Shown here: piece after piece, positions 1-29,562 of the stretch | How the letters are laid out: every line of letters begins with the position of its first letter | Position numbering within the stretch: position 1 is the first letter of the stretch | Assembly: GCA_022572525.1 (NCBI GenBank) | Contig: JACZVS010000001.1 | Coordinates: 1-29,562, forward strand | Reading direction: 5' to 3' | DNA from: Nanobdellota archaeon | Lineage (GTDB): Archaea; Nanobdellota; Nanobdellia; Pacearchaeales; UBA12030 | DNA: 29,562 bases | The notes under the pieces: generated by a model | What the model was told of the DNA's origin: nothing | Seen by the model: the letters and a program-made list of their open reading frames with translations, nothing else | Databases searched by the model: none | Program-made: the position numbers and the translations under genes

Positions 1-2
1 TT

Positions 3-344
3 TCCTTTGGATTTCCTGTTGATGGGGCATTGCAGCTTAAAAATCCAGATTATGTTTTTGAGACAATCAACATAAAAGATTTTGCGAAAAGCAAGTCAAG
101 GATGGTAGAAATAAAGGGAAGATTGATAGGAACAAAAGGAAATGTAAAGAAGGTAATTCAACATCTTGGAGATATTGATATTTGTGTTTCAGAAAGCCAA
201 ATCGGAATTATTGGCAAAGTTGAGGATGTTTTAGTTGCAAGAGAAGCTATTCAAGCTCTTTTGAGGGGAGCAAAGCATGGAAGAATATTCAAATGGCTAG
301 AGCATAAAGAAAGATTTTTTAGAAAGGGGCATCGAAAGATTTAA
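3..344 (+). CDS. KH-domain RNA-binding protein, Dim2/Pno1-like (5'-truncated by window edge)
   Basis: Frame is open from base 3 (SFGFPVDGALQLKNPDY...); KH GxxG motif in RIKGRLIG-like IKGRLIGTKG and C-terminal AREAIQALLRGAKHG typical of Dim2/Pno1. Confidence 0.85.
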   Translation, partial: SFGFPVDGALQLKNPDYVFETINIKDFAKSKSRMVEIKGRLIGTKGNVKKVIQHLGDIDICVSESQIGIIGKVEDVLVAREAIQALLRGAKHGRIFKWLEHKERFFRKGHRKI

Positions 345-384
345 ATATTTTCAGTTTCATTTAGAGAAAAAGAGAAAGAAGAAA

Positions 385-1200
385 ATGGATGAGCAAAGCG
401 GAGTAGAAGTAATCATAAGGAAAAAATCACCATTTAGTACGGGCGCTTCTGCAGTAGGTGTTCCAAAAGTTTCTAGTAAGGGTGTTAAGTATTTTATACT
501 TCTTGTAATAGTGCTTGTAATTGGTTTTGGCGTTTACAAAGGATTTCCCGCAGTGACAAGTTTTGTAGCAACTCTAGGCGGAACAGAATTCCACTACACA
601 GTTCTTGCCACGGCAACGGAGACCTTCACCGATGAATCTTTAGAAGATATAACTTATACAGAAGTAAGTGGGACTAAGACTGTTGTAATAGAATCTGAAA
701 CAACAGTGAAACTTTTCATTTATTATGGAGATGATTTGAAGGAAAAATCTTCTTTTTTGGCCTCGAAAGGCGATTCAGTAAAATTAGTTTTCGAATACTT
801 CGAAGGGGGTGGGAGCTATACGGTTCACAAGAATGGAATAAAAGCTTGTAGTCTTTGCAGTGATCTAAGGTCAGACATAAAAGGAGTTCAATTGCAGTAT
901 GAGGTCATTATAGAACAGAATGTCGAAAGAACTGCCTCTCAGAAAGGAGAATCAAAAATTAGTAAGAATGGAAAAGAAAGGCAGATAGTGGAAGTAACTG
1001 CCATGCCAGAAGCTGCTAGTGGAGGAGAACTTTCAGAAGTTACCTATGAAGTGACAATAGGTAATCCCAATGTTCAAGGGATTGTAAGAGATAGATGGCT
1101 TTATGTTAGCTATGTTGAGGATGTTGAAGAAGTGGCCGAGGGCGGAGAGGCCACTGGTGAGGGCGGAGAGGCCACTGGTGAAGGCGAAGAAGAAGCTTAA
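385..1200 (+). CDS. Hypothetical single-pass membrane protein with beta-rich outer region and acidic Gly/Glu tail
   Basis: 271-aa ORF; hydrophobic YFILLVIVLVIGFGVY near N-terminus; C-terminal EGGEATG repeats. Confidence 0.7.
   Translation: MDEQSGVEVIIRKKSPFSTGASAVGVPKVSSKGVKYFILLVIVLVIGFGVYKGFPAVTSFVATLGGTEFHYTVLATATETFTDESLEDITYTEVSGTKTVVIESETTVKLFIYYGDDLKEKSSFLASKGDSVKLVFEYFEGGGSYTVHKNGIKACSLCSDLRSDIKGVQLQYEVIIEQNVERTASQKGESKISKNGKERQIVEVTAMPEAASGGELSEVTYEVTIGNPNVQGIVRDRWLYVSYVEDVEEVAEGGEATGEGGEATGEGEEEA
1138..1179 (+). repeat. Perfect in-frame 21-bp tandem duplication (GAGGGCGGAGAGGCCACTGGT x2)
   Basis: Read directly from sequence; encodes EGGEATG twice. Confidence 0.95.
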
Positions 1201-1230
1201 AGACCTGAGTTCTAATTTTTTGAGGAATTG

Positions 1231-1243
1231 AAAACTTTTAAAA
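1231..1243 (+). promoter_or_regulatory. BRE/TATA box for tRNA-Asn/tRNA-Ile
   Basis: AAAAC-TTTTAAAA, TATA starting 32 nt upstream of the tRNA-Asn 5' end. Confidence 0.65.
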
Positions 1244-1267
1244 GATATTCTTTATTCTTTAGCCTAT

Positions 1268-1377
1268 GCCTCGGTAGCTCAGTGGTAGAGCGCACGGCTG
1301 TTATGCCCTTTTGGAAAAAGCTCAACCAAAAGTAAGCAGAGACCGTGAAGTCGGCAGTTCGAGTCTGCCCCGGGGCG
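1268..1377 (+). tRNA. tRNA-Asn(GTT) with 38-nt intron at 37/38 (intron 1304-1341)
   Basis: Acceptor GCCTCGG/CCGGGGC, D arm GCTC/GAGC, anticodon stem CACGG/CCGTG, T arm GGCAG-TTCGAGT-CTGCC; central BHB helix CTGT/GCAG with 3-nt bulges TA|T and AG|A; no encoded CCA. Confidence 0.95.
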
Positions 1378-1379
1378 TG

Positions 1380-1454
1380 GGTCCCGTGGCTCAGTCTGGT
1401 TAGAGCGCTACACTGATAATGTAGAGGTCCTGGGTTCAAATCCCAGCGGGACCA
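1380..1454 (+). tRNA. tRNA-Ile(GAT)
   Basis: Acceptor GGTCCCG/CGGGACC, anticodon arm CTACA-CTGATAA-TGTAG, T arm CTGGG-TTCAAAT-CCCAG; no encoded CCA. Confidence 0.96.
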
Positions 1455-1487
1455 TATATTCTTATACTACTCACATCAAATATCGAT

Positions 1488-1844
1488 ATGAAAAAAGATA
1501 TTTTTACGGGCACTAGTGGTTGTTTTTTAGCGCTCGTTCTTGTAGGAGTTTTTGTAATAGCAGACGTTTTGACACAAGACAACATAAGTAATACTCTCTG
1601 GACCGCCTTCTTCTTTATTCTTGGAGGTCTTTGCATTTGGAATTATAAGAGCTGCGGAAGAATTCACTGTCAGATAACAGGACCTGGTTTCTTGGGTGTA
1701 GGGGCAATAGCTTTACTGAACATTTTTGGAGTGATAAATCTTTCATGGTCAATTATCTGGATAATTTTTTGGGTGGTTTTAATAATAGGTTATGGTATTG
1801 AATTTATACTTAGAGGAAAAACAGGATCTTGCTATAAGAAATAA
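1488..1844 (+). CDS. Small 4-TM membrane protein with C-G-R-x-H-C motif
   Basis: 118 aa, four hydrophobic segments, loop KSCGRIHCQITGP. Confidence 0.7.
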   Translation: MKKDIFTGTSGCFLALVLVGVFVIADVLTQDNISNTLWTAFFFILGGLCIWNYKSCGRIHCQITGPGFLGVGAIALLNIFGVINLSWSIIWIIFWVVLIIGYGIEFILRGKTGSCYKK

Positions 1845-2192
1845 CTACTCAACTTTCGCGCCTTCTTTACATTCTTTCTCAGGCTGCAGGAGAATAACTT
1901 TCTGTTCCTTTCCTTTTGAATCTCGCTCAACAGCTGCAAGCAACATTCCCTGACTTTCAACTCCTCTAAGCTTTGCAGGCTCGAGATTCGTGAATACGAT
2001 TATCTGCTTGCCTTCCAGCTCTTTTTCATTGTAGAAATCCTTAATGCCAGCAACAATTTGTTTCTCTTCAGAACCAATATCTACCTTGAGAACAATAAGC
2101 TTATCTGCATTTGGATGTAGCTCTACAGATTTAACTCGAGCAACTCTGATATCGAGCTTCTGCCAATCTTTGAATGAAATTTTTTCCGTCAT
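1845..2192 (-). CDS. Stand-alone tRNA-binding OB-fold protein (MetRS C-terminal domain / Trbp111 / CsaA family)
   Basis: DWQKLDIRVARV, HPNADKL, KQIVAGI, FTNLEPAKLRGVESQGMLLAA; ATGA overlap with metG. Confidence 0.92.
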   Translation of the reverse strand: MTEKISFKDWQKLDIRVARVKSVELHPNADKLIVLKVDIGSEEKQIVAGIKDFYNEKELEGKQIIVFTNLEPAKLRGVESQGMLLAAVERDSKGKEQKVILLQPEKECKEGAKVE

Positions 2193-3661
2193 TTTACCTT
2201 TTTGAATAGAACATCAGATTTTTTAATCTTTATGCTGCCAAGCAGGCCAAATTTTGTTCTTTCAAGAGAGATCTTTTTTTCCTTTAACCTATTAAGGATT
2301 TCTTCAGAAGCTTCCGGAATGAAGGGATGTAAAAGAATGGAGGCAACTCTTAAAGAATCTGCGATTGTGTAAAGTGCTTTGTTGAGTTCTTTTCCTTTTA
2401 ATTGCCATACCTTCTTCTCCTGTATATACTTATTGCATTCGTCTACAAATTCAATGATTAGATGGAGTGCTTTGTCTAACTCATAATTGTCGAGCTTCTT
2501 TTCTATCTCTTTTAGTTTGAGCTTTCCTATAAGCCTTTTGTCTGGAGTTGTTTTTTTAATCTCCCCTGCCTTTTTTGCAAGGCCTTCTAATCTGCTTACA
2601 AGATTACCTAGCTTGTCTGCCAGTTCGTTATTCCTTTCTTTCAAGCCTTCTTCTGAAAAGTCTCCGTCTTCTCCGAAGACAATATCTTTTAGAATGTAGT
2701 ATCTAAGAGCATCTGCCCCATATGTTTCTACTAGTTTGATTGGGTTGATTATTCTTCCAGCCGCCTTACTTAACTTTTCTCCTTTTAGATTAATGAAACC
2801 ATGAACAAGAACTGTTTTTGGCAGCTTTATTCCTGCTGATGATAGCATAGATCCCCAAATCACAGTATGGTGCCACAGAATGTCTTTTCCAATTAGATGA
2901 ATGTCGGCAGGCCAATATTTCTCGAAAGTTTTTGTTTTGTAATCTATTCCACTTAGATAGTTGATGAGAGCATCAAACCAAACATAAATTGTATGCTTTT
3001 TGTTAAAAGGAACTGGAATTCCCCATTTAAGGGGAGTTCTACTTACACTTAAATCCTTGAGGCCATCTTTTAGCCTATTTAGGATTTCCGCCTGTTTATG
3101 TTTTGGAAGAATAAAGTTTTTATTTTTCTTTATATGCTCTATAATCTGCTTCTCATACTTACTCATCTTAAAGAAATAGCTTTCTTCTCTTACCTTCTCA
3201 AGAGGCTTTTTATGAGTAGGGCATTCTAAGTTCAGAGAGTCTTTCTCAAGATAGAAAGTTTCGCAGTCTATGCAGTAAAGACCTTCATACTCTCCCTTGT
3301 AGATATCCCCTTTTTTGTTTACTTTCTCTAAGATGGCTTGAGCAACTTTTCCATGAACTTTTTCAGTAGTTCTTATGAATCTATCATTTGAGATGTTTAG
3401 AACCTTGCAAAGATTCTTGAACTTTTTCGACATTTCATCAACAAATTCTTGAGGACTCTTCTTAGCCTTTTTAGCAGCTCTTTGAATCTTTAAGCCATGT
3501 TCATCTGTTCCTGTTAGAAAGAATACGTCGTATCCCTGCAAGCGTTTCCATCTGGCTATGCAGTCAGCACAAATCTTCTCATAAGCATGTCCTAAGTGGG
3601 GTGCAGAGCTAGGATAATCGATTGCAGTTGTGATGTAAAATGCTTTGTCTTTGGATATCAT
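2189..3661 (-). CDS. metG: Methionyl-tRNA synthetase (short form, single Zn knuckle)
   Basis: YITTAIDYP, HLGH (HIGH), LTGTDEHG, CIDC...CPTH, YVWFDALINY, GKDILWHH, KLSKA (KMSKS). Confidence 0.97.
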   Translation of the reverse strand: MISKDKAFYITTAIDYPSSAPHLGHAYEKICADCIARWKRLQGYDVFFLTGTDEHGLKIQRAAKKAKKSPQEFVDEMSKKFKNLCKVLNISNDRFIRTTEKVHGKVAQAILEKVNKKGDIYKGEYEGLYCIDCETFYLEKDSLNLECPTHKKPLEKVREESYFFKMSKYEKQIIEHIKKNKNFILPKHKQAEILNRLKDGLKDLSVSRTPLKWGIPVPFNKKHTIYVWFDALINYLSGIDYKTKTFEKYWPADIHLIGKDILWHHTVIWGSMLSSAGIKLPKTVLVHGFINLKGEKLSKAAGRIINPIKLVETYGADALRYYILKDIVFGEDGDFSEEGLKERNNELADKLGNLVSRLEGLAKKAGEIKKTTPDKRLIGKLKLKEIEKKLDNYELDKALHLIIEFVDECNKYIQEKKVWQLKGKELNKALYTIADSLRVASILLHPFIPEASEEILNRLKEKKISLERTKFGLLGSIKIKKSDVLFKKVK

Positions 3662-3710
3662 TTGTTTGCAAAGACAAGTGTAAGGAAACTTTTAAATTTA
3701 TTTCTTCTAC

Positions 3711-5168
3711 TTATTTAGGTTGTAACTTTTCTAAGTCATGGTAGAAGATCGTCCCAAACCACCTTCTCCACCTTATTTTCCTTATCCTGCTGCTCCCAAT
3801 GTAAATTCCGACGACAGCTTTTCTGACTAATCCTACCATTGGTTCTATCCCAAAGAACTCTATGCGTGGCTTTCCACTTTCTACTGGTCTAACCTCCTTT
3901 ATTTTTGGAAGGAATATCACAGAATTTATGAATCTTAAGATTCCTGAAATAAAGAATACTGTAAAGAAGGGTGAGGCAAAAAATCCTGGGAATATCGGAA
4001 TGCTGAAATTTGATAAGAAACCACCAAGATTCGCTCCAATAAAGATTCCAATTCCATTAAGTATATTAAAATATGTAAAGAAAGTTGCTCTTTGTTGTTG
4101 AGTTGAAGAATCATTTATGAAATTGAAAACAGAAAGGTTAAATCCGCTCCACACAATTCCTGCAATTAATTGTATGGCCAAGATAAAGTAAAGATTTCCT
4201 TTCGCAAAAATCCAAAGTATCGGTAATAATGGCAGGATAAAACCAGTAATCCTTAGAATGGAAACATTTCCATATTTATCAGCGACTTTCCCCCAATGAA
4301 CCATCACTAGCAAGCTACCAATCGAACCAGTACTCACTACAGCTGAAAAAGTCAAGTAGCTAAATTGAAGGCTTTTCAACATATAGACTGCAAAGAAAGG
4401 TCCTGAAATGCTTGCTGCAAGTGTCATGAATGTGGCATATAGGACAAATCTCGAAAAATTAGTCCCCCTCATTTTTCTTACAAACTTGATTAGGGAAAAT
4501 TTCTCTTCTCCGTTTATTACAAACTCCGGTTCATATTTTAGGTATAGATAATAAAGGGAGATAAGTCTGAATAAGACTGCCGCGAAGAAGATAAGTGCAA
4601 ATCCAAGAAAGACTTTATCATCTGTGAATTGGTTTAGAACTACTCCTGCGAGGATCGTCACAACTAAAGCAATGCTGCCAGCTATTCTATTTCTCTTTCC
4701 AAAATATTCTCCCCTTGCTCTTGATGGAACTAAATCTCCAATCCAAGATGCCCAAGTAGGGCCTGGGTAGTGTGAGATTATAGTATAGATAACAACTAGG
4801 AAAATCAGTATAGGAATTCTATTTTCTTCGAATAAAAAAGGGATTAAGAGTATTGGAATTAAGATTAAAGATTGAAGCAATACCCAGGTGAGAACAATCT
4901 TTTTTCTGCTTATTCCTTTGCGCAAACTTTTTAATGCTCTAAGCTGAAATATCGGAGCTAAAAGATTTGCAATAGAGGTTAATAAACCGATTTGCTGATT
5001 AGTTGCTCCTAGTGCAATTGCAAATGGGGACATGTAAGTATTAGTTACTCCTCCATGGGCTGCTGCAGCTGCTCCATCCTTTACACTATAATTCAGACTT
5101 TTCTTTACTTTCTCTGATTCTGTTTCAGGGACCTTCACTATCCGATAATTTACCTTTTTTTTAGACAT
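3711..5168 (-). CDS. MFS transporter
   Basis: About 12 hydrophobic segments; WGKVADKYG motif A-like loop; two-domain MFS layout. Confidence 0.85.
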   Translation of the reverse strand: MSKKKVNYRIVKVPETESEKVKKSLNYSVKDGAAAAAHGGVTNTYMSPFAIALGATNQQIGLLTSIANLLAPIFQLRALKSLRKGISRKKIVLTWVLLQSLILIPILLIPFLFEENRIPILIFLVVIYTIISHYPGPTWASWIGDLVPSRARGEYFGKRNRIAGSIALVVTILAGVVLNQFTDDKVFLGFALIFFAAVLFRLISLYYLYLKYEPEFVINGEEKFSLIKFVRKMRGTNFSRFVLYATFMTLAASISGPFFAVYMLKSLQFSYLTFSAVVSTGSIGSLLVMVHWGKVADKYGNVSILRITGFILPLLPILWIFAKGNLYFILAIQLIAGIVWSGFNLSVFNFINDSSTQQQRATFFTYFNILNGIGIFIGANLGGFLSNFSIPIFPGFFASPFFTVFFISGILRFINSVIFLPKIKEVRPVESGKPRIEFFGIEPMVGLVRKAVVGIYIGSSRIRKIRWRRWFGTIFYHDLEKLQPK

Positions 5169-5202
5169 GCCCTTTCAAAATAACCTCTATTTCTAGTATG
5201 AG

Positions 5203-5314
5203 TGCGCTAACCGGGAGTCGAACCCGGATATTCAGCTTTTTCCTTTCCTTCTTTGTGGAGCTTCTTAAGAAGGCCCTTGGGAAGCTGACATCTTAGCCAT
5301 TGGATTATTAGCGC
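5203..5314 (-). tRNA. tRNA-Gly(CCC) with 40-nt intron at 37/38 (intron 5238-5277)
   Basis: Reverse strand: acceptor GCGCTAA/TTAGCGC, anticodon stem TCAGC/GCTGA, loop TT-CCC-A|intron|A, T arm CCGGG-TTCGACT-CCCGG; BHB central helix TTCC/GGAA; no encoded CCA. Confidence 0.93.
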
Positions 5315-5345
5315 TTTCAAATAGAGAGAAAACAAGAGATTAAAA

Positions 5346-6011
5346 CTATTTCCCAAGCTCGCTCTTAATCTTGTTTGCGTACTTATGTGCTAGTGTAAGT
5401 GGCTCTGGAAATTTATGGGGCTCTCTTGAAAATTTTTCTGTTAACTTTACTGCTGTCTTGAGTGACATGCCGTGCCCCACACTTACAACTATTGGCTTGC
5501 TTCCCTTTTTTGTTTCTACCAATCTCCCTTTTTCTTTTCCGTTAATGTAAACTTTATCTCCTTTTTGTTCTCCAACAAGTAGACTTTTTGCTATTCCAAT
5601 CGTTGCACTTTCTATAGCAATACCAAAATGGGATGCCAAACCACAACTTCTTGGATGCGAGAGGCCATGGCCACTAACAAAAATTACATCTGGCTTTGTT
5701 TCCAATTTCCTGTAAGTGCTAATTAAAGCTGGCAGTTCTCTATAAGCGAGAAATCCTGGCAAGTAAGGAAATGCTGCCCTCTTTATTGTAAATTTCTGTT
5801 CAACAATCTCTAAGTCAGGAGTTATGGTTACAGCACTCGCGATAATATCCTTTCCAGCTGTAATGGCATCTATTCCTGCAATAAACTGAGCATCCTCAAA
5901 ATTCATCATATCTTTTTCTGATACAAGCTTTGCCAGCTTTTTCTGCTCGTCTTCTAGTTTTTTGATATCAATATTAAATCTCTTAACAATCTCTTCTTCT
6001 GTCTTTCCCAT
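5346..6011 (-). CDS. nfi: Endonuclease V family protein (one catalytic Asp replaced by Ser)
   Basis: AGID, FPYLPGFLAYRE, GHGLSHPR..GLASH, TIGIAKS, PIVVSVGH, PEPLTLAH; start moved to ATG 6011 because of GGGAG SD-like run upstream. Confidence 0.92.
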   Translation of the reverse strand: MGKTEEEIVKRFNIDIKKLEDEQKKLAKLVSEKDMMNFEDAQFIAGIDAITAGKDIIASAVTITPDLEIVEQKFTIKRAAFPYLPGFLAYRELPALISTYRKLETKPDVIFVSGHGLSHPRSCGLASHFGIAIESATIGIAKSLLVGEQKGDKVYINGKEKGRLVETKKGSKPIVVSVGHGMSLKTAVKLTEKFSREPHKFPEPLTLAHKYANKIKSELGK

Positions 6012-6116
6012 TTCTCTCCCTCTTTTCTTATGCAAGGTATGCTTCCTATTAAAATTTTTTGATGCCAAGTATTAAGGGAAACCTTTTTAAAGTTTTCAAG
6101 CTTCTTTTTGCTGAAA

Positions 6117-6743
6117 ATGTTTTTCCAAAAGACTAATTGTAAGGGGTGTGGCAGAAGAGCCAATAAAAATCATAGATATTGTCCTTTTTGTGGAGCTAAT
6201 CTAAAGGAGGATGAGATGAGAATGCCCGAGGATGAATTTACAGAGTTTTCTAGAATAAAACTTCCATTCCCCTTTAGCAAGATCTTCGAGAGACTTACAA
6301 AAGACATGGCTCAAGAGCTCGATAAATTATGGGAGGATGATCTAGGAGAAAAAATGATTAAGAGAGGGGGAATTAGTATTAGCATAAGTAATGAAGATGG
6401 CACTCCGAGGATAAGAATAGGAGAAATGGGAAATCCTGCAAGCAGAAAATCTAAAACAGTAATCAAAAGAAAAATAAGCAAAGAAGATGCTGAAAGATAT
6501 GCGAAACTGCCAAGAGAGGAAGCTAAGTCTAACGTCAAGAGGTTATCTGATAGAGTTGTTTATGAGATCTTACTTCCAGGAGTCAAGAATATTAAAGATA
6601 TTTTTGTACATAAATTACAGAATAGCATTGAGATAAAGGCTTTTGGAAAGGATAAGGCATACTTTAAGTTGATTCCAGTTGATATGAATGTTGAAAGATA
6701 TGGCCTTAAAGATGAGATGCTTATTCTTGAGTTGAAGGAATAG
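6117..6743 (+). CDS. Zinc-ribbon + Hsp20/alpha-crystallin-like domain protein
   Basis: CKGC...CPFC N-terminus; C-terminal YEILLPGV...IEIKA...YFKLIP beta-sandwich pattern; TTTTTAAA at 6084-6091 supports ATG 6117. Confidence 0.7.
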   Translation: MFFQKTNCKGCGRRANKNHRYCPFCGANLKEDEMRMPEDEFTEFSRIKLPFPFSKIFERLTKDMAQELDKLWEDDLGEKMIKRGGISISISNEDGTPRIRIGEMGNPASRKSKTVIKRKISKEDAERYAKLPREEAKSNVKRLSDRVVYEILLPGVKNIKDIFVHKLQNSIEIKAFGKDKAYFKLIPVDMNVERYGLKDEMLILELKE

Positions 6744-6792
6744 TCTCCTTTCGCTTTCTATATTGTAGTCTCTTATTAGTGATTACAGATAG

Positions 6793-6806
6793 AAGGATTT
6801 ATAAAG
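6793..6806 (+). promoter_or_regulatory. BRE/TATA box upstream of SLT gene leader
   Basis: AAGGA-TTTATAAA-G; predicted start near 6827. Confidence 0.6.
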
Positions 6807-6987
6807 TGTTGTTTGCTAAAATTATAATGCTTCTGTTAGAACAAGCGTAAATTTTGTATATTTTCGAGTCACACAATTCATCCTCAAAAATTTGAAGGTA
6901 AAATGGACGAATCCGAAGCATCTCATGAAATACTGAAGACGGCGAGATGTAGAATGAAATCTCTACTGCCTTCTTTTAGCATGGAAA

Positions 6988-7911
6988 ATGAAGTATCAGA
7001 GAACAAGACGAAGGATCACGAAGATCAAGCCAGGATCAAGATCCAGAAGCTCAAAGCTGGCTTTTCTAGCTGCAGCTTCGTTACTCCTCTCTCCTAGCAC
7101 TTCTCATCAGGCCTCTGATTCTATACATCAAGAAATATACTCTCAATCTTCTTCCAATACGCTAGAAGGAAGAGTTGTCGCGAGAGAAAATGTAAATTAC
7201 ACGGAGCTAGCAGATTATGCTGGTGAGGTAGAGTCTCAGGATAGACATACAAGGGACAGATTCTTGTTATCTATGCAAAACCTTGAGAAGTATGAACTTG
7301 AACCTTTAATTGATCTTTTTTGTGATTCTTTTGGGATAAAGGAAGAAGAAGTTATTCCTTATCTTATTAATGAATCTAATTTGAATCCTAATGCCAAGAC
7401 TACTGGTGGATGTAAGGGAATTGGCCAAATGAGTAAAGGAGCTACACAGAGCGCTAATACTTATTTTAAAAAGAGATGGGGGGTTGATCTTAAACTTAAA
7501 TATGGTGGAAATAAGAGAGATCAAATAAAATCTTCTCTTGCGTATTTTGCTAAAACTTACACTATGCTGAAGGAAAAGTATCCTGGATTAGGAAGAGAGG
7601 ACCTTCTGAGTTTAGTTTACTTTTCATATAATGCAGGTAATGGCCCTGTTAATCTAGCAGTGACAAGATTGCAGAGAAAAGGGGAAGATATTGTTTGGGG
7701 GAATGTGGAGCATGAAATTACTCCTCAGCTACTTAGAGCAAGCAGTTCAAAAGAATATGCGCAATGGTCTGATAGCAGTCTAAAAAGAAAAGTTAGGATA
7801 ATTAAGGACTATGTTAAACATGCTCGGATTTACAATAGTTGCTTGCATCAACTTCCACAGATAGCTGCTGAAAAAAGGGACTACGCAATAAAATATTCTA
7901 AAGCTTCTTGA
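6988..7911 (+). CDS. Lytic transglycosylase (SLT-domain) with N-terminal signal/anchor
   Basis: Motif I INES (Glu129), motif II GIGQM, motif III SYNAG; basic then hydrophobic N-terminus. Confidence 0.85.
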   Translation: MKYQRTRRRITKIKPGSRSRSSKLAFLAAASLLLSPSTSHQASDSIHQEIYSQSSSNTLEGRVVARENVNYTELADYAGEVESQDRHTRDRFLLSMQNLEKYELEPLIDLFCDSFGIKEEEVIPYLINESNLNPNAKTTGGCKGIGQMSKGATQSANTYFKKRWGVDLKLKYGGNKRDQIKSSLAYFAKTYTMLKEKYPGLGREDLLSLVYFSYNAGNGPVNLAVTRLQRKGEDIVWGNVEHEITPQLLRASSSKEYAQWSDSSLKRKVRIIKDYVKHARIYNSCLHQLPQIAAEKRDYAIKYSKAS

Positions 7912-8702
7912 ATAGTTGAGACTTCTATTACTTCGATTCCAATTTCCTCTCCAACATTTTTTTCAATAGGAATTTTTTCTATTGTGCACACTTCATTGTT
8001 CCCTTGCATTTTGCAAGTTCTTTCCGTTTCAAATGTTGTTTCACTTCCTTGTCCTTTTGGAACTAAGAAGATAGTGGCCCCTTCATTTTTTACAGCCTCT
8101 GCTTTTGCAGAAATAGCTGAAACTCCTCCTATTCTTCCATCAGAAAATATTCTTCCTGTTATCATTACATTTTCTCTTAATTCAAGATCTTGTAGGGCAG
8201 CTATTGTTGCAATTGTTAAGGCAGCTCCTGCACTTGGTCCACCTATGCTGTCAGCTTCTGCGTAAAGTGTATAGGTTAAATCGTAATTTTCTAGATTCAA
8301 GCCAGTTAAATCAGAGGAAACTTTTTTTGCAGTTATAATGCTCTCTTGGGTGTCTGTAAAGAACAGTAAGCTGTCGATGTCTACAAGTGTTTTACCATTC
8401 CCCTCTCTTGCCTCAACTACGAGTAGTGTAACAACCCCCTTTCCTTCTCTGTCAACTGCAGGAACTTTCAGCAGAATAGCTTCTTCACTTAAGTCTGCGA
8501 TTCCAGCTTGTAAGACTGATGGCCTTTGTTCTTCTTGCAATGGTTCTAATGGCCTTTCTACAGATTGTCTTTCTACTTTAGATTGAAGATTAAAAGTTGT
8601 AGAAACTACTGCTAGGAAAAGAAGAAACATAATCCCAGTTGCGATGAATAAAAAAGAGTTCTCTTTTTTGAGTTTCTTGATTTGTTTCTGTTTGCTTCTC
8701 AT
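7881..8702 (-). CDS. Membrane-anchored Lon-type (S16) protease domain, no AAA+ module
   Basis: GGPSAG Ser and ISAKA Lys 43 residues apart; TGRIFSDGRIG; one N-terminal TM; ATG 8702 follows ATTATTAA box. Confidence 0.88.
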   Translation of the reverse strand: MRSKQKQIKKLKKENSFLFIATGIMFLLFLAVVSTTFNLQSKVERQSVERPLEPLQEEQRPSVLQAGIADLSEEAILLKVPAVDREGKGVVTLLVVEAREGNGKTLVDIDSLLFFTDTQESIITAKKVSSDLTGLNLENYDLTYTLYAEADSIGGPSAGAALTIATIAALQDLELRENVMITGRIFSDGRIGGVSAISAKAEAVKNEGATIFLVPKGQGSETTFETERTCKMQGNNEVCTIEKIPIEKNVGEEIGIEVIEVSTIQEALEYFIA

Positions 8703-8746
8703 ACTTTTATCCAAGATTGAGACTTAATAATCTTTTCTTTAAACCC

Positions 8747-9808
8747 TTAAATCACAAACTTCCCTTTGTTCTGGATAATCTTGCCATCAGCATAGATCTT
8801 GCCCCCCTTTCTTAAATCCTTGATAAAGTCAAGATGCACTGCAGATTCATTCTTGCCCCTGCATTCTTTGTAGGCTGAGCCTATGGCGAAGTGTACTGTG
8901 CCTCCTATTTTTTCATCAAATAAGATTTGTTTGACATGTCGCCTTATATTGTAATTTGTTCCTATTCCACATTCTCCAATGTAACTTGAGCCTTTGTCTG
9001 TGTTGAGAAGTGCATGTAGATAATCTTGGTTTTTCTCTGCAGTTGCCTTTACAATCTTCCCCTTTCTGAATTCAAAGTAAACTCCTTGTAACTCTTTTCC
9101 TGTAGATACAGCAGGAATGTCAAATTTTATGTGGCCTTCAACAGTTGTTTCAACAGGGGCTGTGAAGATTTCACCACCAGGCATATTAAATGCGCCATCA
9201 TCTATGATCCATACCCTTCCTTTATTACTAAAGCTAATGTCCGTGTCTTTTCCGACTACACGTATTTCTTCAGCCTTCTGAAGAACTCTCCTAAGCTTTT
9301 CCATCTTTCTGCCTATTTTCTTCCAATCTTGGATGCATGCTCCATACACGAAGTCTTCATATTCAACAAGTGACATTTCTGCTTCTTGAGCAAATGCGGC
9401 TGTTGGATAATGGACAATAACCCACTTTTTCTTTAGTCTTTCTTTATGTACTGGATGAACTGTTTTGCCTCGCAAAGAAATCTTTTTTGGATCTATATTG
9501 CTTAATTCTCTTAAGTTTCTTGCTGCGCCAATTCCTATCCAGCCATCCATTTGCTTTATTTCATAGATGGCAATTTCTGGCAGATGCTTTAGCTGTTCAG
9601 TAGAAGCATTCTTGAAGTACTGATAACTTATGCCAGGAACATCTATTTTTGTGATTGGATATGCTCCTTTTTGCACAATTTGCCTGTAAAGTTCAAGGAT
9701 TAGTGGAGAAGCTTCTGAAGAAGCACTTATCATGATACTCTCTCCCTTTTTGACTCTTACGCTATGCTCTACAAGTATTCTTGCGAGTTTTTGTATTCTT
9801 GGATCCAT
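8747..9808 (-). CDS. Aminopeptidase, M29 family (AmpS/PepS-like)
   Basis: NMPGGEIFTAP, GECGIG, FDEKIGGTVHFAIG, SAVHLD. Confidence 0.93.
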   Translation of the reverse strand: MDPRIQKLARILVEHSVRVKKGESIMISASSEASPLILELYRQIVQKGAYPITKIDVPGISYQYFKNASTEQLKHLPEIAIYEIKQMDGWIGIGAARNLRELSNIDPKKISLRGKTVHPVHKERLKKKWVIVHYPTAAFAQEAEMSLVEYEDFVYGACIQDWKKIGRKMEKLRRVLQKAEEIRVVGKDTDISFSNKGRVWIIDDGAFNMPGGEIFTAPVETTVEGHIKFDIPAVSTGKELQGVYFEFRKGKIVKATAEKNQDYLHALLNTDKGSSYIGECGIGTNYNIRRHVKQILFDEKIGGTVHFAIGSAYKECRGKNESAVHLDFIKDLRKGGKIYADGKIIQNKGKFVI

Positions 9809-9871
9809 CCTTTTCTTTTTTCTTGTTGCCTCCTTTTTATTTAAATCTTTCTTTGAATAAATCTATTTTTT

Positions 9872-10501
9872 TTAAGAAGATTTTAACCCTTTTAACTCTT
9901 TGAGATATTTAACTAAATCCGGGATTTCGGAATGTCTACGTACTCCTCTCCATGGATCTTTCACAAGTAATGGATTATCTGGATGAGCTCTTGCGCTCCA
10001 GATATCTGCATTATGGCAAACAACTGCTAATGGGCGCATAACTCTTCCTTCTGGCGTATGTTTTGTACCCTCCCCATGAATAAACTCTAAAGCATTTTTT
10101 TGTTCCTTAGTTAATTTAAAATTGTGTTCTTGTATTACTGATTCAAAAAATTCGCGTTCGGTTACATCTGGATTTTCTACATATTCCCACCCATCATTAA
10201 CTTTCTTATATCTAACAATTTTTCCAAAATCATGTAGTAGCATCACTAGTGCAATATCTCCTTTAGTATGGTCTGGATTAAATCCTATCTCTTTATCCAG
10301 TTTGTGTAAGGCTAAAGCATAGTTGGTCGCATATACTACATGGTCTAGGTATCCTCCTTTCCAAGCCTGATGTTTTGTTTTTGATCCAGGTGTTACTGCA
10401 ATACGTTCTGCATTTTGAATGTATGCATCAATTACTGGATCTTTATTTGGCGCTTCAACCAAACTTACTATTTCATATAAATTTGAGGATTCCAAAATCA
10501 T
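9872..10501 (-). CDS. HD-domain phosphohydrolase, YhaM-like core without OB fold
   Basis: KHQAWKGGYLDH, LLHDFGK, HGE, HNAD. Confidence 0.75.
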   Translation of the reverse strand: MILESSNLYEIVSLVEAPNKDPVIDAYIQNAERIAVTPGSKTKHQAWKGGYLDHVVYATNYALALHKLDKEIGFNPDHTKGDIALVMLLHDFGKIVRYKKVNDGWEYVENPDVTEREFFESVIQEHNFKLTKEQKNALEFIHGEGTKHTPEGRVMRPLAVVCHNADIWSARAHPDNPLLVKDPWRGVRRHSEIPDLVKYLKELKGLKSS

Positions 10502-10539
10502 GTCTTATATTTGCACTAAAAATATTTAAGTTTTTTGAA

Positions 10540-10612
10540 TGGGCCCACTCGGATTCGAACCGAGGATCTTCTCGGTGTAAACGAGATGTCATAACCACTA
10601 GACCATGGGCCC
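10540..10612 (-). tRNA. tRNA-Val(TAC)
   Basis: Reverse strand GGGCCCA...TCTCG-TTTACAC-CGAGA...CTCGG-TTCGAAT-CCGAG-TGGGCCC-A; no encoded CCA. Confidence 0.96.
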
Positions 10613-10705
10613 TTTTTTTACTATGCTGAGTAACTTTAAAAAACATTTGTTGAAAGAAGAAAAGCTTTAAAAGTAAGGCTGTTTAATTTAATTAGGTAGG
10701 GAAAA

Positions 10706-12520
10706 ATGGAATCTGAAGATAGAGAAAATACGTTAGCTAAGAATTTGCATGAAGTCAGTAAGCGCAAGGAATCCACTCCTAGAGAAATTTCTCCCGAGTT
10801 GAAGAAAGAGCTTGCAAAGATTAAAGAAAAAATAGAGAAATTTAGTAAAGAGGTTGTTAAGAAATTCCCTTACATTATCTCAATTGGACTGCTCCCTACT
10901 CTTCCACCAATGCATCCTAAGCAAGGTTCTCCTGTTCAAGCTCCTTCCCCAAAAGATAAAGAAAAGGAGAAGCGAAAACCAGAAGTCATCATTGTCTTTC
11001 CAGACGATAAGTTAAAGGAAGTCAAGAAGCTTGAGAAGGATGTCGCTGAAATTGTGAAGAAACAGAATCTTGCCATCAATTTTTTCACTAGATCTCCTAA
11101 AGAATTATGGCAAACTTGTTTTGATGGCCACTTTGCCGAGATGGAAAGGATAAGCATGGCGTATCCTCTTCATGATAAAGGGGTTTTATCTGCGTTAAGG
11201 GTTGCCACAATCCATAAAAATCTTGTTCTCAGGAAGTTTGAGAAGTATGTCACCTCTTATGTAATTGCTGGGAGTCTTGTCAGAGGACAGGCAACGAAGA
11301 CAAGTGATATTGATATTTATGTTGTCATAGATGATACAGATGTTAAGAGGATGCCTCGGTTTGAGCTTAAAGAAAGGCTTAGGGCTATGATCTATAGTTA
11401 TGCTTTTGAAGCAAACGAAATTGCAGCTGCAAAGAATAAACTTTCTCCCCAAGTTTATATCCTTACTGAATTTTGGGATTCTGTGAAGGATGCGAATCCC
11501 GTAATTTTCACTTTCATCCGGGATGGAGTGCCTCTCTATGATAGGGGAGCATTTATGCCATGGAAGCGTCTTTTGCAAATGGGGAAGATAAAACCCTCTC
11601 CAGAAGCTATTGATAATTTTATGTTGTTAGGAGAGAAGCTAGGTAAGAGAGTAAAGGCAGATTTACTTAGAATTGCCACAGAAGACATTTACTGGGGAAT
11701 CATTACTCCAAGTCAGGCAGCTTTAATGCTTTATGGATTGCCTCCTCCAACCCCTATTGAAACAATTGACTTAATGGAGAAAACTTTTGTTGATAAAGAG
11801 AAGCTGCTCGAGAAGAAATACATAAAAATATTGGAGAGAGTTGTTGGTCTTTATAAGGATTATGAACATGGTAAACTGAAAGAGGTTAAGGGAAAAGACA
11901 TTGATGAGTTGCTCGTAGATGCCTCCTCTTATATTAAAAGACTTAAAGTCCTAGTTAAACAAATAGAAAAGCAAGCAGGAGAAAAAACCACTCTTCAACT
12001 GTATGATGATGCTTTCTCAATTCTCAGAAAAATTCTTGGAAACGGGTCAGAACAAATAATTGTTGAAAAATTTTATAAGGAAATAGTTAACAAAGGAGAG
12101 ATGCCTCCAAAAAGCTTGGTAGTTCTAAGAGAGATTATTAAGGCAAAACAAGACTATAAGAAAGGAAAGTTGAGCAAGCAAGAGATTGATAGGGTAAGAA
12201 GAGATGGTCAAGAGTTTATCTTTGCGATTACAGAATATGAACAGAGAAAGAATCTCATACTTACAGAGAAAGCAAGGTTTAAAGTAAAGATATCTGGAAA
12301 GCTAGCAGATCTCTATATTTTTGACGATGCGTATCTTATTTCTGGAGAAAAGAAGAAGGAAGTTTTGAGAGTCAATTTGAAAAAGAAGAAGTTAGAGGCA
12401 TCTAATCTTGATGAGGTGGCAGAAAAGCTTAAGAATGTTCCAAAGCAGATTGAAGTTACTCCTGAAAAGATTAATGAGATAAGAAAAATTATAGGTAAAG
12501 AGATAACGTTTCTCTTTTGA
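10706..12520 (+). CDS. Pol-beta superfamily nucleotidyltransferase with degenerate N-terminal NTase copy, HEPN-like bundle and helical C-terminus
   Basis: IAGSLVRG-x5-SDIDIYVVIDD; LYW..SxAAL..G HEPN-like helix (IYWGIITPSQAALMLYG). Confidence 0.8.
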   Translation: MESEDRENTLAKNLHEVSKRKESTPREISPELKKELAKIKEKIEKFSKEVVKKFPYIISIGLLPTLPPMHPKQGSPVQAPSPKDKEKEKRKPEVIIVFPDDKLKEVKKLEKDVAEIVKKQNLAINFFTRSPKELWQTCFDGHFAEMERISMAYPLHDKGVLSALRVATIHKNLVLRKFEKYVTSYVIAGSLVRGQATKTSDIDIYVVIDDTDVKRMPRFELKERLRAMIYSYAFEANEIAAAKNKLSPQVYILTEFWDSVKDANPVIFTFIRDGVPLYDRGAFMPWKRLLQMGKIKPSPEAIDNFMLLGEKLGKRVKADLLRIATEDIYWGIITPSQAALMLYGLPPPTPIETIDLMEKTFVDKEKLLEKKYIKILERVVGLYKDYEHGKLKEVKGKDIDELLVDASSYIKRLKVLVKQIEKQAGEKTTLQLYDDAFSILRKILGNGSEQIIVEKFYKEIVNKGEMPPKSLVVLREIIKAKQDYKKGKLSKQEIDRVRRDGQEFIFAITEYEQRKNLILTEKARFKVKISGKLADLYIFDDAYLISGEKKKEVLRVNLKKKKLEASNLDEVAEKLKNVPKQIEVTPEKINEIRKIIGKEITFLF

Positions 12521-12522
12521 AA

Positions 12523-12780
12523 ATGGAAGGAATAGTTGTAAGTTTTAGGCGGGGTAGGCATAGGTATAAGCCACGGCAGTTTATTATTAAAGCTGACGGA
12601 GTAGAAAAGAAGGCAGATGCTGAAAAGCTTATAGGCAAGGCAGTTATTTGGAAAAGTCCTGCTGGCAAAGAAATTAAAGGTAAGCTGACCGTTTTGCATG
12701 GTAGTAAGGGCTTGTTGCGCGCTTTGTTCGAGAAAGGCTTGCCTGGCCAAGCTGTTACTGAAAAGGTTGAGATAAAATAA
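12523..12780 (+). CDS. rpl35ae: 50S ribosomal protein L35Ae (eL33)
   Basis: SFRRGRH, LIGKAVIWKSP, HGSKGLLRALF, LPGQA. Confidence 0.95.
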   Translation: MEGIVVSFRRGRHRYKPRQFIIKADGVEKKADAEKLIGKAVIWKSPAGKEIKGKLTVLHGSKGLLRALFEKGLPGQAVTEKVEIK

Positions 12781-12794
12781 AAAGTAAAAGGAAA

Positions 12795-13136
12795 ATGAGT
12801 AGTCTTTTTGAAAAGAAATGCATTCCATGTAGGGGAGGAACTCCCCACCTAGTGTTAGAGCAAATTCAACAATATCTTTCCCAAGTAGAAGGATGGAATC
12901 TGGAAGAACAAGAAGGCCACCATCAAATTATTAAAGAGCATAAATTTAGAGACTTTAAAGAAGCGCTAACCTTTGTCAATAAGGTTGGAGAAATTGCTGA
13001 GCAGGAAGGCCACCACCCCAATATTTACTTATACAGCTACAACAAAGTTAGGCTAACTCTTTACACTCATGCTATAGGTGGGTTACATGAGAATGATTTT
13101 ATTTTTGCAGCTAAAGTCGATGCACTTTCTAAATAG
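12795..13136 (+). CDS. phhB: Pterin-4-alpha-carbinolamine dehydratase family protein
   Basis: CIPC N-terminus, FRDFKEAL.FVN, AEQEGHHP, LYTHAIGGLHENDFIFAAK. Confidence 0.92.
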   Translation: MSSLFEKKCIPCRGGTPHLVLEQIQQYLSQVEGWNLEEQEGHHQIIKEHKFRDFKEALTFVNKVGEIAEQEGHHPNIYLYSYNKVRLTLYTHAIGGLHENDFIFAAKVDALSK

Positions 13137-13178
13137 AAAAAGATTTAAAAATTTTAATTGTTTTAGAACAGCAAGAAA

Positions 13179-13703
13179 ATGGCATTACGAAAAGCAATAG
13201 CTTATAGGTTTCATGAAAAACCTTACACAAGGAAAAGCAGAAAAAGGAGAAAGAACTATATCAGAACAATTCCTGGAAATAAGATAGTGAAGTTTCATAT
13301 GGGAAATATAAAGAGAAAATTTTCTATCAGGCTCTCTTTGATATGTAATGAAAAGATTCAAATGAGGGACAATTCAATTGAAGCTGCAAGAATCACAATA
13401 AATAGACATTTGGAAGATAGACTTGGAAGGAATAATTTTTATTTTTCTGTAAGAGTTTATCCTCATCATATTTTAAGAGAAAATAAAATGCTTACAGGAG
13501 CAGGAGCAGATAGAATGCAGTCTGGCATGAAGAAATCTTTTGGCAAGCCTATGGGAAGAGCTGCTCAGATGAACATAGGGGACGAGATATTTGAAGTGGG
13601 TGTTAACAACTCGGGCCTTGCTCTCGCAAAAGATGCCTTCCGAAAGGTCAAGGCAAAACTTCCTTGTACGACATCTGTTTTGTTAAAAAGAATTGGCGGG
13701 TGA
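13179..13703 (+). CDS. rpl10e: 50S ribosomal protein L10e (uL16)
   Basis: NSIEAAR, RVYPHHILRENKMLTGAGADRMQSGMKKSFGKP. Confidence 0.97.
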   Translation: MALRKAIAYRFHEKPYTRKSRKRRKNYIRTIPGNKIVKFHMGNIKRKFSIRLSLICNEKIQMRDNSIEAARITINRHLEDRLGRNNFYFSVRVYPHHILRENKMLTGAGADRMQSGMKKSFGKPMGRAAQMNIGDEIFEVGVNNSGLALAKDAFRKVKAKLPCTTSVLLKRIGG

Positions 13704-13709
13704 TTCAAT

Positions 13710-14348
13710 TCAAAACCCCTCACTTCCTCTTAACGGAACAAAAACAAAATCTCCAAGATTTTCTGTCTTAGTTTTTCCATTTTTTAGTTTCCTTACTTTC
13801 AACATCTCTTGATTATAAAGATCTCCGACAGGAGCAAGCAGAATCCCTTTTTCCTTTAACTGCTCGAGAAGATGCTTTGGCACTTCTGGAGCTGCTGCTG
13901 TCACAATTATCCTATCATAAGGAGCCTCTTCTTTATGGCCTTGACTCCCATCTTTCTCTAGAACAATAACATTCATTATTTTCGCCTTCTTCAGATTGGC
14001 TCTTGCAAATTCTGCAAGTTGAGGAATAATTTCTGTTGTTATTACCTTTCCTTTGCCGCCAATGATGTTGGCGATTAACGCAGCTTGGTAGCCGCTTCCT
14101 GTTCCTACCTCTAGGACTTTAAGCCCTTTTTTTAACTCAAGAGCTTCTGTCATGAGTGCAATTGTCGTTGGCTGGCTTATTGTCTGCCCATATCCGATTG
14201 GGAGGGGAACATCAGCATAGGCCTCTTTCTCTAGATGTTCTGAAATAAAGTTTTCTCTTTCAACTTTTTGGAATGCATCCAGAACTTTCCTATCTGTAAT
14301 TATCTTATCTTTTTTCCAATAATCTATCAGCTCTTTCACAGTGTTCAT
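13710..14348 (-). CDS. pcm: Protein-L-isoaspartate O-methyltransferase
   Basis: GYGQTISQP, VLEVGTGSGYQAA, APYDRIIVTAA, FVPL. Confidence 0.96.
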   Translation of the reverse strand: MNTVKELIDYWKKDKIITDRKVLDAFQKVERENFISEHLEKEAYADVPLPIGYGQTISQPTTIALMTEALELKKGLKVLEVGTGSGYQAALIANIIGGKGKVITTEIIPQLAEFARANLKKAKIMNVIVLEKDGSQGHKEEAPYDRIIVTAAAPEVPKHLLEQLKEKGILLAPVGDLYNQEMLKVRKLKNGKTKTENLGDFVFVPLRGSEGF

Positions 14349-14410
14349 AAATAAGTAAGCAAAACCATTCTTAAAAAGATTTTTATATCACTTTCCCTTT
14401 CTATGTAAAA

Positions 14411-14446
14411 AGAGAGAACCTTTTAGAAAAGGTTCATCAAAAAGAA
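14411..14446 (+). repeat. Palindromic interspersed element, copy A (occupies predicted 5' UTR of antiporter)
   Basis: AGA-GAACCTTTT-AG-AAAAGGTTC core (AGAGAGAACCTTTTAGAAAAGGTTCATCAAAAAGAA); TTTTTATA box at 14380-14387. Confidence 0.8.
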
Positions 14447-15505
14447 ATGTTTCCGAGTTTATGGATATCCCTTATTGCTTTAATTATCTCACTTGCTGTA
14501 TTAGTTAAGGGAGCAGATTTGTTTTTAGGTGCCGCCTCAAAGATTGCAAAGCATTTTGGAATTAGTGAATTTATTATTGGCTTGACCGTTGTTTCTGTCG
14601 GCACTTCTCTTCCGGAACTCGCAACCGCTATCACAGCATCTTTTGCAAAGACCCCTGAAATAATAATGGGTAATATTATTGGAAGCAATATTGCTAATAT
14701 TGGTTTAGTTCTCGGCATAACATTAATTTTTGTAACTGTTCTAATAAAGAAGCACGAATTTGATAGAATTTATATTATGCTGCTCTCTATTCTTTTATTT
14801 GCACTTTTTGCATCTGATCTTCAAATCTCAAGATTTGAAGCTGCGATCCTGCTGGCCTCCTTCCTATTGTATTTTGGTGGCTTCTTTAAGGTGAGAGAGA
14901 AGATTAAGCATTACAAACAATATTTTTCTTCTGCACTTGAATTAAGGGGCCTTCTCAGTTTAAAAAAACTGAGAGAGATAAGAGCGGCAAGGAAAAAAAT
15001 GCATGCTGGCGAGAGAATTTCCAAAAAGCTAGCAAGAGAGGCATATCTCTATGAAATGGTTAGAGAATCTGCAGTATTGGTAGCCGGAATTGTTCTTATT
15101 ATAGTAGGATCAAAGTTCACAATAGACTCTGCAGTTGATCTAGCCTTCTTCTTAAATGCTCCACAAGTAATAGTCGCTGCTTTGCTCATAGCTGTCGGCA
15201 CTTCTCTTCCAGAACTTTTTGTTAATCTTACCGGCATCAAGAAAGGCTACACAAAGATGGTTCTCGGCACTATTCTCGGCTCCAATATTTTTAATATCTT
15301 AGCAATAATAGGAATCGCGGGGATAATTAGTCCTATAGCTATTACAAAATCAACGCTAACGTTCTTGATTCCAGCCATGCTGATCTTTTCCTTTATACTC
15401 TTCTTTATCTTAAGGAGAGGTCACAAGATAGGAAGAATGGAGGGAATTTCTCTTACAGTACTATATGTGCTCTTCTTGCTAGGGCTCCTTTCCTCTTCCT
15501 TCTAA
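14447..15505 (+). CDS. Ca2+/cation antiporter, CaCA family (YrbG-like)
   Basis: Two alpha repeats GTSLPE followed by GNIIGSNIAN and GTILGSNIFN; ten hydrophobic segments. Confidence 0.93.
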   Translation: MFPSLWISLIALIISLAVLVKGADLFLGAASKIAKHFGISEFIIGLTVVSVGTSLPELATAITASFAKTPEIIMGNIIGSNIANIGLVLGITLIFVTVLIKKHEFDRIYIMLLSILLFALFASDLQISRFEAAILLASFLLYFGGFFKVREKIKHYKQYFSSALELRGLLSLKKLREIRAARKKMHAGERISKKLAREAYLYEMVRESAVLVAGIVLIIVGSKFTIDSAVDLAFFLNAPQVIVAALLIAVGTSLPELFVNLTGIKKGYTKMVLGTILGSNIFNILAIIGIAGIISPIAITKSTLTFLIPAMLIFSFILFFILRRGHKIGRMEGISLTVLYVLFLLGLLSSSF

Positions 15506-15543
15506 TACACGAATTATTCTAACTGGCCAGTAATAACATATCG

Positions 15544-15556
15544 AAAGGTTTATAAA
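15544..15556 (+). promoter_or_regulatory. BRE/TATA box
   Basis: AAAGG-TTTATAAA; predicted start near 15579. Confidence 0.65.
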
Positions 15557-15574
15557 GGCTAGGTACATGTTAAA

Positions 15575-15671
15575 GGTAGGTTAGGTGGAGTTCAGGCTTG
15601 CTTGAGCAAAGCTTAATCTATGCCACGAAGCCGAGTTCTTCGGAGCAAAGCTGAGGGGCATCTTTATTTTT
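15575..15671 (+). ncRNA. Candidate structured 5' leader or small ncRNA
   Basis: GC-richer island with two hairpins, duplicated GAGCAAAGCT and a trailing U-tract; no family recognised. Confidence 0.35.
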
Positions 15672-15682
15672 AATTGAGGAAA

Positions 15683-16381
15683 ATGCCAGAAAGTTTAGAA
15701 CGACTTGTGGAAGAGCATAAAAAATTAGATGCTCTTATAGGGGATGTTGAGCGAGAGCCATTTAATCCTGCTGTTGGAAATAAATTGAGAGCACTTTATG
15801 TTCATAATGCCGTTACAGATGCTGAAAATCTAGAAGCTGCTGCTGCAGCTACAATGGTAGTTGACAACTATGATGACAGAGAATTTTATGGACAGGTTTA
15901 TACTTTGCGTGGAGAAAAACAAAGAGAAATAGCCGACTCTGCAGAAGCAGATGCTGACAAGATTTACAATTCCCTTCCTGATGAAGCTCTTACTGGATTA
16001 GCAGCCAATGTATTGCCAGTTCCTAGTGATGGGGAGGCAGCTGAAGCTCATAGATCATATAGAAAAGTAAGTGACACACTTCAGGAAGGAAATGGAGAAG
16101 TGATTATAAAATACTTGAAGACTCTTCTTAAGGAAAGTTTCGTAGATGCCTTGGATGCTGATCGCCTTAAACTAGCTTATGGTGGAGTTGTATCGGTAAA
16201 ACGAGCCGAATTTTTGTCTAAGTTCGCAGGAAATGGTGGATTGGATCGTAGCAAAATTGTAGATTACTTGAAGAGTGTAAGAGCTGCAGGAGATGCTGAT
16301 AGGTTACAATTCTACTTTAGTCTAGGAATGGCTGCAGGAGATGCTGATAAAGAACAAAACCTGCATCTAGAAGCAGCTTAG
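15683..16381 (+). CDS. Orphan Ala/Asp/Glu-rich helical protein
   Basis: 232-aa ORF from ATG 15683 preceded by GAGG; followed by T-tract. Confidence 0.75.
   Translation: MPESLERLVEEHKKLDALIGDVEREPFNPAVGNKLRALYVHNAVTDAENLEAAAAATMVVDNYDDREFYGQVYTLRGEKQREIADSAEADADKIYNSLPDEALTGLAANVLPVPSDGEAAEAHRSYRKVSDTLQEGNGEVIIKYLKTLLKESFVDALDADRLKLAYGGVVSVKRAEFLSKFAGNGGLDRSKIVDYLKSVRAAGDADRLQFYFSLGMAAGDADKEQNLHLEAA
16283..16349 (+). repeat. Perfect 19-bp in-frame direct repeat (GCTGCAGGAGATGCTGATA at 16283 and 16331)
   Basis: Read directly; encodes AAGDAD twice, 16 codons apart. Confidence 0.9.
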
Positions 16382-16384
16382 TGA

Positions 16385-16399
16385 TTTCTTTTTTATTTT
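16385..16399 (+). terminator. Probable oligo-T terminator
   Basis: TTTCTTTTTTATTTT just after the stop codon. Confidence 0.5.
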
Positions 16400-16433
16400 G
16401 CCTTTAACAATAGGCGAGCATTAACACTTGATT

Positions 16434-16472
16434 AGAGAGAACCTTTTTTCTAAAAAGGTTCATTAAAAAGAA
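16434..16472 (+). repeat. Palindromic interspersed element, copy B
   Basis: AGAGAGAACCTTTTTTCTAAAAAGGTTCATTAAAAAGAA, near-identical to 14411-14446. Confidence 0.85.
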
Positions 16473-16475
16473 GGT

Positions 16476-16508
16476 CCTTTTCTTGGTTAAGCTTCTTTTC
16501 CAAAGAAG
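16476..16508 (-). repeat. Palindromic interspersed element, copy C (matches tRNA-Asn intron core)
   Basis: Reverse strand CTTCTTT-GGA-AAAGAAG-CTTAACC-AAGAAAAGG. Confidence 0.75.
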
Positions 16509-16509
16509 A

Positions 16510-17382
16510 TCATTCCTCAAGAGCTCTTACAAGCTTTGCCATTTCGCCTACAAATGAATCTACCCTATCGATGTATGCATCGATAGTTGATCCTTTTATT
16601 ATCTTGACTTCTCCATGAAGAATTTTGTGCATTAATGTGTACATTTCGCGGTAGAGATCAACATATCTCTTTTTCAGTTTTTTCTCTTTTGTAAATGTTT
16701 CATAAAGCAAGAAGGCAATGTGCTCTGGAGATGGAGGGGGTTTTCCTGCTGCCATTAAAGCTGCATGTGATGAGTCTACACATGCCCAGTAAAGGCCTTC
16801 TATTACAGCGAGCATCGATGTTCTACTTCTTGCAATATGTGCAGGACTTCTTCTTAGAGCAACATAAATAGCTTCTGGCGAAGGTCTTATCTTCCCTCTT
16901 TGCAGTAAAATTTTGAGTGGAGTGAAAAAGCCTCCAAAATCAATTAATGGCTCGCCGTAACGAATAATATTTATCACAACAGGCTCTCCTCTTATCATTT
17001 CCTCCCACCATGTTGTTAATCTTACTGTGTTTATGTGCAATTTTTTCGCATAACTTTGCGAAGCAACAAGGATTGCAAGCTCTTCTCGATACCAAGCAAC
17101 CATTTCAGCTGTCCAATCAACATTTGCATCATCAACAATTACAATGATGTCGATGTCACTTTTATGAGCTGCAGTTCCTTTAACTTGCGAACCAAATAGA
17201 ACTATGCTTTTAATGACTTCTGCACTAAATCTCTTGTAAACTTTAGCTGCAAAATCTTCAGCAATTCTTCTTTCAGGAGTTATTCTTCCAATAGGCTTTT
17301 CAACTTTCCTAACTCTTGGTTTTGAATGTGTACGCCTTTTTTTACTAATGATCTTTGCCCTTGCCCCTTTTTTCCTTCTCAT
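16510..17382 (-). CDS. Nucleotidyltransferase + HEPN-like fusion, paralog of 10706-12520
   Basis: LFGSQVKG-x5-SDIDIIVIVDD; LYWACVDSSHAALMAAG; shares LLQ.GKI.PSPEAI with the 604-aa protein. Confidence 0.82.
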   Translation of the reverse strand: MRRKKGARAKIISKKRRTHSKPRVRKVEKPIGRITPERRIAEDFAAKVYKRFSAEVIKSIVLFGSQVKGTAAHKSDIDIIVIVDDANVDWTAEMVAWYREELAILVASQSYAKKLHINTVRLTTWWEEMIRGEPVVINIIRYGEPLIDFGGFFTPLKILLQRGKIRPSPEAIYVALRRSPAHIARSRTSMLAVIEGLYWACVDSSHAALMAAGKPPPSPEHIAFLLYETFTKEKKLKKRYVDLYREMYTLMHKILHGEVKIIKGSTIDAYIDRVDSFVGEMAKLVRALEE

Positions 17383-17419
17383 ATTTTCTTTATAGAAATT
17401 TATTTTAAAAATTTATGCA

Positions 17420-19324
17420 TTACTCTGCAGGCTGCCCTGTAAATGTTTGTCTTCTCTCTCCAGGCATTTCTCCTCCTAATTCTGATGGAAGAGCCGAGAA
17501 TGATGGAGAGCCATAAGTTCTGAAGTGGAAGTCAGGAAGGAATTCTCCATAGCCTTGGAAGTATGATCCATAAGTTCCTCTTATTTGGTTCCAATAAGGT
17601 TGTGACATCATTGTATAAAGTGGACTTCCTAAAGCTTCTAACACATATGGGTGTGGATTTGTCTTGAAGTGCTGGACAAAGCCGGAAGCTTCTACAATCT
17701 GCGGAGCTTTGATTCCTTTTTGTTCAAGAACTGCAAGTGCTTCCTTATAAGGAATATTTCCCATGCCGGGAGGTAGGTGAGAGTCTGCAAAGCCAAAGTT
17801 ATCTGTAAGATGAACTTTCTTTATGTACTCGGCAACTTTTTTTGTTTCTTCTGTAACAAACTTCTCTGGAAAGCCGTGTCGCCTTAACATGTTGATATGG
17901 CCGTAATCCCAAGTTACTCCGATAAGTTTCTCGGCAGCATTTCGCGCAGCTGCTTCTGCCATGCCTTGTTCTTTTGCTTTTTCAACAAATCTTTTCCTTG
18001 CAGCATTTATTACTTTTACAGAATCCTCTCCGGTTGACATTACAGTCTCAGGATAATTTTCTAGGGCAATAACAGGAGCTTTACTCCCAAACTTTTTCCA
18101 AACTTTTAGGGCCGCAGCAGCTGTAGTTTCAGCAACCTTCTCTGTTCCAAATTCATCTGCCGGTTTCCATTTTTCTGGAGGTGGTAGTTGCATTATTTTG
18201 TTATTCAACTCCTGTATTAATTTGTCTGAGTAAACATTGTTCTTGATATTGTCCATTTCTGGACCAACAATCTCTTTCACACTTTCCTGAAGATGTTTGG
18301 TATAATCTTTTTGTCCGTGTTTCATGAAGTCATTATACATATTTCTTAATGACATGTATTGATGGAAATTTGTTTCTTTAAGCGGCCATTCAATTTGCTG
18401 CAGTCTAGTGATTTTTTCTGCAGCCTCTTTTTCATCTGGCAAGAGGGCATGGCCAAATCTGCCTTTCCTCTCTATCTCGCGAATCTTCTGCTCTGGAATA
18501 TTTTTTATACTTTCTTTCAACATTCCATATTCCTCTGCTGGAATCATTCGTGCAAGTCTTGCCTTTTCCTCTTCAAGTCTAGCAATTCCAAACCTTTCAT
18601 TTTCCCATTCAGTTAAGTTAAGGGAATCAATCCTGCTTTTAGGATCAAATTCAATTATTCCTTCAGGCCATATTTGCCTTTCATATCTAACTTCTCTTAT
18701 CTGCCCAGTATCTGGATTAACTGCAAGTATGCTTTCCTGCATTCTCTCATTCTTCAAATCTGAGATCCGATCTCTTTCGCTTTCATGAAGTTTTCTTTTT
18801 GCCTCTTCTGCTCTGCCTTGAATGTTTTGTATCATCTCATCAGCTTCTTTCTTTGGAACATGAACCCATTTCTGTAAAGGCAGAGGAGGACCTGCGTGGA
18901 ATGTTACAGGAATATTTCCTTCTGGATCTAATTCATGGGCCTTCTCAAGTGCATCAACAACTTGGGCTTCTGCCATCTTCCTTAGCCTGTTATCCCATCC
19001 TTGTTGAGAGAAGCCGGCAAGATCAATTATAGGACCATGCATGGTCATTTTTGTACCTGTGACTTCTGCCAATCTTTTCATCTCCTTAAAGTGTTGTTTA
19101 GGAATTGCCTCAAAAACATCTTGCTGAATTGCTCCAACTTCAACTATCTTCATGCCCGTGTTCAAGAGACGAGAAGCCTGCCTTATCTGATCGGCTGTCA
19201 TTGGAGATGTCGGAGCTCCAATATCTGCATGAGCCATTCTATGGCCAGTAAAATATTCTCCGAATTCAGGCTCAAATGGAGTGTGGCTTCCTACATAAAA
19301 ATTCTCATAAGCAGCTTCTTCCAT
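17420..19324 (-). CDS. Xylose-isomerase-like / AP-endonuclease-2 TIM-barrel metalloprotein with large insertion
   Basis: TMHGP, TFHAG, ALENY, WDYGH, VHLTDN, DSHLPPG.G, IVE motifs. Confidence 0.8.
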   Translation of the reverse strand: MEEAAYENFYVGSHTPFEPEFGEYFTGHRMAHADIGAPTSPMTADQIRQASRLLNTGMKIVEVGAIQQDVFEAIPKQHFKEMKRLAEVTGTKMTMHGPIIDLAGFSQQGWDNRLRKMAEAQVVDALEKAHELDPEGNIPVTFHAGPPLPLQKWVHVPKKEADEMIQNIQGRAEEAKRKLHESERDRISDLKNERMQESILAVNPDTGQIREVRYERQIWPEGIIEFDPKSRIDSLNLTEWENERFGIARLEEEKARLARMIPAEEYGMLKESIKNIPEQKIREIERKGRFGHALLPDEKEAAEKITRLQQIEWPLKETNFHQYMSLRNMYNDFMKHGQKDYTKHLQESVKEIVGPEMDNIKNNVYSDKLIQELNNKIMQLPPPEKWKPADEFGTEKVAETTAAAALKVWKKFGSKAPVIALENYPETVMSTGEDSVKVINAARKRFVEKAKEQGMAEAAARNAAEKLIGVTWDYGHINMLRRHGFPEKFVTEETKKVAEYIKKVHLTDNFGFADSHLPPGMGNIPYKEALAVLEQKGIKAPQIVEASGFVQHFKTNPHPYVLEALGSPLYTMMSQPYWNQIRGTYGSYFQGYGEFLPDFHFRTYGSPSFSALPSELGGEMPGERRQTFTGQPAE

Positions 19325-19389
19325 TTTTATTCCCCTTTTATTACTACAAGTATATAATAAATATTTGTTTAAATATCTTGCTCTCTAAC

Positions 19390-20043
19390 TTACAAGTTAA
19401 ATTCTTTTTGAAGTCTTTTTTTTAAGGTTGTGTCCCAATCAAGAAGGTCTCTCGCAACATCAACTCTTCCTACATATCTTTCAATCTGTTGACCAGCAGC
19501 TGGCTGACCAGCTTCACCTTTTGCCGCTCCAAAACTAGTCACAATTCTTGCAAGTTCTCCTTGGTCAAGTGTTCTGTCTGCCTCTGCAAGTGTTGGTATT
19601 CCTGTAGAATATTGTGTTTCGTATGAACCTTCATAAGCTTCAGTTGTAGCTCCATAAGGAACTTCTGCCTCTGTTATGCCGGCTCCTGAATAAACCTCTC
19701 CGGCCTTTGCAGTGTAAGGGCTGCCAGCTGCTCCTGCCTCTCTTTCCTCTCTTACATACTCTTTTTCTTCTGTTCCAGTATCAGCACGCTCTCCAGTTCT
19801 AAGCCCAAGAGTCTCTTCAATACTTCCTTCTGTTCCTGCTTCTACTTCAAACATCTCAGGCATTCCAGTTGACAAGAAGCCTTCAACATCTCCTACCGAT
19901 ATGTCTTCAGAAAGAGCCTCTTCTGTTTCTAGGGTTTCTTCTAGCTGTTCTTCCCCTATTCCTATATCTTCTTTTCCTTTACTTTCTAAAGTGGAAGCTA
20001 GTAATTTCTCAGCTTGCTCTTGCTTTTTCTTATTGGCCGGCAT
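19390..20043 (-). CDS. Acidic low-complexity hypothetical protein
   Basis: 217-aa ORF rich in E/G/A/T; CTTTTTATAAA box upstream (reverse strand, about 20062-20072). Confidence 0.7.
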   Translation of the reverse strand: MPANKKKQEQAEKLLASTLESKGKEDIGIGEEQLEETLETEEALSEDISVGDVEGFLSTGMPEMFEVEAGTEGSIEETLGLRTGERADTGTEEKEYVREEREAGAAGSPYTAKAGEVYSGAGITEAEVPYGATTEAYEGSYETQYSTGIPTLAEADRTLDQGELARIVTSFGAAKGEAGQPAAGQQIERYVGRVDVARDLLDWDTTLKKRLQKEFNL

Positions 20044-20090
20044 TAAAATTTGAAGAAATGAGTTTATAAAAAGGTTACTTTGCTTCTTAG

Positions 20091-21524
20091 TTACTCCCCT
20101 GGAACAGATTCAAACTCCCATAGCGGAGTTGGCATGCCATGAGCTTTCTTGTATAAATGGTAAGTTAGCCAGGCTCTCCTAATAGCGTCTGGATTTGAGA
20201 TCAGGGCTCTGATTTGCCTCTCAACAAAAGTTTCTTTTCTCAGCTTCAAAACTTTTTCCTTTTCTTTAGGCTTGGATCCAAGAAGCTTTTCCAAGAAACT
20301 CCTAGTATCTTTTTCTTCCTTCTTTTCCCCCTCCATATACTTTAAAAGATCTTCATAAATTGGCTCAAGGGAGTCAGTAGTTATCCCCTCTATCAAACGT
20401 AAGCCTTCATAAAGATCTTGGTTCTCAATCTCTTTCTTAAGAAGATTGTATTCATCACCATTTAAAACATAGGCTTTGAGAACAACTCTTGCTCTCCCGC
20501 TATGAACATAGTGGGAAGATTCTGCCCTGCTGGCAATTCTCGGTAATCCTCTGAAAGTAAAATCGGCAAATACGCATGAATAATAATCCTGCCTCATTTT
20601 AATATTCCAGAGTTTTTCTGGAAATATTCCTGCTCCAATGGCCTTTCTTACACCCTCGAGATCAATTTTTGACTTTGCCAAGATTTGAAGTTCTAAAACA
20701 ATAGTGTTGAAAGAAGTTATAATATCTGCACTACTAGGGCTTGGACCTGCTGCTCCTAATTCTTTTCTCATCATTAGTTCTTCAGCTGCCTTTAAATATG
20801 GTTTCACCCAACGTGTGTAAAGTTTGACAGCGCTTACTTGGCTTTTAAGATATGTTTTCTGCAATTCATGGCGATTGCGTAACTCTCTCTCACTTCTGCC
20901 TAGCCAGTCAAGAAATTCCCCCATCCTTGGTTTTAATAGTCTCTTGACTCTTTCATTTAGATCCATCTTATCAACTTCTTCTGGCTTCTTGGCTTTCATA
21001 AAAGCATCTCTTAATGTTACAAAATCCAGCTGTTGAGTTAACATATTGATGCTTCCTGCGCCTCTTCTTATATCAACTCTGTCCATCCATATCTGTTTGA
21101 GTGCGAGCAATCCTCCTTCTTTTTCCCTCTCATTTTTGCCCCTATACTTATTGTAATGTTCGAGCCTGATTTCAAATTCTTTGAGATCATAAATTAAATT
21201 AAGTACGCTTCGCATAACAGTGTTGATGGTAGCAAGAATCTTCATGCCTTGCTCTTGCATTCTTGTTGCTCTTGCTCCTATGTCTGCGAAGTATCCACTT
21301 CCGGGAGAAGCTATAAAGTTATCTACAAGCTTCTCAACTTCCATTCCAAAACCTGACCCGCCTGTTCCTCGCATGATATCGAGTATCCAGAAATAGACTG
21401 GCTCAAGTGTTTCGGCGAGCGCATCATAAGTAAGCCTGAACTCTGCAAGAGGTTCTGCCTTCTGGAATTCCTTGCCTTTCTTCAAGCCTCTTACCTTTCC
21501 GATAAGTGAGTCTATATCTACCAT
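20091..21524 (-). CDS. Uncharacterised mostly helical 477-aa protein
   Basis: Long ORF with non-random motifs EPVYFW, SPGSGYF, WMDRVD, DFVTLRDAF, KPYLKAAE. Confidence 0.8.
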   Translation of the reverse strand: MVDIDSLIGKVRGLKKGKEFQKAEPLAEFRLTYDALAETLEPVYFWILDIMRGTGGSGFGMEVEKLVDNFIASPGSGYFADIGARATRMQEQGMKILATINTVMRSVLNLIYDLKEFEIRLEHYNKYRGKNEREKEGGLLALKQIWMDRVDIRRGAGSINMLTQQLDFVTLRDAFMKAKKPEEVDKMDLNERVKRLLKPRMGEFLDWLGRSERELRNRHELQKTYLKSQVSAVKLYTRWVKPYLKAAEELMMRKELGAAGPSPSSADIITSFNTIVLELQILAKSKIDLEGVRKAIGAGIFPEKLWNIKMRQDYYSCVFADFTFRGLPRIASRAESSHYVHSGRARVVLKAYVLNGDEYNLLKKEIENQDLYEGLRLIEGITTDSLEPIYEDLLKYMEGEKKEEKDTRSFLEKLLGSKPKEKEKVLKLRKETFVERQIRALISNPDAIRRAWLTYHLYKKAHGMPTPLWEFESVPGE

Positions 21525-21557
21525 TTTCTCTTTTGTTTCAAGAGGAAAATGGGATTT

Positions 21558-21896
21558 TTATGGTTTTTGGTTAGGATTATTGTCAAAACGAATTAATTCT
21601 CTGTAGTAGTCTAGAGTTTCACTCATCTTTAGTTTTAATTTTGCTGTTCTTGATACTTTCCCTAAATTCCCCTTTACAGATAATACCGAGAGAATGAAGT
21701 CGATCTGTCCAAGAGGCAGGATTCTTGCAATGTCGGCTTCTTTTCCTTTTAATTCTTTTATACCTGTCTCGATAGATTCCCTTATACTTATTATCTCTAG
21801 ATTATCTATCGTGCTCTCTTCAAATGGCTGCAGTTCTTCCAGCACTAATAGTAAATCCTCTTTTGATAGTTTTTTAATTTGTGGTTTTCCTAACAT
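21558..21896 (-). CDS. Hypothetical protein
   Basis: 112-aa ORF starting 3 nt after the ATPase stop; likely co-transcribed. Confidence 0.55.
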   Translation of the reverse strand: MLGKPQIKKLSKEDLLLVLEELQPFEESTIDNLEIISIRESIETGIKELKGKEADIARILPLGQIDFILSVLSVKGNLGKVSRTAKLKLKMSETLDYYRELIRFDNNPNQKP

Positions 21897-21899
21897 GTT

Positions 21900-22520
21900 T
21901 CACTTCCCTTTAGCCTGTCCGATAACGTAAACTCCCAAATTATTGTCTCTTCTGATTTCTCCAAGAATCATTTCAACCCTTTTTTCTATCCCCCCTTCTC
22001 CGTCTGAAATTAAAGGAATAGAAGTTATCTCGAGTCCCTGTTTTTCATAAACTTCATAAATCTTTTTATGAATTATTTTACCTTTTTCTTCATCTTCTGC
22101 TCTTTGATCGTCTTGTTGATATGGAACTTGTTCCAAGAAGAAAACTTTATTGTAGTTTGCTGATTGTATTGCAGGTTGAACTATATGGGATATGTCTATT
22201 CCTCCAAGCTCCGCATAAGCAATCTGATCGATATTTGATCTGTCTAATATGTGGATACCTGATGGAGTTCTTTTTTCCGCTTTCTTTTCTAGTGCAAGCT
22301 GTCTGCCTATAACAAGAAATTGGAATTCTTCAAGACCATTCCAGGGAAGTATTCCTTGATATTCTCTATCTCTTTCCTCTCTTCTTTGTTCATCTTCAAT
22401 TATGTGTCTTGCAGCTTCTGGGACAACCGTATAACCTTCATCTCCTAGTCTCTTAACAAGAGTGGTCTTTCCAGAACATGGTCCTCCTGTTAGTATATAC
22501 TTTCGAATTTCTTCCATCAT
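21900..22520 (-). CDS. P-loop nucleotide kinase/ATPase, AAA_28 (NadR-type kinase-like)
   Basis: ILTGGPCSGKTT Walker A, VPEAAR, LDRSNID, VFFLE, QRAED; start moved to 22520 because upstream extension runs through the promoter region. Confidence 0.85.
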   Translation of the reverse strand: MMEEIRKYILTGGPCSGKTTLVKRLGDEGYTVVPEAARHIIEDEQRREERDREYQGILPWNGLEEFQFLVIGRQLALEKKAEKRTPSGIHILDRSNIDQIAYAELGGIDISHIVQPAIQSANYNKVFFLEQVPYQQDDQRAEDEEKGKIIHKKIYEVYEKQGLEITSIPLISDGEGGIEKRVEMILGEIRRDNNLGVYVIGQAKGK

Positions 22521-22532
22521 TCCGATAATATT

Positions 22533-22630
22533 ATAGAGTTGTATTTTAGTTATAGACTTCTTACCATAAAATGTACATAGAGTTGTACTTTTTAGAAAGA
22601 TTTTTAAGGTTTTAAGGCCATAAATTATGG
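22533..22630. promoter_or_regulatory. Divergent promoter region with candidate operator repeats
   Basis: ATAGAGTTGTA at 22533 and 22577; inverted repeat CCATAA-A-TTATGG at 22618-22630. Confidence 0.55.
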
Positions 22631-22642
22631 GGGTAAGGGAGA

Positions 22643-23509
22643 ATGTTTGATGATACAGTAAAAAGGGCAATTCTTGATGCTGTTAGAAAACAGCCAAGAA
22701 GTGTAGATGAGCTTGCAAGCATTATTGGGAAAAACTGGCGAACAGCAGATAGGTATGTTCAAAGAATTGTAGAAAATGAAGGGAGTATTGCAATAAGAAC
22801 CTTTAGAGAGGGAACAAGGGGAGCACTTAAGATAATATATTGGACTCCTCCAGAAAGCATTCATTCAAGTGAATTCCAAGAAAGACTTTTCAAGCGGATT
22901 GAAATGGGTAAGAAAAAAGATGATTTCAGTCCTTCAGAAATTTATCAATATGTTGATAATAAAAAAAAGAAAGCTGAAATTCTAACTCAAAAATATATTA
23001 ATTCAAACAAGAATTATGAAAATTTCAAACAAGAGTTATTGAAAGCAAAATCAGAGGTTTTCTTCTATTCAGGAAACCTTTCTTTAGTAAACAGTGGAAA
23101 TGAAAAAGAAAATATAGGTGACATTATAGAGAAACTTGCGAAAAGGGGGGTGAAAATCAGAATACTTACAAGGGTCGAACTCCCTGGAATTGAAAATGTT
23201 AAACGTATTTTGGAAATAAACAACAAATTTGGAAAAAAGATGACGGATATAAGACATTGTTTCCATCCTCTCCGAACTACAATAGTTGATGATAGAGTTG
23301 TAATACTAAAAGAAGAGAGAAAACCAGAAGAGTACGGGAAGGGAGAATTAGGGAATTTAAATGAAAAAATTACAATTCTTTACCGCATCTATGACAAAGA
23401 ATGGATAGAATGGCTAAAGAAAACTTTTTGGGTTTTGTTCAGATCTTCTATTAGTGCAGAAAAAAGAATTGAAGATATCGACAGAATGAAGTTATACAAG
23501 GTAAGATAG
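22643..23509 (+). CDS. Transcriptional regulator, N-terminal winged HTH + TrmB-like effector domain
   Basis: ILDAVRKQPRSVDELASIIGKNWRTADRYV HTH; LAKRGVKIRIL and RTTIVDD typical of TrmB/PLD-like fold. Confidence 0.7.
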   Translation: MFDDTVKRAILDAVRKQPRSVDELASIIGKNWRTADRYVQRIVENEGSIAIRTFREGTRGALKIIYWTPPESIHSSEFQERLFKRIEMGKKKDDFSPSEIYQYVDNKKKKAEILTQKYINSNKNYENFKQELLKAKSEVFFYSGNLSLVNSGNEKENIGDIIEKLAKRGVKIRILTRVELPGIENVKRILEINNKFGKKMTDIRHCFHPLRTTIVDDRVVILKEERKPEEYGKGELGNLNEKITILYRIYDKEWIEWLKKTFWVLFRSSISAEKRIEDIDRMKLYKVR

Positions 23510-23587
23510 AATTCTTTCTTAAAATCTAAGATTCAGGTAAGAGAAAACTTTTTATAATTAATCTTCCTTCAAAAATAAGAAAAGAGG

Positions 23588-29562: not shown

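Follow-up and report, generated by a model that had tools for sequence, protein, structure and literature searches.

Contig C38 of the source assembly, analysed here over its full length of 29,562 nt (the window), contains four tRNA genes identified by Rfam, two of which carry insertions of ~40 nt in the anticodon loop. The assembly is a metagenome-assembled genome of a DPANN archaeon that comprises 579 kb (0.58 Mb) in 100 contigs, with 37% G+C and 76% completeness. We refer to this source genome as G000 and to four other genera of the same family as G001-G004; genomes with further numbers belong to other families of the same order. Environmental runs X1-X4 are DNA metagenomes from marine water and marine sediment, with X3 and X4 from marine sediment; a search for RNA runs listed DNA metagenomes only. 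The features of the window that are discussed below are collected in Table 1. The window also includes an ORF of 271 aa (385-1200) for which there is no Pfam match; this ORF has a repetitive Gly/Glu-rich end, and X1 and X3 carry a variant with a 21-nt in-frame deletion at position 1138.

Table 1. Features of the window related to the tRNA introns and the repeat.
Feature	Position	Strand	Description
tRNA-Asn(GTT), intron-bearing	1268..1377	+	Rfam tRNA (57 bits) whose anticodon loop holds a 39-nt insertion; ARAGORN run with introns gives a 38-nt intron at 37/38
tRNA-Asn intron	1304..1341	+	38 nt: linker of 3-4 nt, repeat core and 9-nt tail (ARAGORN; sequence)
Repeat core	1307..1332	+	Pyrimidine arm CCTTTT, loop GG, purine arm AAAAA, box GCTCAACC, second purine arm AAAAG (model matches)
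Intron tail	1333..1341	+	GCAG (1336-1339) pairs with CUGU of the anticodon loop as the central 4-bp helix; AG and A38 form the 3' bulge
tRNA-Ile(GAT)	1380..1454	+	2 nt 3' of tRNA-Asn; without an intron in G000 (Rfam)
tRNA-Gly(CCC)	5203..5314	-	40-nt intron at 5238-5277 with a divergent copy: arms CCTTCTT / AAGAAG / AAGAAGG, box CTCCAC
Intergenic copy, box GGTTCATC	14412..14448	+	Ends at the ATG of the Na/Ca-exchanger gene 14447-15505
Intergenic copy, box GGTTCATT	16438..16474	+	57 nt beyond gene 15674-16381(+), in convergent orientation to the copy at 16475-16511
Intergenic copy, TTCTT arm type	16475..16511	-	Begins right after the stop codon of the nucleotidyltransferase gene 16510-17382(-), sense to that gene; E=0.016

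The coordinates and sequences that a first-pass annotation, made from the DNA letters alone, had given for the tRNA-Asn intron are correct, and ARAGORN gives the same positions. Excision of the intron produces a canonical 74-nt tRNA-Asn cloverleaf according to Rfam, ARAGORN and a strict splice-motif search. Based on the sequence and on the strict search, the intron residues GCAG form a splice-site helix in which C32 pairs with G, U33 with A, G34 with C and U35 with G, and the bulges are UA/U and AG/A. The 4-bp helix is thus flanked by two 3-nt bulges, and the outer helix of the motif is the 5-bp anticodon stem. No inner helix was found in the sequence immediately adjacent to the 5' bulge, so the motif corresponds to the relaxed hBH form. 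The minimum-energy fold of the intron pairs CUUUUGG with CCAAAAG. One PF01974 gene for a splicing endonuclease, an ORF of ~200 aa, is present in each of the genomes G000-G004. By sequence criteria, the insertion in tRNA-Asn is an archaeal bulge-helix-bulge tRNA intron.

Introns occur in five of the 25 tRNA genes of the G000 assembly. Four of these introns, in Asn, Lys(CTT), Pro(CGG) and Gly(CCC), measure 37-40 nt and follow a common plan, which consists of a short linker, a pyrimidine arm, a loop of 2-3 nt, a purine arm, an 8-nt box, a second purine arm and a tRNA-specific tail; the box reads GCTCAACC, GTTCAATC or CTCCAC. When the Asn and Lys(CTT) introns were compared by eye, ~28 of 32 positions were alike over the linker and core, and the Asn intron of G000 is closer to this Lys(CTT) intron than to its own orthologs. 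ARAGORN calls the latter tRNA (G000:C43:3967-4077) Pyl(CTA) with an intron at 36/37; with the intron set at 37/38, the loop CUCUUAA is that of tRNA-Lys(CTT), and only three of four pairs form in the central helix. The Gly(CCC) intron gave a weak HMM match (E=4.6). At this gene, a contig from X3 joins position 5235 to 5276 and thereby omits exactly 40 nt (5236-5275); this allele could be intron-less or intron-replaced, and other letters may lie between the two sides.

The core shared by these introns also occurs outside tRNA genes as a repeat of ~30 nt, in which a pyrimidine arm and a complementary purine arm enclose a short loop and are followed by an 8-nt box with the consensus GYTYMAYC and a second purine arm. 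An HMM seeded with eight intergenic copies, all on contigs other than the window, matched the Asn intron (1306-1332) with E=3.3e-6, the Lys(CTT) intron with ~3e-6, the Pro intron with 0.05 and the reverse-strand intergenic copy (16482-16511) with 0.016. We also used a sequence-only covariance model, R1, built from 21 intergenic copies with zero introns in the seed; this model matched the Asn intron (1306-1337) with E=3.1e-6, the Lys(CTT) intron on C43 with 4.1e-6 and the Pro(CGG) intron with 2e-4. The claim of the first-pass annotation that the core of the Asn intron belongs to an interspersed repeat is therefore upheld by a model made from intergenic copies only, and it is stronger than first claimed. 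The two related copies that it had placed at 14411-14446 and 16434-16472 lie at 14412-14448 and 16438-16474; they represent a sub-type with the box GGTTCATY that is also found in sister genomes, and both belonged to the R1 seed, which makes their own E-values circular. An iterative, sequence-only nhmmer search ended at 14 members, having stalled because arm lengths vary, and a fuzzy search of G000 identified >20 intergenic copies.

Although ORFs make up ~90% of G000, none of its 24 matches at E≤1e-3 falls in real coding sequence, and 16 of the 17 copies between co-directional genes are in sense orientation. Some copies fill the entire spacer of ~40 nt from a stop codon to the next ATG (L23/L2 and L24/S4e), another typical site is between the TATA box and the ATG of rpoN, and others occupy the first bases 3' of tRNA ends (two Ala, two Leu and one Lys). 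Many copies stop 5-25 nt short of an ATG, which places a T/A palindrome ~24-30 nt upstream of it, as at leaderless genes. The arm and box design of the copy at 16475-16511 is near-identical in the tRNA-Asn and tRNA-Phe introns of G002, and strains in X1, X3 and X4 differ from the window at this copy by several small indels. Contig C21 of G000 ends within a repeat copy immediately 3' of tRNA-Lys(TTT) (C21:1-30), and repeat copies may add to assembly fragmentation and to missing tRNA genes in these genomes. Behind tRNA-Arg (G000:C47:2781) and tRNA-Phe (G000:C50:15103), an ORF starts 7 and 11 nt past the tRNA 3' end, respectively; this leaves no room for a promoter and suggests tRNA-mRNA co-transcripts, the processing of which would yield nearly leaderless mRNAs.

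The second purine arm of the repeat varies together with the pyrimidine arm and the first purine arm. Purine arm 1 has an internal G close to the box in 31 copies, and in every one of them purine arm 2 has a G at the mirrored distance, with two A's between G and box in 28 copies and three A's in 3. A 2x2 test of the commoner type gave 2e-21 (Fisher), a value to be read in light of the copies not being independent, given their shared descent. The informative arm cores (TTCTT / AAGAA) are symmetric, so a mirror (triplex-type) arrangement and Watson-Crick pairing of arm 1 with arm 3 are inseparable. Of the two, the Watson-Crick alternative appears in the minimum-energy folds of the introns, in which arm 1 pairs with arm 3 and GG pairs with the CC of the box.

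Searches of G001-G004 with R1 yielded 28-60 matches per genome at E≤1, and the best of these were mostly inside tRNA genes. Among the 91 copies parsed across G000-G004, 39 are tRNA introns, and all intron copies that were read across the five genomes are in sense orientation. In this lineage, the over-representation of the element in tRNA introns is massive, and it includes non-canonical intron positions. In the sister genomes, the host genes include iMet, Asp, Phe, Cys, Trp, Met, Arg, His, Gly and Ser tRNAs, among others; D-loop introns with copies occur in Val and Leu, and others are in the T-loop as read by eye. One sister-genome tRNA has two such introns, and some introns contain two tandem copies. 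Members in the D-loop, in the T-loop and at 37/38 are present across G001-G005. In the strict splice search, which required a 4-bp helix, 3-nt bulges and a flanking helix, ARAGORN accepted the spliced product of 20 copies as a tRNA. These include ~10 clean introns at 37/38 with the 5-bp anticodon stem as outer helix, clear D-loop introns in Val and Leu, two more calls at positions 21 and 25 and a few doubtful ones.

A covariance model and a scan of related DPANN genomes had been proposed as a check on the family. At E≤1e-3, R1 gave 8-24 matches per genome in the five genomes of the family and 0-4 in other families among the 61 genomes of the order that were surveyed. There were zero matches in 47 of the 56 genomes from other families of the order, which serve as a natural control. 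Seven outside-family matches were read, and all seven are real copies, of the type AAAC-TTTT...AAAA-GTTT(C/A)ATC-AAAA; two are in tRNA introns (one of these tRNAs has a second copy in the T-loop), one is in a tRNA trailer and four are intergenic. The genuine copies in other families indicate that the repeat design is old and was amplified in the family of G000-G004.

Orthologous sites differ in whether they are filled. The L24/S4e spacer contains a 36-nt copy only in G000, whereas the spacer is between a few and ~13 nt long in G001-G004. The L23/L2 spacer has a copy in G000 and G002 and none in G003 and G004, and the contig of G001 ends there. Upstream of rpoN, G000 and G003 have the same canonical TATA box, but only in G000 is it separated from the ATG by a copy; in G002, a copy lies between a conserved TATA box and tRNA-Asn. 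Among the introns, G003 and G004 have the D-loop intron of tRNA-Val, which G000 and G002 lack, and a tRNA-Ile intron (44 nt, a degenerate copy) is found only in G001. Filled and empty sites were compared at S4e, L2 and rpoN for the terminal inverted repeats and target-site duplication of a MITE; the flanks are too A-rich for a duplication to stand out clearly, and the only inverted repeat is the internal hairpin.

Filled sites also differ in what fills them. The arms of the Asn intron are plain T/A in G000, TTTCTT in G001 and TTCTTT in G002. The tRNA-Leu(TAG) trailer has different sub-types in G000 and G002, as does the site upstream of adk in G000 and G001. At the junction of tRNA-Ala(GGC) and HIT, copies of differing sub-types are found in G000, G003 and G004, and a degenerate relative is found in G002. 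Some sites, including the tRNA-Ala trailer and the iMet and Asp introns, are filled in three or four genera, and the box persists across the order; occupancy of this breadth and retention of the box over order-level divergence also fit a conserved functional element. Translation of the preceding gene runs through the copy upstream of adenylate kinase (G000:C5:3052-3102; G001:C41), so that the copy encodes the C-terminal tail of a Cys-x2-Cys protein; the corresponding protein of G004 has another tail and no copy.

The nearest neighbour of a copy is from the same genome in 34% of cases, compared with 21% expected, a value that 20 of 500 shuffles reached. This similarity within genomes points to replacement or conversion among copies in addition to insertion. 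Intron copies are nearest to other intron copies, with the observed value reached by 0 of 500 shuffles, and a GG loop is present in 22 of 39 intron copies but in only 5 of 57 others (hand count). These systematic differences between intron and non-intron copies suggest that exchange between the two compartments is limited, and that they are related but partly separate.

With regard to the origin of the Asn intron, the first-pass annotation had suggested a search for sister genomes with an intron-less tRNA-Asn. Such genes were found outside the family, in G014 and apparently in G010 (contiguous matches); within the family, however, G001 and G002 have short introns, and the tRNA-Asn of G003 (L004:1820-1965(-), G003:C16) has a group I intron, a self-splicing type, at the same site in the anticodon loop (RF00028, 60.4 bits, E=3e-13), which is cut by the contig end. 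In another family, the tRNA-Asn of G019 has a 9-nt mini-intron. We do not count this mini-intron as evidence of homology, since pairing with the anticodon loop dictates its CAGA tail.

The tail TAAGCAGAG, the last 9 nt, is common to the introns of G000 and G002, and their cores are of different sub-types. Moreover, a contig from X4 encodes a tRNA-Asn with a 21-nt intron in which the last 12 nt are identical to those of the G000 intron and the hairpin and box core are absent; this allele is represented by a single low-depth contig. Taken together, the X4 allele and the shared tail with differing cores suggest that the core colonised, or was turned over inside, an older short intron. The repeat thus probably colonised, and was later replaced in, a pre-existing short intron of tRNA-Asn, although deletion of the core in the X4 lineage could equally explain the X4 allele. 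It had been proposed that the element seeds tRNA introns by insertion. The presence of the family in introns and the gain and loss at orthologous sites agree with this proposal, and seeding of the D-loop and T-loop introns by the repeat is plausible and the obvious hypothesis; for the Asn intron, the 21-nt allele and the shared tail point instead to an older intron whose core was colonised or turned over.

Family membership, distribution, orientation bias, presence and absence at orthologous sites, within-genome similarity and arm co-variation are directly supported. The explanation that we favour, with a probability of roughly 0.55, is a lineage-specific, non-autonomous repeat of ~30 nt that is copied into, and homogenised among, transcribed non-coding sites, with the Asn intron as a composite. 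In this composite, the 3' tail builds the splice helix with the anticodon loop, and the centre is a member of the repeat family. The repeat would be copied in sense orientation into tRNA introns (canonical, D-loop and T-loop), into the bases behind tRNA 3' ends and into gene spacers or 3' ends. A copy in a tRNA gene would be harmless because the splicing endonuclease would remove it along with the intron; such removal would make introns a safe haven, and most introns of the G000-G004 family are built around a copy. We infer that the repeat entered a pre-existing short intron in tRNA-Asn, that it seeds new introns at non-canonical sites and that its copying is tied to transcription. Counting against this explanation, neither a Y1 transposase nor a reverse transcriptase was found consistently across the five genomes, which are 73-83% complete. 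Only tentatively would we add that transcription-linked copying spreads a three-arm hairpin through transcribed non-coding DNA of these archaea, and that a copy in a tRNA loop may be spliced out at once, provided that a few flanking bases pair.

Several other readings of the repeat have to be weighed against this one. The arms are runs of T and A in a genome with 37% G+C, and AT-rich hairpins of low complexity might match by chance; given E-values of ~1e-6 from intron-free models, a conserved box and the lack of any match in 47 of 56 equally AT-rich genomes of the order, the probability of chance is negligible. It is unlikely, but well short of negligible, that the repeat is a conserved cis-element of the host, such as an RNA 3'-end, stability or processing signal or a protein-binding site, with the copies being similar through one shared factor and not through copying. 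Such an element would account for the position of copies, which start at or just past stop codons or the 3' ends of tRNAs, for their sense orientation relative to the gene before them, which holds even in the convergent gap 16438-16511, for the persistent occupancy of the tRNA-Ala(GGC)-HIT junction and for a box and three-arm design that are kept across the order with compensatory arm changes. However, the short L24/S4e and rpoN spacers of relatives evidently function without a copy, a gene-end signal has no obvious role in D-loop, anticodon-loop and T-loop introns, copy number differs sharply between related families, and one copy is translated as the end of a protein. Excised introns are circularised in archaea, and a quite unlikely alternative is that introns came first, with circular introns ligated into other transcripts and copied back to DNA, so that intergenic copies would be escaped introns. 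The strict sense orientation in both compartments is a prediction of an RNA intermediate; the targets are transcribed, often highly (tRNA genes and the spacers at rpoN and ribosomal-protein genes), copies in introns group with one another, and all five genomes encode the splicing endonuclease. Among these genomes, which are 73-83% complete, a reverse transcriptase was found only in G001 and G003 and hence not in G000, which argues against this route, as do the position of the splice-site tails outside the shared sequence and the frequency of bulge-helix-bulge motifs at intergenic copies, which shows no excess (56%, compared with 59% with shuffled flanks). Based on the same comparison, made with a permissive criterion that has a background of ~60%, we rejected the idea that intergenic copies are hidden introns.

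The repeat could also be a promoter cassette of the lineage (BRE/TATA plus initiator region), and introns that contain it would then have an internal promoter. The position of the T/A palindrome relative to the ATG at many copies suits this reading, and the palindrome of G000 at the tRNA-Ala-HIT junction corresponds in position to a canonical TATA box in G002. There is also a precedent in Aeropyrum pernix, in which the tRNA-Asp 'intron' holds a promoter and the gene was interpreted as a tRNA that split recently (Chan, Cozen and Lowe 2011, PMC3218864). As in that tRNA-Asp, a class of sequence that is usual upstream of genes sits in sense orientation inside a tRNA intron; unlike in A. pernix, the repeat fails the genome's BRE/TATA matrix, and the introns are 37-47 nt long with an intact cis splice motif. 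Using a matrix from 22 tRNA promoters of G000, we obtained medians of 11.4 bits for promoters, -0.4 for intron copies and 2.2 for other copies, and only ~10-12% of copies scored above the genome's 95th percentile. Furthermore, rpoN retains its canonical TATA box upstream of the inserted copy, and copies also occur in the convergent gap, where there is no gene to drive. The matrix and the rpoN site rule out a canonical promoter as the general explanation, and we regard the promoter reading in any form as very unlikely. Three related ideas were also rejected: an intron promoter that drives the downstream gene, since the genes after the Pro and Lys tRNAs have their own TATA boxes (by eye); split tRNA halves, since a start ~25 nt past the palindrome would be at the 3' splice site, with no leader left to pair with the 5' half; and an efficient terminator, since intron copies have T-runs as long as those of intergenic copies (T4-T7) and would abort tRNA synthesis.

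The first-pass annotation knew of no description of such a link between introns and repeats. Families of similar introns in different tRNAs, ascribed to 'intron transposition', have been published for Thermoproteales (Fujishima et al. 2010, Mol Biol Evol 27:2233, as summarised in PMC4090602), which limits that claim to novelty; these families served as a positive control in bioRxiv 10.64898/2026.10.13.758758, and according to the review PMC4090602 it is not known how such introns are transposed. The other part of the claim stands to the extent that our literature search, which left subscription journals mostly uncovered, found no paper that ties tRNA intron families to intergenic repeats. As with the transposed introns of Thermoproteales, similar introns are found here in tRNAs of different identity within one genome (Asn and Lys are close, and Pro and Gly have the same design), and their presence varies among close relatives, as at the D-loop of tRNA-Val. 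The present case differs in that the hosts are DPANN archaea with genomes of 0.6-0.9 Mb and the shared part is the intron core only; in addition, judging from the papers found on Thermoproteales, it differs in that copies of the core are also plentiful elsewhere than in tRNA genes, namely in spacers and tRNA trailers and at the 3' ends of genes.

Like the bacterial REP, REPIN and BIME elements, the repeat is a palindromic, extragenic, multi-copy sequence of ~30 nt with lineage-specific sub-families, gain and loss, and a location in intercistronic and 3' regions. Unlike those elements, which are mobilised by RAYT (Y1), it does not as a rule form inverted doublets, its orientation follows transcription, and copies occur inside tRNA genes as introns; a Y1 transposase (PF01797) was found only in G001 and not in G000, G002, G003 or G004, with these genomes being 73-83% complete. 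To our knowledge, bacteria cannot tolerate repeat copies as introns of tRNA genes. Compared by description, intrastrand-triplex-type repeats (PIT/BoxC-like) share the pyrimidine arm, the Watson-Crick purine arm, the mirror-placed second purine arm and the 8-nt connector; here, however, the arm cores are symmetric, and ordinary pairing between arms 1 and 3 is an equally good explanation of the pattern.

The family is a rare case in which archaeal tRNA introns can be linked visibly to dispersed repeats. In this lineage, most tRNA introns share their core with an intergenic repeat, and filled and empty sites are found among close relatives; together, the repeat and these sites supply a pool of donors, a time series and specific alleles with which the arrival of introns in archaeal tRNA genes can be studied. 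There is also a practical consequence, in that such introns, above all those in D- and T-loops, escape standard tRNA finders: the Rfam gathering scan fails to recognise tRNAs with D-loop or T-loop introns, and ARAGORN mis-assigns them.

Downstream of the tRNA-Asn and tRNA-Ile genes, the window encodes a methionyl-tRNA synthetase (2189-3661, reverse strand) with 74% identity to metagenome-assembled genomes labelled Nanoarchaeota and ~50-56% identity to Woesearchaeota/Pacearchaeota. The protein is also ~50-54% identical to sequences of CPR bacteria (Nealsonbacteria, Parcubacteria and Saccharibacteria), which makes these as close as many of the archaeal matches, and this likeness may reflect transfer between ultra-small lineages.

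Follow-up and report, generated by a model that had tools for sequence, protein, structure and literature searches.

The body of the 40-nt intron in a tRNA-Gly(CCC) gene (minus strand, 5238–5277 of the window, that is, of the whole 29,562-nt stretch analyzed) is a copy of a three-tract repeat that is scattered through the genome. An earlier note had described in this intron a pyrimidine arm and two purine arms that change in concert with those of other copies, and had read them as a possible bistable switch or triple helix. Judged by comparison with copies elsewhere in the family, the arms and the way they change together come from the repeat and did not evolve in the intron. Folding models make it probable that this is an ordinary BHB intron at position 37/38, with the repeat copy as its body, arm 1 paired to arm 3 as a closing stem, and no switch. 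In the informative relatives the third tract mirrors the second, which, at the level of sequence, is the signature of a class II intrastrand triplex. To our knowledge, intrastrand triplex motifs have so far been described from bacteria alone, and the origin and movement of archaeal tRNA introns are unsolved.

The tRNA-Gly(CCC) intron and its closing stem

With introns permitted, ARAGORN detects four tRNA genes in the window. Introns occur in two of them, tRNA-Gly(CCC) (5202–5314, minus strand; 5′ exon 5278–5314, 3′ exon 5202–5237) and tRNA-Asn(GTT) (1267–1378, plus strand). The Rfam tRNA model RF00005 covers both genes end to end and scores tRNA-Gly at 49.9 bits over positions 1–71; removal of the Gly intron at 37/38 yields a cloverleaf tRNA by both ARAGORN and Rfam. 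The three-arm layout described earlier is present exactly as stated. Arm 1 is the pyrimidine tract CCTTCTT (intron nt 5–11; 5267–5273), arm 2 the purine tract AAGAAG (nt 12–17; 5261–5266) and arm 3 the third purine tract AAGAAGG (nt 25–31; 5247–5253), with the spacer CTCCACA between arms 2 and 3. Folding and the count of base types across copies identify GGG (5274–5276) and TCC (nt 19–21; 5257–5259) as the two halves of a 3-bp hairpin base, with a C.C mismatch between GGG and the core.

In the pre-tRNA, sequence reading combined with energy evaluation places a 4-bp central helix between exon UUCC (tRNA positions 32–35; 5280–5283) and intron GGAA (i35–38; 5240–5243), with a 3-nt bulge carrying a splice site on either side (CA↓A and AA↓A). 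Its computed energy, −14.4 kcal/mol, lies 1.1 above the minimum reached without constraints. Where the strict hBHBh′ motif has an outer helix, tRNA-Gly has a 3×3 loop (GGG/AAA, with GGG 5274–5276 on the 5′ side when arm 1 pairs arm 3) followed by a 7-bp stem, and the modeled BHB is thus a relaxed form. The same layout recurs in tRNA-Asn, whose 38-nt intron (1304–1341, plus strand) is the repeat copy CTTTT gga AAAAG C TCA ACC AAAAG, so that the earlier description of a 3×3 loop and 7-bp stem in both introns is borne out. Position 37/38, the two 3-nt bulges, the 4-bp helix, the anticodon stem as inner helix and the presence of EndA and RtcB genes all resemble the canonical archaeal BHB intron, from which the Gly intron differs in that its outer helix is replaced by a 3×3 loop and a 7-bp stem built from two repeat tracts.

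The two pairings open to the pyrimidine arm are unequal. With arm 3, its partner in the minimum-energy fold, it forms the 7-bp closing stem, as the earlier note had it. Its hairpin with arm 2 is shorter than that note supposed: because the two arms abut without a loop, they allow at most 4 bp (CUUC/GAAG) and a UUAA tetraloop, prolonged by GGG/UCC across the C.C mismatch. The triloop typical of the family is absent, and the Gly copy is a worn version of the repeat that has lost it.

A bistable RNA switch would have arm 1 toggle between arms 2 and 3 in the pre-tRNA, gating the BHB and thereby splicing. The folds are indeed close in the isolated intron (−6.7 kcal/mol for arm 1:arm 3 and −5.9 for the hairpin), they are about equal when averaged over intron copies (median difference −0.2 kcal/mol; alternative fold minus hairpin −0.9, as against +1.3 and +3.5 in other copies), and compensatory changes occur across copies in both pairings. 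With the BHB enforced in the pre-tRNA, however, the closing stem leads by 3.6 kcal/mol in Gly (−14.4 versus −10.8; nearest-neighbor model) and by 7.9 in Asn (−13.3 versus −5.4), and once the BHB is formed the nearest-neighbor model gives arm 1:arm 3 a probability of about 0.99, with pair probabilities of 0.85–0.99 in Gly. In class A relatives the third tract pairs the first poorly (5 bp Watson–Crick), and no effector or regulatory logic is apparent for a constitutive tRNA. Moreover, the same module stands behind tRNA genes and in intergenic spacers, and so was not built for splicing control. The proposal of a switch that modulates splicing is thus unsupported, and we regard it as quite improbable.

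On the ordinary-intron reading, the third tract of the Gly intron most likely does no more than close the stem on which the splice sites are displayed: by Watson–Crick pairing with tract 1 in the pre-tRNA it would form the 7-bp closing stem, which would hold the two splice sites in the BHB, whereupon EndA would presumably cut the intron and RtcB join the exons. Across copies, pairing of arm 1 (plus loop) with the tail has a median of −7.9 kcal/mol in introns and −5.3 outside them (Mann–Whitney p = 7e-4, for copies that are not independent). The intron and non-intron labels, taken from our family filter and ARAGORN calls, are imperfect; two copies labeled "other" that have strong closing stems are probable T-loop introns, and relabeling them would strengthen the trend. 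In the four repeat-bearing introns of this genome, the stem begins 3–4 nt past the 5′ splice site and is lengthened by covarying loop–linker pairs (GG/CC in both Asn and Lys, GA/TC in Pro), which suggests that introns tune a ready-made tract pair and have reinforced its use as a closing stem. The arm 1:arm 2 hairpin would then be the fold proper to the repeat and a minor conformer in Gly, where it may still matter, its GGG/UCC base having remained complementary. On this reading, whatever selects the mirror third tract of relatives would act on the repeat family as a whole, and more probably through single-stranded DNA than through RNA.

The genome encodes both enzymes. The EndA gene (contig C62, 2205–2783) specifies a 193-residue protein with domains PF02778 and PF01974. 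Among enzymes of solved structure, its nearest relative is the heteromeric Nanoarchaeum (N. equitans) endonuclease, in its catalytic subunit (E = 7.6e-38), followed by the M. jannaschii homotetramer (E = 1e-26). No second EndA subunit was found in the 76%-complete genome with PF01974, PF02778 or EndA protein queries; from sequence, tolerance for a relaxed BHB motif is therefore plausible for this enzyme. RtcB is encoded with a score of 551.9 bits. Within positions 729–3989 of C62, the EndA gene stands next to and divergent from a gene for a 298-residue RNase Z-like metallo-beta-lactamase that has the motif HWHGDH. Natural compensatory variants of the closing stem could show what a DPANN splicing endonuclease needs beyond the BHB.

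Copies of the repeat in the genome and family

The DPANN genome that contains the window (G000; 579 kb in 100 contigs, 76% complete) holds about 20 copies of the repeat, four in tRNA introns, two in tRNA trailers and the rest in spacers, with about 15 non-intron copies in all. Four of the five introns that ARAGORN calls in its tRNA genes carry the module, and these similar introns sit in tRNAs of differing identity: Gly, Asn, Lys(CTT) and Pro(CGG). The gene labeled tRNA-Pyl(CTA) by ARAGORN (C43, 3967–4077) is a tRNA-Lys(CTT) by its anticodon loop CTCTTA, with an intron of about 37 nt from the repeat family. Two tRNA-Ala genes have the module directly behind them.

At least a dozen short spacers carry the module. 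There its opening triplet often coincides with the stop codon (TGA or TAA) of the ORF upstream, and an A-rich tract runs on to the next ATG. The upstream gene within 150 nt lies on the same strand in 11 cases and on the opposite strand in 5, a bias too mild to decide between action as RNA and as DNA. In many spacer copies the stop codon is thus itself the opening TGA/TAA of the hairpin, paired with TCA/TTA; examples lie at 16510–16512 of the window, at C18:3564, C96:2712, C96:219 and C54:3496 of this genome, and at loci L074, L076 and L104. Several copies in introns, and those in the tRNA-Ala trailers, likewise start with TGA.

Three non-intron copies of the window illustrate two subtypes. The copy at 16476–16512 on the minus strand opens at the TGA stop of the ORF at 16510–17382 and reads CTTCTTT gga AAAGAAG (hairpin, 16488–16512), then ACC and the third tract AAGAAAAGG (16476–16484), which is of the mirror type. 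The earlier note had cited it as 16476–16508, with its G matching in the same manner as in the Gly intron; the copy is real, but it reads on the minus strand and the G of its third tract stands in the mirror and not the direct position. The second subtype has a perfect stem: the copy at 16436–16474 (plus strand) reads GAACC TTTTT/AAAAA GGTTC, ATT and AAAAAGAAGG, and that at 14414–14447 (plus strand) lies immediately before the ATG at 14447. These two near-identical copies flank about 2 kb with ORFs at 14447–15505 and 15674–16381.

Beyond this genome, four sister genera contribute several dozen more copies (partly sampled; about 660 kb of additional sequence scanned). Their tRNA genes longer than 94 nt number about 44, most of their introns contain the module, and at least 29 sister-genome introns share the repeat. 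A stricter scan returned between 64 and 83 family copies according to the filter applied. For the 14-nt signature AAGCTNNACCAARA, the five family genomes have counts of 13, 17, 10, 6 and 5, compared with 0–1 for the reversed control and with 0–2 in most of 146 other genomes of the order.

These figures bear on chance resemblance, by which low-complexity purine and pyrimidine sequence would show the pattern without common origin or constraint. The arms are short and of low complexity, and 90 of 20,000 dinucleotide shuffles of the Gly intron (0.45%) contain a 6-mer with two downstream complements, although none of 20,000 mononucleotide shuffles does. However, linker, mismatch and base pairs are common to dozens of copies, and the signature stands 5–17-fold above its control in all five family genomes. 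Chance is refuted by the family copies, the signature enrichment, the covariation of the hairpin base and the mirror test described below, and we give it almost no credence.

Two other readings of the repeat were set aside. A terminator or promoter does not suit copies with a TTCTTT arm and no T-run, distances to the next ATG of 9 to about 50 nt, or copies inside tRNA introns, and a tRNA-like minihelix of hairpin plus ACCA is ruled out by the ATC, ATT or C linkers of many copies.

Third-tract orientation and the triplex reading

The repeat is about 35–45 nt long. Its consensus runs from a 5′ triplet xyz through C, a pyrimidine tract, a triloop, a purine tract, C and the complementary triplet z′y′x′ to the linker A(C/T)C and the third purine tract. 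The outer 3-bp base is TAA/TTA in 17 copies, GCA/TGC in 11, TGA/TCA in 9, GAA/TTC in 6 and GGA/TCC in 4, with GGG/TCC in the Gly intron, and a C.C mismatch lies beside the core in 32 of 71 copies. These covarying outer pairs and the mismatch mark arm 1:arm 2 as a real, conserved hairpin.

The earlier claim of three-way covariation extends well beyond two introns: across 64 copies of the archaeal family, the third tract varies in step with the other two. Lengths of A-runs agree among tracts (4 with 4, 5 with 5, 6 with 6), and the internal G positions of the third tract shift with the C of tract 1. Where the arms are asymmetric, tract 3, read from the linker onward, is the mirror of tract 2 in all informative patterns but one. 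Tract 2 AAAGAAG is followed by tract 3 AAGAAA... in 17 copies, including window positions 16476–16484 and two copies on contig C54, and AAGAAAG by AAAGAA... in several. Rarer pairs are AAAAGAAG with AAGAAAAG (C72 of this genome), AAAAAGAAA with AAAGAAAAA (9 of 9 positions), AAAAGAAA with AAAGAAAA in one copy, the reciprocal AAAGAAAA with AAAAGAAA in another (8 of 8 positions), and GAAGAAAG with AAAGAAG, also in one copy.

The orientation score, taken on 41 unique patterns from the 64 copies, is the fraction of the expected tract that tract 3 matches when read from its beginning. Under the mirror reading, each copy's own partner scored 0.88 versus 0.61 for shuffled partners, and none of 5,000 shuffles reached the observed value; under the direct reading the scores were 0.665 and 0.526, with 1 of 5,000 shuffles reaching it. 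Since copies share ancestry, such copy-based p-values overstate the case, and the count of distinct informative arm types is fairer: seven mirror, one direct and two ties. Many tails carry on 3′ with a direct (Watson–Crick) copy, for example AAG-AAAGAAGG, and direct third tracts are found in a few copies that belong to different families within the order (L010, L019, L007). The earlier note had taken the covariation as selection on two pairings or on a triple helix. The mirror orientation of the informative copies is what a purine-motif triple helix would need, while the Gly copy, with a mirror match of 5, a direct match of 7 and 7 bp of Watson–Crick pairing to arm 1 that include GG with CC, is uninformative: its arms are themselves mirror-symmetric (AAGAA), and it can separate neither mirror from direct copying nor triplex from alternative pairing.

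The mirror pattern raises the possibility that a purine-motif triplex, with arm 3 lying in the major groove of the arm 1:arm 2 duplex antiparallel to arm 2, is the selected function of the repeat, the Gly intron included. Tract 3 assumes its mirror form directly after the linker, the run lengths of A-only arms likewise track one another, a protein could not read mirror repeats alike, and copying does not make them. The order of tracts on one strand, pyrimidine–purine–purine, is CCTTCTT/AAGAAG/AAGAAGG in Gly and the same in the 64 family copies, and it is the order of class II intrastrand triplex motifs (PMC4666352). On the other side stand the symmetric Gly arms with their longer direct match, the shortness of the tracts (5–9 nt) and their A-richness, which belong to the weak kind of purine motif, the direct third tracts in the order's other families, and the 5–7 bp of shifted Watson–Crick pairing that near-symmetric arms retain. 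In addition, purine-motif triplexes reportedly arise in DNA but cannot do so in RNA (PMC4666352), and yet almost every intron copy has the sense orientation. We hold the triplex function only tentatively, at clearly less than even odds. Such a triplex would most likely form in single-stranded DNA, for example in replication intermediates or on the non-template strand while tRNA genes are being transcribed, and less likely in RNA. The mirror-pattern changes offer a concrete structural hypothesis that can be tested in DNA and RNA oligonucleotides.

Relation to known elements and intron turnover

A full-text literature search found no published description of such elements in DPANN tRNA introns or of archaeal tRNA-intron triple helices. 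The repeat combines two known kinds, a BHB intron family and an intrastrand triplex motif. New here are the lineage's mirror rule, the conserved mismatch together with the base that covaries, and a closing stem that is stronger specifically in introns.

Class II intrastrand triplex motifs are defined by three successive tracts on one strand: first pyrimidines, then the purines complementary to them, and last, at the 3′ end, purines that mirror the second tract. The bacterial BoxC, PIT and TMECO elements are of this type (PMC4666352, Holder et al. 2015; Hoyne et al. 2000, as cited in PMC4666352). Like these, the archaeal repeat is a short multi-copy element with its tracts in that order, has loops less conserved than its tracts, and presents a pyrimidine-motif design on the complementary strand. 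Whereas PIT, BoxC and TMECO are G/C-rich, intergenic and bacterial, the archaeal repeat is A/T-rich and a putative triplex former; it differs also in its C.C mismatch and covarying 3-bp base and in its location in tRNA introns, at tRNA ends and on stop codons. With REP/BIME and MITE-like elements it shares the form of short, structured, dispersed intergenic hairpins, often just past stop codons. Unlike REP/BIME, it has a third, mirror tract and copies inside tRNA introns, and the 76%-complete genome gave no match to a Y1 (IS200/RAYT) transposase.

Families of similar "transposed" BHB tRNA introns occur in Thermoproteales, according to the account of Fujishima et al. (2010) given in PMC4090602. 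The introns described here resemble them, as far as that account goes, in having near-identical bodies across tRNA specificities and in occupying the canonical position and T-loops (the latter in family genome G002); they differ in that the shared body is visible also outside tRNA genes, is three-tract, and belongs to a DPANN host of about 0.6 Mb. By this analogy, shared intron bodies would mean that introns are gained or exchanged as DNA. The intron bodies are the very repeat that also lies in intergenic spacers and downstream of tRNA genes, and intron gain is thereby linked to dispersed repeat DNA. It is conceivable, though we think it unlikely, that the triplex fold, formed in exposed non-template tRNA-gene DNA or, against current biophysics, in RNA, targets or drives the spread of the repeat to tRNA genes, insertions in anticodon loops and T-loops becoming new BHB introns; if true, this would make visible a mechanism by which archaea acquire tRNA introns.

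Turnover is suggested by comparison of related genes. The window's tRNA-Asn and tRNA-Ile(GAT) genes lie 1 nt apart (1378–1380), and its tRNA-Ile is intronless; in the tandem Asn/Ile pair of sister genome G001 (C82, 9121–9379), tRNA-Ile has a 44-nt repeat-bearing intron. By sequence, then, the presence of the tRNA-Ile intron differs between sister genomes at an orthologous gene. The tRNA-Gly(CCC) introns of G000 and G002 have common 3′ tails, and their repeat cores belong to different subtypes, GGG-C...C-TCC versus TGA-C...C-TCA. In two minus-strand tRNA genes of G002 (L084, near 11443, and L075, near 7178), a putative second repeat-bearing intron interrupts the T-loop, GGTTCAAA↓T...GAAAG↓TCCGGG, and the other intron lies in or near the anticodon loop; ARAGORN calls neither gene's T-loop intron, even after trial excision, and the assignment is a reading of the sequence. 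The tRNA-Pro(CGG) intron of G002 contains two inverted copies of the repeat (L083, 6540 on the plus strand and 6584 on the minus strand), and among the introns of this archaeal family its antisense copy is the only one seen.

What the first reader, a model, noticed from the sequence alone, without database searches (positions are those of the whole stretch)
6988..7911. Intact-looking lytic transglycosylase in an archaeon
All three SLT motifs are present (catalytic Glu129 in INES, GIGQM, SYNAG) behind an export-like N-terminus. Archaea do not make peptidoglycan (established), so an exported murein-cleaving enzyme points to attack on, attachment to, or scavenging from bacteria, or to a new glycan substrate such as host S-layer glycans. 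For a DPANN cell usually assumed to have archaeal hosts this is a notable clue.
Basis: partly seen in the sequence, partly recalled or inferred. Interest (0 to 1): 0.78.

Follow-up and report, generated by a model that had tools for sequence, protein, structure and literature searches.

The report
Compact exported lytic transglycosylase, DPANN archaeon
A tiny marine DPANN archaeon that shows no sign of making a bacterial-type cell wall really does encode an intact, exported enzyme of the kind that cuts bacterial cell-wall sugar chains, but such genes are already published for these archaea and occur in about half of the genomes sampled from its order.

Summary
Window 6988-7911(+) is a real 307-aa gene. 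It has a Sec-like N-terminus, a disordered linker, and a confidently folded all-helical SLT/goose-lysozyme domain (residues 65-307). Glu129-Ser130, GIGQ (144-147) and YNAG (214-217) are invariant in every relative found.

It is native to an archaeal genome. Its composition matches the rest of the genome, and the same three-gene neighbourhood recurs in three divergent relatives. An independent assembly spans the gene and both flanks. Its neighbours are archaeal housekeeping genes.

In the 76%-complete genome I found no peptidoglycan synthesis genes and none of the three muropeptide-recycling enzymes I searched for. The best reading is therefore an exported enzyme that opens the wall of bacterial partners or prey. 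This function is inferred, not shown.

The idea is not new. Castelle 2021, Vigneron 2022 and others reported lytic transglycosylases in Woese-/Pacearchaeota. I found Pfam SLT in 98 of 201 genomes of this order. This scan already holds 258 similar notes on other DNA, none on this gene.

What is particular here is a rare, divergent, compact subfamily. It has about 7 sequence clusters, scores just under Pfam's threshold, and has neither a pilin-type signal nor a pilus-operon context. Verdict: a new member of a known kind, of modest interest.

The parts
6988..7911 (+). Complete CDS of the 307-aa SLT-domain protein (P0001), stop codon included
   Evidence: ORF list and translation. Orthologs at 36-99% identity.
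6988..7101 (+). Residues 1-38: Sec-type signal peptide, or possibly a signal anchor. Basic n-region (+10), 11-residue h-region LAFLAAASLLL, polar c-region. The cleavage site is not determined; STS|HQ after residue 39 is one candidate.
   Evidence: Hydropathy and (-3,-1) scan across 7 family members. No class III (prepilin) pattern. No TatC in the genome. pLDDT below 50.
7102..7179 (+). Residues 39-64: Ser/Gln-rich, poorly conserved, disordered linker
   Evidence: pLDDT about 40. Gapped and variable in the alignment.
7180..7908 (+). Residues 65-307: globular all-helical domain. It comprises N-terminal helices (71-115), the SLT core (119-230) and a C-terminal helical extension (237-306).
   Evidence: AF2 pLDDT above 90. 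Foldseek hits to MltF, MltE, MltC, MltD, Slt70, phiKZ gp144 and g-type lysozyme. AFDB MltF-type models align over residues 72-306/307.
7372..7377 (+). Glu129-Ser130, motif I; Glu129 is the predicted catalytic acid/base
   Evidence: Invariant in 13 sequences. Aligns with the E-S of MltC in the profile search. Codons checked.
7411..7428 (+). Cys142-x-Gly144-Ile-Gly-Gln147, motif II (GLMQ-type). Cys142 is a clade-typical extra conserved residue.
   Evidence: G144 and Q147 invariant; G141 and C142 at least 90% conserved.
7627..7638 (+). Tyr214-Asn-Ala-Gly217, motif III (AYNxG-type)
   Evidence: Y214, N215 and G217 invariant.
7696..7812 (+). Conserved positions of the C-terminal extension (W237, L249, Y275), shared with the longer DPANN SLT proteins
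   Evidence: At least 90% conserved in A2. The profile is matched to about positions 262-275 by DPANN proteins that were not in the profile (P0015, P0016, L011, L013, L014), but only to about 195-232 by the other SLT hits.
6108..6743 (+). Syntenic upstream neighbour: 211-aa zinc-ribbon protein of unknown function. Context only; no functional link shown.
   Evidence: Conserved next to the SLT gene in L006, L007 and L016. Only weak zinc-ribbon Pfam hits.
7881..8714 (-). Syntenic convergent neighbour: 277-aa membrane-anchored Lon_C (S16) protease-domain protein. Its 3' end overlaps the SLT 3' end by 31 bp. Context only.
   Evidence: Pfam Lon_C 29 bits. NCBIfam Lon/SepM-like hits below their cut-offs. 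Conserved in L006, L007 and L016/L010.

Best explanation
The gene encodes a pre-protein that the Sec system exports from a small marine DPANN archaeon of the Woese-/Pacearchaeota type (GTDB Nanoarchaeota). Outside the cell, a roughly 25-residue flexible linker carries a 243-residue MltF/MltC-like family-1 lytic transglycosylase module (GH23, SLT fold). The enzyme is either released after signal cleavage or held on the membrane by the short hydrophobic segment.

By homology, Glu129 acts as the single acid/base. It would cleave the beta-1,4 MurNAc-GlcNAc bond of peptidoglycan and leave a 1,6-anhydro-MurNAc end. No peptidoglycan synthesis genes were found in the 76%-complete genome, so the target is most likely the sacculus of neighbouring bacteria. 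The enzyme would locally open the wall of a bacterial partner or prey, for contact, access to cell contents or killing. Feeding on muropeptides is less likely.

Shown: the gene is real, native, under constraint and SLT-folded, with all catalytic motifs and an export-type N-terminus. Inferred: secretion, catalytic activity, peptidoglycan as substrate, and the ecological purpose.
For: Fold and motifs.

Export signal conserved in all family members. It is not a prepilin signal, and no TatC was found.

Native archaeal gene:
- Archaeal SSU rRNA, intron-sized tRNA hits and housekeeping neighbours EndoV, MetRS, GluRS, L10e and PCMT.
- GC, GC3, codon usage and 4-mer profile match the genome: r 0.748 against a mean of 0.749.
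- The order Zn-ribbon gene / SLT / Lon_C-like gene is conserved in three divergent relatives at 38-53% protein identity.
- An independent Logan contig of 3,725 nt, 99.5% identical, covers 5673-9397 without a break.

No own-wall machinery found: no PBP, SEDS or GT51, and the single Mur-ligase-fold protein is FolC at 391 bits.

Lineage context:
- The nearest non-orthologous relatives, P0009 and P0013, lie on contigs with TFB, S8e, LSM, S17e and tRNA-intron endonuclease.
- SLT occurs in 98 of 201 genomes of the order and in 0 of 4 control archaea.
- The same genome has a second, canonical SLT protein on C39 at 52 bits.

The published interpretation is the same: PMC8204110, PMC9723730, PMC10936187. 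Archaeal peptidoglycan hydrolases that kill bacteria have been shown experimentally for other enzyme types (PMC12352652).
Against: - No biochemical data exist for any DPANN SLT protein that I could find.
- The Pfam score of the protein itself is just under the gathering threshold, and the family sits on a long branch (2.16 substitutions per site), so altered specificity is possible.
- Motif II reads GIGQ instead of GLMQ.
- The genome is only 76% complete, so the absence of wall-synthesis or recycling genes is not proven.
- No bacterial partner is identified.
- No expression data: no RNA run was shown to hold the gene.
Confidence: 0.6

Rival explanations
1. The SLT fold has been retargeted to a non-murein glycan. 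Candidates are chitin-like or other beta-1,4 GlcNAc-containing polymers, glycans of an archaeal host's S-layer or pseudomurein, or the cell's own surface glycans.
For: The family is divergent: a long branch, a sub-threshold Pfam score and GIGQ in place of GLMQ. From established knowledge, family-1 enzymes and g-type lysozymes bind chito-oligosaccharides; PDB titles include MltE with chitopentaose and MltD with chitotetraose. DPANN hosts known from culture are archaea.
Against: All three catalytic and substrate-groove motifs of murein-specific family-1 enzymes are invariant. The closest sequence and structure matches are all murein enzymes. Formation of the 1,6-anhydro product needs a MurNAc-type C6-OH geometry (established mechanism). 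No lytic transglycosylase is known to me that acts on S-layer glycans.
Confidence: 0.12
2. The domain serves mainly as a non-catalytic adhesin that binds peptidoglycan strands to hold the archaeon on a bacterium, without significant cleavage.
For: Castelle et al. 2021 (PMC8204110, read) propose attachment as one role. The flexible linker and a possible membrane anchor would suit a tether.
Against: Catalytic Glu129-Ser130 is invariant across all relatives down to 21% identity. A pure binding module would be expected to lose it in some lineages. There are no added binding modules; the LysM-like guess for the C39 paralog was not confirmed.
Confidence: 0.1
3. The enzyme feeds the cell: it releases anhydromuropeptides that are imported and catabolised as a source of amino sugars and amino acids.
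For: The genome is tiny and biosynthetically poor. Peptidases (M29, S9, Lon_C-like) and an MFS transporter lie on the same contig.
Against: No AnmK, Amidase_2 (AmpD/AmiD type) or GH3 (NagZ) was found in the genome. The MFS transporter gives only weak LtaA/Tet-type hits and no AmpG hit. The genome is 76% complete, so absence is not proven.
Confidence: 0.08
4. The gene remodels a wall polymer of the archaeon itself, or makes gaps for the archaeon's own surface machinery, as specialised bacterial lytic transglycosylases do.
For: The genome carries bacterial-type envelope genes (lspA-lgt at 25061-26347), a prepilin peptidase and a T2SSE-type ATPase operon.
Against: No PBP, SEDS or GT51 was found, and no Mur ligases except FolC. 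The gene is not in a pilus or secretion operon; its neighbours are housekeeping genes.
Confidence: 0.05
5. Artefact: a bacterial or phage fragment was mis-binned or mis-assembled into an archaeal contig, or the gene is a prophage endolysin.
For: The genome is a fragmented MAG of 100 contigs, and SLT is typically bacterial or phage-borne.
Against: The gene lies in the middle of the MAG's longest contig, between archaeal housekeeping genes. An independent assembly spans it. Synteny is conserved in three other archaeal genomes or contigs. Composition is native. tblastn found no hit in 50,697 phage records. MAG contamination is 0.63%.
Confidence: 0.02

Closest known systems
Bacterial family-1 lytic transglycosylases (Pfam SLT PF01464, CAZy GH23), especially the catalytic modules of MltF (P. 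aeruginosa, PDB 4p0g/5aa1) and MltC (E. coli, PDB 4c5f)
   Same: The all-helical lysozyme-like fold. A single catalytic Glu followed by Ser. GLMQ-type and AYNxG-type motifs. A module size of about 230 residues that includes helices after the core. The alignment covers residues 72-307 in MltF-type AFDB models.
   Different: Only 14-17% identity to solved structures. GIGQ replaces GLMQ, and there is an extra conserved Cys142. It lacks the ABC-type substrate-binding module of MltF, the lipobox, and the DUF-type N-domain of MltC. The host organism is an archaeon in which no murein synthesis genes were found.
[quoted passage not shown] 2021, PMC8204110; also Vigneron et al. 2022, PMC9723730)
   Same: The same archaeal lineage and the same catalytic domain type. 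Sequence conservation is shared through the C-terminal extension (W237, L249, Y275), with proteins encoded in open frames of 1,732-2,815 aa in the same order. The inferred role against bacterial walls is the same.
   Different: This protein is 307 aa with a single domain behind a plain Sec-like signal, not a 1,000-3,000-aa multidomain surface protein. It forms its own strongly supported clade (100/100) on a long branch. It is rare: about 7 clusters among 1.8 billion representatives. Its true orthologs were found in only 2 of 4 other genomes of its own family and in none of the other families of the order.
Pilin-borne SLT proteins of DPANN archaea noted earlier in this scan (e1-761849, e1-1226462, e1-4799791)
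   Same: A DPANN archaeon, an SLT domain with an intact catalytic motif, and presumed action on bacterial walls.
   Different: No class III (prepilin) signal in any of the seven family members, and no pilus-operon context. The same genome does have a pilus-type operon ending in a weakly SLT-like ORF on contig C22, which fits that pattern better.
Experimentally characterised archaeal peptidoglycan hydrolases that kill bacteria (Strock et al. 2025, PMC12352652)
   Same: Archaeal, secreted, of bacterial origin and directed at murein. Nanoarchaeota are noted there as rich in such genes.
   Different: That survey searched for recognisable modular peptidoglycan hydrolases and names a murein transglycosylase only in passing. 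No DPANN enzyme is stated to have been assayed in the passages I read.

Membership tests
Family-1 lytic transglycosylase / Pfam SLT (PF01464) / GH23 | Score at or above Pfam's gathering threshold (21.3 bits) | tested here: inconclusive
   The protein scores 20.0 bits, E 5e-4. The same region scores 21.6 bits in the six-frame genome search. Orthologs P0007 (30.8) and P0005 (21.5) pass, P0008 (20.6) does not, and P0004 and P0006 give no hit. The family profile against PDB sequences gives MltC at E 1e-15.
Family-1 lytic transglycosylase / Pfam SLT (PF01464) / GH23 | Motif I: catalytic Glu followed by Ser (E-S) | tested here: met
   E129-S130 is invariant in 13 sequences and aligns with the E-S of MltC.
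Family-1 lytic transglycosylase / Pfam SLT (PF01464) / GH23 | Motif II G-L-M-Q type and motif III A-Y-N-x-G type | tested here: met
   G144-I-G-Q147, with G and Q invariant. Y214-N-A-G217, with Y, N and G invariant. Variant: GIGQ rather than GLMQ.
Family-1 lytic transglycosylase / Pfam SLT (PF01464) / GH23 | Goose-lysozyme-like all-alpha fold | tested here: met
   AF2 mean pLDDT 83.7, above 90 over residues 65-307. In Foldseek against PDB, all 34 hits at E<=1e-3 are lytic transglycosylases; g-type lysozymes follow at E about 1.6e-2. TM reaches 0.59 by target.
Family-1 lytic transglycosylase / Pfam SLT (PF01464) / GH23 | Non-hydrolytic cleavage of MurNAc-beta-1,4-GlcNAc giving 1,6-anhydro-MurNAc | not testable with these tools
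   Needs an enzyme assay on sacculi with LC-MS. Only one acidic residue (E129) is invariant across the wider alignment. This fits a lytic transglycosylase rather than a two-carboxylate lysozyme, but does not prove it.
Large extracellular SLT proteins of Woese-/Pacearchaeota (fam00969, Castelle 2021) | Encoded in Woese-/Pacearchaeota-type DPANN genomes | tested here: met
   Relatives sit in MAGs titled 'Nanoarchaeota archaeon' and 'Candidatus Woesearchaeota archaeon'. Genome of 0.58 Mb with an archaeal SSU rRNA.
Large extracellular SLT proteins of Woese-/Pacearchaeota (fam00969, Castelle 2021) | Large multidomain architecture (up to about 3,000 aa) | tested here: not met
   307 aa, with one globular domain. 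I could not check actual membership of the published cluster fam00969; its sequences are not at hand.
Pilin-carried SLT proteins of DPANN (earlier notes of this scan) | Class III (prepilin) signal: K/R-G/A/S followed by about 20 uncharged hydrophobic residues | tested here: not met
   0 of 7 family members meet the pattern. P0005 is borderline and P0001 has only an 11-residue h-region.
Pilin-carried SLT proteins of DPANN (earlier notes of this scan) | Location in a pilus-type operon | tested here: not met
   Neighbours are EndoV, a Zn-ribbon protein, a Lon_C-like protease and an M29 aminopeptidase. The same neighbours occur in relatives.

The most novel reading that the evidence does not exclude
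The compact, Sec-exported and apparently untethered form is a diffusible muralytic weapon or tool. It would be distinct in role from the giant cell-bound and pilin-borne SLT proteins of its relatives. Alternatively, this long-branch subfamily has shifted to a non-murein glycan. Either case would show functional diversification of an anciently acquired bacterial enzyme within DPANN archaea.
Probability: 0.12. Interest if true: 0.55.

Novelty: new member of a known kind. Interest (0 to 1): 0.3.

Why it matters
Most cultured DPANN archaea live on other archaea. Murein-cutting enzymes are one of the few genomic hints that some Woese-/Pacearchaeota interact physically with bacteria, which is an open question about cross-domain symbiosis or predation.

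This gene adds one more intact example in a marine lineage. It also shows that standard Pfam-threshold annotation misses part of the repertoire: the precomputed Pfam field was empty for P0002 and P0003. The protein is small and single-domain, so it would be far easier to express and assay than the 2,000-3,000-aa proteins described so far.

It does not change the picture, because the inference is already published and the domain is common in the order.

Tried and rejected
- Single-sequence phmmer against PDB sequences gave nothing relevant. Only the family profile worked.
- Phage origin: tblastn against 50,697 phage records found no match. BFVD fold hits are generic SLT or endolysin folds at a query TM of 0.45 or less.
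- Tat export: P0001 has a T-R-R-R stretch and P0003 an R-R-N-L-L stretch, but this is not conserved across the family, and no TatC was found.
- Lipoprotein: the genome has lspA-lgt, but no family member has a lipobox Cys after the h-region.
- Prepilin-type signal: not found.
- AmpG-like importer nearby: the MFS transporter at 3711-5168 gives only weak LtaA/Tet-type hits.
- Own peptidoglycan: the Mur_ligase_M hit on C42 is FolC.
- A LysM-like C-terminus in the C39 paralog, guessed by eye, has no Pfam support even at E<=1.
- The tree does not resolve the origin of the short family. Its grouping with the long DPANN proteins has only 81/89 support, and long-branch rows (P0012, the C39 paralog) are unstable. 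I make no claim about a donor.
- Promoter and RBS: the upstream 244 bp is AT-rich with several TATA-like strings and no clear Shine-Dalgarno sequence. I drew no conclusion.
- RNA evidence: no RNA run was shown to hold the gene.

Full report
**1. The observation**

Window 6988-7911(+) is an uninterrupted ORF of 307 codons with an ATG start.
- Glu129 is codon 7372-7374, GAA, within I-N-E-S.
- G144-I-G-Q147 is 7417-7428.
- Y214-N-A-G217 is 7627-7638.

Taken alone, the Pfam SLT match is marginal: 20.0 bits against a gathering score of 21.3, E 5e-4. The six-frame search gave 21.6 bits. Independent evidence removes the doubt:
- An exhaustive HMMER scan of 1.84 billion cluster representatives found six close clusters (39-99% identity). 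Below those came only proteins that Pfam recognises firmly as SLT, where scanned (48-74 bits).
- In the 13-sequence alignment A2 (down to 21% identity) the only invariant residues are E129, S130, G144, Q147, Y214, N215 and G217. These are the three family-1 lytic transglycosylase motifs.
- A profile of that alignment hits solved MltC (1e-15), MltF (8e-14), Slt70 (7e-11), T7 gp16 (2e-10) and MltE/EmtA (1e-6). The family's E-S lies on the E-S of MltC.
- An AlphaFold2 model is confident over residues 65-307 (pLDDT above 90; mean 83.7, pTM 0.75) and all-helical. Foldseek returns only lytic transglycosylases and goose-type lysozymes from PDB, AFDB and BFVD.

**2. Anatomy**

- Residues 1-38 form a basic n-region (10 K/R, no D/E), an 11-residue hydrophobic core (LAFLAAASLLL) and a polar Ser-rich stretch with small-residue (-3,-1) sites. 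No other hydrophobic segment exists. All seven family members have an equivalent N-terminus, although its sequence is not conserved.
- None has a lipobox cysteine. None fits a class III prepilin signal. No TatC was found. A class I Sec signal is therefore the best reading. An uncleaved anchor cannot be excluded without a predictor or an experiment.
- Residues 39-64 are a disordered, variable linker.
- Residues 65-307 form one globular domain: helices 71-115, the SLT core 119-230, and helices 237-306.
- MltF-type models in AFDB align over residues 72-306/307, so the module resembles the larger MltF-type catalytic module rather than a minimal SLT core.
- Within the C-terminal part, W237, L249 and Y275 are conserved together with longer DPANN proteins. 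DPANN proteins that were not used to build the profile (P0015, P0016, and the open frames in L011, L013 and L014) match it to about positions 262-267. The other SLT hits stop between about 195 and 232.

**3. Is it native to an archaeon?**

Yes.
- The window is the whole of contig C38, the longest contig of a 579-kb, 100-contig MAG rated 75.9% complete and 0.63% contaminated.
- The MAG has an archaeal SSU rRNA at 1,220 bits.
- The window carries two intron-sized tRNA hits of 110-112 nt. It also carries EndoV, MetRS, a GluRS of the class-I E/Q type, L10e (Ribosomal_L16), PCMT and other housekeeping genes.
- The SLT gene's GC (0.378), GC3 (0.282), codon usage and tetranucleotide profile are indistinguishable from the rest of the genome: r 0.748 against a mean of 0.749 +/- 0.053 for other chunks.
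- The order Zn-ribbon gene / SLT / convergent Lon_C-like gene recurs on an ENA contig (L006), a JGI contig (L007) and a 'Candidatus Woesearchaeota' MAG (L016 = L010). SLT identities there are 53%, 43% and 38%.
- A Logan contig from a marine metagenome, 3,725 nt long and differing at 20 positions, covers 5673-9397 in one piece. More divergent pieces occur in marine sediment metagenomes.
- tblastn found no phage record.
- The misassembly and prophage readings are therefore rejected.

**4. What it is for**

The 76%-complete genome gave no hit to PBP transpeptidase, SEDS or GT51 glycosyltransferase families, each of which rang in 10 of 10 control bacteria. Its only Mur-ligase-fold protein is FolC: 391 bits against a cut-off of 163. 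An own-wall role is thus unsupported.

AnmK, Amidase_2 and GH3/NagZ were not found either. The MFS transporter 2 kb away is not AmpG-like. Feeding on anhydromuropeptides is therefore not supported.

The catalytic motifs are strictly conserved across a family that has otherwise diverged to 36% identity. This argues for an active enzyme rather than a mere binding module.

I therefore commit to this reading: an exported lytic transglycosylase that opens the sacculus of neighbouring bacteria to allow contact, access to contents or killing (confidence about 0.6). Export, activity, substrate and purpose are inferences.

**5. How unusual is it?**

Not very, for this lineage.
- Castelle et al. [quoted passage not shown]
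- Vigneron et al. 2022 report GH23 in Woesearchaeota and propose predation on bacteria (PMC9723730).
- A marine oxygen-deficient-zone study reports it in three DPANN MAGs (PMC10936187).
- Strock et al. 2025 show experimentally that archaeal peptidoglycan hydrolases kill bacteria, and note their prominence in Nanoarchaeota (PMC12352652).
- My own count: Pfam SLT is present in 98 of 201 genomes sampled from the same order (36 of 76 high-quality ones). It occurs in open frames of about 200-480 aa as well as 2,000-3,000 aa, and in 0 of 4 control archaea.
- This scan already holds 258 notes of the same kind in at least 207 genomes, many on pilin-type carriers. None is on this sequence.

**6. What is particular here**

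- The orthologous family is small and divergent, with about seven clusters.
- It was found in 2 of 4 other genomes of its own GTDB family. It was found in no other family of the order, where the profile hits only SLT segments inside giant open frames and one short 201-aa frame.
- In a domain tree it is a 100/100 clade on a branch of 2.16 substitutions per site. It groups only weakly (81/89) with the longer DPANN proteins. No donor or order of events can be claimed.
- It is a compact single-domain form with a plain Sec-like signal and housekeeping neighbours. This sets it apart from both the giant surface proteins and the pilin-borne forms.
- The same genome also has a canonical SLT protein on C39 (455 aa, 52 bits). 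It further has a pilus-type operon on C22 that ends in a weakly SLT-like ORF cut by the contig end. The compact enzyme is therefore one of at least two murein-directed candidates in this cell.

**7. Verdict**

This is a new member (a divergent compact subfamily) of a known kind. Interest is modest. Its practical value is that it would be an easy-to-express representative for the first biochemical test of DPANN lytic transglycosylases.

Noticed in passing
L020:3727-5094 (+) = G000 contig C39: A second SLT-domain protein in the same genome: 455 aa, Pfam SLT 52 bits, with R-E-S and AYNRG motifs. It is only remotely similar to P0001 (BLASTP E 0.011). It lies upstream of an ORF that looks like a threonyl-tRNA synthetase by eye. 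A LysM-like C-terminus, guessed by eye, got no Pfam support.
   Followed up: partly
L021:1-8090 (-) = G000 contig C22: A same-strand gene row: a 772-aa T2SSE-type ATPase (5772-8090), then 708-aa, 206-aa and 318-aa ORFs with no Pfam hit. About 1 kb downstream there is a 322-aa ORF cut by the contig end. That ORF has a hydrophobic N-terminus and a weak match to the first 27 positions of SLT (T-Q-E-S; 15-17 bits; hhalign probability 58%). This resembles the pilus-operon-borne wall hydrolases noted earlier in the scan. A prepilin peptidase (Peptidase_A24, 48.5 bits) is on C27.
   Followed up: partly
window 7881-8714 (-): A 277-aa protein with an N-terminal basic stretch plus a transmembrane segment and a Lon_C (S16) protease domain with G-P-S-A-G, but no ATPase domain. 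If the positive-inside rule holds, the protease domain faces outward. Its 3' end overlaps the SLT gene's 3' end by 31 bp, and the pair is syntenic in four genomes. No functional link to the SLT gene is shown.
   Followed up: partly
window 6108-6743 (+): A 211-aa protein with an N-terminal C-x2-C...C-x2-C zinc ribbon and a conserved C-terminal domain that has no Pfam or NCBIfam hit. It is conserved immediately upstream of the SLT gene in relatives. One relative has a 159-aa gene inserted between the two.
   Followed up: no
window 1268-1377 (+) and 5203-5314 (-): Rfam finds two tRNA hits of 110 and 112 nt that ARAGORN did not report, presumably because they contain introns. Earlier notes on this window discuss their introns.
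   Followed up: no
window 25061-26347 (+): Adjacent Peptidase_A8 (LspA, 78 bits) and LGT (167 bits) genes, the bacterial-type lipoprotein maturation pair. An earlier agent already followed this up (e1-5287028). The SLT family has no lipobox, so it is not a substrate.
   Followed up: partly
window 1845-3661 (-): Methionyl-tRNA synthetase appears split. A 490-aa core (2189-3661) is followed by a separate 115-aa tRNA_bind-domain ORF (1845-2192), with a 4-nt overlap between the stop and the next start.
   Followed up: no
L017:3294-5257 and L018:5262-7081: Two distant archaeal contigs carry their SLT proteins (805 and 623 aa) in the same slot, next to TFB, ribosomal protein S8e and an LSM protein. 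This suggests a second conserved SLT locus in another DPANN lineage.
   Followed up: no

Follow-up and report, generated by a model that had tools for sequence, protein, structure and literature searches.

The window is a 29,562-nucleotide stretch of contig JACZVS010000001.1 from a Nanobdellota archaeon (GenBank assembly GCA_022572525.1). On its forward strand lies the gene for a 604-residue protein composed of nucleotidyltransferase (NTase, here of the MNT type) and HEPN domains, followed by the ribosomal protein gene rpl35ae (Table 1). Matches in Pfam (4.5e-17) and in NCBIfam (107.6 bits; cut-off 85) confirm that the downstream product is L35Ae. The stop codon of the upstream gene, TGA at 12518-12520, is followed by 'aa' and then by the rpl35ae ATG at 12523, in line with the two-nucleotide spacing claimed in an earlier reading of the sequence alone (the sequence-only reading). 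An alternative TTG start for rpl35ae at 12517 would overlap the upstream stop codon. A tRNA-Val gene lies divergently upstream, and the window also encodes a shorter, single-copy MNT-HEPN paralogue.

Table 1. Coordinates of the NTase-HEPN gene, its domains and neighbouring features in the window.
Feature	Residues	Position	Strand	Basis
tRNA-Val(TAC), divergent upstream neighbour		10540..10612	-	Rfam, ARAGORN; no encoded CCA
MNT'-MNT-HEPN-HEPN'-C protein P0001, whole gene	604 aa	10706..12520	+	ORF list; NEQ050 orthology
Degenerate NTase copy	30-158	10793..11179	+	hhalign; GS replaced by PT, DxD by KxE
Pro/Lys-rich insert	64-92	10895..10981	+	Length varies in orthologue alignment; predicted disordered
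Intact pol-beta-type NTase	159-295	11180..11590	+	PF01909, PF18765, invariant residues, MNT/ANT structures
NTase motif GS		11270-11275	+	
NTase motif DID		11306-11314	+	
NTase motif DDTDV		11330-11344	+	
NTase residue Q249		11450-11452	+	
Conserved KPSPEA linker and HEPN domain	296-445	11591..12040	+	2hsb superposition; HMM match to AF0298
HEPN motif YKDYEH	Y383-H388	11852-11869	+	Tyr replaces the Arg of Rx4H
Degenerate HEPN part-copy, three helices	446-523	12041..12274	+	hhalign repeat of HEPN second half
C-terminal domain, small, beta-rich, family-specific	524-604	12275..12517	+	No fold match
rpl35ae (eL33)		12523..12780	+	ATG 2 nt past upstream stop; Pfam, NCBIfam
MNT-HEPN paralogue, single-copy	290 aa	16510..17382	-	35% identity to residues 182-421 of the 604-residue protein

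Intact and degenerate copies of the two domains

The second NTase domain carries GS (residues 189-190), DID (201-203) and DDTDV (209-213), conforming to the pol-beta signature hG[GS]-x9-13-DxD. Two Pfam models match it at residues 176-228, PF01909 with 28.5 bits (cut-off 21) and PF18765 with 27.3 bits, and MNT and ANT structures superpose on it with Z scores of 9-12. This domain is the best-conserved part of the protein, with a mean identity of 71%. The GS and DxD residues are invariant in 121 orthologues; the full set of invariant or nearly invariant residues comprises G189, S190, D201, D203, D210, T211, D212, Q249, R272-D273-G274, E387 and H388. The strand expected to provide the third carboxylate, located from the secondary structure of the model and general knowledge of the fold, reads LSPQVY. 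The third acidic residue of pol-beta NTases is absent there, and its place is taken by Q249, which is kept in 120 of the 121 orthologues. The active site is therefore non-canonical, and could be slow, altered or regulatory.

Residues 30-158 are, by profile comparison, a true degenerate repeat of this domain. The two copies align with a probability of 98% and an E value of 2.4e-13 (hhalign), and the duplication was recovered again with the 121 orthologues (E 5e-11). In the alignment of the copies, P64-T65 stands opposite GS and K91-x-E93 opposite DxD. The Pro-rich insert lies in the hairpin expected to bear GS...DxD, and pLDDT in the structure model falls below 50 at residues 68-89. The first copy superposes on 1ylq (Z 7.8, residues 40-155), and its mean identity among orthologues is 31%.

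The closest solved structure to the HEPN domain is AF_0298 (PDB 2hsb; UPF0332/PF05168). Residues 316-420 superpose on it with a Z score of 11.4 and an rmsd of 2.8 over 102 aligned residues, at 24% identity, and the HEPN profile also matches AF_0298 by sequence (HMM, E 7.8e-5). AF_0298 is a stand-alone protein of 126 aa with the motif R-x4-Y, whereas the 604-residue protein has Y-x4-H; the Rx4-6H motif of HEPN RNases is replaced here by Y383-K-D-Y-E-H388. K384, E387 and H388 are about invariant in the orthologues, with H388 kept in 120 of 121. Position 383 is Arg in 31 of the 121 orthologues and in NEQ050 of Nanoarchaeum equitans, and Tyr, Trp or Phe in the other 90. None of the 121 orthologues has a Tyr two residues past the motif His; the residue is K390 in this protein, and Lys (79), Glu (12) and Thr (11) are among those found at this position. 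Judged from the motif, the Tyr in place of the Arg makes a canonical HEPN RNase activity unlikely for this protein's clade.

The second half of the HEPN domain is repeated in the region that follows (hhalign, non-overlapping ranges: probability 92%, E 5.8e-7). In this part-copy KQDYKKG aligns to KDYEHG, so that the E-H pair is lost, and the region superposes on 3mfn and 1jog with Z scores of 7.6-8.9. The C-terminal domain, modelled alone, has a pLDDT of 86. Its best matches in PDB fold searches have a Z score of 4.0 (VIA-align) and an E value of 0.89 (Foldseek), and its matches in the ESM Atlas lie within its own family; no RNA-binding fold was recognised in it by any of the three. The net charge of the individual domains gave no clear nucleic-acid-binding signal. 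The pTM of the full-length structure model is just 0.53. The sequence-only reading had described a tandem NTase duplication with a Pro-rich insert at the GS/DxD loop of the first copy, an intact GS and DxD in the second, LSPQVY where the third carboxylate is expected, and a HEPN-like bundle with YKDYEH in place of RxxxxH, all of which are borne out by these comparisons.

These data bear on whether the HEPN domain is the business end of the protein, which would then be a housekeeping, self-regulated endoribonuclease for processing or turnover of rRNA, tRNA or mRNA, with the NTase serving only as a switch in cis. The near-constant H388, the canonical Rx4H (RKxxEH) in a quarter of the orthologues and in NEQ050, the high conservation of the HEPN domain (56%) and the translation-related gene context described below are consistent with such a role. 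There is also a precedent in FhepTA, a fused protein that can auto-AMPylate and gate its HEPN RNase (PMC13000451). However, the motif Arg is replaced by an aromatic residue in this protein and most orthologues, HEPN RNases require two motif-bearing domains and the second copy here lacks the E-H pair, the modifiable Tyr past the His is missing, and the NTase is better conserved than the HEPN domain. We consider the ribonuclease role unlikely.

Phyletic distribution and gene neighbourhood

A genome search matched residues 41-598 to a 540-aa ORF of N. equitans (E 4.4e-37, 29% identity), which an exact sequence look-up identified as NEQ050 (Q74N62). The 604-residue protein is an orthologue of NEQ050 and thus a member of cls.004259. 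In Table 1 of Makarova, Wolf and Koonin (2019; PMC6393860), cls.004259, represented by NEQ050, is given as MNT fused to HEPN, present in 36 of 67 DPANN genomes and 'typically in house-keeping context', a conservation regarded as unusual. The same paper had thus already called the family a housekeeping, unexplained core protein and placed it on a short list of priority targets. A PDB search with the single protein sequence gave marginal DrrA matches only, and a literature search by the name NEQ050 returned DOI look-alikes only.

Of the order's 41 genomes, 40 encode the full-length protein, usually once. Relatives occur in all 201 sampled genomes of the phylum, and only a few of these genomes lack a full-length one; the sample consists of Nanoarchaeota-type genomes (Pace-, Woese- and Nanoarchaeota-type contigs in the contig scan). 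A genome typically has one long copy and one short paralogue, and the short paralogue, represented in the window by the 290-aa protein, is near-universal in the group as well. Sequence identity declines with taxonomic distance, from 65-76% within the family to 41-56% within the order and 29% to N. equitans. Distant and TPR-fused relatives were set aside as non-orthologous because their gene context, read from contigs as gene lists, is different (Metallophos, PNP_UDP_1).

The genes found next to the family over all loci encode L35Ae, L10e, L11, an RNA methyltransferase, a CBS protein and UPP synthase. The sequence-only reading had proposed that the gene is coupled to rpl35ae. This holds for close relatives, with linkage in 12 of 12 loci, but for only 52 of 118 loci overall. 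The linkage is restricted to one clade, the same clade that has an aromatic residue in place of the HEPN Arg. In other clades RKxxEH is retained and the downstream gene mostly encodes a CBS-domain protein, and the loss of the Arg tracks the switch of neighbour from the CBS gene to rpl35ae. In sister orders, which lack the linkage, the CBS-domain gene is likewise the usual one downstream, and at other loci it is a gene for an RNA methyltransferase, L11 or UPP synthase. Since linkage is seen at fewer than half of the loci and is absent from sister orders, the adjacency to rpl35ae is operon synteny at the level of a clade and not a family-wide functional link.

No defence-gene model matched any of the neighbours, and no mobile-element gene was found among them. 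The sequence-only reading had favoured a housekeeping gene over a toxin-antitoxin pair and named a patchy distribution near defence islands as evidence to the contrary; the gene is instead near-universal, syntenic within orders, and diverges in step with taxonomy. If the gene were no more than a fused toxin-antitoxin module of type VII or a defence module, this would explain why the domain pair is that of HepT/MntA, why there are weak PADLOC matches to MNT models of ~100 aa (E 1e-6), and why the NCBIfam MntA model scores 23.3 bits, although its cut-off is 60. Such a module is very improbable given the near-universal vertical inheritance with conserved synteny, the absent motif Arg and target Tyr, the degeneration of half of the domains and neighbours free of defence and mobile-element genes.

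A further alternative follows the option of tRNA-end chemistry named in the sequence-only reading. The target would then be the 3' end of tRNA, to which the protein would add CCA, or which it would repair or tag. Rfam finds four tRNA genes in the window and ARAGORN two. The earlier statement that four tRNAs lack CCA stands as to their number by Rfam and for tRNA-Val, the one gene checked. This gene without encoded CCA is the upstream neighbour, and in several relatives a tRNA-type methyltransferase gene lies between the NTase-HEPN gene and rpl35ae. HEPN/MNT systems reportedly touch tRNA acceptor ends (Songailiene et al. 2020). However, a canonical class I CCA enzyme is encoded elsewhere in this genome (433-aa ORF, 111.8 bits), and 98 of the 101 class genomes have one too. 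The 604-residue protein therefore does not replace the CCA enzyme, and a gap-filling role in tRNA-end (CCA) chemistry is not supported. In addition, the protein has no match to the neck domain tRNA_NucTransf2 (PF09249), and its C-terminal domain lacks a recognisable RNA-binding fold. We regard an action on tRNA ends as quite improbable.

Relation to known systems and a proposed function

No new kind of system is present at this locus. [quoted passage not shown] Compared with the entry in Table 1 of PMC6393860, our analysis adds that each domain is present twice, once in a dead form, that an invariant Gln takes the place of the third carboxylate, that the clade with rpl35ae linkage has lost the motif Arg, and that there are a C-terminal domain and a near-universal short paralogue.

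The protein resembles type VII HepT/MntA systems in having an MNT domain with GS-x10-DxD beside a HEPN domain, and FhepTA in that a single chain contains both, arranged in the same order from the N to the C terminus. MNT antitoxin and HEPN toxin structures superpose on the model with Z scores of 8-9.4. FhepTA, of ~276 aa, resides on mobile elements, has retained Rx4H with its neighbouring Tyr, and becomes toxic on splitting. In contrast, the 604-residue protein is the product of a core gene, carries a Tyr instead of the motif Arg, lacks the Tyr that would follow the His, and contains the additional dead copies of both domains and the C-terminal domain. The patchy, mobile distribution typical of type VII systems is not seen for this gene, which is near-universal and usually has one long copy. 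The type VII AMPylation site is a Tyr defined by the motif Rx4HxY (PMC13000451). Self-AMPylation at this known site cannot apply to the 604-residue protein because the Tyr after the His is absent.

Among known structures, the top matches to the whole module are ANT(4')/KNTase, AadA and LinB, in which a helical, HEPN-like lid comes after the NTase. Superposition of the two-domain core on ANT(4') (6nlt) gives a VIA Z score of 11.8 over 203 aligned residues, AadA and AAD(9) are matched by Foldseek with E values of 1e-4, and LinB is matched as well. These similarities could suggest a small-molecule nucleotidyltransferase of the ANT/Lnu type, with a metabolite or antibiotic-like compound at the host interface as its target. 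Nevertheless, the third-strand Glu/Asp that serves ANT enzymes as catalytic base is Gln here, ANT family models score far under their cut-offs (11.9 bits for NF028535, ANT(4')-II; cut-off 350), and the size, extra domains, universal conservation and ribosomal context are unlike those of resistance genes. A small-molecule substrate of this kind is improbable.

With confidence slightly above even, we propose that the 604-residue protein is a domesticated nucleotidyltransferase derived from a type VII toxin-antitoxin system, encoded by a core gene that Nanoarchaeota-type DPANN archaea inherit vertically and predicted to have transferase activity. Its ancestor would be a HEPN/MNT module, similar to type VII toxin-antitoxin systems, in which both domains were doubled and fused into the order MNT'-MNT-HEPN-HEPN', and which gained the family-specific C-terminal domain. 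One copy of each domain may then have decayed into a scaffold, such that the fused chain would mimic a 2:2 MNT:HEPN complex and leave one active centre. At its GS...DxD/DDTD site the protein would most likely carry out Mg-dependent nucleotidyl transfer, probably of AMP from ATP. By analogy with ANT(4')/KNTase and MntA-HepT, the conserved HEPN cleft with K384, E387 and H388 may act as an acceptor-binding or co-catalytic lid, and the group may be passed to the protein itself or to a cellular macromolecule.

A more speculative extension of this proposal, which we consider improbable, is that Nanoarchaeota-type symbionts domesticated the ancestral addiction module into a core ATP-sensing switch. 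As long as host-derived ATP is present, the live NTase would maintain nucleotidylation of the HEPN cleft or of a translation component. With a drop in ATP this mark would disappear, and RNA or translation would be shut down. In the RKxxEH clades this could occur through the HEPN RNase, possibly tuned by the adjacent CBS-domain protein as a sensor of adenosine ligands, and in the rpl35ae-linked clade through a non-nucleolytic route.

Very few proteins combine specificity to DPANN archaea with near-universal presence in a large part of this group, and those of the NEQ050 type belong to them. From the details given above, concrete constructs and mutants can be chosen for an initial biochemical test. 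The substrate, once known, would show how a toxin-antitoxin module can become a core cellular function, and might bring to light a step of regulation or modification that is restricted to ultra-small symbiotic archaea.

Domain architecture of the long protein

In P0001, the long protein under study, Pfam recognised the pol-beta-type NTase core alone (aa 176-228; PF01909, 28.5 bits with a cut-off of 21; PF18765, 27.3 bits). Further domains were delimited on an AlphaFold2 model that took 30 orthologues as input (mean pLDDT 83.5, pTM 0.53). Profile-profile comparison with hhalign identified the α/β domain preceding the NTase domain as a repeat of it (probability 98%, E 2.4e-13), which was found again with 121 orthologues (E 5e-11), and LW and P-[LI]-[YH]-D-[KR]-G blocks are common to both copies. 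The GS motif is replaced by P64-T65 in the first copy and DxD by K91-x-E93; this copy, MNT', is therefore catalytically dead. Residues 316-420 form a HEPN domain closest to that of AF_0298 (2hsb; Z 11.4, rmsd 2.8, 102 residues, 24% identity), and the P0001 family profile matches AF0298 at E 7.8e-5. The three-helix region that follows the helical bundle repeats the second half of HEPN in degenerate form (hhalign, probability 92%, E 5.8e-7), in which KQDYKKG aligns to KDYEHG. Folded alone (pLDDT 86), the C-terminal domain had no match in the PDB, and its ESM Atlas matches all belong to its own family. Based on these comparisons, the chain order is MNT'-MNT-HEPN-HEPN'-C. P0001 resembles a 2:2 MNT:HEPN assembly tied covalently into one chain, in which a single copy of each domain is still live. 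All that the sequence-only reading had noticed, including the NTase duplication, the HEPN bundle and the 2-nt spacing to rpl35ae, was borne out.

Features of P0001 (aa) and of the window (nt)
Feature	Position	Strand	Remarks
Disordered tail	aa 1-29		AlphaFold2 model
Alpha/beta domain (MNT')	aa 30-158		Disordered Pro/Lys-rich insert, pLDDT <50 at aa 68-89
NTase domain	aa 159-295		AlphaFold2 model
Helical bundle	aa 296-445		AlphaFold2 model
Three-helix region (HEPN')	aa 446-523		AlphaFold2 model
Small beta-rich domain (C)	aa 524-604		AlphaFold2 model
P0001 ORF	10706-12520	+	604 aa
P0001 stop, TGA	12518-12520	+	2 bases, then ATG of eL33/L35Ae gene
Pterin-4a-carbinolamine dehydratase gene	12795-13136	+	Between rpl35ae and rpl10e
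Single MNT-HEPN paralogue	16510-17382	-	290 aa, 35% identity to P0001 aa 182-421
634-aa protein	17420-19324	-	AP_endonuc_2 TIM-barrel match confined to aa 369-547
Rfam tRNA match	1268-1377	+	~110 nt; missed by ARAGORN
Rfam tRNA match	5203-5314	-	~110 nt; missed by ARAGORN

A predicted composite active site

Among 121 aligned full-length orthologues, G189, S190, S200, D201, D203, D210, T211, W257, R272-D273-G274, D279, W286, G293, E300, Q337, G344 and E387 are invariant, and D212, Q249 and H388 are each conserved in all but one (120). Mean identity to P0001 is 71% in the live NTase, 56% in HEPN, 37% in HEPN', 31% in MNT' and 23% in the C domain. The invariant GS...DxD/DDTD site argues for a working nucleotidyltransferase. 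E387-H388 and K/R384 (Lys in 115 orthologues, Arg in 6) lie on the HEPN helix that bears the catalytic motif in HEPN RNases. In KNTase and MntA-HepT, the acceptor is either bound by a helical domain or is that domain itself. By analogy, nucleotidyl transfer would occur at the GS...DxD/DDTD site, the helix with E387-H388 and K/R384 would complete one composite site on its acceptor side, and the two dead copies would serve as scaffold. We lean, with reservation, towards this reading of P0001 as a nucleotidyltransferase. The invariant Gln (Q249) at the third-carboxylate position is accounted for neither by it nor by any rival.

Position 383, which aligns to the Arg of Rx4H in AF0298, is Tyr in 79 orthologues, Arg in 31, Trp in 6 and Phe in 5; the motif of NEQ050, the Nanoarchaeum equitans orthologue, is RKEIEH. 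The rival reading of a housekeeping HEPN RNase that regulates itself is unlikely overall, and it suits the RKxxEH clades better than it suits P0001.

As a unit, the NTase-HEPN core superposes best on ANT(4'), AAD(9), AadA and LinB (VIA Z 8-12, Foldseek E ~1e-4), a likeness that would suit an ANT-like small-molecule enzyme; we consider such a role for P0001 improbable. The core also superposes on the MNT antitoxins of HEPN/MNT systems. Defence models matched none of the window neighbours of P0001, and their weak matches to P0001 itself involved ~100-aa MNT models alone. In type VII systems, the AMPylated Tyr lies two residues past the motif His (PMC13000451), whereas none of the 121 orthologues has a Tyr there. 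A plain toxin-antitoxin module is hardly credible.

Genomic setting and tRNA genes

The window DNA is archaeal and of low GC. The rpl35ae gene encodes an 85-aa product and is followed by the pterin-4a-carbinolamine dehydratase gene and rpl10e. The dehydratase gene was seen in no more than 4 of 121 related loci and, for a reduced genome, is an odd gene to find within a ribosomal pair. In 12 of 12 same-order loci, rpl35ae lies 3' of the orthologue and in the same orientation, and rpl10e usually comes next; overall, the linkage is found in 52 of 118 evaluable loci. Gene order in N. equitans is scrambled and uninformative on NEQ050.

In sister orders, the commonest downstream gene encodes a 180-aa CBS-pair protein with a zinc-ribbon-like C-terminal tail; others encode a UPF0020-type RNA methyltransferase, L11 and UPP synthase. 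In some loci, PEP synthase comes after rpl10e. The CBS-pair proteins (cluster c3; L031:876-1418 (-) and a further 23 loci) have a DUF7573-like tail. Downstream context tracks the HEPN motif: among 30 Arg-383 orthologues taken from loci, the CBS gene is nearby in 21 and rpl35ae in none, and the rpl35ae-linked orthologues are those with an aromatic residue at 383. The CBS-pair gene lies directly 3' of orthologues keeping canonical RKxxEH (21/30), and its product may be their regulatory partner. This adjacency recalls the CBS-DUF294 nucleotidyltransferase fusions of bacteria; 6 of 30 orthologues gave weak DUF294 matches. In L119 (3320-3913 (+)), and also in L072, L077 and L090, the orthologue is closely preceded by ~200-aa ORFs that match regions 2 (E 2.5e-13) and 4 of sigma-70, unexpectedly for archaeal-labelled contigs.

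Rfam finds four tRNA genes in the window; the two ~110-nt matches are probably intron-containing genes. The tRNA-Val gene, upstream of the P0001 gene on the opposite strand, lacks an encoded CCA. The sequence-only reading had proposed a housekeeping modifier, with tRNA-end chemistry as one option. A canonical class I CCA enzyme is encoded in the genome (433-aa ORF; PF09249, 111.8 bits) and, across the class, in 98 of 101 genomes, so the long NTase does not stand in for it; the proposal stands in part, without gap-filling. Participation of P0001 in tRNA-end chemistry is very unlikely.

A core family of small archaea

P0001 has >3700 word-index matches, and its relatives fall into 586 representative clusters (50% identity), of which 156 have E <1e-30. 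Those with a source name carry the labels Pace-, Woese- or Nanoarchaeota, and their annotation goes no further than 'nucleotidyltransferase domain-containing' or 'UPF0332 family'. Of 41 same-order genomes, 40 have a full-length copy; relatives occur in all 201 phylum genomes sampled, full-length in all but a few. Identity to P0001 is 65-76% within the family, 41-56% within the order and 38-48% within the class. Six loci (L088, L096, L102, L104, L105, L106) carry the archaeal gene beside archaeal ribosomal protein genes under the labels Patescibacteria, Paceibacterota, Dojkabacteria, Methanosarcinales or 'bacterium'; these bins are likely mis-assigned.

A genome usually holds one long copy and one 270-300-aa paralogue. 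The window's paralogue has the motif HKILHG; it is near-universal in the group and better conserved than the long protein (mean column identity 58%), and in many genomes the two genes are 5-8 kb apart. The N-terminal ~360 aa of the 634-aa AP_endonuc_2 protein are unannotated. Six metagenomic relatives of 1083-1340 aa (P0178, P0183, P0184, P0190, P0194, P0226) carry the NTase-HEPN core behind a long TPR region. They have their own conserved neighbourhood (Metallophos phosphoesterase, several unknown proteins, PNP_UDP_1) and are probably a separate system.

Exact sequence look-up identified the N. equitans orthologue as the 540-aa ORF NEQ050. In Makarova, Wolf and Koonin (2019; PMC6393860), NEQ050 represents cluster cls.004259. 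The family is thus already catalogued, and P0001 adds a further member to this known but uncharacterised group. The role of this type of DPANN core enzyme is a question recognised in the literature; the window brings its answer no closer, and what it contributes is a set of defined constructs and mutants.

Follow-up and report, generated by a model that had tools for sequence, protein, structure and literature searches.

A conserved hairpin RNA and proposed 5′ leader in one family of Pacearchaeales

What occupies the gap of 177 nt that separates a Na+/Ca2+ exchanger gene (14447-15505) from the gene for a 232-aa protein that begins at 15683 in a Pacearchaeales genome? The window, by which we mean the whole 29,562-nt stretch of DNA analyzed, belongs to an archaeal assembly of 579 kb that is 76% complete (G000), whose proteins have close relatives labeled Candidatus Pacearchaeota; the element in the gap is also covered by DNA contigs from other samples. 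An original prediction, made from the letters of the window, placed here an RNA switch with mutually exclusive pairings ahead of an orphan gene. We find that the gap houses a real and conserved structured RNA, narrow in range and apparently not described before, and we give roughly even chances to the reading that it is a protein-binding 5′ leader acting in cis on the following gene, with transcription, a partner and an effect that we infer. The features of the locus are collected in Table 1.

Table 1. Features of the exchanger-to-downstream-gene region, in window coordinates
Feature	Positions	Strand	Basis or remark
Na+/Ca2+ exchanger gene	14447-15505	+	PF01699, E 1.6e-56; ends before the promoter
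Imperfect palindrome, TWAC-N6-GTAR type	15520-15533		upstream of BRE
Archaeal promoter (BRE 15542-48, TATA box 15549-56)	15542-15556	+	kept in orthologs
Hairpin 1, conserved core	15577-15620	+	pair probabilities 0.8-0.9; 8-sequence alignment
Hairpin 2, optional	15621-15660	+	minimum-energy fold of 15578-15672
U-rich tract after the last hairpin	15663-15671	+	possible partial terminator or anti-Shine-Dalgarno arm
Shine-Dalgarno-like GAGG	15676-15679	+	TTGAGG also in L272 and G002:C2
Downstream gene, 232-aa protein	15683-16381	+	fast-evolving Pacearchaeales family

Fold and predicted start of the RNA

The sequence words on which the switch had been built are all present, namely a 7-mer (15596-15602), two 10-mers (15604-13 and 15643-52), ATGCC/GGCAT, the CCGAG/TTCGG hairpin, TCAG/CTGA and the U-tract. 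The two alternative folds drawn from these words have pair probabilities of 0.00-0.01 and best constrained energies of -17.7 and -20.8 kcal/mol, against -30.5 kcal/mol for a structure of two hairpins that is both the minimum-energy and the centroid structure from the predicted start. Pair probabilities are mostly 0.8-0.9 in this two-hairpin fold of 15578-15672. The proposed switch pairings are not kept in any of the four lineages tested (L160, L175, G003 and, partly, strain X1), and a strain variant damages them at 15599 and 15621-22. Hairpin 1 stays intact in this variant, whose four changed sites are the base that opens each of the two loops, the CUUG tetraloop (now CUCG) and 15621-22. Of the originally predicted pairings, the ATGCC/GGCAT helix of the second domain survives in the supported fold and the others do not. 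The switch logic as first drawn is not supported, its mutually exclusive pairings being thermodynamically negligible and unconserved.

The 80-nt stretch as first cut was not unusually stable compared to shuffles (z -0.43) because the first 15 nt, which form the 5′ arm, were missing. The whole RNA with its 5′ arm (from 15577) has a z of -2.4 on the plus strand and -0.2 on the minus strand, while hairpin 1 reaches -3.4 on the plus strand only; G-U pairs and tetraloops (UUCG, CUUG, GCAA) are likewise consistent with a plus-strand RNA only. Hairpin 1 is composed of a 9-10 bp basal helix, a 3x3 loop in which GGA (15587-89) faces AAA (15608-10), an upper helix of 7 bp and a G(CUUG)C tetraloop. Hairpin 2 runs from a basal helix through a tandem GA/GA, 3 bp, a 3x3 loop (CGA/AAA at 15632-34 / 15647-49) and 4 bp to a C(UUCG)G tetraloop. 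Both G(CUUG)C and C(UUCG)G belong to known stable tetraloop families with a preferred closing pair. The two 10-mers are identical, as had been noticed, but the real repeat is longer, with a shared 6-mer in front: the unit GAGTTC-loop-GAGCAAAGCT is present twice, at 15588-15613 and 15633-15652, which was reached in 0 of 100 shuffles. The duplicated 10-mer forms the 3′ side of a repeated module made of a helix, a 3x3 purine loop (NGA/AAA), a second helix and a stable tetraloop.

The BRE/TATA promoter upstream of the RNA is conserved in orthologs both with and without the RNA. In G000, the ATG of six genes that use this type of promoter falls at TATA+29 to +31, so the start of transcription is predicted at 15578-15580. 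The RNA starts at TATA+28/29 behind the same promoter class in all seven complete homologs, the distance at which leaderless genes begin in G000. Of 404 TATA-like sites in that genome, one is matched by a descriptor of the rod, against none of 1616 shifted controls. What stands of the original prediction is a structured RNA ahead of the gene, with its predicted start upstream of the structure. The palindrome at 15520-15533 occupies the same aligned place in 11 promoters (downstream-gene family and RNA), and related sites are found at about 9 other G000 promoters, one of them ahead of a TrmB-like gene; judged from its placement, it is possibly a transcription-factor site marking a promoter class. 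GTAAC-type sites upstream of the BRE mark this class at 15520-15556 and 6760-6805 of the window and on G000 contigs C24, C39, C50, C12 and C100, where the genes that follow include those for a TrmB-like regulator and an HTH protein and several variable lipoprotein-like ones; ex4484_26 (L161) has such a promoter in duplicate before two adjacent genes. A link to the exchanger gene was dropped because that gene lies upstream of the promoter and is missing at four loci (L272, G002, G003 and G004).

Between the RNA and the gene, the U-rich tract had been taken for terminator-like. It is clear in the window, L175 and G003, hence in three of the six tails compared, whereas L160 and L272 have a weak one and G002:C36 has none; the longest U run ranges from 2 to 6 across homologs, and a terminator-like tract is not conserved. 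A CTTTA tail is common to the window, L175, G003 and L272. Termination in archaea depends on U-tracts and on aCPSF1, which reads them (PMC8716108), so the tract can be explained without a hairpin terminator or antiterminator; partial termination at it is possible. In the window's lineage, 15657-66 in the 3′ arm of hairpin 2 can pair in silico with 15675-87, covering the Shine-Dalgarno sequence and AUG (P 0.93 once the start region is included). This alternative is not conserved among homologs, and the RNA structure has no conserved overlap with the ribosome-binding site. A leader-peptide attenuator was also rejected: an RTG at +8 is found in six lineages, but it reads GTA in strain X1 and GGG in G004, and the resulting upstream frames, 5-20 aa long, have no common sequence past residue 3.

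Homologs, covariation and distribution

Homologous loci were traced by following the downstream gene and the exchanger gene. Hairpin 1 was found at eight loci from seven lineages, all in one Pacearchaeales family (f1). Six of these loci precede the downstream-gene family (the window, L160/L176, L175, L272/L273, G004:C107 and G002:C2, the last at a cut end), one copy lies between valS and aRF1 (G003:C15) and one before an unrelated 146-aa ORF (G002:C36). Five homologs came from outside the training set of the covariance model. Scores were 52.5 bits for L175, 34.1 bits for G003 and 34 bits for L272; for G002:C36 (17.5 bits) and G004 (10.9 bits), confirmation came from the fold and from the position relative to the promoter.

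An alignment of all eight copies of hairpin 1 supports the structure: 95.2% of cells pair and both partners have changed in 7 of the 13 pairs, a level reached by 0 of 500 shuffles, while the best slid control comes to 52%. Homologs and covariation, which the original prediction had named among its checks, were both found. The covariation is strong but carries no formal probability because it rests on seven related lineages, and kin can beat a shuffle control. While the helices covary, the loop bases GA/xA stay. The parts of hairpin 1 that are kept are the 9-10 bp basal helix, a loop of RGA opposite RAW and 3-4 bp above it, whereas the apical part is free in length and sequence; about 7 bases of the rod are invariant. 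In all seven complete homologs the GA/xA loop lies 10 bp from the 5′ end, and it is repeated: the number of stacked loops in hairpin 1 is one in the window, two in L160, G003 and L272, and three in G004. The loop reads GGA opposite GAA in L175 and G002:C36 and GGA/AAA in most others, usually following a U-G pair. Hairpin 2 is present in three lineages only (the window, L160 and L175) and absent from G002, G003, G004 and L272. Its 5′ strand is invariant and has no credible second copy in family f1, and because its pairs vary on one side only, it is less well supported than hairpin 1.

The RNA is carried by 4 of 5 genomes of family f1, with one copy in G000 (76% complete) and one or two in relatives, all at a start site. 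That the element might be a generic dispersed repeat, a concern raised with the original prediction, does not agree with the single G000 copy in register with the predicted start. Outside f1, no copy turned up with covariance models R1-R3 in 150 genomes sampled at order level and 150 at class level, although these models are weak (G004 10.9 bits) and may have missed diverged copies; exact-pattern scans of genome, metagenome and viral contigs gave chance matches only, mostly in coding sequence, and a promoter-anchored pattern run on 401 genomes hit at the control rate outside the known loci. Twelve out-of-family orthologs with a visible promoter have short unstructured leaders and no RNA. Within the family, three orthologous loci are without it (G001, ex4484_26 and L271). 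The protein tree, too weak at deep nodes for counting gains and losses, groups G001 and ex4484_26 with the RNA-bearing L160 (96/96), and the short leader of G001 retains nine bases of the 5′-arm consensus. This grouping and the 9-nt remnant suggest that RNA-less in-family loci reflect loss, not insertion elsewhere.

No known RNA family had been recognized in the original prediction, and our searches agree: Rfam 15 gave no match at gathering level and none at E<=10 for 15500-15720, and the G003 copy gave chance-level matches only. A literature search found no regulatory leader RNA for Pacearchaeota, and to our knowledge few have been described in archaea beyond k-turn leaders.

Several other elements were recorded in these genomes. 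An AT-rich dispersed hairpin repeat with T-run/A-run arms of variable length is found at 14411-14446 and 16434-16472 of the window, in about eight more intergenic copies in G000 and inside a tRNA intron on C59; G001 also has one in a tRNA intron. Two tRNA genes of the window (1268-1377 and 5203-5314) contain introns of ~40 nt at the anticodon loop. The intergenic stretch G000:C89:2950-3050 is GC-rich and apparently structured; it is distinct from the RNase P RNA, whose gene is on C68. In G138, loci L003, L009 and L011 contain REP-like, multi-copy intergenic repeats of GAG(C/T)(G/A)AA(G/A)CG words.

The downstream gene and the role of the RNA

The downstream gene is not the orphan it was thought to be. 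It has 31 relatives (cluster representatives), is found in 21 of 71 related genomes and defines an order-wide family. The protein is all-helical (model pLDDT 93) and acidic (pI 4.8), belongs to no Pfam family and retrieved nothing in a single-sequence homolog search. Fold searches of the model (Atlas feature search, Foldseek, VIA-align and Atlas shape search) yielded no known fold, the best results being a VIA-align Z of 6.2 over 79 residues and an Atlas shape TM<=0.34. Autoregulation is not supported because the protein is acidic and has no known RNA-binding fold. In a near-identical metagenome contig (L156:3353-4051) the gene is split into 105 + 122 aa, through either an assembly error or a broken allele. 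Nucleotidyltransferase-domain genes are found at 16510-17382 and 10706-12520 of the window; the former, whose C-terminal part we take to be HEPN-like, is a constant convergent neighbor of the downstream-gene family across the order.

A cis-acting leader is favored since six of the eight loci lie directly before one gene family, and folding from +1, a fixed and repeated noncanonical loop and a variable remainder argue for a protein site and not for a metabolite pocket or switch. In the mechanism that we propose, the leader would begin at +1 and fold during synthesis into one stable rod, to which some lineages would add a second hairpin. Along the rod, at intervals of 3-4 bp, lie between one and three symmetric purine loops of 3x3 (NRA facing RAW), which most likely form stacked sheared purine pairs. 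These loops would be the recognition site of a protein, perhaps bound in several copies, and binding would set the output of the gene 10-30 nt downstream by acting on the initiation of translation, on how far transcripts read through the U-rich tract or on the stability of the mRNA. Weighing against a leader, two RNA copies stand before unrelated genes, and the gene family keeps going without the RNA in G001, ex4484_26, L271 and the 12 out-of-family loci. In all five genomes aRF1 keeps its own promoter, including G003, where an RNA copy lies ahead of it; this copy may therefore stand alone as an RNA or be a relic. We consider it unlikely, though worth stating, that the element represents a new class of archaeal RNA, in which the stacked 3x3 sheared-purine loops make a countable multivalent protein-docking rod, with one to three sites tuned by lineage, which would serve as the leader of a DPANN-specific gene and as free decoys in a small post-transcriptional regulon with its own RNA-binding protein.

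The G003 copy also bears on whether the element is an independent gene for a small RNA of 50-90 nt, made from this promoter, that would terminate or be cleaved at the U-rich tract and would work in trans as a protein decoy or particle RNA, possibly together with the co-transcribed protein, which read-through would produce. Between valS and aRF1 a U-tract directly follows hairpin 1 and the aRF1 promoter lies further on, and one or two copies per genome, the CTTTA tail shared with three relatives and the RNA-type tetraloops would all suit such a gene. However, the start codon of G002:C36 is ~10 nt behind the hairpin with no U-tract, the G003 copy could be the leftover leader of a lost gene, and six loci abut one gene family for which no second promoter was found at those loci; we regard a small RNA gene as somewhat unlikely. 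A 5′-terminal stabilizer, in which the hairpin masks the 5′ end from 5′-dependent decay and the purine loops are favorable filler with no partner, seems quite improbable, as a plain helix would serve equally, but all seven complete homologs have the GA/xA loop at a constant 10 bp from their 5′ end, and the loop is repeated. The helix base that coincides with the predicted start site, the freedom of the apical part in length and sequence and the dispensability of the RNA in several lineages are what such a stabilizer would explain.

We hold it very unlikely that the RNA is a ligand-sensing riboswitch or attenuator with hairpin 1 as sensor and hairpin 2 or the U-rich arm as expression platform. 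The position as a leader downstream of the predicted start and the ability of the 3′ arm of hairpin 2 to pair with the Shine-Dalgarno sequence and AUG would fit, but the first-proposed pairings fail, the Shine-Dalgarno alternative is limited to one lineage, a plain rod that has ~7 invariant bases and whose apical part is free to vary makes a poor metabolite pocket, and there is neither a metabolic gene downstream nor an Rfam match. We give hardly any credence to the idea that a dispersed repeat or a small mobile element once inserted behind the promoter and left this RNA as its remnant, as could be suggested by the patchy presence among orthologs and by hairpin repeats with GAGC(A/G)AAGC words in DPANN genomes (G138). 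It is already largely refuted by the single copy in G000, the precise alignment with the start site at every locus, the strand-specific G-U pairing and the 9-nt piece in G001, which suggests loss and not insertion.

A protein-binding leader, our preferred reading, would have a reach of one family and seven lineages. Clear boundaries, covariation, a small repeated unit and natural pairs of orthologs with and without it make this leader accessible to in vitro tests for which the organism need not be cultured. The RNA also offers a first way into an order-wide family of proteins that is modeled with confidence and has no known fold.

Comparison with known systems

Reduced forms of standard RNAs were rejected, as G000 has a standard SRP RNA (140 bits, C72) and RNase P RNA (141 bits, C68) elsewhere; a likeness to SRP helix 8 depends on CAGG/AGCA in the window, which is not conserved. 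A fluoride riboswitch was dropped because a 3′ partner matching the crcB consensus is missing, and box C/D and H/ACA readings were considered and dropped. The methanogen-type SECIS combines an asymmetric loop (GAA/A) and G-C clamps, and the gene that it serves encodes a selenoprotein (PMC11881835). It resembles our RNA as an archaeal UTR hairpin whose purine-rich internal loop is the recognized part. A SECIS was rejected: the loop here is symmetric and neither neighboring gene has an in-frame UGA, both ORFs being open under table 11.

Leaders bound by L7Ae at k-turns are known from archaeal l7ae and related mRNAs (PMC5539422, PMC6298567), and a k-turn is defined by a bulge of roughly 3 nt followed by tandem G:A and A:G pairs (PMC6298567). 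Like these, the RNA would be an archaeal 5′ leader hairpin with non-canonical G-A pairs and a proposed protein control of the downstream gene. Unlike k-turns, the loops of hairpin 1 are symmetric 3x3 loops without a bulge in all homologs and are repeated up to three times, and unlike L7Ae leaders, this hairpin is stable without protein and excludes the Shine-Dalgarno sequence. Hairpin 2 can be read in a k-turn register (bulge CAC, GA/GA), with a 3-bp C-stem in L160 and L175 and a G-G mismatch in the window; the symmetric register pairs better. Separately, family f9 (L189, L190, L209, L186; G129, G199, G485) has a conserved leader motif near the start site, ending in AGAGTTCTGAT just before the ATG of several unrelated genes. 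A k-loop drawing of this motif is possible, and it may be the sign of an L7Ae regulon.

The triple sheared-GA 3x3 internal loop 5′GGA/3′AAG was reportedly described by NMR by Chen, Turner and colleagues in 2005, and the hairpin loop here is presumably the same motif: L175 and G002:C36 have exactly GGA/GAA, and most others GGA/AAA. That motif is a structural one, whereas here it would be the repeated unit of a leader, with a geometry proposed from sequence. Bacterial multivalent protein-binding RNAs include the CsrB/RsmZ sponges and the repeats of type III antitoxins. No CsrA- or ToxN-like partner is evident for the RNA described here, and the motifs of CsrB/RsmZ and the antitoxins lie in hairpin loops or pseudoknots, whereas the motif here lies in stacked internal loops. 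All have in common a short motif in variable number on one RNA beside or upstream of a gene, and by this analogy the reiteration of one to three loops would resemble multivalent protein sites.

Follow-up and report, generated by a model that had tools for sequence, protein, structure and literature searches.

A near-universal gene of the Pace-/Woesearchaeota encodes a split TIM-barrel metalloenzyme of the AP-endonuclease-2 type, related to endonuclease IV (EndoIV). The 634-aa protein is encoded at positions 17420..19324 of a 29,562-nucleotide stretch of the Nanobdellota archaeon contig JACZVS010000001.1 (the window), stop codon included and with no internal stop; this and all other features described lie on the minus strand. 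An N-terminal arm (residues 1-29, 19238..19324) precedes the first part of the barrel (residues 30-143, 18896..19237), which comprises strands 1-3 and the invariant residues His96 and His143. The loop after strand 3 is expanded into an insertion domain (residues 144-388, 18161..18895) supported by DSSP, pLDDT values above 90 and conservation. The second barrel part (residues 389-573, 17606..18160) runs from helix 3 to strand 8 and carries Glu422, Asp473, His476, His505, Asp508, Asp514/His516 and Glu545. The chain ends in a Tyr/Gly/Pro-rich C-terminal tail (residues 574-634, 17423..17605). On balance, we lean towards the joint interpretation that the split-TIM protein belongs to the core housekeeping enzymes of this phylum, the Pace-/Woesearchaeota (Nanoarchaeota/Nanobdellota), and that its predicted enzymatic role is that of a phosphoesterase.

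Structure prediction yields a complete barrel of the xylose-isomerase-like/AP-endonuclease-2 superfamily. In the AlphaFold2 model, computed without metals (pLDDT 87.3, pTM 0.83), the (β/α)8 barrel is fully closed, in agreement with an earlier note on this DNA that had proposed a TIM barrel interrupted by about 240 residues. The best solved match found with VIA-align is MJ1311 of Methanocaldococcus jannaschii (3wqo_B; Z 24.7, rmsd 2.5 Å, 23% identity), with 248 of 267 residues aligned over model residues 33-568. All 50 matches listed by VIA (Z 16.8-24.7) are barrels of the same superfamily, each aligned over model residues 30-570 or thereabouts; ketose epimerases score around 23 and three endonuclease IV structures 22.1-22.2. 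D-tagatose, D-allulose and L-ribulose 3-epimerases are among the top Foldseek and VIA matches. At the sequence level, the Pfam family PF01261 is matched with 55.8 bits (cut-off 31.1) by residues 369-547 only, corresponding to profile positions 76-230 of 249, and homologues of the protein likewise match this family. The sequence alignment with MJ1311 falls into two blocks (query residues 78-143 and 462-540). No NCBIfam model was matched above its cut-off, the sole match being fructoselysine 3-epimerase (NF007360; 19.4 bits, cut-off 305). The endonuclease IV model nfo (TIGR00587) was matched neither by the protein at E ≤ 0.01 nor by the long gene in a genome scan.

The domain that interrupts the barrel is confined to the split-TIM family. 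In the translated frame, His143 ('VTFHAG') and Glu422 ('ALENY') are 279 residues apart, the same distance as given in the earlier note. The equivalent spacing in canonical-size EndoIV-like paralogues is 39 residues, which sets the length of the insertion at about 240 residues. Across 119 homologues the spacing ranges from 222 to 316 (median 249), which makes the insertion characteristic of the family and not an artefact. When the full family profile was compared with short EndoIV-like proteins using hhalign, an off-register local match was obtained until the insertion columns were removed; without columns 148-386 the family aligns globally to the canonical-size paralogues (E 6.6e-5, 245 columns). 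The insertion is confidently modelled (pLDDT >90, DSSP) as a small β-sheet and a helical bundle. Its previous description as a charged coiled-coil-like segment applies to a charged helical hairpin (residues 158-193, 18746..18853) that is lineage-specific, this region consisting of 75% gaps in other members with a median length of 4. The description does not hold for the conserved core, a four-stranded sheet with a helical bundle, of which residues 194-260 (18545..18745) contribute the sheet, including the 'VNxETG' hairpin, and helix 228-260. This helix is 33-34 residues long in all members, and Gly207, Asn236 and Trp240 are near-invariant within the insertion. A Pfam search with the insertion alone returned nothing meaningful, and in an Atlas structure search it matched only members of its own family (TM 0.63 and 0.52), all other values being 0.36 or lower. 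No second AP-endonuclease-2 barrel with such an insertion was found in Foldseek, VIA or Atlas structure searches, and we know of no other barrel of this type in which a domain of 240 residues interrupts the chain at the ligand of strand 3.

The ligand residues of the endonuclease IV three-metal center are conserved throughout the family. The alignment of 119 sequences shows no variation at His96, His143, Asp473, His476, His505 and Glu545, and 118 of the sequences have Glu422; a class-wide comparison finds every one of these ligands invariant except His505, which is nearly so. Positions 514 and 516 covary, with Asp..His found in 49-50 and His..Glu in 66-68 of the 119 sequences, and either form retains one carboxylate and one imidazole. 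As judged by alignment, all nine residue positions of the center are kept, with His96, His143, Glu422, Asp473, His476, His505 and His516 in register with EndoIV-like paralogues once the insertion is removed, and Asp514 and the last Glu matched to EndoIV ligands by motif only. Family conservation and the in-register alignment thus bear out the proposal that EndoIV-type ligands are intact. From barrel topology, the nine ligand residues are predicted to converge and to be covered by the insertion. The family likewise conserves the Glu-Asp-His-Glu tetrad of sugar epimerases (Glu422, Asp473, His505, Glu545), a feature that does not discriminate between a ketose 3-epimerase and EndoIV.

Both ends of the protein are conserved and modelled as disordered. 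The N-terminal arm (pLDDT 36-69) carries an aromatic-rich motif with the family consensus Y.G.Y..L.P.YG..FTGYR. The tail, noted previously as conserved-looking, shows a mean frequency of the commonest residue of 0.61 and contains 14 columns at or above 90%; its conservation matches that of the barrel, yet it is modelled with pLDDT values below 50. Tyr570 and Tyr588 are conserved and lie in the disordered tail. Most members of the phylum terminate in Pro-(Leu/Met)-Glu, the 634-aa protein in Pro-Ala-Glu.

A large part of DPANN diversity belongs to the Pace-/Woesearchaeota, tiny symbiotic archaea with genomes of ca. 0.5-2 Mb and very few genes. The split-TIM gene is present in 39 of 41 relatives and, using a broader profile, was found as a near-universal single-copy gene in 99 of 101 genomes of the phylum. 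One of the two genomes lacking a clear gene contains a divergent 713-aa frame. A narrow profile built from close relatives detected the gene in 261 of 301 genomes, but the apparent absence from some families proved to be a false negative: the broader profile locates the gene beside that of the 477-aa protein described below in four of five 'negative' genomes. At E ≤ 1e-30 the family comprises 744 clusters, the best-scoring 150 of which all encode proteins of 523-773 aa; the 119 aligned members span 557-670 aa and open frames are of similar size phylum-wide. A search for shorter relatives yielded nothing beyond fragments of split-TIM family members, and flags reading '1 TAA inside' that were raised for one family were traced to natural stop codons. 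Public records annotate homologues as 'sugar phosphate isomerase/epimerase' or 'hypothetical', and our literature search found no paper on the family. The main survey of archaeal 'dark matter' (PMC6393860) sets out priority families for DPANN without mentioning a TIM barrel or an isomerase.

The split-TIM gene is part of a conserved four-gene module encoding, in order, a 477-aa protein, a charged disordered protein, the split TIM enzyme and a nucleotidyltransferase. Locus counts confirm the tight linkage of these genes, which the earlier note had tied to its reading of the enzyme. The downstream nucleotidyltransferase (290 aa, 16510..17382, PF01909) follows the TIM gene in 15/15, 61/64 and 8/14 loci of three locus sets, the looser linkage being that of distant orders (8/14). 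It combines an intact GS...DxD core with a helical C-terminal domain and a Lys/Arg-rich N-terminus, has a pI of 9.9, and its nearest NCBIfam model is the MntA adenylyltransferase. Directly upstream of the TIM gene, the window encodes an acidic, disordered-looking 217-aa protein (19390..20043). This slot is conserved by position: a 140-260-aa ORF occupies it in 75 of 81 loci, with sequences that cannot be aligned. Of 71 slot proteins, 44 carry a [KR]Y motif in their final 15 residues, against 5.3 on average when shuffled; the 217-aa protein of the window does not contain this C-terminal motif. The 477-aa protein (20091..21524) is encoded further upstream, in 10/15, 57/64 and 14/14 loci of the same sets, is present in 297 of 301 genomes and is better conserved than the TIM enzyme. 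It has no known family or fold: sequence searches of Pfam, PHROGs, NCBIfam and PDB, a Foldseek search at E ≤ 0.001 and an Atlas search gave no match, and its best VIA score (Z 8.2; a small KA1-like α+β unit and generic helical hairpins) is at the noise level of the tool. Each of the four genes is preceded by its own AT-rich TATA-like box. We also considered that the nucleotidyltransferase might stand in for a missing CCA-adding enzyme while the barrel repairs the 3' ends of tRNAs. This was rejected because 38 of the 41 relatives, this genome among them, already encode an archaeal CCA enzyme at full length (TIGR03671, E about 1e-60 to 1e-88).

The ligand set, the insertion and the gene context are best accommodated by a multi-metal phosphoesterase that carries a lid domain and cooperates with its module partners, a prediction from sequence and model whose chances we put slightly above even. 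A multi-metal center similar to that of endonuclease IV would hydrolyze a phosphoester bond. As β-to-α loops carry the active site, the insertion should exit the barrel on its catalytic face, a location suggesting a lid or substrate-selecting domain and not a passive arm. The disordered conserved ends, together with the helical part, may dock the enzyme onto its partners. The substrate is probably other than ordinary abasic DNA; more likely, the enzyme and the neighboring nucleotidyltransferase would act together on a nucleotide-linked group or on a specific type of nucleic-acid end. We do not consider the split-TIM protein a general AP endonuclease because a separate EndoIV-like gene of canonical size (ca. 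280 aa, with its own nine ligands) occurs alongside it in most relatives (34 of 41), and for the same reason the idea that the long barrel is the sole AP endonuclease of these genomes was discarded.

Several other functions can be weighed against a phosphoesterase. The public annotation, the 3-epimerases among the top structural matches, a nearest structure titled 'D-tagatose 3-epimerase-like' and the conserved tetrad would all fit a sugar or sugar-phosphate isomerase/epimerase holding a single Mn/Co ion through Glu422, Asp473, His505 and Glu545. We regard this as unlikely: epimerases do not need His96, His143, His476 or positions 514/516, all invariant or covarying here, no epimerase NCBIfam model was reached, and the conserved neighbors do not belong to sugar pathways. 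A near-universal single-copy sugar enzyme would also be odd in genomes of 0.5-1 Mb with minimal metabolism. The retained ligand positions and Z scores of 22 to EndoIV structures could alternatively indicate the DNA-repair endonuclease IV of this lineage, an AP endonuclease and 3'-repair diesterase whose insertion would serve as an added DNA or partner clamp. Table 1 of PMC2770678 gives MJ1311 as the EndoIV predicted for M. jannaschii, and none of the 41 relatives contains an nfo match above the curated cut-off. The separate EndoIV-like gene, which encodes the strand-2 motif 'HAPYWIN' in addition to its ligands, and the failure of the long protein to match the nfo model nevertheless argue against this assignment. 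In split-TIM proteins the motif is replaced by 'HGPI(I/V)D'. Tyr72 and Leu73 of E. coli EndoIV lie in this motif and insert into DNA; the split-TIM consensus 'HGPI.DP.G' lacks these DNA-inserting residues after the strand-2 His. MJ1311 itself reportedly (Uechi et al. in 2014) has no DNA-binding groove. Taken together, a repair function appears quite unlikely.

Two further interpretations center on the module partners. MntA AMPylates a Tyr residue of HepT, and the nucleotidyltransferase, with its intact core and MntA as nearest model, might similarly nucleotidylate a Tyr of the enzyme tail or of the partner's [KR]Y motif, with the TIM phosphodiesterase removing the nucleotide. The conserved pairing of the two genes, Tyr570 and Tyr588 and the excess of [KR]Y motifs in partner proteins are in line with such a cycle. 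The case is wholly circumstantial, however, and improbable in our view: the window's 217-aa protein has no [KR]Y motif, linkage to the nucleotidyltransferase weakens in distant orders, and the basic pI and Lys/Arg-rich N-terminus of the transferase suit a nucleic-acid substrate at least as well. More broadly, and with considerable doubt, the four genes could constitute an unrecognized Nanoarchaeota/Nanobdellota housekeeping machine in which the transferase would add a nucleotidyl group to a Tyr of a module protein or to an RNA or DNA end, the EndoIV-type center would remove it and the 477-aa protein would provide a scaffold of new fold. Long helices, conserved disordered ends and a highly conserved, non-enzymatic-looking partner might also suggest that catalysis was lost and that the split-TIM protein is a structural subunit of a complex around the 477-aa protein. 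Strict conservation of the nine ligand positions across the phylum and the compensated 514/516 swap are not expected of a dead enzyme, making this very improbable.

The presence of the gene in about 99% of the genomes searched, beside a near-universal 477-aa protein, indicates a function that these cells cannot lose. The multi-metal phosphoesterase proposed here offers testable handles: an EndoIV-type metal site with a ligand swap, a predicted family-specific lid, disordered ends and defined partners. In addition, the split-TIM family widens the structural range of the AP-endonuclease-2 barrel.

Among known systems, the cobamide-remodelling phosphodiesterase CbiR (NF041277), which acts on a small molecule, belongs to the same AP_endonuc_2 superfamily and indicates that this superfamily includes phosphodiesterases acting on non-DNA substrates. 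The parallel is a functional analogy only: no similarity specific to CbiR could be detected in the split-TIM protein, and in this genome the CbiR model is matched weakly (44 bits, cut-off 105) and solely by another PF01261 protein of 257 aa. Ketose 3-epimerases acting on D-tagatose or D-allulose (PDB 2OU4, 7DZ2, 8XIV) share the fold (Z ca. 23) and the Glu-Asp-His-Glu tetrad, whereas the split-TIM protein differs in having five additional metal-type residues that are conserved, as well as the insertion, the tail and a non-sugar gene context. Endonuclease IV (Nfo/Apn1; PDB 1QTW, 3AAM, 8AXY) shares the fold (Z 22.1-22.2) and the nine metal positions; in contrast, the split-TIM protein fails the nfo model and carries a large insertion, placed by topology on the catalytic face. 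The closest known protein is MJ1311 (PDB 3WQO, 'D-tagatose 3-epimerase-like protein'), the best structural match; among solved proteins it is also the only one that sequence searches detect (E 2.4e-8 with the single protein as query, 8.6e-11 with the profile). The alignments share 'H.P', the strand-3 His, 'D.GH', 'H.H..DN' and 'D..HL..G.GNI'. MJ1311 is a compact barrel of 293 residues, to which the split-TIM enzyme adds an insertion of about 240 residues, a conserved N-terminal arm, a 60-residue tail and a four-gene module.

The minus-strand ORF at 17420-19324, here called the TIM gene, encodes a 634-residue protein with zero internal stops. In the translated ORF, His143 ('VTFHAG') and Glu422 ('ALENY') are 279 residues apart, confirming the spacing given in an earlier note. 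The Pfam match to PF01261 (AP_endonuc_2, xylose-isomerase-like TIM barrel; 55.8 bits against a cut-off of 31.1) is confined to residues 369-547, corresponding to profile positions 76-230 of 249. The sole solved protein detectable by sequence, the 293-residue MJ1311 (PDB 3WQO), aligns in two pieces, with query residues 78-143 matching chain residues 60-119 and 462-540 matching 181-255. Using AlphaFold2 with a 119-sequence alignment as input, we obtained a model with a mean pLDDT of 87.3 and a pTM of 0.83 in which residues 30-570 are confident. The top Foldseek match of this model is 3WQO (TM 0.72 on target). A VIA-align comparison with one representative per PDB sequence cluster aligns 248 of 267 residues of 3WQO with model residues 33-568 (Z 24.7, rmsd 2.5 Å), while three endonuclease IV (EndoIV) structures reach Z values of 22.1-22.2. 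Together, the Foldseek and VIA-align results indicate that both halves of the modelled protein make one closed barrel around an insertion.

The insertion (residues 144-388) forms a predicted domain specific to the family. Cutting out alignment columns 148-386 gives a global hhalign match (E 6.6e-5, 245 columns) between the family and six EndoIV-like proteins of canonical size encoded by related genomes. The equivalent His-to-Glu spacing in these proteins is 39 residues and the insertion therefore comprises about 240 residues, as originally estimated, beginning directly after the strand-3 'FH'. Among 119 homologues, the His143-Glu422 spacing ranges from 222 to 316 with a median of 249. In the AlphaFold2 model, strand 3 (139-143) is followed by a short strand (151-155), two helices (158-174 and 181-191), a four-stranded sheet (194-226) and six helices (228-378), after which the barrel resumes with a regular helix (389-415) and strand (418-422), all of these elements past strand 3 having pLDDT values >90. 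The region of the charged helices (158-193) shows 75% gaps in other members, with a median length of 4, and is a local addition of this protein's lineage. The sheet and helix 228-260 are almost constant in length among homologues, with Trp240 invariant and Gly207 and Asn236 conserved in at least 90%, and the 'V(N/D)..TG' hairpin is retained even by class members of only 22-25% identity. The charged, coiled-coil-like segment described previously is thus recognizable in helices 158-193, but the core of the insertion is a conserved sheet with helices. Pfam gives no match to the insertion, and the sole similarities from an ESM Atlas structure search are to fellow family members (TM 0.63 and 0.52; other rows ≤0.36). 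The tail (574-634), already noted as Tyr/Gly/Pro-rich and conserved-looking, equals the barrel in conservation (0.61; 14 columns at ≥90%), and the C-terminus is Pro-(Leu/Met)-Glu in most members phylum-wide and Pro-Ala-Glu here. Despite this conservation, the model shows the tail as disordered (pLDDT <50), and the likewise conserved N-arm (1-29) too; both may fold on a partner, as conserved disordered ends usually do.

The EndoIV-like metal ligands are intact, as the earlier note had proposed, being conserved in 119 sequences and in register with those of EndoIV-like paralogues. His96, His143, Asp473, His476, His505, Asp508 and Glu545 are invariant in all 119 sequences and Glu422 is found in 118. 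All of these residues are also invariant in distant class members, save His505, which is nearly so. In the insertion-free alignment, His96, His143, Glu422, Asp473/His476, His505 and His516 correspond to paralogue residues His68, His108, Glu147, Asp176/His179, His216 and His230, respectively; Asp514 and the last Glu were assigned to EndoIV ligands by motif only. We take the equivalents in E. coli EndoIV to be His69, His109, Glu145, Asp179, His182, His216, Asp229, His231 and Glu261. Asp508 is conserved, yet lies outside these nine positions. Positions 514 and 516 covary, reading Asp..His in 49-50 and His..Glu in 66-68 of the 119 sequences, and each form retains one carboxylate and one imidazole, as would be expected for a shared metal site. 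Judging from the barrel topology, the ligands likely converge and the insertion likely sits as a lid.

The TIM gene is part of a minus-strand module also containing a 477-aa gene (20091-21524), a gene for a 217-aa charged protein (19390-20043) and, 3' of the TIM gene, a gene for a 290-aa nucleotidyltransferase (NTase; 16510-17382). The suspected linkage to these neighbours is borne out: among species-representative loci, the NTase gene lies downstream on the same strand in 61/64 and the 477-aa gene upstream in 57/64. The corresponding counts are 15/15 and 10/15 in other families of the order, and 8/14 (with two more nearby) and 14/14 in distant class members. The 477-aa protein is encoded in 297 of 301 genomes and Pfam domains are absent from all of its >2,400 relatives; structure prediction yielded a fair model (pLDDT 80.9) that resembles no known fold above noise. 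The NTase possesses a GS...DxD core, a basic N-terminus and a pI of 9.9, and its nearest curated model is MntA adenylyltransferase. A function as CCA enzyme is excluded by a canonical CCA-adding enzyme encoded elsewhere in these genomes. An ORF of 140-260 aa separates the 477-aa and TIM genes in 75/81 loci, and its product is highly charged, disordered-looking and unalignable among loci. Two distant loci (L111 and L123, from genomes G230 and G207) carry no separate ORF here, and their TIM frames of 670-699 aa begin directly after the upstream gene. Directly upstream of the module, also on the minus strand (21558-22670), the window encodes a 256-aa AAA_28/NadR-like protein of kinase type and another protein of 112 aa, with intergenic distances of 3 and 33 nt; neither was found beside the module in other loci. 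Several relatives (L015, L016, L020-L022, L026 and L112) have the ribosomal L10e gene and a 604-aa MNT-HEPN gene of the NEQ050 family within ca. 5-8 kb of the module, as does the window (10706-13703); this wider synteny with genes of translation is a loose one. In the window, L35Ae and pterin-4a-dehydratase-like genes are also found near this pair.

A word-indexed search for the TIM protein identified 141 full-length relatives of 557-670 aa. The gene is present in 39/41 related genomes, including 17/17 of high quality, and a profile built from close relatives detected it in 261/301 genomes of the phylum. These 301-genome tallies take in the unpublished genomes G277 (TIM and 477-aa genes) and G276 (477-aa gene), on which none of the other results depends. 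The apparent absences are false negatives, and a broader profile (A4) gives full-length matches in 99/101 genomes. One of the two non-matching genomes, the smallest sampled (0.5 Mb, one contig), contains a divergent 713-aa frame (G098:C1:185979-187742) with three collinear weak family-profile matches, and also a weak match to the 477-aa family (E 1.7e-12). Among 1.84 billion representative proteins, 744 clusters match at E ≤ 1e-30, and every one of the best 150 is 523-773 aa long. Atlas names for family matches are Nanobdellota, and the 80 locus record titles read Pace-, Woese-, Nanoarchaeota or 'archaeon' with the exception of one 'Bacillota bacterium' bin (L051, DATKUW010000032.1). This locus is probably a mis-binned archaeal contig because it has the same archaeal gene order of 477-aa gene, middle ORF and TIM gene. 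One homologue (P0110) is titled 'Patescibacteria group bacterium'. A literature search returned two relevant items only: a 2009 table in which MJ1311 appears as a predicted homologue of EndoIV (PMC2770678) and a 2019 dark-matter survey that places NEQ050 and NEQ484 among four DPANN priority families and nowhere mentions a TIM barrel or isomerase in its text (PMC6393860).

We favour, at somewhat better than even chances, a multi-metal phosphoesterase whose insertion, peculiar to the family, would cover the catalytic face of the barrel as a lid domain and which would work within the conserved, phylum-wide module. A sugar isomerase or epimerase would agree with the label 'sugar phosphate isomerase/epimerase' carried by some of those relatives that are named, others being called 'TIM barrel protein' or 'hypothetical', and with the VIA-align scores for ketose 3-epimerases (Z about 23). 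Sugar epimerases of this fold require just a Glu-Asp-His-Glu tetrad, and given this the five extra conserved residues argue for a multi-metal, hydrolytic centre; we regard an epimerase as rather unlikely. The earlier suggestion of an eraser, here of tyrosine nucleotidylation made by the NTase, would suit the NTase linkage and a [KR]Y motif in the last 15 residues of 44/71 distinct middle-ORF proteins (L013-L123; shuffle control mean 5.3, maximum 12), with 'PFE' often standing before it. This motif is missing from the 217-aa protein of the window itself, and we consider such an eraser distinctly improbable. A non-catalytic scaffold could be imagined from the protein's conserved, disordered ends, but with the metal-ligand positions so strictly conserved a purely structural role seems very improbable.

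A true DNA-repair endonuclease IV, which the shared ligands would suit, is unlikely. No NCBIfam model recognizes the long protein. No gene in 41 related genomes passes the curated cut-off of the nfo model (TIGR00587; 129.65 bits), and 34 of the 41 encode a separate protein of ca. 260-300 aa whose nfo score (up to 85 bits) stays under it. This protein is probably the AP endonuclease of the order, which standard annotation would therefore miss. It was not found in the window's own genome, a 76% complete assembly. One other PF01261 protein is encoded there, of ordinary length (257 aa; G000:C50:13289-13969, L028:1459-2232, minus strand) and adjoining cysS; it weakly matches epimerase, CbiR and nfo models and shows no similarity to the nfo-like group detectable by phmmer. 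The separate EndoIV-like gene, the lack of an NCBIfam match and a changed strand-2 motif speak against the long protein being an ordinary endonuclease IV. The six aligned EndoIV-like proteins of ca. 280 aa (L124-L129, from G016, G009, G010, G011, G023 and G025) share the nine ligands and carry 'HAPYWIN' following the strand-2 His, whereas the long family has 'HGPI.DP.G' at this point.
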